Positions 1-64,000 of a stretch of 64,000 bases of DNA are shown here, in pieces. The position numbers and the translations under genes were made by a program. Every line of letters begins with the position of its first letter. Within the stretch, counting starts at the first letter, position 1. Under the pieces are notes generated by a model. That model saw only the letters and a list, made by a program, of their open reading frames with translations, was not told the DNA's origin and searched no databases. Origin of the DNA: Paramoeba atlantica (Eukaryota > Protista > Discosea); NCBI GenBank assembly GCA_977017575.1, contig CDRNVI010000163.1:1-64000 (forward strand), given 5' to 3'.

Positions 1-11811: not shown

Positions 11812-12339
11812 TGTCAAGTGGCAGGGTTTGGTGGAAGAAGATTGCTGAGAAAAGAAAAGAAAGGTGCAAACTTCATTCCATGGCGAGAGCCGGGAATGTG
11901 AAAGAAAACAAAGTCTCTCACGCGTTTATTTATGAACAAGTTTCAATCACATATTTGTCAATGTGACACCAAGTGCAAAAGCAGAAAAACACATACAAAT
12001 AAAAGCACACATAAGAGACACAAAGACACAACAAGTTTAAGGAAGGGAACAACAGATGATGTCAGCACAAATAAATTCACAGGCTGAAAGATCAGAATAT
12101 GGAGAATAAACTATACAATCAAATTGGGTCTGAAATAGGGCAAAGGTATTCTTGAAGGCACAATTCAATGATTGATCAATATCTCGGTGTGTAGTTGTCA
12201 GATTCAGATGGAACTAGCACCATTCGAAAGAGGAAGATGAGGCGCTTCAGGATAGCATAACTCGTGATCATAGAATTCACAAATGATGTTCTCCATTAAG
12301 TCAAACATTCTTCAAACCAAGAATACTGATATTCTAACA
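11812..12339 (-). repeat. 3' LTR of copia C
   Basis: 9 substitutions relative to the 5' LTR, all transitions. Confidence 0.97.
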
Positions 12340-12357
12340 CTCCCTTTCATCATGAAG

Positions 12358-15300
12358 TTAATTCGCAGAGCAATGGGGACAAATAAGATTATTCCGGTGA
12401 GGTGTAAACACATTGGGTCCAAGGGGTTTTGTAAAAATATCGGCAAGGTTATCTTTAGTGGGCACATAATCCAACTCAATCAAGCCATCTTGCAATGCTT
12501 TTCTTGTGTAATGATCAAAGGCTTCAATTTGCTTAGTTCTTTGGTTTACATGGGGAATCTTTGCAATAGCCATCGCAGGTTCAGAATCAGATTGGAGCAA
12601 GAAAGGTCTTTTGTACAGGATGCACAACTCAGAGAGAATGTTATCAACAAATTTCAATTCACAGGATGCTTCAGCAAGGGCATGGTATTCAGATTCACAA
12701 CTGGACCAACAAACTTGAGGAGATTTCTTGGAACACCAGGAAATGGGGGAACCATTTGCAAAAATAGCAAAACCATAAGATGAGGATCTGTCTTCTGTAA
12801 CATCTTGATGGCTTGAGTCAGCTTGGGCAGAAATCACAAGTTCTTTAGTCTCAAATTTGGATTTGGGGAACACCAATTCATAATCAGGATATTTGGCAAG
12901 ATAACCGAGAATTCGCAGAGCAGTTTTGTCATGATCTTCAGTGTGGGTATTCAAGAAGCAAGAGCATTGGGAAACAGCATATGAAATATCAGGACGAGTT
13001 TTCATCAACCAAATTAGAGAACCAACAAGACTTGCATAGGGAAAATCAGTAGGAGGTTCGTCAGGCTTAGGCATAGGCAAAACTTTACTCACAGCAGGAG
13101 TATCACTCTTTCTTATTTTGTGGCAGTCAAAACTCTCCAATAAATTGTTGAGGAAGGCATGCTGATTGAGAGAAATTTCTTTGTGATTTTGTTTCACACC
13201 ACAACCAAGGAACCAGGAGCATTTTCCACTAGACTTCCACTTGAATCTTTCAATCAGTTTGGAGTAAATCTCTTCACGGAGCTTTGGACAAGTACAAACA
13301 TCCAAATTATCATCAACAACAGTTGGGAATAAACAGAAGTTTCCGTCAGGTTCAACACGAATGTAGAGATTGGGATCAGCAGTCAGACAATGGAATTGCA
13401 GCTCTTCAATAAGAAATTTTCGAAAAGTCAGATTCCAACATTGTCCAGCAATTGGCACACCATAGAGAGCTTTGTTCAATCGACAGAGATATTCGGGATG
13501 TTTAGGATCTTTGAAACCTTCAGGTTGAGTGACATAATAAACAATATCACCATCAGGAATGTCAGCTTGGATATAGGCACTTGGGACATCTCCAGAATTC
13601 ACATCAAGGTCAAACATAGCAGCAATAGCAAATGTCAAATTGAGAGATTCAGTGGTTGCAGTTCCAGCATAATTATCTTCTTGGTCAAAATTGGGATCTT
13701 TCACAAGATTATGTTTTACATGAGAACTGTTTGCACAAAATCGAGCTTTGAACTTGGATATTACACCATTTTCAGTCTTAATTCGAAATCACCACAGGCC
13801 TTGCATAATAATGTGTTTCTTTCCATCCTTGGGGAACTTCGGGGGAGGAGGCACCAATTCCCAAGTTTTATTTTCAATATGAGCATTATATTCTCTTTTG
13901 CAGGCTTGTTTCCATTCTTCTTTTTCATTTGAGTGAGCAGCTTGCTTGTAGGATTGAGGGGTAACTTTGTCATTAACAACTTGGTCAGCATGGAAGGCAT
14001 AGTCAAGGAAATCAAGATCTTTGTAACCACGGCCAGGTTCACCAAACGTATTCCAAGGTATTTTCAGGGCACTGAACACTTTTCCAATGGCGCTATGTTG
14101 GTAGTCAGGGTCTTGGAAGTGAGCAGAGTGTCTTACTTCTTCAGCTGCATCATCAGATTCATTTGGTTCAGAGATGTTAATTTCATCATCAGGTTGAGAT
14201 TGAGTAACAAGATTGAAATCAACTTCAGGATCAGTTTCAGAGTTGTATGTAGAGGAAGAGTAAGGAGATGCAGATTGGTCTGCAGGGTCATAAGGGTCAG
14301 GATCATGATCATCTGGTGGGTAATCGAACATTTCATAATTATCGAGGTCAATCAGCAATTCAGGTTCATTTTCGTTAGCAGAGTCATAATCAGTTCCTTC
14401 ACTTTCTTCATCCTTCATATCTAATTCTGTCATTTGAGGGAGAATTTCAGAATCAGGGGCTGCAGCAGCTTGAGCAGGATCAACAATTGGAGAAGAAGAG
14501 GAACTAGAAGAGGAACAAGAGGAACAAGAGGAAGATGTAGGTGTGTAAGAACCATTGCTCTGAGTAAAATCAGGAGGAGGCATACTGAGAAGCACCATCT
14601 CATCATCATCATCATCACTGTACACATTCGTACTGTGGGTTTTCTCATTCAAAGTGGTATGTTTTGAATGTAAGTTTACAGGAGCAGGAGTGGAATGGCC
14701 TATTCCATTCTCCCTTTCAACATCAACAGGGTAATCATCATCAATTACAATTTCGGCAGAATCATCAGGATTCTCATGTACACAATCCACAGGATTTGTG
14801 TTCGTACTCAGAACGTCGTCACGGTCTGATAATTTCGAAAAATCAACGAATTTTTCATTCAAATAAGTGTCAAAATAGTGTGGGATATTCCCTCTATCAA
14901 TACGCTTCAACAGGTTCGAAACACCAAAGATATATTCATCAAATACCACACTTGAACTTTCAAAAATAGTTTTCTTTACAGGGTCATACAAAATATAACC
15001 ATTAATTTTCTCTGAGGGGCCAAGATAGATCACAGGGCGTGCTTTAGGCATCAGTTTGGTTCTGTTCTTTCAGGAAATGTGCACAAAAGCATGGCAACCA
15101 AAAGGGCAGATCAACTCAATATTGGGTTTGCGACCATACAGCTTCTGGAAGGGGGAAATCTCTTCACCTTCTTTCACAATGTAGGAGCTCACAACACTTG
15201 CAAGTTTTTCAGCATAATCCCAAAATTGTTCAGGCAATCCAGCATGGATTCGAATCGCTTGAGCAGTATTCCATCGAGTCTCATTTGCACATTCAGCAAC

Positions 15301-17559
15301 ACCATTTTCAGCAGAATCATCTCTACTAGAAAATCTGATATGAATTCCTTTCTCAGCACAATATTGTCCAATTTTTGTTGCAGGACCGACAAATTCCCGA
15401 GCGCCATCGCATTGAATGATTTTGACCTTCACATCTAATTGTCTTTGAAGCTTTGCAATCAGGTTGATTAGCACTTCGCCAGCATCACTCTTTTTCTTGA
15501 GGAATTCAGATAAATCCATCTTGGAGTAGTCTTCAACAACTGAAAGAGAGTATTTGTTCTTCTGATAAGAAAGTACATTTTTCTCATGGTTGTCAATGTG
15601 CAACATTTCACCAAGTTTTCGTTTTGTTCTTGTACCAGGGGTATGACTCTTCTTTTTCGCTTTGGCCAACTCACAAGCAGTACAAACATTTTGATCCATT
15701 CTCAATCTGTGATATTGCAGGGGCAAACTGTCAACTGCATGAGCATTAATAGTCCTCTTCAAACCAGAAAAATGACACAATCTATTATGCCAATATTTCC
15801 ATTCTTTCTCATGGGTTGGACAGAGGGTTCTACAGATTCTTTTCTTGCGGAGAGGTTGAGATGAAGAAGCATCCTCAGGGGTTTCATTTTTTGGGTGAGT
15901 AACTTCTTCAGCAATATAAGATTGTTGATGATTGGTTTGACTGGGTAAAGCCAAATAATACAAGCCATTGTTCTGTGGACCACTCAAAATTGTTTGGGAA
16001 TCGCTCAAATTGATCTTCTTTTTCATCACATGAATTTGGTCAGAATCCAAGACAACAGAAGCATCCCAAGTTTCACATATGTGAGCCACAGAGAGAAGAT
16101 TCATTTCACAATTGGGGACTACAGAGATGTCTTGAAGAGGTGGCAAATCAGGATGAATTGCCAAGTCACCTTGCATTGTAACAGGAATCAGATCACCATT
16201 TGCTTGCTTGATGCTTATGGTCATTGCAGGTGGAGCATTTCTTGTTGTGAGATTTGGATCATTCACAATTGTGTTTGAACAAGCTGAATCAGCAAGAGCA
16301 GTTGCTCCATTTGATTGTTTTGCAACAAAAGCAGATTGAATTGAAGATTGAGAAGAAGAAATGAGAGCAGAAACGCAACAAGAGTAAACAGGAATATTGA
16401 TTTTATTCATTTTCATCTTCCAAGCATTGATCTTTTGAACAAAAGCATCGAAATTCGCCTTGGCTTGTTGTCCTGCAGCACTTTGGTTTGCTGGGTTTGT
16501 GTTGCAACCTTTCACAATGTGACTGGTGGCACCACAACGAAAACAGGCTTTAGCTGGAGGGGTGGGAGGATCTTCCCATCCAGGGTAATTTTGAAACTGG
16601 TTGCACGTTTGAGGAGAAGGAATTAGGGGACTATGGCGAGGAGGGCCATTTCCTTGTCTTCCTTGGTGAGGAGGGGCAACATTTCCTTGTTGATTAGGAT
16701 TGGCAGCAGGGTTATTCTTCTTCTGAAAAGCAACATAAGCAGCGGCATTCTCCTTGGTCTTCAAGGCTTGTTTCTTCTTGTTGGTGCTGGAGCGACTACC
16801 TTTGATTTCTTTTAACTCCAAGAAAGCACTCTCCACTGTCTACTCTCCCACTCTAAGCAGTCCTTGAAAGGTTTCCCAACATTGTTGCAGCATGGAATCT
16901 TGAATGTAACCCAATTTCTTGTTCATTGGTATCGGTTTCCCTTTCAATGCTTCAACGTGAAGAAATAACTCCTTCAGTCTCAACTCAAAACTGGAGATCA
17001 TTTCATTTTCTCTGATACAACAATCCTCTAACTTACTTTTTGCTTCCTTTACATTGTGAGCAATCACGGTACTCAGATTTAAGGTCAATGTGTCCCAAAT
17101 AAGTTTTGGTGTTCTTCTCTTCAAATCACTAAGATACCCTTTTGCTCGACCAACACAAGCCTTATTCAATAAGTTTGTAAAATTCATTTGATTGTCCATA
17201 TGGTCATCGAAACGTCTTTGGTTAATTTGCTGCTTGTACTCCAATTTCTCTTTGTGTCTTGCCTCCAACTCCTTTCTTTCTGCCAAGAATCTTTTCTTCT
17301 CAGCTTCTTCCATTTTTTCTGTAACCTCCTCCAGCTCCTCCTCAAACTTGATCAGGACGGGTTCACCTGTAGGAACTTTGTCGAGGAATAGATGATGAAC
17401 GAGATTTTGGGTGCTGAGCTGAATGAGTGTCTCTTTTTGCCAGAGCATGAATTCAATGGTGGATTCACCTTTGAGTTCATTAATCTCGAGTGCACCCTTC
17501 CACGTCTTGTTCTTTGGTTCAAATTCTGGCCAATCTACTACTCTGTAATCATCTTCCAT
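12358..17559 (-). pseudogene. Copia C gag-pol polyprotein (single frame, three premature stops)
   Basis: Four ORF-track segments share one frame, separated by TAG 16837, TGA 15070 and TGA 13789. Motifs: CFRCGATSHIVKGC knuckle, ALADSAC protease, WHNRLCH GAG-pre-integrase, rve, TWELVP/KFKARFCA, LNKALYGV, VVDDNL RT, ADSSH..KQIEAFDH..NLADIFTKPL RNase H. Confidence 0.96.
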
Positions 17560-17894
17560 AGTTGAGGATGTGGTGAATGTAAGAGAGCGAGAGAGAAAGG
17601 CAAGAAACAGTGACAGGAGAAGACGGGCGAGAAAAACTGAGAAAACCACACAGAATTGTGAAAACTCATGATTAAAACAAACAGAAAAACAGGCAAAAGG
17701 AACGAGAGAGCAAAAGCAATAAAAAGAAATCGAGTGAAGTTGTTGAACGAATGAGAGAAAGGGCGTGAATGAGTGAAAAACAAAAACAAAAACGAAAAAC
17801 AAAAAAACAGAAAATAAAACAAAAATAAAACAAAAAATAGAACAAAGAAAGGTGTAGAACACTGAAGTTCTACTGATGACAAGATCAGGCAGAG

Positions 17895-17911
17895 AGCCTA
17901 GACTCTTAATC
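17895..17911 (-). promoter_or_regulatory. Primer-binding site of copia C (half-tRNA-Lys(CUU) type)
   Basis: Plus strand (AG)AGCCTAGACTCTTAATC directly adjacent to the 5' LTR, with no TGG/CCA motif. Confidence 0.82.
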
Positions 17912-18439
17912 TGTCAAGTGGCGGGGTTTGGTGGAAGAAGATTGCTGAGAAAAGAAAAGAAAGGTGCAAACTTCATTCCATGGCGAGAGCCGGGAATGTG
18001 AAAGAAAACAAAGTCTCTCATGCGTTTATTTATGAACAGGTTTCAATCACATATTTGTCAATGTGACACCAAGTGCAAAAGCAGAGAAACACATACAAAT
18101 AAAAGCACACATAAGAGACACAAAGACACAACAAGTTTAAGGAAGGGAACAACAGATGATGTCAGCACAAATAAATTCATGGGCTGAAAGATCAGAATAT
18201 GGAGAATAAACTATGCAATCAAATTGGGTCTGAAATAGGGCAAAGGTATTCTTGAAGGCACAATTCAATGATTGATCAATATCTTGGTGTGTAGTTGTCA
18301 GATTCAGATGGGACTAGCACCATTCGAAAGAGGAAGATGAGGCGCTTCAGGATAGCATAACTCGTGATCATAGAATTCACAAATGATGTTCTCCATTAAG
18401 TCAAACATTCTTCAAACCAAGAATACTGATATTCTAACA
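17912..18439 (-). repeat. 5' LTR of copia C
   Basis: Direct repeat of 11812-12339, followed by TSD CAAAT. Confidence 0.97.
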
Positions 18440-21400
18440 CAAATGGACTCGACATATGTCTCCCCACAAACTGATCATTTAAGGACATTTGAACCACTGG
18501 CAACATTTTCATCCAATTCTCCTGGTAGTCTTTCAGCAACTTAAACAATAATTGTTTTGTTTCTCTCACATAGCGTTCTGTTGCTCCATTCTGGTTTGGG
18601 AAATAAGTCAAAACAGCTCTTGCCTCAAACTCAGCTGCCTTGCGGAACTCTTCTACAACATCATTCAAAAAGGAAGGGTCATTGTCCATTTGCAACACCT
18701 TGGGGATTCCAAAGTTAGTGAAAATCTTCAATAGAACCCATGCTACTTGCACCACTTCTTTTGACACTAGGGGTTGCAAAAGCACAAACTGCGTAGCCAC
18801 ATCAATCACTAATAGGATTACAGTGAAGCCATCTGAAGATACTTTCAAAATAATTAGATCCATTGCAATGTGATCAAACAGAAGTTTCGACAAAACCGGG
18901 GTGATGGGGTGAAATCCCACTCTCCCAACATTGTACATCAAACATTCTAGGCACCCTTTCACTACTTTGTCACACAGGGTCCTCAATCCATCTCAATAAA
19001 ATCCGTCTCTCACCATAGCTTCAAATAGCTTGAGTCCTCCAATATGACTCTCTTTGTGTTTCACTTTTATCAAGGCCAGTTTGTCTTCTTCTGCAGGTTC
19101 CTTCTTTCCCAAAATATCTTTCATCAACTTTTTCATTTTTTTTCCAATCCCTGTGGAAGGGACCTCATCTACCACCAGCTTATGTGAATCAAAAACACAC
19201 TTAACTCCCACCATATCTCTAACTGGTTCCCCAAAAATCCAAGAGAGAGAGTCAGGTAACACATGGTTCATTCCCTTGCAATGTATCATATAGAAATCAA
19301 AATTCAACAGGAAGTACAGCCAATCTAAGATCATAAAGTTCTTTGATTGGTTCAAATACTCCAATGCTTTATGATCCAACTCAATACAAAACCTCCTCCC
19401 CAACAGCAGGTGCCTCTAAAAAAACAAATCAGCAATCATTGGGAGCTGGTAGTCTGGGGCTTCTGATTTCACATTCACCCCTCTCAGGTCTATACAAAGC
19501 CAAACATCATCTTCCTTCTTGCCACCTGAAACCTTGGAAGCTGCTACTAGAAGGGTGTTTCAGAGATTTCACACTGAGGACACATCCTCCAGAGGAACTA
19601 TCCACCCTTTTTCCAACCATTCAGTAACTCTCTGTTGAACTTTGCCACTTAATCTTTCTGGAATCAGGCACTGTTGCATAAAAACTGGCTTTGGATCAAG
19701 CAATGAAATCAAAAAATGCGAATTCTTGATATTACAACAAGTCCCATCAGGCAATCTCTGATTCTCTTCAAGAACTTCTTTAATCCCTCCCATTATTTTC
19801 TCAACTTCTTTCTCAGGCAGGCATGTTTCTTCAGATGGCCCACTCCATCCCTCTTTGTCCACTAAGTTAGTTTCATGGAACAACTTCTTCCTTTCTGGGA
19901 ACACTGGTGGGATTCCTTTGATTTCAACACCAAGTTTCACTCCATCAGCTGCACTCAAAAGTACTCGATCTTTCCCTAAACCAGGTAAAGTCCAAATCAA
20001 AATCTCAGCTTGGCCTTGGATTGTCGAAACTTTGACTTTCTTTGCTGTGTCTGTTTCTTGAACATGTCCAGAAATTCCTCAGACTCAAAAATTTCTCTTC
20101 ACTAAATTTCCTTCTAAACAGTCAAAAACAAAAGGGTCAGCAAGTGTTGCACTTGCTCCTGAGTCAAAGATCACCCACACTTCCATGTCATTCCTCCCAA
20201 GAGAGATTGGAATCTTGGGGAGCCCATCCGTATCTTCTTCTGCCCCCAAACCAAAAAATCCTTCTTCAGTTAAAGCTAAATAAGCTTCCTCATCCTCAAA
20301 ATCAGATGTTGAAACATCAGTTCCAGGGATCTCCAGGTTTGATTCCTCTTCGGCAAGTCCAGCCAACCTTGGTTTGGCTTTCTTTTTTGGACACCCATTT
20401 GTATAGTGACCCTTTTCCCAACAAGAGAAACATCTTATCTTGGCCAAATCATGTCCTCTCCTCTCTTGAGGCTCATCTCTGTGCAATTGCTGCCATGGAC
20501 CTTTACCTTCTGCTCCACCCCCTCAAGCCCAACACTCTTTCTCAAGATGGCTGGGTTTCCCACAATTCCGGCAGTTTGTTGGTCTCCTTAGCTCTACAGG
20601 ACCAGGGGCATGAAAATGGTTAAGCAGGGCTGAACCCTCCCTTGCAGCTCCAATATCAATCAGATTGGTTACAGAGATTCATGGCTCAAAAAGGTAGTCA
20701 CTTCCACACAATAATTCCCAGAAGGGCTGATAACCTGGGAGAACTGCTTTTTCCAAAAGCTCCTTCACCTCTCGAGAATGAGGATCTGTCCCTGAAGCTG
20801 CTACCAGCAGATTAAACTGATACCCAAACGCGTCAAGTCTCTCACTTGGCTTTTGCTGGAGACTTTTCAAAGCTTTCAAAATCACCAACTTCCACCTTGG
20901 ACCTAGCAACTTTACTGGAACCAACATGAGCAATTCATGGAATGGACGGTTTTCTCTCATCTTCAGAAACCCTTTTTTTTTTTTTTTTTTTTGAGGCAGA
21001 CTTTATTCAATTAGTAGTTCTTAATCTAAGCCATTTGAATTACATTAAATTATGTTTGTTTTTAACCTCTAACAAGAGGTGAAGTTTTTTAAACTTTAGC
21101 TTAGTTCAGTTGGTCTTTATGTTGAACTTTAGAACTTCTACAAGTTCAGGCTGGAGGATGCACATCAGAAGGGAGAATAATCCAAAGCTCCTTCCAAGGG
21201 AATTTATCCTCAACTTTTTAACAGACAGGGCTGAGATGTAACCTGTTCCGATTTTCACACTTCTTCAAGAGCTCCTCATCTTCAGAAACCCACTGATCAA
21301 ACTGGGTGTGGCTTCGAACAGATATCTCTTTTGATCAGGCTCTGGGACACATCGGTTTTCCATACAGGAATGGAAGTGAAAAACAAAATCGAGCAACTGG

Positions 21401-21903
21401 AAAATCATGACTTTTTCTTGCAATTTCAGCAAATCTTGGATTTGGGGCAGTCTTTTCTTGTCTTTTGGCTTTTGTTGTTTCTCTACCCCAATTACATCAT
21501 AAGCCATCAAAGTACTTCTCAAGCTTGTCAACCTCTGGTTGACTAGTTCAACCCTCGCCCTTTCTGCAGCTGACAAACTATCTTTCAACAAAAGAGCCAT
21601 ATTCTCTTTTCGTAAAACTTGATATTTCTCTCAAAGGGCCTCAGCCTCCTCAAAATCTTCCTCTTTCTCTACAGATTTGGAGGACTTCTGTACCGTTGAA
21701 CTCATACCCAGTGAACTTGATAAACTTGATTGCTCTGGTTCTGAACCAATCGAAACCAATCCTTGATTCGAACACATCGAACTCGATCCTCGATTCAAAC
21801 ACATCGAATGTCTTTTCATGGATCCAAGCTCTGTACAAAACAAAACTTCTTCATCAAAAATTGATGACACATCGTCAAGTGAATCAAATAATTCAAATGA
21901 CAT
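18440..21903 (-). pseudogene. Gypsy B gag, protease, truncated RT/RNase H and integrase (decayed)
   Basis: ORFs 21631-21903, 21265-21600 and 20679-20960 (gag), 20085-20486 (knuckle and DSG protease), 19569-20000, 18993-19403 and 18396-18986 (rve: HIAMDLI, QMDND, GATERY). Confidence 0.92.
20973..21274 (-). mobile_element. 5'-truncated non-LTR retrotransposon fragment, copy 2, inserted in Gypsy B gag
   Basis: 20-T run at 20973-20992; ~300 bp matching 10413-10697; TSD CTCATCTTCAGAAACCC (20956-20972, 21275-21291; the first 4 nt may be microhomology); removal restores the gag frame GFLKMR|ENRPF. Confidence 0.92.
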
Positions 21904-21939
21904 ACTCGACCAAATAAAAAAGAACTTTCAACCAAAAAA

Positions 21940-22171
21940 AGTGAACAACCTCCTGACTCCACACCAGACACACAGTCACTCCAACACACAGAGAACAATG
22001 GACTCAAGAATGGTCTTCAAGCGCTTTTTTTATTCTGAAACTCCCAAGTGAGTTTCTTTCTCTTTCTCTTCTTCAGCTAATATCTGAACTTTACAAGTTC
22101 ATAATTCTTCTCCTTCTTGAGCTTCATCTTTCACTGAATTCCCCTGGGGCTAAACTAGCACCCTGTGCACA
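21940..22171 (-). repeat. 5' LTR of Gypsy B
   Basis: Direct repeat of 10854-11085, followed by TSD GTCAT. Confidence 0.93.
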
Positions 22172-25100
22172 GTCATCCATATTCACTTCAACATTCTCAG
22201 AACTTTCTTTTGTTGTGGAAAGTGGCAGAGGTAGTGATTGAATAAGAAGAATGTCACAAATTTCCAGCTCACTGATTAATTCAATTTTTTCCAAAATGTC
22301 ATTTTGTCTTGAGAGGATATGGGTTTTTCCTGAAGAAGATTGTCCCAAATCCACCAACTCTTCAAACCAATGAGTCACATAATCCTTTGAAGTGGCCTTA
22401 TCATGATATCCAACATACTGGCAGCTTAGAGCATCAGGAATTGCCATCAACTTTCCAGGTTTGTGAATGACCTTTAGGTGATATTCTAGAATTCAAGCAA
22501 CCCAATCACGCAGCATATCATGGTTCAGTACTTTCTGTTGACCCATTTTAAACACAGATTTGAGAGATTCACAATCACAGAACACAATAGGATTTCAACC
22601 ATAGATGTAATACTTGAAGTTGTTTAATGCCCACAGGATTCTAAGGCCCTCCTGCAGAGGATTAGTGTACTTCTGCTGTGTCTCTGTGAATGTTCGAGAA
22701 GCATACTCAATAACTCGGTGGTGACCATCTTGATCCATCTGAGTGAGAATTGCTCCAAGACCAAGCTTGCTGGCATCAACATGGATAAAAAATTCCTTTG
22801 AGAAGTCAGGATGGGCCATACAAGTTTCGGATGTTAAGAGCTCCTTTAAGAGATGTATCTCCTTGATGGATTCTTGGAATAGTGAAAACTTCTTTGGATC
22901 CATCACTTTGGCTTTTCTCAGGTGTGTTGTTAAACTGGATGAACAAGAGATGAACTGTTTTAACCAAGTAACCATTCCCAAAAATCTCTCAACTTCCTTT
23001 GGAGTAGTCAGAAGTGGGTAATTCTGGATTGCCTCAACTTTTTTCAGATTTGGCTTCAAACCATCCTTTGTTGTGATAAATTCAAGAATTTCAAAATTTG
23101 ACTTGCAAAATGAGCACTTTGCTGGTTGGAGCATCAAATCATTGTCCCTCAATCTTTGAAAAATTTTTGTCAGATCAGCCAGATGTTGTTCAAATGTTGA
23201 GCTGTAACAAAGGATATCATTGATGTAGGCAAAACAACATTGCCAAACCAGACCACTCAAGACCATTTCAATAAACTGTTGTTGTGTTGCTGGAGTGTTG
23301 CATAACCCAAAAGGCATCAAGAGAAATTCCCAGAGACCATATTTGCTGGTAAAAGCAGCCTTTTCAATGTCTCTTTCTCTGATTGGGATTGACCAAAAAG
23401 CCTCAGACAGGTCAATAGAGGAAAAATAAGAAAAATTGCCAAGTGCAGCTAAGATTTCATCCATACAGGGTAGTGGATAAGAGTTCTTCTTTGTTTTTTC
23501 ATTCAGGCAACAGAAATCCACACAAAACCAAACATTTCCATTCTTCTTGTCTGCCAAGAGAATTGGAGCAGCCCAAGGAAAGTTAGATTTTCTAATCACT
23601 TTCCTTTTCACCATCTTGTCAATATGTTTCCATATGATGCGGTCTTCAACAGGTGTGGTTCTACAGGGTTTTGCTCTCAAGGGTGGACCCTCTGCCTCGA
23701 TTGGATGACTCGTTGCTGTGGTTCTAGTAATTGGACCTTCTTGCTTCTCATTATCCCACAAGTCTTGGAAAGAAACCAACATCTCCGCTAATTGTATTTT
23801 CTGCCTGTCATTCAATTCAGTATTATCCAAACCAAATTTCTCATATGCTTCTTTGAATTTATCAGGTGGATCTTTTTTATGTGCAGCAGACTTGTTTTGG
23901 GTGGCAATGTGAGTAAGCAATTGTATCACAGATGAGTCACAATCGAGGTCAGGGTTGGGGTGTCTGGTGGATCAATTAGATTTGCCATTCTGATGATCAT
24001 GCAACTTCTGTCTCTTCCATTTAGGTTTTTGAAATAAATCCTCATCCTCAATCATTTTCTCAAGCCATGGTCCAGCAAGTGCACAGAGATAATTGGCACC
24101 AGTTTTTGCATTAACTGATTTTGTGTGAGGTGGTTGTTTCTTGGGTACAGATTTTCAAAGACAGGGTTCAATCAAAGAGTGTTTCAAGAGTTGAAGAAGC
24201 TCAGTGTTTTCAACATCATGGTCATTAAGCTGATAAACCATTCCAACTTCGAGATTTTTCTTCACTTGGACCTCAGTCTCAGAATGATTCATCACAAGAA
24301 CATTCAGTGTGTTGCGTTTTTTACCTTGCTCAATTGTAACCAAGCCAGGAAGGAATAACAAACTCTCTGATCCAATTGATGGAAAGAAGAATCCTTCAGG
24401 TGACAATGCATGGCCATTCAGCATTAGTGGAAGGAACACTGATGATCTCAGAGGGATTGCCTTTGTCTCAGCCAAGAGTACTAAGGTCTTATCTCACCTC
24501 TCTACATTGATGTAGAAATCTGGATCTGTGACCTGAGGAAGGGTGATGTTGAGCTGTGCCAAATTTGCCTGGATGCATCTCTGACCTTTCCATGTTAAAT
24601 GACCATCACTGAGACCTAGGCAACATTGTTTCATGGCACTGAAGCCAATCAATGTTTGAACAGGGAGGTCATCAATAATGAAGAACCAGAGTCCTTGGGA
24701 AAATCCCTTTCCAATCTTGACCATGGTGAGAATCTCTTCATTAATCACAACTTCGGTTGAGTTTCCCACTTTGACTTGAAGCTCATCAGCTTGCCGTTGG
24801 CTCAGGATCTCAAATCCAGGATGTGAAAGTTGCTGACAACTGATTGCATTGATACCAGATCCTGTGTCTATACAAGTAGTAGTTGCTAATCCACCTGGCT
24901 GAGACACAACTTCAAATGCACAACCAATATCCTGGCTTTCCACATTGATTACTAAATTCAGAAGAACATTGATCACATGATCTGAAGGAAGGTTGGTATG
25001 GAATGATGAATCAGCCTGAATGTGAACATCAGAGTGTTTCAGAGGTTCTTGAATGTGAGTGTTGGACTGACTCAGAGGTTCTTTGAATTCAGTTGAGCAA

Positions 25101-25174
25101 CTAGATGAAATCAAAGAATACAATACAATGGGCTCAGAGCAGTAGAAAAACCCAATGGGAAAACTGGTGCTCAA
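22172..25174 (-). pseudogene. Gypsy A protease, reverse transcriptase and RNase H (decayed)
   Basis: CIDTGSG protease; PWAAPILL..KKNG..FCVDF..LN, YFSSIDL..AFW, MPFGLCN, AYINDIL (YxDD with D>N), HVDAS..GLGAIL, IEYASR. It joins the integrase at 10853 in frame (VNMDDIDWVLVELPY) after B is removed. Confidence 0.93.
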
Positions 25175-26145
25175 AGTTCAAAAAAAAAGAAAAGTTGCTT
25201 GCTCAAAAAACCAATTGGTGGAAAAATAGCTGACTCAAAAAGAAGATAAATGATCAAAAGTAGAAGATCAGTTGTTGTGAGGAAACCTGGCCTCCAGGAA
25301 AAAACCTCACCAGAATGTTTGTTCATGAAAACAAGGCACTGTTGTTGTTTCAATTCAAAGAACAAATGTTCAATCTCGGTATCAAAAGTGAGCATAAGTT
25401 CTGAAAATCAAAACCAGCATTGCCAATGAACATGTCTACTTTGGTACAGACTAAAGAAGGCGTGTCAGAAATATGTTGAATGGACAACTGAAGAGTGGTC
25501 CTCAGAAGTCTCACGAAAAAGTGAGAAACTTCCTGATGACATCATCAATGGTGTTCTTTATTTAGATTCATAGAAGGTCGACTTGGAGGAGACCAAGGGT
25601 GGACTTGAAGGAGATTGGGAATTGACTTGGAGAAGATCAAGAGTCAGATCAAACAAATAGAGCAGAGAGCCAAGTGTCTTCAGAGTAGCGCACATTGCTT
25701 GTGTGCACTTCATCAACTATCAATTTGTCTTTCAGAGAAACTAAACTGGCTACAGGTTTGTGCCCCCTTCTCACAAGGCTAATGGTCTGAGCTCTTTTGA
25801 TTTGATTTTGCCTTTTGTGAGAATGAAGCATATAAATCAAAGACTGTAGAACTCAAAAGAAAAGACTTGAGGACAGAAAGAGAAAAAAAAGAGTTGGTTT
25901 TGAAGAAACCTGGTGGAAGAGATAGAAAAATTTCTTGAACATCAAAAAAAAACACCACAATTTGGGAGGAAAATGAAGCCAAACATGAGAATTGAAAAGA
26001 GAAAATGAAAATTGGGTACCACTGCAACTCATCTTCACCAAATTTAAAGTCTGGGCTAAAGTCAGAAGGTAAGAAAGCAAACAAGAAAAACAGAAAAAAA
26101 ATGACTTGTTAGAAATTGTTACACTAAATTCAGAAATTGTCATTT

Positions 26146-27865
26146 TCATTTATTTAATTTCATGTATTTCTTCCACTTCCTCTCATATTTTGTCATCTTC
26201 CCTTTGTTGGAGGGGACCTTATACCATGCAGGACACATCCAAAACACATCACAGAACTCACAGCCCCACCAATCATGTCCAATTCGATATGTTTTTTGGC
26301 ATCCAGCCTTACACTCTCATGTTTTTTGCTCTCTCTCCTTCTCTCTGAGGGTTCTCTCTCTCAACAATTTTCTTTTCTCTTTCTCTCTTTTTCTCAATTC
26401 TTTTTTGCTCTTGCTCTTCTTTTCTTTTGTCTCTCTTGGGCCTTTTTCTCTTTCACAAGTTTCTTTTCTTTTCCTTGGTTTTCTTCTCCTCTTCTATCCT
26501 GTTGTTCTCCACCATCATATCTGCAGGGTCATACCTATGATTTTTTCTCACAGTGTGGGTTACCCTCTTAATTTTTTTCCCCTCCTCACTTGCCTTCTCA
26601 ACTGTCTTTTCAATAATCAAGGTAACTTGTTGTGTCATTTTCTCAACTAAATAGTCATGCTCTGAAGTGGGTGTAAATCCAGCATCATCCCCACCAGGGC
26701 AGTGGTTCTCCTTGGCCAAGTGAAGGATTTTCGTTTCAGAAAAAGGGAACAAACCAGTCTCCTTAAATGCCTTGGTAATAGTCTTGGCTGTGAAGGCTTT
26801 CTCAGTACTTTGGAGAACAAAATCAATAAAAGAAAACATGTTGGTTCACGAAAACGATTGGATATACGCGTGCTCACTTGTGATCCTTGTCACTTGCTGT
26901 TTTAGACTTGTGAATAAGAGGTTATCAAGTGGCTGTGACCAGTGTGAGGTGTGGGCGACTAGAAAACACAAAGAAACATGATTTTCAAAAGCCTTTTGGA
27001 CCACTTGGATCTGACGATGTGAGCCAAGGTTGTCTCCAAAGCATTTTCATTCCACTCCAGGGTGCAAAATATTCCATCTTGACACAAAATCCTCCATAAT
27101 TTGTTGGAAAACAACATCATTGATGTATCCTGACTCAGTAAAGAAGACAAGAGAGGGAAGTTGGGCAGATCGAGTTCGTTTTGAGGTGTTCGGAAGATCG
27201 AGGTGAACAGTTGCAGTGTCCCCTTCCTTGAATTTGGCAGAAAATACAAAATATGTCGCAAGGGTAGTTCCATCAGCCCCCACAAAGGGTAGAAAGGTTC
27301 CACAGTGTGTCCCCTTGATACCTGATCGATTTTGAGACTTCTTGGCTTTCTTGCGCAATTTACCCTCCTGAGTTAGCAGAATCCGGCACTCATCATCGTT
27401 GACAAATGCAAACGAAAGAGGTGTTCGCGTCGCAAAAAACTTCTTTATCTTTTCCACAAAATATACAGTTTCATCATAAAGATGAGCAGAAGCTCGATCA
27501 TTCGAGAGAGGGGTGGTATTTCCAAGGCCCAAGTCATCTGAATGCTTTGTCAAAAAACGCTGGATTGTTGAGCGTGAGATTTTCTTCGAAAACATATCTT
27601 CCGCCGCTTTATGCATTTGATCCACTGTCCATGGTTTCTGAATATTTACCAAAGCAATTGCAATGTAGAGGAGGGACTTCTGTTCTTCCTCTGTCAGGCA
27701 GGAATTGCCATGAACTTCACCAGGCTGTTTTCTTCGATAATAGGCCAGACTGACCGCATTTTTGCTCTTCCCAATTTCTCTACCATGGATCTCACATGCC
27801 TCACCAACTGAGTGACCCTTTTCAACTAGATTTTGGATGTCCACAACAACATTGGTGTATGCCAT
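26146..27865 (-). pseudogene. pogo-type DDE_1 transposase (DD35D) with C-terminal Cys-rich finger
   Basis: HTH/CENPB-like N-terminus, FVNDDE, GDNLGSH...TSHWSQPLD (35 residues between the Ds), AFKETGLFP, then GCQKTYRIGHDWWGCEFCDVFWMCP; TGA stops at 27047 and ~26846; imperfect inverted repeats at 26111-26147 and 27907-27943. Confidence 0.88.
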
Positions 27866-28220
27866 AACCCAAAACAAAACAAGTTGTTGACCGTTTCAAC
27901 AAACACGAAAATGACAATTTGTGATTTTAGGGCGACAATTTCTCTGACTTTAGCCCTCTTTTTGTTGAGAACAAAAGTGGTTTCGGTGAGAACCAAAGTT
28001 GTCGACTTTTGCTTTTCTCTTTTTGAAAAAGTCCAACTGTATGTTGCTCCAATCAATTTCTCGCTTTGGGATTTCGAAGTTGAGGTCTGCGTTAGGACCT
28101 GCGTTTCGAAGTTGGGGTCCCCCAATTCTCTCTTCTTCGCAAAACAAAGGAACCTGCTGGTCACAGTGGTCTGCCGGAAGAAGGCCCCTTTTTTCTCAAA
28201 CATGCTCTTCAGTAGTGGCG

Positions 28221-31024
28221 ATGGCTCTTCCCCAACAACAACACATGACGACTATCCACAAAAATGACGATTGCTGGTACTCTTCTGCAGCAAGACTTCC
28301 CCAGTTACTCCTCCCTCTTGGCCACACTCCAAAACGGTTCTTTGGAGATGAGGTACGCTTTTGGTTTGTTTTGTTTGTTTATTTCATCTGAGGTGTTCCT
28401 TTTCCACAGAGTGGAGCTCTGAAAAAGATCGAACTGGAGAGGAAAATTGAGAAAAAAGAAACAAAGATGGAAGAAGTAACAAAGGAGATTGCGGAATTGA
28501 CAAAGAAGGTCATGAGTGAACCTCCAGGCGAGAACCATAACCTGATGAGGAATTATCTTGACGATCTTCGGCGCTCTCTCGACGATCTTCGGCAGGATAA
28601 AGCACGTTTGTTGAAGGACCTTGGTTCAGAACCTGGTTTGTTGATTTTTCTCTTGTTGGTTGTTGGTTGTCGGTTGTTGGTTGTTGGTTGTTGGCTGGGT
28701 TGGCCATGGGTTGGTGCCTGGAAATATGTGAAATTATTCCTTCACTGTCAACCGCAGAAAGTTTCATTAAATCAAAACCATGGCTGGTTTGTTTTTCTTT
28801 GTTTTTGGTTAGTTAGTTGTGGTTGACTTGGTTGGCCTGGAAAAAGAATTTGGGCCTTTACCATTGATTGTAAAAACTTTCTCAAATCAGAACCTTGCTG
28901 GTTTGTTTTTTCTTTGGTTTTTGGTTGGTTTGTTGTGGTTGATTTGTGGGGTGGTAGTGGTTGGTTGAAGCACCACAAGCCTCTCCCTGTGATGGGTAGT
29001 TCTTTTGAAACACTTTCAAAGTTTGTGATTGATATCCAAAATACAAGTGTTGATTGACTTTCTTTTTTTTTCATTCAGAGTTTGAATGGAAGTGGCGAGA
29101 ACCTCGGCCTTTTGTTCAGACAACTGGGAGTGTTTGGGAGTACCAGCCTCCAGAGAATGTGCTTGAGCCCTTGAACAAAAATTTACCAAAGCACTACCAT
29201 TTGTGGAAACAAGAAAAAACAGATAAGAGTCATCCTCTATTTCTGGTTTTCAGCGGCCCAGGCACTGGAAAGAGTCGGCTTCTGGATGAACTCCCTGAAC
29301 TGGCGAAGAAATCTGTGAAATCATTGCCCGAACTCCATGATCTTTTGGACGAGGCCTTTGTTTTCAAAATTACATTTGAAAATGGGATGCGTTATCTCAA
29401 CAACGAAGGGGTAAGTGGTGATGAGATTCTTGGAACCCGAATGATGTGGCAGATATCACCCATGGACACATTTTCTTCGTTTCTGAACAGAAAGAGGAAA
29501 TATACAATTGAAGATGCTCTTGACGCAATCCCATGCGATCGCTCCAAGCCCTCAGCAGTATTCCTTCTTATTGATGGACTGCAAATGGTTCCTCACACTT
29601 CAGGGAGTTCTGAAACTGTATTTGCGGAGATTATCAAAAGTGTTTGTAACAAGATCAATGATAGTGGGCGAGATTTTTTTATCGTGGGTGCTGTTTCAGC
29701 AACAGTGTCAGAGCCAGTGAGACAAGTTCTTCACCATTCCCCTCAGCGCCGTGTGAATCTCGTGCCAGGGCCTTTAGATGGTCACGCCATCATAAAAAGT
29801 TCAAACATGTTGGTTCACATGCTTGTGGATGACATGGGTGGTCACGGCCGTGCTTTGGAGATGCTGGTAGACTCTTTGGAACCACTTCAGAGGAAAGGCC
29901 AAGACCAAGATAGTTTCTCATTGGCTGAACTTGCATCATCACTTCGTCACAATTTCAGGGAACGCTACCCTTCTTTGTTTGAGCTTGGAGATGACCTTCT
30001 TCCCTTGGTTGAAAGTACCTTTGCGCGCCGTTCTTTTTCTTCACTACAAAGCTCCATTTCTCCAAACTTCACTGTGGAAGATGCATTGACTCTTGGATTA
30101 ATTCGATGGAGCCCTCAAACTCAAACTCTGGAAATGCCTTTCATCTTGTTATGGCTCTTGACAACAGGCACTCCAAATGCTCCCCCATTGTTGAGGCATC
30201 TCGCTCATGACAATGTGTCTTCTGGTATTGTGAAGAGGACAGGACTTGAAGGCTGGGGAAGTTGGCAAGACTTTGTTGCAAATTTCCAAAGTTTAAAGTC
30301 GAAGGTTTTTGATGGAAAGGAAATGACTCTGGCAGAGTTACATGCTGGGGCAAAGCTCAGTGATTTGGCTGCAAAATCCCTCATCAGAGTCCAGAAGCAA
30401 GATGTTGTGTGGACAAAGAAACGTTATCTGAGTCGATCAGATAGGGAGATTGCTGAGATGATTGAGCATGAGGAGGGTGAAGTGCCTTTCAAAAGGCTGT
30501 GTGACATTCTTGTAGTGAATGGTCCAGGGGCTCCTGCTGCTGATGTCTTTTCTCGTGTCCATCTTAGAGACCCTGATGCATCTGTGGAAGATAGGGAAGG
30601 TGTTTGGGTTAATGAAACTTTTGCTTGTCGGCACCGGCAGAAGGAGACTCTTTCTCAATCTGATTACAAGAACGAGAGAGAAAAGGCAGCAGGGCCTGAC
30701 GACTTTTTTATGATGTTTGTGACAGGAGATTCTGATGTTGATTTGGAAAACAATGATGATGGGAAGAGAAAGAATGGGCTTGTGGATTCTAAAAACTTTT
30801 CTTCTTACTTTGGACCTTTTGCCGGTCGTGCTTTTCACTTGCGAGAAGAGCCTCCAAATATCAATACTGCCCCACGTAGTGTGCTTGAGGCTATAGAAGG
30901 AATTGGTTCTGCCAGAGGAAAAACTATTTTGCAAGAGCGTGCGTCTCACCTGTTTGATGATCTAAGTGATGCATCTGTCCGCACTCAAATTCCAGAACAT
31001 GTCTTACATCGGTTAACTTTTTGA
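28221..31024 (+). CDS. Crinkler (CRN)-like protein: coiled-coil header, P-loop NTPase, restriction-endonuclease-like domain, C-terminal helix-hairpin-helix
   Basis: Phase-consistent model 28221-28352, 28410-28635, 29079-31024 (~767 aa). HPLFLVFSGPGTGKSRLLDE Walker A, FKITFENG, LLIDG Walker B, DMGGHGRALE, VVNGPGAPAAD, and INTAPRSVLEAIEGIGSARGKTIL (HhH). The 5' exons are less certain than the main exon. Confidence 0.78.
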
Positions 31025-31162
31025 CTATCTCAAAACTCATAACACAACTCTCTTTACCCCCTGAACTTTTTCTTATTTCATAATTGTTGTTATTTTTTGC
31101 ACCTTTTCTTTCATTTTTACTGACTCTTTTTTTTCTCTCTTCTGTGTTGTGAGTGTTCTGAC

Positions 31163-31226
31163 AGGTATCAAGTTGGATTCAGTTTCCCGTAGCTAGTAAA
31201 GGGAAACTTGCTCCAACTTGATACCT
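31163..31226. other. Isolated long hairpin followed by a T-run
   Basis: AGGTATCAAGTTGGA / TCCAACTTGATACCT (15 bp perfect), 3x3 internal loop, AGTTTCCC / GGGAAACT (8 bp), 12-nt loop, then poly(T). Confidence 0.7.
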
Positions 31227-31559
31227 TTTTTTTTGAAATGTCTCTTGTTTTTTGAAATTTTTGTTGAGTTTTTTCACTGAGCTTTTTTTGAATCATTCAC
31301 ATGTTAGAAATAAGAAGAAGAGGACAGAAAGTGTGTGCTCTGATTTCTTATGCATATGTTTTTGTATGCATGGACAAAAAAAAGTTGAATTTATACAGAT
31401 AGAAAGGTGACAAGAGAACATAGATTGAGAAAAATGGAAATAGTGAAAGAGATGCAAGAACATTAAACCTGAAAAATGGACAAAATGTTTTTGGAGAAGT
31501 TAGATGTTCAGAAGCAACACACACTGAACTTCACCCAACTTTCACCAAGAAGAGAGGTT

Positions 31560-32900
31560 GAGAAGAAAAAGCAGAAATCAAATCAAAAGAAATAATATGT
31601 AAAAATTTATTCGCTTTTTAAAAAATTAACCCAAAGAAGATCACAACAAACAAAATCAATGCCACAGCACAGGGTGATGAGGTAGGGCATTGAACAAAGA
31701 TCTCGACAAAGGCAGAAATAAAAGTGAAAAAAAAGAACAAACAATTTTTGTAATTTATAAAGGTCAAATAATTCAGATGGAACTGTTGTTATGAGAAAGC
31801 AACCTAAAAAAAATCAAATCAATTCAAAAAAAAATCTGAGGAAAAAAAAAAAGGAAGGAATCACAAACAAGTTTTGCATTTTGAAAATTTCTCCAATTTC
31901 TGTTGGAATTTCTCCTTCGAATAAATTAGAAGTTAGATCTTTGCAAAAGAAAGAAAATTAAAAAGAAGAGAAGGTTTGAGAAAGAAAGAAGAAGAAAAAA
32001 ATTATGTTATTCAATAATATTTGAGAAAAGAAAATATTCATACAAATTCGATAATCGAGAGATTTCTCCTATTTGGGTTGGAAGAGTTCCATTGAATTGA
32101 TTTCGAGAAAGGGACCTTTGAATAAAGGGAGTCAAAAAAAAAAAAAAGATACAATAATAAAAATTATTATTATTTATTATTTATTATTTATTTATTATTT
32201 ATTTATTTATTATTATTTATTATTATTTATTTTAAAAAGAAAAAACATCATACATGACAGTCAAATGAGAGAGTCTTCCAATTTCAGTTGGAATTTCTCC
32301 CTCTAACAAGTTGAAATTGAGATAACTAAAAAAATTCAAAAAAAAAAAAAAAATCAATCAGTTTCAACAAAATAAAAAGAAAAAGAAACAGGTAATTTAA
32401 AGAAGAAGGATAGCCAATTTCAGTTGGAATTGTCCCAATCAAAAAAAAAAAAGAAAATAAATAAAATAAATAAAATAAAATGAAAAAAATTGAAAAAAAA
32501 AAATAAAAAATGAAAATTAAACTCAATTTCAATATTTTTCATTCTTCAACAATTCAAAAAAAAAAAAAAAAAAAAAAGAAAGAAAAGAGAAAAATTAAAC
32601 ATTTTAGTGATGCGTTTGAATTGCTCAATTTAATTTGGCTGGTTCCCTCTAACAAGTTAAAATTCAAGGATCTAAATTGTTCACAACAACAAAAGAGATA
32701 AAGGAAAAAAGAAAAAAGAAAAAAGAAAAAAAGAAAAAAATAAAATAAAAATAAAATAAAATAAAAAAACAAAAAATTTTTAAAAAAATTCTTTTGAAAA
32801 AGAGAAAAATAAAAAGACTACAAACACTTTTTTGTCCCTGCAAACACCCTGCATTTTGGGGTTCCCCATGGGGCTTATTTAGCACAAAAATGTGTCAAAA
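31560..32900 (-). pseudogene. LRR receptor-like gene remnant with 72-nt one-repeat exons
   Basis: Intact 24-aa exons 32254-32325 (YLNFNLLEGEIPTEIGRLSHLTV) and 32044-32115 (SLSRNQFNGTLPTQIGEISRLSN); other exons are frameshifted, deleted or have lost the acceptor; a possible TM segment lies near 31630-31690. Confidence 0.72.
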
Positions 32901-32963
32901 TCAAATTAGTAAACACCAAATATCAGGAAACAACCAAATATCTAACACAAAAAGAATTATTCA

Positions 32964-35900
32964 TCATCCAAAATTTTTGTAACAAAACAGCCGCAAAGTC
33001 CCATCTGTTGATGAAGAAAAAACAACTGACATTTTTTGATTCACCCCAACTGCCTGATTAGGAACAGCCAAACTGCTTACATTCCCATCATGCGCATCTT
33101 CTTCGCTCAATAGAGGGTGAGAAAGAGGAGAACGGGTTTCAATCTCCCATCCAATCACATTCCCTGTTGCAGCTGTCCCTCCCCAAATCTCATTGGGTCC
33201 AACCTGAACAAGGCAACTGAGAAAGGCATCTGAAGGGACTTCAACTTGATCAACAAGAACAAGCTGTTGATGATCACCACTATCTATGGATCGGAAGATT
33301 AAGATTTTTTCTCCATCATAAGCCCAGATCTCTGGCCCCTTTTTAGCAGTTTGAGAGGGAAGAGGGAGAAAATCCTCCTCCTCCTTTTCCTCTTCCTGTT
33401 TTTCTCTAATCCCTCCTCTGTTTCCAACCACCCAATTCCCATTCCACACAGAAGTCAGACACCGAATGTAAGAAGAGCCACGATCTTTCTCTTGACACCA
33501 CCCAACACCACCCATCATTTTGTCACTTCCATCTTGGATCTGGATCATACCCACAGCATTACCAACTGCCAGACAGAGAGTACTTTTTCCTTTTGACACC
33601 ATTCCACTCCTGGCAGTGTTCTGAAACCGACCTTCAATCCCTGACTGGTCCAGTTGCAACACTCTCTTTGTCTCAATTCGTGATGTCCGATGCAACCCAT
33701 GTTCATCTTCAACCGTAATAAGAGTGAACTCAACAACTTGAAAAGCATTTGTAAAGCCCCACACACTATGTCCCACTGCTTCCAATCCCAAAAACCCTAA
33801 ACCCTTCTTTGAGCCAGCCTCATCTCTACCATCCTCACCAATGCTGCTGCTATTTTCAGGTTGTTTCACACCAAGACAAAGGAGAGAAAGATCAAATAAC
33901 AGCATTCTGGAAAATTGTTCCAAGGCACTCAACCACTGAGAAAGAGAGGGTGACCCTCTCATGTTCTCTTCAGCTTTGGCAACAGCAAATTTGAAAGTTT
34001 TGTTTTGTTCAGGGCACTGAATTTGAATGGTTGGTCTTGGGGTTGAGAGGAAGGATGTGACAACTGTGTTTTTGTTAATCAAAATAGAATCTTCTTCTGT
34101 TCCAAAATATTGGTGCTTAAAGATACGAAGTCGACCTGTATCAAGACTCACCCACATATCTTCACTCCATAAACTCACTTTCCTCAACCAACCCTTGATG
34201 TTGAAGTGCTCAATTGCATCCTCACAATTCAAAGGTGCATCTTTCCAAACTCGGAGCGTCCCACACATTGAACTTGTCCAAACATGACCCCCAAATGACT
34301 GGTAGACCATTGCTCTGACTTCTTTTTTATGTGTGTCTTTTTCGTTACATAAAATCAGTTTTGGGTTTCCTCCAATTGCCTTCTTCACCTCAATCACACC
34401 GACATACCCATTCCAAAATCCAATCCAAAGCCAATCAAGACCTGCAAAGAGAACCCTCTTCACTTTCCACTTTTCCTTCACAGACATCATTTCTGACAAT
34501 CGCAGCATGGCCACAGAGAGAGAATGGTGAGAATGCCTTGAAGGATGATGAGCATCCGCCGCTGTTACATCAATCTCTTTCCTCAGTTGATCCAAAACCC
34601 CGACCTGATTCAAAACCTTATGGAACAAGGGGGATTCACCTTGAATCATCTCAAATAGAGACTCACAAACTTGGAGGGCAGTTGGACGGCGAGAAGGTTG
34701 ATGATCCCAGCAAGAGTTCATCAAGTCTAGATACTTTTTCAACAGCTCAGGATTGTTTTCATTTTCATGCTCAAGGACAGAGCGAGGAATTGAAGGACGC
34801 CCCTTTTTGCGAATAAATCCTTTCAACACTTCCATCAACTCAACCTCCAAATCAAAAGAGTAGGGATAACGACGCACTAAAATCTCCCATAACATGATTC
34901 CAATTGCGTGAATGTCAATCTTTTCGGTGAATTCTTGCCCCTTCAACACTTCAGGTGCTGCCCAAGTTGCGGTCACACATTCAGTTTTGGAATTTTTTCC
35001 TCCAACAAGAGAAGAAGCACCAACAAGTTTCACAGACCACCCAAAATCACCAACCTTCGCCAATGGCTCTCTCAAGGTCTGTTCAGTTATGGGAAATTGA
35101 ATCAGAGAACGAGTGAGAAAGACATTGGGAGTTTTAAGATCACGGTGAATGATAGGGGGATTCAGAGAATGGAGATAATGAATGCCCAGAGCAATGTCAA
35201 AAGCAATTTTGAGGCGAAGAACCCAAGGGAGGGGAGCATATATTTCGGTGGTCTCACGAATGAGATCTTCAACCTTCTTTGAAGTCTCTTTCAAATTCTC
35301 AAAGACCCGTTTTTCTTCTTCAGAACCCTCAAAGTTTCCTTCATATCCTCTTTCAATCCCAATCTTGAGAGAGTCTCTCAAGGCATTGATTTGCTCCCCA
35401 TGGCTCCCCCCTGCTATACCCAACCATTTGTCAAAGTATTGGTTGAGTTTTTTAAAGGCACCATTACATAAATGAAGAAGAGGAGGAAGGGGTGCAGGAG
35501 CAGGGAAAACACTTGGTTTGACAAAGTGGAGATTCAATTGACTCCGATAACTCCCAACTGATTTGATCACACTGTCAATAAGAACCAAAAGATTTAATCC
35601 CATGAAATTGATTTGCCCATAGAGGTCTCCTCCACCAACTAATTCCATTACCATTGCATGGTTATGATGAAACTCATTGAGTGAACCAGAAAGAGGATGA
35701 GTGATCCCCACTAACCTGACAATATTGGGATGAACAAGCCCTGTCATTGTGTACACTTCCAATAGAAAGTCTTTTTGCAGTCCTTCTTCAGTTGGTGGTT
35801 TCTTCTCATCACTTCCAATCTGGCAAGAGTCTTGAGCCAGTTTTACATGTTTTGGCTCAAGAACTTTTGCTGCATATGCAAAGTGGTCTCTTTCAATCAC

Positions 35901-38900
35901 AGAGGAAAGAGAAGGCGAGGGTGGAGACAAATGTGAAGGTGAAGACGAGGAAGGAGAGGGGGAAGGAGAAGGGGAAAGAGAGGGGGAAGGAGAGATCGAT
36001 TCAGTTGCATTCTCTTTTAAATACTCTAAGATTGGAACAGGAGTATGGTTTCTCTTCCTCTTACCAAGATGCAATGTTTGTCTACAATTTTGACAGAGAA
36101 ATGATTCATCTCCTTTGCATTGATCGCAAAAAAACTTGACTTCTTGTCTTTCACAATACTTGCATAGAGAGGGAACTGAAGGAGGGAGAGAGGGAATTGG
36201 TGGGGATATTGAGGAAGGCAGCTCTGGCTCTGGGAAGGAAAGAGGAGGAGATGGTGAAGATATTGAAGGAGGGGAAGCAAGAGAAGGAGTAGAAGAGGAA
36301 GATAGTTTCCTCTCACCAGAACTTAATTTTTGAAAATTGATTGATGAAGAACACAACAGGACCTTTCCAAAAGACCCTTGGCCAAGTTCTTTCTCAATCT
36401 CTAAATCCTCCCAACTGACAAGAGAAAGAGTAGAAGCTTCTTGAATGAGAAGATCAGGAACAAGATATTGCAATGCAACATTATGACTCTTGTTCTGACA
36501 GAGGGCAGTGACTTTCCTTTGAGCAAGGATTTTGTACAAATAACTAAATTTATATTGACATGGAAAACAACTCATCCCTCCACCTTCTCCATAATATGCC
36601 ACTTCCACATCATAATCCATATGATAAAACTCTTCCAACATATTCTCGAGAGATCTCATCACCTCCTTCATCCACCATCCTGCCACCTCACTTGACACCC
36701 CTTCCAACTTAAGATTCAGTTTGTCTCCTCGTTTTTTTTTCACAAGACAATAACACTCCACTGCTTTTTTTGACAACCCATCTGCTGCAGGATAAATAGC
36801 TACTGCACAACCTTGTTGCCAACACTCAATCACTTCACCAATCTTCATCAACTGCACAATCACCATTGGCATCACAGCAACAGGAACAGAAGCTTGGTTC
36901 TTCATCTTGAAAGTCCGATCCAGGACCACACGATGTTGTCCTCCAATCCGAAACCCAAACTCACTCTCAATTCCGTGATTATGCTGAGGCTCGTTTTCTT
37001 TTAAGAGACAGGGAACAAAGTATTTTCGTTGCTTTTGGTTGGGAGATCGAAGAGGAAACATGATATGAAGTTGCACCAACAGATTAATCATGTCTTCATG
37101 GTATCGCTCGGGAAAATCTTCTTTACGCCAAAGGTGCAAGGTGAGAGTGTCATGGTCAATCACCCCCCCAGAAGACTGAGCAAAGGAGTGTTTGGTTGTG
37201 ATAAGAGTTGCAAGTAGACGAGAGATCCATTGGGGATTCAAAACGACCGCCATTTCAGTAGAAGCAGGACCCTCCTCTTGGGAAGAAGAGAGAGTTAACA
37301 TTCTCCTTGGCCGAACAAGGTAGATGTATCCGAGAGTATCTAAGTCTTCTAAAAATTCCATACATCTTTCTTCATCTTCAAATGCTTTGATACCTTTCTT
37401 GATTCCTTCAGATTGGATCACTTGATGAACCAGAGAAATATTTACGATTGGGCCCTGTTTTAAAGTTTCCAAAGCAACTCGAATCACTTCAAGAGGAGCA
37501 GGTGCATCAAAGGCCACTTCGTCACTCACTTTCAGCAATACATCCCTCAATGCTTCCGCTCCTTCATCCTTTCCTTTTAGGTTAAAGAATGACTTCTTGA
37601 CCCACTGCAGCATCACTGCCTGAGGATAGATCTTCTCTTCGCCATACCGAGCAATCAAGGATCGATGGAGGTGTTTGTGGGCGGCTTCTGCTTCATTGGG
37701 TTTCAACCTGTCCCCATTTGTTGTGATCAAAAGAATCCGAACCCTTTCTGTACGAGATAAAACAGACTCAATCCAGAAATGAAGTTCCCTCAGAGCATCC
37801 TCAGGAGCATCATTTACACGACACACCACAGCATAAATACAAAAATCACGGAGAAACAATTGGTGACTGATTCGATAAATCTTCTGTCCACCAAAATCCC
37901 AAGTTTCAAGAATGGTCCCATCTTTCAACACAACATCCCCTAACTCAACACCGTCAGTCGAAAGAGGGATGTTCTCCATTTGTTGCCCATCATCTCTCAG
38001 TCTTCGAATCGTTGTTGTTTTGCCAACTGCTGGCCCACCCATCACCATCAATCGCAATGCTTTCATCTTCACCATCCCACCTTCCAACTTTGCCTTACAA
38101 TAGTCAATGATATTTTTTGCTGATTCTCCAGCTTTGATCTTATCAAGTTTCCTCCAATTTTCGCTTGTCATAAATTTGATTTGTTTGATTGCTTGAGGAG
38201 ACAAGTATGCAAGGCCAATCGGGAGGCTGGTGACATCTTTCTGGTGAATAACTCTGACATGAGTGAGAAAAGGACCAACTAGTGTCCAATCTATGTTGTC
38301 CAACTTCTCATCATTGATTTCAAGGGAAGGGCTAGCAAGTTCAAGAACTCCCGTTTCAATTGAACTGAAAAGAAGTTGTTTTAAAGAAGAAAAATTTCCT
38401 TCCAATTGGGAGAACATTTGAGGAGAATGGAGATAAGATTCAGCAAACTCTCTTGTTATTCTCCCTGATGAGCGTGTCTTTTTCAAGGAAAGAAATTATC
38501 AGTCAAAAAGAGAAAGTAAGGAGAAAGTGAGGAAAGAGATAAACACACACACACACCTTCGAGGGCATTGACCCAGCTGCCAAAAGTATTGAAACGACTC
38601 GATTTCTCCTTTCGATTTGTTGATCGTTTTGTGGTTTCATCTCCAGAGCACACGCAAGTTCAGTTTGATTACCAAGCTTGTCTTGATCAAGTTTGGCGAA
38701 CTGTGATTTGAGCAAATGTTCTAGAATTTTACTTTGACATCGATATGCTGCGTAGTGTATCATTGACTTTCTCTGAGAAAGGGGGAGGTGAGAAAGAAAA
38801 AGACTAAAAGACTAAAAGAGAAAAGAGAGAAGAAAAAAAAAAACCATGTAATCGAGTTTAACAATGTCAGAATCATATCTTAAGAGAAGGAGAACAATCT

Positions 38901-41900
38901 CGACTCGATCTTCTGATTCTTCCTCAATATCACAAGCAAGATGTGATAAAGTATTTGCGTCCTATCACATCCTCTCCATTAGTAATTACTCCTTTCTTTC
39001 TTCTCTCTCTCTCTTCTCTCTCATCTCTCATCTCTCATCTCTCATCTCTCTTCTCTTCTTATGAAAACAAACAAAAAAATTATTTCTTCTTGATTTTCTC
39101 CTTTTGTTTTCTTATTTTTCTTTTTTTTTCTTTGTCTTTTGTTTTTGAATTGTTGTGTTGGGATGGTATTTTTTCTTTGACAAAAATTTTTCAATTGAAA
39201 ACCTCTGGAGTGAGTACAATGTCCTTCTTCAATTGTGGGTGAGAACGACAAAAAGGATTGTTACCAACACTGTCAATAAAAATTAATAAAAAAAAAAAAG
39301 AATAAAAAAAAAAGAAAAATTCAAAAAAAAAAAAAAGAAAGAGAGAAAAGGAGAGAGGAAAAAAGTGAGAAAGGAAAAAATCTAAATCTAAAAGAAATTT
39401 AATTATTTGAAGAGAAATAAAATCCAAAATAAATATATTTATTTAGAGAGAGAAAGAGAAAGAGAGAGAAATAGAAATAAAACTTGAAAAATATGAAAAA
39501 AAAAATACAAAATACAAAAGATAAAAATTTATCTTCACAAAAAAGAAAGAAGGGAAAAGAAGAAAAGAAGAAGAGAAAGAAGAGAAGAAGAGAAGAAAAA
39601 AGAATGAGAGAAGAGAAAAAAAGAAAAAAGAACAAAAACACAATATTCAGAAATAAAGAGAGAAAACAAAATGAAAGCAAAACTAAAGTGTTTGAAGTGT
39701 TGAATTTGTTGAGAGGTACTTAGCAATCTCTCTCGCTCCTTCATCTCCAATTTTATTGTAACCAAGGCTGTGTGTGTTGGAAAAAGAAAAGGAGAAAAAG
39801 AGAGGAGGAAGAGAAAAGAGAAGAGGGAAAGAAGAGAGAAAGATAAGAAGAAGGAGAGAAGGAAAGAAAGAAGAGAGAAGAGAGAGAAAGAGAAGAAGAA
39901 AGAGAAGAAGAAAGAGAAGAAGAAGAAAAGAGAAGAAAAGAGAGAAAAGAAGGAAAAAGAAGAAAAGAGAAGAAAGTGAGAGAAGAAAAAAGTGAGAAAG
40001 AAAAATAAAAATCCAAAATAAATCTATTTATTTAGAGAGAGAAAGAGAGAGAAATAGAAATAAAACTTGAAAATATGAAAAAAAAATACAAAATACAAAA
40101 ACAAAATACAAAATACAAAATATAAAATATAAAATATAAAAATTTATCTTCACAAAAAAGAAGAAAAGAGAAGAGAAAAAAAGAGAAAAAAAAAGAATGA
40201 AAAAAGAGAAAAAAAGAAAAAAGAACAAAAACACAATATTCAGAAATAAAGAGAGAAAACAAAATGAAAGCAAAACTAAAGTCTTTGAAGTGTTGAATTT
40301 GTTGAGAGGTACTTAGCAATCTCTCTCGCTCCTTCATCTCCAATTTTATTGCCACCAAGGCTGTGTGTGTTGGAAAAAGAAAAGGAGAAAAAGAGAGAAG
40401 GAAGAGAAAAGAGAAGAGGGAAAGAAGAGAGAAAGAGAAGAAGAAAGAGAAGAAGAAAGAGAAAGAGAAGAAAAGAGAGAGAAAAGAAGGAAAAAGAAGA
40501 AAAGAGAAGAAAGTGAGAGAAAGAAAAAAAGTGAGAAAGAAAACTAAAAATCCAAAATAAATATATTTATTTAGAGAGAGAGAAAGAGAAAGAGAGAGAA
40601 ATAGAAATAAAACTTGGAAATACAAAATACAAAATACAAAATACAAAATACAAAATATAAAAATTTATCTTCACAAAAAAAGAAGAAAAGAGAAGAAGAG
40701 AAGAAAAGAAGAGAGAAAAAAAGAATGAGAAAAGAGAAAAAAAGAAAAAAGAGACAAAAACACAATCCAGAAATAAAGAGAGAAAACAAAATGAAAGCAA
40801 AACTTAAGTGTTTGAAGTGTTGAATTTGTTGAGAGGGACTTACCAATCTCTCTCGCTCCTTCATCTCCAATATTATTGCTCTCAAGGCTGTGTGTGTTGG
40901 AAAAAGAAAAGGAGAAAAAGAGAGGAGGAAGAGAAAAGAGAAGAGGGAAAGAAGAGAGAAAGATAAGAAGAAGGAGAGAGGGAAAGAAAGAAGAGAGAAG
41001 AGAGAGAGAGAGAAGAGAAAGAGAAGAAGAAGAAAAGAGAAGAAAAGAGAGAAAAGAAGGAAAAAGAAGAAAAGAGAAGAAAGTGAGAGAAAGAAAAAAA
41101 AGTGAGAAAGAAAAATAAAAATCCAAAATAAATCTATTTATTTAGAGAGAGAGAGAAAGAGAGAAATAGAAATGAAACTTGAAATATGAAAAAAAAAATA
41201 CAAAATACAAAATACAAAATATAAAATATAAAATATAAAATTTATCTTCACAAAAAAAGAAGAGAAGAAAAGAGAAGAAGAGAAGAAAAGAGAGAAAAAA
41301 AGAATGAAAAAAGAGAAAAAAAGAAAAAAGAAAAACACAATATTCAGAAATAAAGAGAGAAAACAAAATGAAAGCAAAACTTAAGTATTTGAAGTGTTGA
41401 ATTTGTTGAGAGGGACTTAGCAATCTCTCTCGCTCCTTCATCTCCAATTTTATTGTTCACAAGGCTGTGTGTTGGAAAAAGAAAAGGAGAAAAAGAGAGG
41501 AGGAAGAGAAAAGAGAAGAGGGAAAGAGGAGAGATAAGAAGAAGGAGAGAGGGAAAGAAAGAAGAGAGATGTGAGAGAGAGAGAGGAGAAGAAGAAAGAG
41601 AAGAACAGAGGAAAAGAGAGAGAAAAGAGAGAAGAAGAGAACAGTTTTTTTTTCTTTTTTTTTTTCTTTTTATTTTTCTTTTCTTTCATAATTTTCTTTC
41701 TTTCTTTCTGTTTTCTTCATTCTTTTGAAAAAACAAAACAAAAAAGATATAGGAGGAGGGGGGGGAGAGGAGAGGGAAAAAAAGAAATGAAAAAAAAAAA
41801 CAAAACTTTAAATAGGTAACACGAGGGGAAGAAACTTTGAGTACTTCCACCAGAGCATGTACATCTTTTTTGTCTAGTGATTTTTTACCAAAAGCAAAAC

Positions 41901-41961
41901 TCCACTCCTCTTTCCCTTTCAACTTATATTTGTCAACAAAACGTTGGACATTCCAATCCAT
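32964..41961 (-). CDS. ROCO family protein: RNI-like LRRs, ankyrin repeats, Roc GTPase, COR, TKL kinase (B-box insert), WD40-like region with PH insert; ~2134 aa
   Basis: Phase-consistent exons 41807-41961, 41381-41464, 40804-40887, 40277-40360, 39684-39767, 39203-39269, 38845-38961, 38557-38772, 32964-38477. Motifs GGPAVGKTT, WDFGGQ, LGQGSFGKV, AAK, HRDLK, DFG, APE. The large 3' exon is certain; the LRR-to-ANK splice at 39203 (donor GTTTTC) is inferred. Confidence 0.85.
39400..41700 (-). repeat. Tandem exon-intron duplication, four ~530-590 bp units, each with one 84-nt LRR exon
   Basis: Exon starts at 39684, 40277, 40804 and 41381; the flanking purine-rich intron sequence is shared among units, and a partial fifth intron copy lies at 39400-39683. 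Confidence 0.93.
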
Positions 41962-42240
41962 CTTGTCAAACCAAACTCTCTCTCTCTCTCTCTTTCTTGA
42001 AAAATTGCCAAAAATTCAAAAGTAGGGACCTTTTTTTTTGGCTGGTTTTTCGTTTATTTCATTTTGGGTTTGACTATCCACAATTCTCTCTCCATTTTCT
42101 CTTCTTTTTTTCTCCTCCTCTTGTCTTCTCTCTTCTCTTTCGCACTTTTTTCAGATCCCAGAAAAAACCTCTTCTCTTCTCTTCTCTTCTCTTCTCTTCT
42201 CTTCTCTTCTCTCCTCTCTGTGTCACAAAAAAATAAGAAG

Positions 42241-43378
42241 ATGGATGAAGAATATCCAAACAAAGAAACAAAGAAACTTTTTGATGGTGTTGAGAATGGA
42301 GATGAAGAAGTTGTCAAAGCTCTTCTTCTTGGAAACAAAAACAAACAATTCAAACTTGATATCAACTTCCAAGACAAACACAAGAAGGTTTTTTTTTTCA
42401 AACCCAATTTCTCTCTCTCTCTTTTTCTTTGTTCTCTCTCTCTCTTGTTTGTTTAAACAACTTTCTTTTTGTTAAAGGATGGAAAGACTGCTCTTCATTA
42501 TGCTGCTGAGAGTGGCTTTGAACAAATTGTGAAAATTCTTGTTGAACATGGATCCAATCTTGATCTTCAAGAGCCAGTTTCATTTTCTTTTTGATGATTT
42601 TCATTTTTATTTCTTTGTTTTTTCTCATTTTTTTTATTTGTTGTTGTAGTAGTTCATTGTTGGGTTGTTTCATGTTGATTGTGAATGGTTGTGTTGTGTG
42701 ATATTTTATTTTGTTTTTATTCTTTTTTAAACAACTTCTTTTTGTTACAGCATGGATGGATCGCTCTTCATTATGCTGCTGAGGAAGGTTCTGAAGAAAT
42801 TGTGAAAATTCTTGTTGAACGTGGATCTAATTGTTCATCTTCAAGATCAAGTTTTGATTTTCCTTTTTTGATTTTGTTTTTGTTCTTTTTTTAACAACTT
42901 TCTTTTTGTTAAAGTCTGGAATGACTGCTCTTCACTTTGCTGCTGAGGAAGGTTTTGAACAAATTGTAAAAATTCTTATTGAACACAGGTCCAACATTAA
43001 TATTCAAAACAAAGTTTTGATTTTCTTTTTCTTTTTTTTTTAAGATTTGTTGTGATGAGTGAGTGGGTGGTGGGAATGAGGGATTGGTGGTGGGGTTTGA
43101 AGTGGTTTTTTTTTGAAACTTTCTTTTTTCTTATTTGTTTTATTGTGTTAGGATGGGAGAACAGTTCTTGATGTTGTAAAAGATCAGAACATTGTTGAAT
43201 TGATCATCCAATTGAAGGTTTTCTTTTATTTTCTCTCTTCTTTTTTGATTTTTTATTTTATTTGTTGAAGTTGAATAATAATTGGGTATGGAAATGAGTG
43301 TATTTTCATTTTGATTTTTTTTCTTGGTTGTAGGGACAAACAATAAAAGCAGCTCGATCAACAAAAAAAGAAAATTAA
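42241..43378 (+). CDS. Small ankyrin-repeat protein, one 33-aa repeat per exon; third exon carries a +1 indel
   Basis: Exons 42241-42387, 42478-42576 (DGKTALHYAAESGFEQIVKILVEHG), 42751-42850 (100 nt), 42915-43013, 43152-43217, 43334-43378; GT..AG phase-0 introns. Confidence 0.75.
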
Positions 43379-43502
43379 AGTTTTGACAATAATTTGAGGA
43401 AATAGAAACAGAATATTGTTGTTTGTTGTTTGTTGTGGAGAGAGAGGTTTTCTCTTCTCTTCTCTTCTCTTCTCTTCTTTGTCTCATTGCCACCATTCCC
43501 AC

Positions 43503-43660
43503 AGCTCCAATCAGGATGTCACAGAAGATGTGGCATCCATCGATTGGTTAAGAGTCACATTTAAACTAAAGGTGTTTTGTGAAAGAATGGAGAGACTACT
43601 CTTCACTTTGCTGCTTCCAATGGTTTTAAAGAAATTGGTGTTGAACATGGATTTTTCCAA
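43503..43660 (+). pseudogene. Relic ankyrin exon(s)
   Basis: AATGGAGAGACTACTCTTCACTTTGCTGCTTCCAATGGTTTTAAAGAAATT reads NGETTLHFAASNGFKEI, followed by a deletion before VEHG. Confidence 0.55.
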
Positions 43661-44002
43661 CACTCTTCATCATCTCTTTCAAACTTCAGTTTTGTTTTTC
43701 TTTTGTCATTTTTTTTTAAATCTTTTTATTGCCACTTTTTTATTTGTTGATTTGTTGGTTCTCTTTTTTTGAAACTTTCTTTTCTTATTTTTTTGTGTTA
43801 GGGTGGTAAAAAACGGTCTCCTTCCTCTCTCCACAACAACAATAAACAAACAAAATTCTTGTTTTTCTGTTTAATAAAAAGTAAACTTTTGTTCTCTTTA
43901 ATTTTTTTGGGACAGAGAAATTCATTCAAACTACTTTATTTGAATTTTCTCGAGCCAACAAAAAAAAATGAAAAGGGAAAAAATCACTGATAACTCTCAA
44001 AA

Positions 44003-47000
44003 TTAATTATCCATCATGGCAGAGACAGTTGGTCCACTCTGCATTCCAGACAAAGGAACTCTTGAACTAATGCTTGTAGCTGTGGATGTAGCAAAATCGT
44101 GGTAGAATTGCTTGTTAAACTCAAGTTGGATCAAGAAGATCATCAACACCTACAGAGAGAAAGAAGAATGAGAAAGAAGAAAGAAATAAGAAAGGGGATT
44201 TGAAAAAAAGGAAAAAAAAGGAACCTCAGTGAGGAAAAGGGTAACAAAGAGATAAGGGGCTGAAGTGAAGTCAACAGCTAGCAAGATCAAGAAGAGCACA
44301 CATCGTAACATAAAAGATGTAACAAGAATTGCTCCCAACCGAAACACAAAAGTGGAGGTCTTACTCAAATCTTTGGAGAGAAAGATTCTTAGTCAACATT
44401 TTCCAAAGAAAAGGAAAAACAAAAATAAAAACAAACTTTTGGAGGAACCAGAATGAGTGAGCTTGAACAATCCATAGCTTGAGCCCCAAAACAAAATAGC
44501 CAACAAAAAGGTGAAAAAGATAATAATAGATTGGTAAATAATGGAAAGGGTGCGCGTTTCTTCATCAAGATTGCTTGAAGCTTCAACTCTACCAGGACAA
44601 GAGGTTGTGGCTTCATTATCTTCCAAAATAACTTCTGCATAGACAATTGCCACAACTGCAAAGAGGCACCAGACAAGGAAAATAGAGACAACGGTCAGTG
44701 CGAAAAGTTTTTTGGGTGTTTCGTGGACAAAGAAAGTTCTGAAAAGAGAGATCAAAAAAGGAGAACGAGATTTTTTTTAAAAGAAAAATGGAAAAGAGAA
44801 AGGAGAGGGAAGAAAATAGACAAAGGACAAAAGGATTTTACCTTGTTCTTGAGAGTTTTCTAAAGAAAGAAATTGAAAGAATCACAAGCGAAAACAACAA
44901 GAAAGTTGGAATCTCGAACACAACATATTCAGCCAAAGAGTTGTCACCAAACGCTTCATTAGGCCACATAAAGCAAAAAACAATTCGAAAGATGCAGAGA
45001 ATGAGCAAGATTCCACCTTTTTTTTTCAGAATTTCTGTTAGTCAAAGAAAGGGGAGAGGAAGAGGAGGAGGGAAGAAGAGAAGGAGAGAGAAAAGAGGAA
45101 GGAAAAGGAGAATAGAGAGAAGAAACAACCTATCCAAGCAACAATAGGAACAGTGTTATGGGAGTCGGCTTTGCGAAGAAGGTTCAAAAGGAAAAAAGCC
45201 AACAGAAGGAAGTCCAAAAGGTAAAGTGCACCAAGTGTGTAAACCAGAGCAATGGTTGAGTCGGGGTAGGACTCATCATCTTTATTAACCCAGTCTTTGT
45301 CGTGAGAAATGGGGAAGATTTGAAGCTCTCCTTCTGTTGTTGTTGGGACTGAGTCTCGTTCAACGACAGCACACCAATATTCCTCCAAACTTCTGACTTC
45401 CACCTGTGGTTTGGGAAAAAAAGGAAAAAAATGAGATGCTTCCCACACACATACACCACAAAAAAAAACCTTACCTCGATAGAATCGCTAATATCCAGAG
45501 GGTAAATAATATCACCAGTGGTATACCCAAAATCTCTCACACCCTTCACATCCCCCTCCACAGTTATGCGCAAGCATGCTCTAAAATGGGAAACAAGCAA
45601 GGATTGTTCGAATGTAAGGCTTGCACCATCCCCATAAAGCTTACCAATTGTTGCTCCCTTTTGGTTCAAAACAACTCCTGGTTTTGCGGGTGTATCAAAT
45701 TGGAAAGAAACACTTGCCGTGGATCTGGACACTGCGAATGCAGACCTTCGGATCAGGCTCAATGTGGCTTTGGTACAACGGTCGATCACAGCCGTTTCAT
45801 CAAACACAATAGAGTTCGAGGGGCCCTTCAATTCCATAACTTCACCCGCACAGACATCTCGGAAGCCAACCTCGATTGTGGTTGCGTCTGTGTCGCTGTA
45901 GCAGGTGGTGTTGTCATCATCCTCTGTGAGACAATCACAAAGAATTGTGGACAATGATGATGTAATCAAATTGGTCTCGCAGATAATCTGAGATTTTACA
46001 GAGTCTGTGAATTGCTGTTCTGCACTGCTGCGAACCCACTCTTCCAGGCGTTGGAAGGAGAGGGCCTGTTTGTACTCATATGTTTTTACCGGGTTTGCTT
46101 GGATCCATTGGAGTGGGCGTGCTTGGCCACTAACCCAGCGACCAGGAGTCCAGCTGTGGGTTGGTGGAGGTGGTTAGTGGTGTTGTTGGTGATGGAGAAA
46201 TCAATAAAAAAAAAAAAAAAAATACAAACGTCCAGGTGTTTTCGTAAATCCCTCTTCGACAATCACAGGCACTACTATTCCAGAACCAATGGTGGAATGA
46301 AGAACCAGGAAGCTGACAACCAGAGTGACCAACAGAATCAGCAAGGCACTCACTCTCTGAGAGAGCTGGCTTGACCCACTGTTGCCATCTCCAGAAGGAA
46401 CCAAAGTATTCAACAAAGCCCCCACATTCCTGTTTCATAAAAATATCAAACAACCACAACCACAATCACAACCACAATCACAACTAACCTCTTCATCAAG
46501 GTCTTCATGACACCCATAGAGCGACATTTCCCCGAAAGCGCAATAGGGAATCCGGGAGGCCAAAGTAGAGTCCACCAAATGAGTACCAGAAGTCAGGCAG
46601 GCACCGTACTGAGCTCCTGGCGACTTATCATCTCTCTTCACCGCTCTCTCCAAAGAGCGTGTCTCAAGGTCTGAACACAAAAAATGAGTAATCCCAAAAA
46701 AGGGAAAAAAAAGGGGAAAAAAAAAAACCTCTTGACTCCTTGCTAGGAATATCATTATCTGCAGCAAAACTGAGGAAGGAAGGATCAACAACTTGTCGAA
46801 GGACTTCAAGATCAGAACACCGCCCAGAGCCCTCACACTCCTCTTGCGTTTCACAGGTTCGGAATGGCTCGACAGCACAGCCCAAGTAAACCTGGCCGGG
46901 CGAAAAATTCTCATAGTGGCAAGAATCTACTTCCAAGGACTCACATCTGTCCCACACCAGATCGGGTTCGGATAGCGCCTGGAGGGAGAGGTTAAGAGAA

Positions 47001-50000
47001 ATGAAAAAAGAGAAGAGAAGAAGAGAAAAAAATCACCATGCAATCAGCCTCAGTTGCAATATTTTTCAACAAACAAATTGGACGCGGTTCAGACAAAAGA
47101 ATGGTGTTTTCTCCACCCCTTGCAGTGCAACTGTCGTACGTCTCTGCAGAGAATATTTAAGTCACATAAAATCAAATACACATATTTGGAATTTGTTGTG
47201 TTGGTGTATGGTAACAAATAGAAAAAGAAAAGGTTCCGAACGTTCCCGATCAACACGGCAGACACCCTTACTACTCCCACGACATTGAGAGCCTGCACAG
47301 TCCACAGAACACTGCCATGCAAAAATTGTTGATAAAAATTGAAAAATTGAAAGAAAAAAAAAATCTGTGATGAACCTCAGAATGAGCGTTCTCACACTCT
47401 TCTCGAGTTTGAGCAAGAAATTTGGTTCGATTAGGGAGGACACACATGAATAAGCTTTCGCATTCTTCCTGGCCTCCAGAAACTTCAACAGATTGACACT
47501 AGAAAAAAACATCAGTTAAAATTTGAATATTTCCACCCACTAAATCACACTCACTCACCTGGGTGCCATCATCAGGGCAATACACACAAACAGAGTCACC
47601 ATTACAATCATTAGTGTCGACAGAACAAAAAGAAGTCGCGATACAAGTCTCGTTGGAAGATTCCAATTCAGATTGGACACCGCAGGCCTGTGATAGAAGA
47701 AGGAGGAGAAAAAGAGGGAGGGAGGAAGGGAAATCAAAAAAAAAAAAAAATGGAAAAGGAAAAAAATGTCAAATAAAATTGGGTGGATAAAACGAGAATT
47801 TCTTTTCAAAAAAAAGGGGGAAACAAACCTTGTAGCACCCGTCAGTACGGAAACGACAACTTTCTCCCAAGCAATATTGTGGAGAGCAGATGCGATCCGA
47901 CAGTTCTGCAACAAATGAGGAGAAAGAGCAAATTAAAAAAAAAAATCAAAAAGAACTCCTTAAACACTCTCTTACCTTCATCAGGGTTCGGGCTGATGGT
48001 TGCGACATACTTGGTTGCACACGATTGATCAACAATGCTTATCTTGGTGTGGTTTCTTTGGGAAAGGTCAAGACCATTACGAGAATTCACACAGTCGAAA
48101 GAAAGTGAGAGAGAGAGCAGGGCCTGGAGGGGGAGGACAAAAGAATAAAAAGAATGAGAAGAGGAGAGAGGGAGAGAGGAGATAAGAGAGGAGAGGAGAC
48201 CTCGTAAAATTCAGGAGAAAATCTGTCAACATCATTGAGATAGGCTCCCGATTCACCGAAACCATTTTTGAAAACAGTTTCTCTCAAAAAATCCTCTGTC
48301 ATATAAGACATATGTGAAATGTAACACTCCAAAAAAGCTTTTTCCATTTCTTCCTGTGAAGGAAGAGCACATACACCCAACTCTCGATTGCACAGAGTTG
48401 AGTCACAATCGCTGTCTTGTGCGCACTAGAACGACGAAAAGAAAGGGAAAGGAAATGGTGAAAAGGGGGGAAAAGAAAAAATAGATGGGTGGGTGAAAAT
48501 TCACCTGCACTCCAGTGAAAGCACCACGGAAAGCATCTCCCAAACCAACTTCCTGCGCACAGCTTCTCATTGTACGGTCGAGTTGTTCTTCAATGACAGC
48601 TTGGCGCTCTTCGTCGGGTTTCTGGATAATGGAAGCACAACCAGTGACGGGATCAGTGAAAGTGTTGAGACTCTCAGCCTGGAGAGAATTTATGAGTATG
48701 GAAAATAGGAGGGAGGAGGGAGGGAGGAGGAGAGAGGAGGGAGAAAACCAACCAAATCGTCGAGATAGGATTTCGCACAGTCCTGAACAGTGCAGGTTTT
48801 GAGAGAGGATCGATCTGCTTTTGTGTAGACTGTGTCTTCAACCACCTCTGTGGAGGGAGCGCAGCATGCGATGGGCTAGAAGGAGGGAGGAGGTTAAACT
48901 TTCATCAACAAAAAAAAACTACTTTCACATCACTCTCACACCACTTACCACAACAGCGGGGTTACAACAGGGATCCTCAAGCCACTCGGCGGTGTTTTTG
49001 GGGTGCTTACATCCAGTCTGACCGCTCTGGACTGTCTCACTTACTTCTGTGCTCAGAAGACTTGCTGCGGCGGCCAAGCAACTAATGTGAGTTGAAAAGA
49101 AAATTTAGCGGATTTGTTTTCAACGGAAATAAGTAAAACAAAAAGAAAAACCTGGTACGTGGATATCCAAGGTTGTAAACATCAATAGTGTACTGTTACA
49201 TGTTATGTTAATATTCTCCCCTTCTTCTCCCCTTCTTCTCTCCTTCTCCCCTTCTCCCTTAAAAACCTGACTGGGGATGACTTCATCAAAAGTGGTTCCT
49301 CCCAAAACGTTTTTAGAAACTGTATCATTCACAAGACTCAGATGTTTTGCATACTTCTCCAAATCGCATTCAGGGAAGGATCCCTGGAGGGGAGGAAGGG
49401 TTGATTAGAAAAGAAAGAAAGAAAAAACTGGTTCGGGGGAAGAGAGATAGCAAGCAACATTTGGAACGTAGTTCAAGGGGGAAGGAAAGAAAGGGAAAAA
49501 GAAAAAAAACCTGTGTCAGTGAAGAGAAAGCAATGTTTGGAATGTAGTTCAAGAAGCTCCTGTCAGGGACGCCAGTTCTGAAGGAGGATCGAGCAGGATG
49601 TCCATCGTTGGGGAGGAGGACTGGGTCCCCAGCTTCATTTGTGATAGCGAAGATAGAGAGGGAGGAGGAGGAAAGAAGGGTAGAGGAATCTAGGAGCCGG
49701 TTGTTTGCCTTGCTGAGGTACTTGATGAATGTAACTGTGTGGGGAAAAGAAAGGTGGTGAGAGAAGAAAGAGAGGAGAGAAAAAGAAAGAAGCCCTACCT
49801 CTGTTTTCTAATTTGTTTGCAAATCCAAGTTCAATAAATCTATCAGGGGGGAGAGGAGTTTCGAAAGGGCCTGTTACTATCCACATGTCCCCAGGAGGGG
49901 GCCACAGGGGCAGAGGGTCACTGAGTGAGGGAGCTAGGAATTCGTTGCATCCTTTTTGCCAATCTACACAGGGTTGGTGCTCCTCTCCTTGGATCGTGGC

Positions 50001-53000
50001 AGCAATGGCCCCAAGACCACTGCTCATAGCCAGAGGACCTGGACGGACATCCACAAGGGGGGTGCGCTTGGGAATCGCTGTAGTTGTGAAAAGGAGCTTG
50101 TAGTATTCTGTTTGCCAAAAATGGTATGAACAATGCACATAAAATGGTTTTTCAGAGCAAGCAGTGAATGTCACACTGTCCAAATCATGGTTTGCTTTTC
50201 TCCTGTTAACAAAAAGGTAAAAAAAAAATAGGAATAGGGTTAATGGTGCAACCCACGAACCGGCCAATGGTAGAGGTATTAATCTTCACAATGTCATCCT
50301 CCATAGTGGGAAAACAGTACACGTCAGCATCTTCGCTCATAGCACCAGCCGCAACAAAGGTCGCCAAATGGCACCCTGCAGGGAAGGGGAGGATCACCTG
50401 ATTGGAGAGATCCACGTTCTGTGTTGTTGTTGTTGTGTGTGTTGGTTAGGCAAATTTTTGACACAAAGGGAGAGGGGGAATAATATCAAACCTCGTAAGC
50501 TGAATGGACAATTTTGGTTACACTGGAATACCGAAAAGTTAGGATTATTTTAAAAAAAAATTATGTAAATGAGAAAACTTCCCAATTCCAAAAAAAAAAA
50601 AAAACCTATCTTCCAAACAGAAAACGTCGTGGGTAGAACCCGAAGTTCCACGAGCGATTGTGAATTCTTCCTCAGGGACATGACTACATAAGACACGTTC
50701 TCTCGGTTGGGGGATGGGCTGGGTCATTCCAACACTGGAGAGGGGTAAGGAAGGGGGAGATAAAAAAAAGACAAAATGAGGTAACTAGTGACCTAACTTC
50801 AAGATGGAACTCCGTGGGTTCAAGAGCAAACACACCAACAGAGTAAATCCCAGGGGTATGAGAATAGGCTGAAAGAGGAAGAGATGAGAAGAAGAAATCC
50901 AAAGAAGTGACATGAGAAGAACAAACAATTTTTTTCAAAGAATTGCGGACACAAAGTCACAGAAGCCTGAGAGTAGTGGAAGCTGGAGTCCGAAAAGATA
51001 TGTCCAAACTCTTTTCGTTCGTCCCATTCTGGAAAAGGTTTAGAGTTCGACACAAGGAGACGTGCATTACCATATTCCGTCTGGACCGAGACTTGCACGG
51101 GAGCGCAAATGTCCGAGTCACTTAGTATGAATCGAAAGTATTGAATTCCTGTAAAAATGGGAAGACAAAAACAAAAAGGAGAGAGTGAGCAGCAGAAAAG
51201 AAAGAAAGAGAGGAAGGAAGGGAAGGAAGGAAAACCTGATGAGTTGAGGTAAACCGATTCTGATTTACCATTTAAAGGGACAGGCAAAAAACCAACTGGC
51301 TCTTCTTGGCAGGGGCTTGAACAGCAATTGGAACCCCAGCACGCAGCCTAAGACGAAAAAAAGAATGAGGAGGGGGAGGAGGGCAACTAGAATTAAGAAT
51401 AAAGAGAGAAGGGAGGGAGAGAGACCTGGACATTGGTCCAATTACAATCATTGCAAGAAGGAGAAGGAGGAGTGCAAGCCTTTTCAGCGTCAGGACAGAG
51501 GAGAGGCTCGTTCAAAAACAACTTTTGATTGAAATCGAGGGTTACTTGAGCGTACTCAAAGTAATGATTCATTACCTTGAAAAAAAAAGGTAAAAAAAAG
51601 GCAAATAATAAAAATAAAAGATGAGAAAGGAGACAAATTTGTCTCTTTTCTTCTTCTCTTTTTTAAAAATTACAAACAAACCTGGCTCTCTCGCACAATC
51701 AAAGATGATTCCACGAGGTTGGGACGGTTCAGTTCACGTTCCTCTTGAATCGTCCCATTCACGTCTTCCTCACTTTTTTTTTGAAGATCAAATTAAAAAA
51801 AAGTAGCAGAGAAAAATATCACACACAAAAAAACTTACCTGTCAGTAACTCGAAGAATATATGGACCTGCTCCAGAATAAGGCCCCACTCTAAACAAATA
51901 ATCCGTCCCCTTTGCCGCCAAAAATGACACACGAGATAAACGACTGTGACCACAATTGCTTGAATCATCGTTCCACGCAATGCACATTGAATCTTCGCAA
52001 AATCCGTACACTTTGATTATTGTGTCCGTGTTGACAGTGGATTCACAAGTGTCAACTGGGAGCAAGAGAAGAAATAAATTTTAGTTTTTAGAAAATTGGG
52101 AAAATTAGGTTTTGTCTCAGACAACTTTCCTTCTCTCTCTCTTTCTATACTCTTTCTTTTTCCTTTCCGTCGGAGAGGAGACCCACCTGTGTAAGTAGAA
52201 TCCCGCGGTGCTTTAAATTTAAAAATTCGCTCTGGTCTCTCCCCTCTATCGGTACCACAATCAGGAAGAGTGCTAAAAGATCCCTCTCCAGTGTTCCCCT
52301 CAAGGAGATCCCCGAGGAAAATCTCAGTTGCATGCTCACATTGATCCAATAGGATCTCCTTAATTCGCAAATCAAATGGCCCAGTGTTCTTCCTAAAAGA
52401 GTGGACCATAGCATGAAACACTTCCCCTGGAAAAAAAAAAATGAGTGAAAAGGGTCTCTATGTGTGTGGTGTGGTGTTGTGTCTGTTGTGTGTGGTGCCC
52501 GGTGTTTTTTTTTTTTTTTTAAATGACTTACCTGCAAACGTTGAGTTGAAGGTTAGGGAAGATCGAAAACCACACTTATCGTCATTACCATTTAGACAAA
52601 CCGGAGCGTCGCACCCCCCACTGTAAACAGTAATCTTCGTATCAGTGTTAGAATTCGCAACACTATTCTCGCACGTGTCCAGTTCAAACAATCCAGCATG
52701 TGGTGCAACGAATTTAAAAAACACATCATCACTCCATGGGTCATTCGTCGTCCCGCATTCAGGAAAAGAGGAGGTGAAACCAAGACCAGTATCCCCCGTT
52801 ACACTGGTATCAAGAAAGATCTCTAGAGCGTCTTTACATGAATATTGGCCATCCATAATTACACGCACCTCGAGGGTAAAGTCGCCTTCTCTACCAGACC
52901 ACCCGTGGACCATGACAATGAACTCCTCGTCTTCCTGACCGAGAAAAGAAACAGAAGAACTCCTCGAGCAAAAATCGTCATTCCCAGCAACACAAAGCGA

Positions 53001-54947
53001 GTCAGAACAATTCCCACGGTAAACACTGAGGGAGAGAATCTGTCAGAATACCAGCCAACCCTAAAAAAAAAAATGGAGGGAGAGAGAGGGATTTAGAACC
53101 TGAGTTGGGTATCAAAGCCTGATGTTGTTGCACATGTGTCCATTTGATAATAGGCTTTCTTGGGAGAGATGAAGCGATAAAATCGAGCTAAACCTCCATA
53201 ATTTTTTGCTCCGCAAGAGGGAATAGAAGGAGAACGAATTCCCCCGCGAGAGGAACCAAAGACAGGATGATCGAGTGTAATTAGATCAGTGGTGTTTTCG
53301 CACCTGGATATAGGAGAGGGAAAGGAGATGAGGTTGATGAAAAGAAAGAGGTGATTTGGCTGGTGTGTGGTGTTCAATAAAATGAGGAAGAACTCAGTGT
53401 GTTAGGTGGGTTTCTGTCCCTAAAAGAAAACTTTGCTACAAACCCGGTAACCGTAAATTTTGAAACTGTCAGATCAAACTCACCAGTGGTTCCTGAACTG
53501 TGAACCATGATTAGGAGTTCCGTTCCCGCCACCCCAACAAGAGAGACCTTCGAGAGTTTTCCTATATGAGAGAGAGAAAGAGAGATGGGTGATGAGGAAA
53601 AGAGGAGGAGGAGAGAAGGGACAGAAAGAGAGGGAGAGGGAGGAAAGAAAGAGGAGAAAGAAAAAAAGCAAGAGACCACACAAGTCGTCATTTCCAACCA
53701 TGCAAACAGGCTCATCACAAGTTCCATTGAAGATACTGAAGGAGGAAAACAAGTTTAGTGGGAAGAAAGAAAAAAAAAAAGGAAAGGGAACCGAGAGAAA
53801 ATAAATTCTACAAGGAAAAAGGAAAAAAAAGAAAAAAAAGAAAAAAATCGAATGACCTGATTTTGGTATCCACAGGTGTGTCAAAAAGACCGCAAGTATC
53901 AAATATATATTCCCCATCTTCAGGAATGGTAAATCGATAAAATAAATCCCCATTGTCCCCTCGAAGAGTTATGCAACGAGGAAAATTGGAGACGACGGCT
54001 TGAGCTGTATCTCCACGAACAGGTGTATCAAGAAAAATTTCCATGCTTTCTTGGCAAGGGAGAGTATTCACAACGAATTCTGTAACTTTCAATTGGTACT
54101 CGACAGGAGAGGAGGGTAAACCGTGGACCAGGATGATGAATCTTTGCCCGCGTTCGGCGTCAAAAATCCCTTCAGGCACGGTGACACAAGAACTACCTTC
54201 CATTAGGCAAGGAGGATTTGAGGACACACAAAGAGGTTTCCGACAAGTGCCCTCCATCACACTGATCACAGAGGTTCGATTCGGAGAAGCAACCTTGAAA
54301 GTACCCTCAGAAGGAGCCTCGAAACGAAAGAATTGGCCAGTTCCCAAAAAAGGGGCCCCACATGCCAGAAAATTCGTTTCTGTTGCACCCTCTGAGTTGA
54401 ATGTTTTTGTTTGATCAATCAATAGTTCAGGGCCCTCTTTGCAAGGGTCTACATCAGTCTCGAATTGCGTTATCAAAACTTCAAACGTCCCTTCATTATT
54501 GCTAAAACCATGGACCATGATGATTAGTTCAGTGTCTTTCTCAGCTGTAAAAACAACACCGGCCTGGCGAGAGCAAAAATCGTCGTTCCCAGCCACACAA
54601 AAAGGTTCGTCGCAGGTTCCGCTGTACACATTGATCTTACTATCAACGATAGTAAAGCCGTCACTCGTTGTTGATCCGCAGGCGTCAATCTGATAGACCC
54701 CGCTATTAGGGACTTCAAAGCGATAGAACACCTCTGGACTTGCATCATTCGAGGTACCACAGGTTCCAAAATTCGAGTTGACTACCCCTTCCGATGTGTT
54801 TCCTCGCTTGGGTTTATCCACAAATAATTTCTCCATGGAGGAGGAACAAAGCTGGGAAGACGCTCTGGTTGTAAACCCACAAAGGAGGGTCAAAACCACC
54901 AACAACAAACCACCAACAACATCCCGCCGTAACCCCTCCTTTGACAT
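44003..54947 (-). CDS. Large multi-exon cell-surface protein: signal peptide, ~6 tandem ~120-aa Cys-containing beta-type repeats, Cys-rich/EGF-like stalk, C-terminal ~7-TM region
   Basis: MSKEGLRRDVVGGLLLVVLTLLCGFTTRASS signal; repeats with DVFFKF..P..G...DTC....DTKI.VYSG.C..P.C..GNDD.C; hydrophobic helices at 44200-45250; last exon ends SAMMDN* at 44003. A single-gene reading is likely, but not every junction was traced. Confidence 0.72.
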
Positions 54948-56176
54948 CAGCTTCACACAACAAGTGGCTGAAAAGAAAAAGAAAGTTTCCTGCAAAAATG
55001 TTATCCCTTTTTTCTCCTCTCAAAAAAAAATAAATTGAGAGACCTGTCAATCCCCTGATTGTAAACTGTAAATAAGGAAATCCTTTCCAGCTTCTGAAAC
55101 ACCAAAACAACAAGACGAAAACGGAAACAAACAAGGAAGAAAAGATCCTTAACGAAAAGCCCCAAAAGAATTTTTTTTTTTGCCTTTTTTTGGGACAATG
55201 GGGCCCCCATTTTCAGACTCCAGATTTTTTTCCCCGCTTTTTCGATCTGGCCAGATCAAAAAAGCACTTTTTCTAAAAGGTGAAAGGTTTTTGATGGAAA
55301 AAGGCTGTTTATTGCAGATTTTTGGGGAAGACCAATTGGAGCTCCAGAAAGGTGGCGAATTGGGTGAAAGGGAATAAAACATCAGAAAAAAAATATCTTC
55401 AACAATTGCACAAAGATATTAGTGGCTTTCATTTTTAGCAAAGAAAGAAAGCGTTCCTTTCTCTCAGTTCATAAAAGGGTTCATATTCACTAAAAAATAC
55501 AAATAAAGGAAAGAATGGTTTCAATTCGGGAGCAATTTCTCAGGATTGCTCCCATCGCAGTTGCAGCACTCGGAAAAAGTCTTCCAAAATAATGAACAAA
55601 AAGAGAAAACTCTCGAGAATAGTCAGCAAGTGGACAACTCCAAAATCGACTGAAGACAATTGTTGAGAAAAAGGCAGAACCATCAACATCTGAAGTTGCA
55701 CTTCTGTCACTCGCCAGAGATAATATGTATGAGCAGAGAGAAGGTTTTTCTTGCTTTTTGTTCTTCTCTTGTTTTCTCACAAATAATGGTGGTTTTTTGC
55801 AGACTTGAAAAAATTCAGTTTGCCCAGCTTCTTGCATCATATGAGACTGATCCAGAGAAGAAGAAAGAAACTTTTCTGGCAGCCATGAAAAATGGCAATT
55901 AACTGGAGTGATCTCCCTCTTTCTCTTTCGCTCGCTTTCCACTTTCTACATTTGTTCCATTTTCCGAAAAATCGGAAGTCGCACTCTGCCAAGTGTCAAA
56001 CAACAGAGCCACCCGTGACTCCATTTCCAAAGAAACATTGAAAAGGAGGCTATTTTTCGAAAAGTGGCGAAACGTGTCGCACAAGTTTTGAAAAAACTTT
56101 GAAACAACAAACAACAATCCGATTTCTTTGATCAGAGCAAATCTTTTTTTCTCGTTTCAACCTCATTTTCAACGAA

Positions 56177-57706
56177 ATGATTTCTTCTTTTTCAAAACGT
56201 ACTTCTCCATTCTATCTCTTTTTCTTCTTTCATATTCATTTCGTGACTAATCACAAAAAACAGTTGGGAGGATTACCAAATTGCCAAAAAGTGCATTGAA
56301 TCAGTCATTTGAAGGACAAAAAATTCTTGTTGTGGGAGGATCTCGTGGGATTGGATTCGGTTTCTTTCTTTATCTTCGTTTTTTTTTTCTCGAGTTTTTA
56401 TTGTTGTTATCTTATTTTCTCTTTTTTTTTTTCTTCTTTTTTTAACCTTTTTTTTTCTTCTTTTTTTAACCTTTTTTTTCACTCAAGGAGTTGCGTCTGT
56501 ATTGGCTGAAATTGCAGATGTCACAATCATTGGTCGGTATGTTTTTTTTTTTTGAATTTCAATTAGTTTATTTCTTTTCTTTCATTTTAAACTTTCCTTT
56601 CTTTTTCTTTTCATTTTTTTTTTAAAAAAAAATTAGAAATCAAATCAGAGGAGAAGAAGCAAAGGAAAAATTAATGGCAATCAATCCAAGTAATATCTAT
56701 TTCAATGAGGGAGATTATAAAAAGAAAGAAAAAAGGCAGGGGCAGAGAGTTCAAAAAATAACCTCCAAACAACTAGAAAATCATCAATTTTATCAAGGCG
56801 ACATTGGATCAGTTCGAACATCCAAACTCTTGATCCAAAAATTGAGTGAAGAAGAAGACAAATGGGACCAGTTGATTGTCACTGCTGGTGTTTTCCCTGA
56901 CTGGGAAAATCCCCGTCAAGAAGATGGTGTCGATAAGGTAATATCTCCCTTCTCTCTCTATCTCCCAAAAAAAACCCTAAAAAATGAATAATTAGGTTTT
57001 TGCAATTGATGTACTTGGTCGTTATTTCTTGTACCGAGAAGCAGATAAATTTATGAAAAAGAGCGCTCGTTTTCTTGATGTTCTTGCACCAGCAGAGTCC
57101 TATTCTGGAGATCTTGACAGAGAAATCATGTCTGGTTCAAAAGATGTGACTTCTTTGTTTACTGGGATCACCCAATTCTGTCTTGCTGCTGAAATAATGT
57201 TGGCTGGTGTAACTGAACAATTTCAAAGAGATCGTACTGTGATCTCTATTAATCCAGGATTGATCAAAACAGAATTGCACCAAGGGCAAGGGTTCCTTTT
57301 TGATCTCTTACGTCCCATTATATACTTCTTTATGGCAATTTCTTTGGAGGAAAGTGGTTCTTGGATTTTGTTTTTTTGGAATTCTTTCTTGAAAAAAAAA
57401 AGTTTAAATTGAACAAACTCAAACAGGACAGAGAATCGCAAGTATTTTGGCATCACCAATGGTCCACCAAGAAGGTTCATTTTTTTCAGAATTATTTTTT
57501 CTTAAAAAAAGAAAATCAAATCAGGAAAATTCTAAATCTTGGGGATAGGAATAACTTATGTGGACAATAACTTGAATGCCAGAACTAGATGTCCAGCTCT
57601 TCAGGAAATGACTGACAAACATGGAAGTTGGTTGATGTCATTTTTGGACACATTATTCACCAGTTCACAAGCAGACCCACCCCAAATGAATTCAGAAGAT
57701 TTTTAA
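56177..57706 (+). CDS. Short-chain dehydrogenase/reductase (atypical SDR), multi-exon
   Basis: Rossmann motif KILVVGGSRGIG, VTIIGR, FYQGDIG, LIVTAG, SINPGLIKTEL; ATG at 56177 and stop at 57704-57706 by exon joining. Confidence 0.85.
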
Positions 57707-58157
57707 TTTAATTTTTAATTCTTCTTCTATTCTCAACAAAGTCTTGTTTGAAATAAAAATAAATAAATAAAAAAAAAGAACAAACAATTTTTGGAATTTG
57801 TAAAGGTCAAATAATTCAGAGATGGAACTGTTCCATTGAACTTGTTCTGAGAAAGCAACCTAAAAAAAAAAAATCAATTCAATTCAAAAAAAAATCTGAG
57901 GAAAAAAAAAAGGAAGGAATCACAAACAAATTTTGCATTTTGAAAATTTCTCCAATTTCTGTTGGAATTTCTCCTTCGAATAAATTAGAAGTTAGATCTC
58001 TGCAAAAGAAAGAAAATTAAAAAGTAGAAGAGAAGGTTTGGGAAAGAAGAAGAAGAAAAAAATCCAAGACAATCAATCACAGATTCGTCCGTATCAAAGT
58101 CGGATTGAGGTTAAAAACCAATTTCAAGATTTACCTTTCTTGCCCACAAGAGCTGCA
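57624..58157 (+). repeat. Segmental duplication, copy 1 (SDR 3' end plus LRR pseudo-exons)
   Basis: Near-identical to 63503-64000, apart from a ~40 bp indel and poly(A) length differences. Confidence 0.93.
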
Positions 58158-59070
58158 AAAGCTTTAAATCGCTAAAAAATTGGAGTCTAAACAATCAGGT
58201 TGATCAAATGTTGTTTTGATCCAATTCCAAATGCAATTATAGACATCATTCATACCAGGTAATTGTCTTGAAATCCAAAGCATCTCTCTCAGGAAGGGGA
58301 AGTGCTTGAATCAATCTCAAGGTCCCACCAAGAATTTCAGTTTCATCTTGAGATCCATCAGCAGGCAAGTCAATCACCAAACCCAACACACGACCCAAAT
58401 CATTTACACCAACAATTTCCACAACCTGTGATGTGTAGGAAAAAGAAAAAAGAAAAATGAAATGAAATGAAATATTTCATTCAAAAAATAGCGAGTAGTG
58501 GAGAGAAAATAAAATAACCTGAGTCTTCAGCAAACAATTTACCCAACGACTCGAAGAACACATTGTGTTTGTCGCCCTTTCATCCAACTTTTGCTCTCCA
58601 ACGGTCGGTTCATCAATAAAATCAAGAGTGTCGGTGTAAACTTTCGATTCATACCATACACCTCGATTTTGTCCTTCCCTTTCTTTTTCTCCAACAAAAC
58701 ATCTTTTTGACCATCAACCCAGCCAATCAAAAGGAAGGGAAGTCACTCTTTCCAACCGCATCTTTGTTGATTAATTTTGTTCCCTGTCCACAGAAATTGA
58801 TAAAAAAAAATAGATCTCATACATTCAAATGAACAAACAAAAACAATAAAATTAATAAAAAGTGAAAACTTGAATCGAAACAATAGAAAAATCAATTTCC
58901 TCTGGAGGAGGGAAGTTTTCTTTGCAATATTTTGGTGCCTCCGGGACCTCTTGATCGTCCGCCATTTTCGTTCTGAACGTTCCAACTACTTCCAAAGAAA
59001 GAAAGTAAAAACAACCCCTTCAAAAACTTCTTCTTTCTCCGAATTTTTCTGTCCACCATCTTCCCTGAAA
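57780..59070 (-). pseudogene. LRR receptor-like pseudogene, paralogue of 31560-32900
   Basis: 72-nt exon DLTSNLFEGEIPTEIGEIFKMQN; the next exon LLSQNKFNGTVPS has a 2-nt insertion; upstream exons have stops and frameshifts; possible signal-like first exon near 59070. Confidence 0.62.
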
Positions 59071-59764
59071 ATTCCCTTTTGTGCATTTCGGGACCCCGCG
59101 GATCGAAAAGTGGAAGAAAACCGCTTGTGATAGCTATTCCCTCTCATAGGTTTTTTGTTTTTTTGGAAAAAGTTTGACAACAACGAAGAGCATTGATTCC
59201 TTTCGAAAGATGGTTAAAGTTTGTCGATAATTATGATTTAAGGGGGTTTTATTGTGCAGGAGCGGAGAAGCAGGAAATCAGGAAACAGGAATTGGCAACG
59301 GGAAAATCAGCAAAAGAAGAAGCACTAAGGTGGTTCTTAGAGGATTCGTGTCCAAAGTGTCGCTACGTGATCATTCGTGTCCAGGATGGGGTGAAACGCA
59401 ATCATGACGAAGGGGAAAACAGAAAAAGAAAGAGAAAAGACCAAACGCGGTGCTAAAAGTACGGCGCTAAATTAAAAGCTTGATTTGACTTCGTTTTTCA
59501 GAGGTGGTTTTGTGAGCCTCATTCACAAGTTTGTCGAAAATGGCATGACCCACCAAATTTTCTCCAACTCAACTCCCGAAAGAAAATGAGAAAATAACAA
59601 CGTCACACTCTTTCTGTCGTTGTTGACTACGTGATCGTTTCTGAGGATTCACCCAAAACAGGACCCAAACTGAGAAATTGTTCTCTTCCATCGGTAAAGT
59701 TTTGAGATTGACAGAATACTGAAAATGCAATGACGAAAGAATTTCAATGAGAATGTTGATTTAA

Positions 59765-62591
59765 TCAAAACAAAAGCACAAACAACAAAAACAAAAGAAG
59801 GGTTGGCTCCAAAGAAGAACCAGCACTATCATCACCATCGTCAGAATCAGAATCATCATCATTGGCTTCATAGTCAACAGCACAAACAACATCAGCAGAC
59901 AATCCACAAAACAATGAAAATGAACGCCCAGATTTTATGCCAGTGCAGGAGTACTCTTCTTCTTCATTTTCCCCAAAAATGGTTACTCCCACCCCACCAC
60001 CTTCAGTTTCCTCAAATGATCCCTGAAAAAAAATAAAATTTTCATCAAAATCTTCTGGAACCCAAGTGAAGACATCACCTTCTTCTCGATGCTCAAGTTC
60101 CTTTGGAAAATGTTTTGAGTCACAAGCTTCATCTTCTTCCAATTTTGTCCGCTGAAGCAAATATTTGGGAGAGTTGAAGTTGCATTCTATTCCATCATCA
60201 GAACACAACAACCGGGGTGAGAAAATACCCTCCTCCTCCTCCTCAGGAGAACAAAATGTAGCCAGGAGAGAATCTTCACTATTATCACAATCAAGATCAT
60301 AAGCCCCACAAGCACAGTCACATCCATCATTTCCACCATACCAAACGTCAGGACATGTCCAATCATCTGGAACATCAAAGCCACTGGCATCACGGGCAAG
60401 GGAACAAACACCATTATCAATGCACTGCGCATTGGGTTGGCAATTGAAAACAGGAGCACTTTCATCTTCACAATCAGGATCCATTGCACCACATTCACAA
60501 TCACATCCATCATCCGTGCCATAGAAATCGAGGGGGCAAATCCAGGTGGATGGGATGACCACTATGTCCTCTGTTTTTCAAAAATTTGTCAGCAAGGGAA
60601 AAAAAATGATATCATTCAAAAACAACAACCAACTACCAACCTGGAGGAAGGTCAATACCATAACCACACATCCCAGTCTGCGGATCACACCAGCCCATTG
60701 CTGCCTGATTACATCCAAAAACTGGTTGATCAGCACCATAACAATCTGGATCAATAATTCCACAGTCACAATCACATCCATCACTTGTATCATAAAATGA
60801 CTCATCACAAGTCCAACCAGCTGGAGCGGCCCTCGATGATGGTTTTTGTTTTCTCTTGATCACAGAACTGTTCCCTCCCTCTTCCCCTCTTCCCCTCCTC
60901 CTCTCCTCTGCTCTACCAATCAGGGCAACTGTCTCAGAGTTGATATTTGACTGTTCCTCAAAATAGTCTTGCATTTCTCTTCTTCCACTTAGCTGAATGG
61001 TCCTTGGTTGTCGAATGTATCTAGAGTTTTGTTGGTTAGTTTCTTCTTCTCTCCCTTCTTGTCCTTCTTCATCTTCTCTCCTTTTTTTTATTACCTGCCC
61101 AAATTATGCTTCAAAAAGCAGGTCATTCGCTGTTTCTGGCAGTCAGTGAGCTTGTTATCCTGACCATCACAAGAGATGGCATAGTCCATCAAGTTCATTG
61201 TCCTCTCTGCTTTTGTATTACTTTGTCCCTGACTCTCTGAAAAGCAACGTCCTGATCCTGAAGTTGAAATAAATTAGTTTGTTAAGAATTTTTTTGCAAT
61301 TTTTTTCAAAAGCAACCAGCTCCTTCACATATCGGGGCATAATGGCTCGATTTTGGAGTCGTATCGTGACAAAAATCTCCTACAATAATTGTTTCAAAAA
61401 AATTTTCTTTTAGGTGAAGGAATAAATTCAAAAAACCATTATTGTCACCCAACAGTCCAATGTAGGAATTACACTCTTGGCACTGGTCAAAGTAGGTGTC
61501 ATCGCAAATGCTGCCCTCACAGGAGAAAAAGGGAAATGTCAAGAACGATTGGAGGTTCTCGAAGGTGTGGAGAAGTCCCAGAAGATGCCCCAACTCGTGA
61601 AGGATCGTCCTCTTCAACTGAAGTTTTGTAGAAAATAATTAGTTTGGAATTTTTTACCAAATTTTCTGCAACTTACATTATAATAGTCTCTAATAGGATT
61701 AATCAGAGCAGTTCGTCCATTCTCTGTCAGGCTTTGAGGTGGGAAAAGCAAAGAATGTCCATTCAAGTACCAAGGAATGTTTGCAATGACAACATGGAAC
61801 GTATCCTGAATAGATCGAGGAGGGAAGACCTTGTAAACCTCACTGATGGGATAGAAATTCTTGTACTTGCTTCTTGGGTCAATACACCAACCCTTTAATC
61901 CCCTGGAGTTGCAAAATTAAATAAAGATAAAGATAAAGATAATTTCAAAGTAAAAAAAATAACTCCACTACTTACCTCGTGGCAGCGCCCTTACAACAGG
62001 CTCCGTTATCATAGTCGTATTGGGGTGTATTGCAAATAACATCACAAATCCCATTCTTTAACCAACTATCTGGGCAAACAAGTGGAGGATTATCATCTCG
62101 ATTGTTTCGACGGAAAAAAGAGGGTTCGTCAACGCCATCGCAGTCCCCACCATCAAAAGGATTATAGAAGGAGAGACAATTTGGCTCACACTTTCCATTG
62201 TTCAATTCGTGGAAACAATAGTCACTCAAAAAAACTGGACGATCGAATTTATATGGCCTCCTCTGCTCAAACACTTTGAAATTGATGACTGGGGTGAAGT
62301 AAGCTGGGATGTCAGTTTTCAACCGGTTGACCCAGGTCTAAAGTTGGAGAAATTAGTTTGCAAAGTATTGATTGTTTGGTTGTTATTGAATTTTTTCTGC
62401 AAATTTACCTGGGGAATGATGGGACCATACGCCGTTCTCGGAATGTGAAGGTGGATGACAGCTGGAAGATTCTCTGTGATTGAGAATTTGTTGCGATTGG
62501 TCGCTTGATTACAATAGATATCTCTATATTCATTGGGACAATCGGCAGAGATCATCTTCAAAACAAGAAGGAAGAGGAGAAAGAACTGCAT
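59765..62591 (-). CDS. Secreted, probably GPI-anchored pappalysin-like (M43) zinc metalloprotease with LNR-like and W-C..DGCDC repeats
   Basis: Signal MQFFLLFLLVLKMISA; LNR-like NNGKCEPNC..FDGGDC and KNGICDVICNT..YDNGAC; HELGHLLGLLHTF; GDFCHDT; Met-turn NLMDY..TDCQKQRM; three W.C...Y...DGCDC.CG..D.DC repeats; hydrophobic C-terminus after SAGSS. Confidence 0.85.
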
Positions 62592-62716
62592 GATTTTCAA
62601 AGGGAAACAAATATCAAAAGATCTTTGTTTGTTCGAGGAAAACAAAAAAAGAAGAAAAGAAGGCGTGACACATCAGATGGTGCCGAACATCGATCTTTTT
62701 CCGGAAAAAAGAAATA

Positions 62717-62955
62717 ACCCGCGAATTTTCCGCGGGTACTCAAACCGAAAATTACTAAATAAAGAAAACGTCTAAAAGTTGGGTTTTCTTTATTTAGTAA
62801 TTTCCAGTCGCCTTTTTTCGTTTCCGTGACGGGTCGTGGTAGTGTTTGCGACCCGTCCTCTACCTGTTTTCGGAAGGAATTAGGGGCCCCTTTGGTTTTA
62901 TTTCAACCCTTGGGTCACTCGTTTTCACACAAACTACAATCAACTTCAACAGGTA
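62717..62955. other. Cluster of inverted repeats upstream of the protease gene
   Basis: 7-bp GC stem 62717-62737; perfect 21-bp stem 62749-62769/62783-62803; 9-bp stem 62828-62857; 8-bp pairing 62861-62868/62948-62955. Confidence 0.6.
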
Positions 62956-63502
62956 GGTAAGTATCCCTCTTTCCGGCGTCGACCGTGGGGGCGGTCACCA
63001 TCATCCCTTCGAGTCACTCAATCCTCAACACTTAATAATATCACCAAAATTCAATATTTGAATTATCATTTCAAAAACTATTAAATTATCACTACAAAAA
63101 CCATCCTTTTTTTTCGCCTTGATTCTGCACCTTATATCTTGGTGTTTTTTCTTTTCCCTCTCTGCTCTTAGAGAGAAACGCTACCTCAAAAATACGGCTC
63201 TGGCACTTCGCTTTATTTTATTTGCTCGAACCACAATAAATCTTGGTTTTTGCGCCCTGGAAAAAAGAATTATTTCCAGAACATCTTTCAGAGAATTTAT
63301 TTTTGTAGTTTTTTTGCTTTGAGCCGAATTATTTGAAAGAGAAAGGACAACACGGCAAAAAAGATTTATCACATCCTTGAAAGTAGTTGAAGTTGAAACA
63401 AAGAAAGGGTTATTTTATTCCAAAGTCTCGACTTCTCGACTCCTTTTCTCGAGTCTCGTCTCAAGGGAGTGGGGTCGAGAAGTTCGATTTAAGGGATAAT
63501 AA

Positions 63503-64000
63503 GAAGTTGGTTGATGTCATTTTTGGACACATTATTCACCAGTTCACAAGCAGACCCACCCCAAATGAATTCAGAAGATTTTTAATTTAATATATAAATA
63601 AATAAATAAAAAAAAAGAACAAACAATTTTTGTAATTTGTAAAGGTCAAATAATTCAGAGATGGAACTGTTCCATTGAACTTGTTCTGAGAAAGCAACCT
63701 AAAAAAAAAAAAAATCAATTCAATTCAAAAAAAAAACCGAGGAAAAAAAAAGGAAGGAATAATCACAAACAAATTTTGCATTTTGAAAATTTCTCCAATT
63801 TCTGTTGGAATTTCTCTTTCGAATAAATTAGAAGTTAGATCTCTGCAAAAGAAAGAAAATTAAAAAGTAGAAGAGAAGGTTTGGGAAAGAAGAAGAAGAA
63901 AAAAATCCAAGACAATCAATCACAGATTCGTCCGTATCAAAGTCGGATTGAGGTTAAAAACCAATTTCAAGATTTACCTTTCTTGCCCACAAGAGCTGCA
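63503..64000 (+). repeat. Segmental duplication, copy 2 (runs off the window edge)
   Basis: Begins GAAGTTGGTTGATGTC, which lies inside the last SDR exon of copy 1; it shares the 2-nt LRR frameshift. Confidence 0.93.

Follow-up and report, generated by a model that had tools for sequence, protein, structure and literature searches.

The four tandem LRR exons of a ROCO gene of Paramoeba atlantica, located in the window analyzed here (a stretch of 64,000 nucleotides, positions 1 to 64,000 of contig CDRNVI010000163.1), are probably repeat units of a subtelomeric ROCO sensor domain that is subject to both concerted evolution and diversifying selection on the sensor surface. Hypervariability is concentrated in the residues of the predicted concave face, where non-synonymous changes exceed every neutral proxy used, and the same exon module, made up of mosaic units that differ in number between arrays, also heads a second gene family.

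Structure of the Cassette Array and the ROCO Gene

The array consists of four cassette exons (E1-E4) of 84 nt each on the minus strand. The initial annotation had placed them within 39684-41464, and its coordinates proved exact, as did its translations and the junctions QILN-LESN, QTLN-LGGN, QRLY-LGYN and QTLY-VGNN. The features of this locus, termed C163, are as follows.

41807..41961, minus strand: exon 1, with the start codon, a 51-residue N-terminal cap and the first partial LRR; phase 1 end (AA + C = Asn), GTTTTG donor; translation checked
41465..41806, minus strand: intron 0; homology to the cassette introns in the 3' part
41381..41464, minus strand: LRR cassette exon E1 (LVNNK...QIL-N), 84 nt, phase 1-1
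40888..41380, minus strand: cassette intron 1, 493 nt; coding strand CT-rich; identity with intron 3 of 96.7% over aligned columns
40804..40887, minus strand: LRR cassette exon E2 (LESNN...QTL-N); family states combined as a mosaic (Gly15, Ser22, ATTGT-type intron)
40361..40803, minus strand: cassette intron 2, 443 nt; nearest to C218 intron 3, which is not its positional partner
40277..40360, minus strand: LRR cassette exon E3 (LGGNK...QRL-Y)
39768..40276, minus strand: cassette intron 3, 509 nt
39684..39767, minus strand: LRR cassette exon E4 (LGYNK...QTL-Y)
39270..39683, minus strand: intron 4; 5' end as in the cassette introns
39203..39269, minus strand: C-terminal LRR cap exon (VGNNPFCRSHPQLKKDIVLTPE), 67 nt; phase 0 end, GTTTTC donor
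38487..39202, minus strand: linker of two ankyrin-like exons and introns, with borders predicted only from local translation; 1.2% divergence from C218
32964..38486, minus strand: large ROCO exon with a 1840-codon ORF; Roc GTPase, COR-A, protein kinase with internal B-box, weak WD40 (Pfam)
1..690, no strand: telomeric (CCCTAAA)n repeat with which the contig begins

The telomere repeat places the array about 40 kb from the chromosome end. Each cassette exon is composed of 1 nt, 27 codons and 2 nt (phase 1-1), encodes a 28-residue LRR, and is preceded by a CAG acceptor and followed by a GTTTTGC donor; splicing of the exons as modelled is predicted. A 27-nt core of the exon occurs four times, with no occurrence expected by chance. 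The introns had been described as co-duplicated and near-identical, which holds for the roughly 40 nt beside each splice site, while the remainder is less uniform, introns 1-3 showing pairwise identities of 88-97% in aligned columns with 44-84 gap columns per pair. The LRR exons and the Roc-COR ORF lie on one strand in compatible phases, and at the level of genomic sequence the block is co-conserved in its entirety in C218 and in L030, a locus of an independent ENA assembly. Exon 1 is present as a single copy in the window's assembly and has homologues in L030 and L037 of the ENA assembly, and homologues of the C-cap exon were found in C218, C216, C235, C197, L030 and L037.

With a period of 28 residues (consensus LxNNKIGDEGAREIGKSLSTNATLQTL), the cassette exons show the 28-29-residue repeat of LxxLxLxx(N/C)xL followed by a helix that defines ribonuclease-inhibitor (RI)-type LRRs. 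Exons searched singly against Pfam matched LRR_6 (PF13516) with E-values of 3e-4 and 2e-3, at scores (18.6-21 bits) under the 23.4-bit cut-off, and a PDB search with the LRR exon profile gave designed RI-like LRRs, ribonuclease inhibitor (1dfj) and NOD2 (5irm), with 4r5d among the RI-like matches. In every unit the exon border is the split codon between LQxL and LxxN, and since this border lies inside the beta-strand, the exposed residues of each strand come from two adjacent exons (26 and 28 from one; 2, 3 and 5 from the next).

In the ORF at 32964-38486, a COR domain (COR-A, E = 4.1e-11, 43.4 bits, cut-off 35.3) directly follows a Roc GTPase (E = 1.7e-10, 41.6 bits, cut-off 27), the arrangement by which ROCO proteins are recognized, and the Pfam search of this ORF found Roc, COR and kinase domains and neither NACHT nor NB-ARC. 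Among named proteins, those most closely related in the Roc-COR part come from Pelomyxa, Physarum and Dictyostelium. The organism also has more distant ROCO paralogues (54-59% identity) that possess ANK without the LRR cassette module, which was not found in the distant paralogues L031-L033. An exact-protein look-up with the window ROCO ORF and a word search with the exon-1 ORF returned no match.

The Cassette Family in Two Assemblies

A genome-wide collection of the exon family, as proposed in the initial annotation, yielded 18 copies and one distant copy in the window's genome. Intact exons number 14 in this genome (mean column identity 90%) and 19 together with the five of L030, in addition to one decayed array. 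The module of exon 1, array and C-cap exon heads ROCO genes as well as a family of unrelated Sel1/two-kinase genes, and all of these lie close to telomeres. Among the ROCO genes it occurs in three versions only (C163, C218 and L030), and Sel1/two-kinase genes number two to three; the family is small and does not form a large repertoire. The gene's 3' end points towards the telomere in all four telomere-anchored loci. Complete arrays contain four (C163, as assembled), five (L030) or six (L037) units, so the repeat number is not invariant, and register shifts and exchange between loci, as described below, accompany this variation.

A divergent RI-LRR gene was seen in C189 by direct reading, where a regex scan gave nothing. 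Searches for contigs continuing the truncated C235 and C218 arrays gave only paralogous units and low-complexity introns. C216 and C235 were considered as tips of the C163 path, a possibility that was dismissed since their ends differ from C163. L030 was likewise considered as an alternative copy of an assembled locus, but its flanks are without a match above 95% in the window's genome and it is therefore not such a copy.

Variation and Selection at the Predicted Concave Face

The four window exons differ at nine columns, with at least 12 changes, every one in a codon with an altered amino acid. This agrees with the initial claim that all differences change amino acids (9 of 9 columns), with the nuance that the G/T difference at the third position of codon 2, taken by itself, would be silent where the codon specifies Gly or Val. 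The variable codons are 2, 3, 5, 15, 17, 26 and the split codon 28, and as had also been noted, most of them (five of seven) are x positions of LxxLxLxxNx on the predicted face. Taken alone, the absence of silent changes among 12 is marginal (P about 0.04), and the caution originally voiced about a sample of four exons was therefore justified.

For the wider family, the six x codons (predicted concave face) among the 28 were fixed beforehand, with the rest taken as framework, and codons were counted on single exons, only the split codon being completed, by adding the base with which the following exon begins. Across the 19 exons, the x codons underwent at least 26 non-synonymous changes and 0-1 synonymous ones, and the framework 12 and 2, respectively. 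Thus, 26 of 40 changes (65%) fall in 6 of 28 codons (21%; P = 3.7e-9), and the comparison of non-synonymous with synonymous changes gave P = 0.002. The initial annotation had named a dN/dS at or below 1 at these sites in more copies as an outcome that would speak against it; the maximum-likelihood omega for the whole exon was 5.3 with 14 exons (P = 0.004) and 5.4 with 19 (likelihood-ratio test against 1, P = 3.5e-4), values that come from a tiny (28 codons, 19 sequences) and recombining data set, in which tree-based tests can give false positives, and that are inflated because the low dS is partly due to homogenization by concerted evolution (pS of 0.12 in exon 1 versus 0.03 in the LRR exons). 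In an IQ-TREE partition run with 14 exons, the relative rate of the x partition was 17.5 times that of the framework. The omega of the framework, based on few changes, is about 1-2. Pooled pairwise pN at the x codons (14 exons) was 0.307, in excess of every neutral proxy (exon pS 0.028; intron flanks 0.008-0.092), while the whole-exon pN of 0.098 was only about 1- to 1.8-fold the neutral level of 100-nt intron flanks, the clear excess being limited to the x codons. The nearest 40 nt of intron on either side are almost invariant, and both these intron ends and the synonymous sites may be held constant by homogenization or by splicing constraints. Subject to the influence of recombination and of homogenized synonymous sites, the cassette exons show a signature of positive selection on the residues of the predicted concave face.

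Codons 2-3 carry their changes in one contiguous 5-nt patch, with 12 distinct hexamers among the 19 exons, and identical hexamers (GY, GG, WN) recur across arrays; part of the diversity is therefore shuffled old variation or the product of multi-nucleotide events, and not of independent point substitutions. The four-gamete test found all four haplotypes for three character pairs, and intron affinities likewise cross array borders, C218 intron 1 being most similar to the introns of C235, and C163 intron 2 most similar to intron 3 of C218, similarities that reflect register shifts and exchange between loci. Some character states, in turn, are common within one array. The family thus combines one LRR per symmetric exon with exon shuffling, and high internal repeat identity and concerted evolution with hypervariable surface positions.

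Proposed Evolution of the Array and Alternative Explanations

In the gene as we reconstruct it, an N-cap exon, four RI-type LRR exons, a C-cap exon and ankyrin exons would precede a Roc-COR-kinase(B-box)-WD40 body, and the unit of change would be the symmetric 84-nt exon with its homologous CT-rich intron. Unequal crossover together with gene conversion, acting both inside arrays and between those of different chromosome ends, would homogenize framework, synonymous sites and intron ends, and the same exchange would alter the number and order of units, while selection would keep or drive the diversity of concave-face residues. The predicted LRR surface may bind variable ligands and signal via the GTPase and the kinase, which would make the protein a candidate intracellular surveillance receptor.

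Purifying selection and concerted evolution could suffice if the units held old repeat-specific residues for one fixed partner and the non-synonymous excess were an artefact of their retention. Such an explanation, which we consider unlikely, would accommodate the synonymous sites and intron ends homogenized relative to exon 1, the identical codon 2-3 hexamers in several arrays and the first unit, in which C163 and C218 hardly differ. However, the surface residues of positional partners in these two loci differ in four of four units (19.5 non-synonymous versus 0.5 synonymous differences over the LRR exons), although their ROCO bodies are only 1.7% diverged (dS 0.037, dN 0.011, dN/dS 0.31); L030 adds five units with five further surface combinations, unit number and order vary between versions, and the codon 2-3 hexamers come in 12 forms. 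Relaxed constraint, with duplicated exons drifting and silent changes lacking by chance, was already disfavoured and is highly improbable. The marginal P value of the four window exons, the framework omega and a frameshift in the ROCO ORF of L030 are compatible with decay, but all 19 intact exons keep length, frame and splice sites, and their changes are concentrated in the x codons. Moreover, the truly decayed array (C197/L037) has frameshifts, about threefold more framework changes per exon and losses of the conserved D8, G7 and A11, all three of which the intact exons retain.

Programmed or templated diversification, in which orphan and decayed cassettes (C180, C197) would donate short patches to expressed arrays or mitotic recombination at chromosome ends would create cell-to-cell variation, appears very doubtful to us. 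Three telomere-anchored contigs that end inside an array, the single assembled exon 1, an intact orphan unit amid retroelements, mosaic units, introns common to different loci and a version in the second assembly that is absent from the window's assembly could all be explained in this way. Assembly breaks at repeats, however, have mundane causes, and the C197 array is spanned by the other assembly at 99.98% identity, a result that favours stability of the arrays. A collapsed or chimeric tandem array, an artefact that the initial annotation had kept in mind, is the explanation to which we give almost no credence. Paralogous arrays do break three contigs, and of the words sampled from the region the sequencing runs X1-X4 contain only 38-56%; but the C163 array lies within a long contig and is flanked by unique sequence at either end, the introns of its units are of unequal length (consecutive units start 593, 527 and 577 nt apart), the differences are codon-specific substitutions and not homopolymer errors, and the same architecture recurs in the independent assembly. 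As a more speculative and quite improbable reading, the arrays could be recombination junctions at chromosome ends, with the hypervariable module exchanged between ROCO kinase and Sel1/two-kinase bodies and also between telomeres, perhaps still in culture, so that the receptor set of a clone would change. The shared 3'-to-telomere orientation, the contig ends within arrays, the lone exon 1 and the version confined to the second assembly would fit this reading.

If concerted evolution combined with diversifying selection on the sensor surface is indeed the explanation, a cassette design with a constant scaffold and a hypervariable face would have originated independently in an amoebozoan-like protist, where it uses an RI-type LRR exon module, as vertebrate NLRs do, and ROCO kinases (the LRRK2 family) would be tied to a role in recognition. 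One sensor module would front two unrelated signalling bodies, in a system residing in subtelomeres, where exchange is easy.

Comparison with Known Systems

Brown-algal ROCOs, fungal NLRs and lamprey VLRs are known to follow a design of constant scaffold, hypervariable face and shuffled cassettes. The pattern in Paramoeba is already known in kind from candidate immune receptors of brown algae and fungi. The window gene shares the Roc-COR-kinase-WD40 core, LRRs and ankyrin repeats with LRRK2 and the Dictyostelium ROCO kinases. In LRRK2, ANK precedes LRR and the LRRs are typical repeats of 22-24 residues, whereas in Paramoeba an RI-type LRR module lies upstream of ANK.

The LRR-ROCO genes of the brown algae Ectocarpus and Saccharina encode simple LRR-Roc-COR proteins, in dozens of genes with up to 49 LRRs, and their plant-like LRR exons of 72 nt and 24 residues (GxxPxxL...LxxLxLxxNxL) are in phase 2 (PMC3341825; PMC11378527). 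Common to both systems are symmetric single-LRR exons before Roc-COR, exon duplication and shuffling, positive selection on the concave face, scattered orphan or inactivated LRR exons and pseudogenes within the family (PMC3341825; PMC11378527). In contrast, the Paramoeba exons are not of the 72-nt type but measure 84 nt, encode 28-residue RI-type repeats in phase 1 and occur in arrays of 4-6 units. They are, moreover, part of an LRR-ANK-Roc-COR-kinase(B-box)-WD40 order, with three subtelomeric versions in place of a large clustered repertoire of simple LRR-Roc-COR genes, and the module is also found on a non-ROCO family. Fungal NLRs whose internal repeats are highly conserved (WD40, ANK, TPR; NWD/HET) resemble the Paramoeba arrays in their near-identical repeats, concerted evolution within and between members, differences in repeat number and positive selection at few binding-surface positions, but are without LRRs and without an intron per repeat, and their core is NACHT or NB-ARC instead of the Roc-COR-kinase that Pfam identifies in the window gene (PMC4986451). 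The LRR exons of vertebrate NLR/RNH1 genes contain one or two repeats, preserve the frame and show length peaks at 81-87 and 168-174 bp (PMC6642158). They share with the Paramoeba exons the RI-class LRR, the fixed border within the beta-strand and, in principle, the possibility of exon skipping, yet they are not near-identical, are not reported to be hypervariable at the face and accompany a NACHT core (PMC6642158). The parallel to Ectocarpus drawn in the initial annotation therefore holds as a convergent analogy: the Paramoeba cassettes are not homologous to the brown-algal ones, and represent a convergent analogue of both the brown-algal LRR-ROCOs and the fungal NLR repeats that is a member of neither.

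Predicted gene structure of the LRR cassettes

The coordinates initially annotated for the four 84-nt LRR cassette exons (E1-E4) in the 5' part of the ROCO gene were exact for all four, and the predicted exons of this gene are arranged in the window as follows.

Predicted exons of the ROCO gene
41807-41961, minus strand: exon 1, start codon and N-terminal cap (155 nt, upstream of E1)
41381-41464, minus strand: LRR exon E1 (84 nt, CAG acceptor, GTTTTGC donor)
40804-40887, minus strand: LRR exon E2 (84 nt, CAG acceptor, GTTTTGC donor)
40277-40360, minus strand: LRR exon E3 (84 nt, CAG acceptor, GTTTTGC donor)
39684-39767, minus strand: LRR exon E4 (84 nt, CAG acceptor, GTTTTGC donor)
39203-39269, minus strand: C-terminal LRR cap (C-cap) exon (67 nt, downstream of E4)
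3' of the C-cap exon, minus strand: two ankyrin-like exons, between the C-cap and the large ROCO exon
32964-38486, minus strand: large ROCO exon (1840 codons, last in the gene) with Roc, COR-A, a kinase with a B-box inside and a weak WD40 match

In each of E1-E4, 27 codons are preceded by 1 nt and followed by 2 nt, which gives phase 1 at both borders; each exon encodes a single 28-residue repeat with the consensus LxNNKIGDEGAREIGKSLSTNATLQTL. When the exons were searched one by one, single cassettes matched Pfam LRR_6, with scores below its cut-off, and among solved structures the exon profile matched designed ribonuclease inhibitor (RI)-like LRR proteins, ribonuclease inhibitor and NOD2, which places the repeats in the RI class of LRR. 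The predicted exon chain, running from exon 1 through E1-E4, the C-cap and the ankyrin-like exons to the ROCO exon, is in frame. Pelomyxa, Physarum and Dictyostelium supply the nearest named relatives of the Roc-COR part, which points to a probably amoebozoan organism. The intron stretch at 39014-39051 is rich in (TC)n. About 100 nt before the start codon of the ROCO gene, an oppositely directed ORF on the plus strand (42064-42456) opens an ankyrin-like gene, and a promoter region may be common to both genes. At 40838-40844 (minus strand) the Gly15 variant makes a perfect internal 5' splice-site motif, G/GTAAGT. All Gly15-type exons (13 of 19 intact exons) have this motif at the corresponding position, and its use would shift the frame.

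Cassette family and repeat number

DNA and profile searches of the genome assembly (45.7 Mb, 248 contigs) found 18 cassette copies and one distant relative.

Cassette loci by contig
C163 (window): 4 copies, ROCO gene
C218: 4 copies, paralogous ROCO gene; contig ends in array
C216: 2 copies, in front of Sel1-repeat gene family
C235: 3 copies, in front of Sel1-repeat gene family
C197: 4-5 copies, decayed; two frameshifted exons, retroelement in gene
C180: 1 intact orphan unit, among retroelements

The orphan unit (C180:37052-37135; L027:4953-5036) is open over its 84 nt, keeps both of its splice sites as well as flanking intron sequence, and is surrounded by retroelement ORFs, neither an exon 1 nor a C-cap being close to it. 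The independent ENA assembly ERZ24900291 added two loci. L037 matches C197 at 99.98% identity along 10 kb, reaches further and contains an exon-1 homologue, six units (each an LRR exon with its intron) and a C-cap. C197 lacks the region upstream of this exon-1 homologue, including an EF-hand gene, and the homologue itself (L037:6895-7052), belonging to a decayed Sel1-repeat locus, is also frameshifted. L030, with 94.7% identity across the gene body, represents a third version of the ROCO gene and has exon 1, five units and a C-cap; its flanks were not found in GCA_977017575.1. The one frameshift about 450 codons into its large exon (L030:9900-10000) means either that this version is truly a pseudogene or that the assembly is wrong there. 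Thus, the arrays seen in full from exon 1 to the C-cap (C163, L030 and L037) contain 4, 5 and 6 units as assembled, respectively, and the repeat number, whose invariance would have spoken against the initial proposal, differs among complete arrays.

The Sel1-repeat family possesses homologues of exon 1, of the array and of the C-cap, and the N-terminal module as a whole has thus come to stand before two unrelated gene bodies. Three ROCO paralogues (L031, L032 and L033) that share 54-59% identity with the ROCO gene of the window are preceded by ankyrin exons but lack the LRR cassette; frameshifts or introns may be the reason why several of them appear as two gene calls. One repeat per exon is also seen in a far more divergent gene with RI-type LRRs (L034; C189:74993-75073 and neighbours), so that this exon design is a general feature of the genome, not one peculiar to the hypervariable family.

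The (CCCTAAA)n telomere repeat occupying about 690 nt at the contig start (window 1-690) places the window array about 40 kb from the telomere. The repeat is also present at the C218 start (L035, C218:1-400), the C235 end (L028) and the C216 end (L029), and the four cassette loci lie 11-41 kb from the telomere with the gene 3' end pointing towards it. The contigs C218, C216 and C235 all break off within the array, and this genome assembly contains a single exon 1.

Test for selection on the predicted concave face

E1-E4 differ in 9 columns by at least 12 changes, located in codons 2, 3, 5, 15, 17 and 26 and split codon 28. The initial annotation had reported no silent change, and indeed all 9 columns sit in codons with a differing amino acid, the third base of codon 2 being silent if taken alone. 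With about 24% synonymous sites, 0 of 12 silent changes corresponds to P of about 0.04, which by itself is suggestive only. For the larger sets the six predicted exposed (x) codons (residues 25, 26, 28, 2, 3 and 5) were fixed before counting from the RI-class consensus LxxLxLxxNx.

Non-synonymous (N) and synonymous (S) changes in intact exons (14 from this genome; 19 in all)
Minimum changes, six x codons: 14 exons, 18 N and 1 S; 19 exons, 26 N and 0-1 S
Minimum changes, 22 framework codons: 14 exons, 6 N and 2 S; 19 exons, 12 N and 2 S
Whole-exon ML omega (GY+F1X4; tree-based, recombination ignored): 14 exons, 5.3; 19 exons, 5.4
Likelihood-ratio test against omega = 1: 14 exons, 2dlnL 8.4, P = 0.004; 19 exons, 2dlnL 12.8, P = 3.5e-4

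Both initial expectations, a dN/dS above 1 and a concentration of changes on the predicted binding face, persisted with 19 exons: whole-exon omega was 5.4 (P = 3.5e-4), and 26 of 40 changes fell in 6 of 28 codons (P = 3.7e-9), with P = 0.002 for N versus S overall. Among the 14 exons, x codons evolved at 17.5 times the framework rate (edge-proportional partition), and pooled pairwise values were 0.307 for pN(x), 0.034 for pN(framework) and 0.028 for pS(all). The nearest 40 intron nt on each side showed 4 changes in 78 sites, and intron-flank divergence was 0.008-0.016 over 40 nt and 0.055-0.092 over 100 nt.

Because units are homogenized across loci and dS is low, omega is inflated, but divergence at the x codons is still three to six times even that of the 100-nt intron flanks. 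Some of the differences within the contiguous 5-nt variable patch could stem from multi-nucleotide events. As a control, the ROCO body of C163 versus C218 gave dS 0.037, dN 0.011 and omega 0.31, compared to 19.5 N versus 0.5 S differences in positional pairs of LRR exons. The decayed array, a yardstick for relaxation, contains frameshifts, has lost the conserved Asp8, Gly7 and Ala11, and carries about 3 times as many framework changes in each exon.

Concerted evolution and shuffling

Units of one array have framework and intron characters in common: the split codon reads Ile throughout C235 and His in the three inner units of C218, and Tyr17 and Tyr28 are confined to E3 and E4 of C163. For each of three pairs of biallelic characters separated by 20-60 nt, all four haplotypes are present. 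Cassette introns are of two types, long (443-534 nt) and short (227-300 nt). C218 intron 1 is nearest to C235 introns (2-3.5% mismatch versus 16% to its C163 positional partner), C163 intron 2 most resembles intron 3 of C218, and the divergence between introns 1 and 3 of C163 is 3.3%. Between C163 and C218 the array region differs by 6-10% and the remaining gene by 1.2-1.7%; exon 1 of C163 versus L030 has pS 0.12 and pN 0.11, compared to an LRR-exon pS of about 0.03. Together, the array-shared states, mosaic haplotypes, cross-locus introns and low LRR-exon pS indicate that units are homogenized across loci. Of the co-duplicated, near-identical introns initially described, homology was upheld (88-97% identity over aligned columns), whereas near-identity ends about 40 nt from each splice site, with many indels in CT-rich tracts. 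The codon 2-3 hexamers comprise 12 distinct forms among 19 exons, and since GY, GG and WN each recur three times in different arrays, part of the diversity is shuffled standing variation. The CT-rich cassette intron also has matches of 70-77% identity in closely spaced groups at many other loci (C144, C184, C141, C149, C177, C182 and others), which may be introns of ankyrin cassette arrays or merely shared low complexity.

Proposed mechanism and comparison with known systems

The exon border lies inside the beta-strand, and consequently the exposed residues of each strand are supplied by two exons. Duplication, deletion or exchange of a unit would create a new junction strand with the frame kept; unequal crossover and gene conversion would homogenize the scaffold, while selection would keep the sensor-surface residues diverse, and the putative sensor would feed the Roc-COR-kinase signalling body. 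We consider it fairly probable that the array is such a selection-diversified sensor surface on a crossover- and conversion-homogenized scaffold, feeding a Roc-COR-kinase body. What is generally known of the concave face of LRRs, together with the precedents in brown algae and fungi, suggests a putative role of the LRR face in ligand binding and surveillance.

Brown-algal LRR-ROCOs are simple LRR-Roc-COR proteins of large families with 72-nt, 24-residue, phase-2 exons (PMC3341825, PMC11378527); they have their logic in common with the P. atlantica array but differ in exon type, protein layout and family size, and thus the Ectocarpus-like parallel drawn initially holds as convergence. Fungal NLRs, whose internal repeats are highly conserved, evolve in concert and show positive selection at positions on the surface (PMC4986451), are alike in these three respects, but they are without LRRs and have a NACHT or NB-ARC core (PMC4986451), and are therefore unlike in repeat type and core. 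Human NLRs have LRR exons of RI type that preserve the frame and whose border always falls at one position within the beta-strand (PMC6642158), features that they have in common with the P. atlantica exons. The P. atlantica array is a convergent case and not a member of the brown-algal, fungal or human families.
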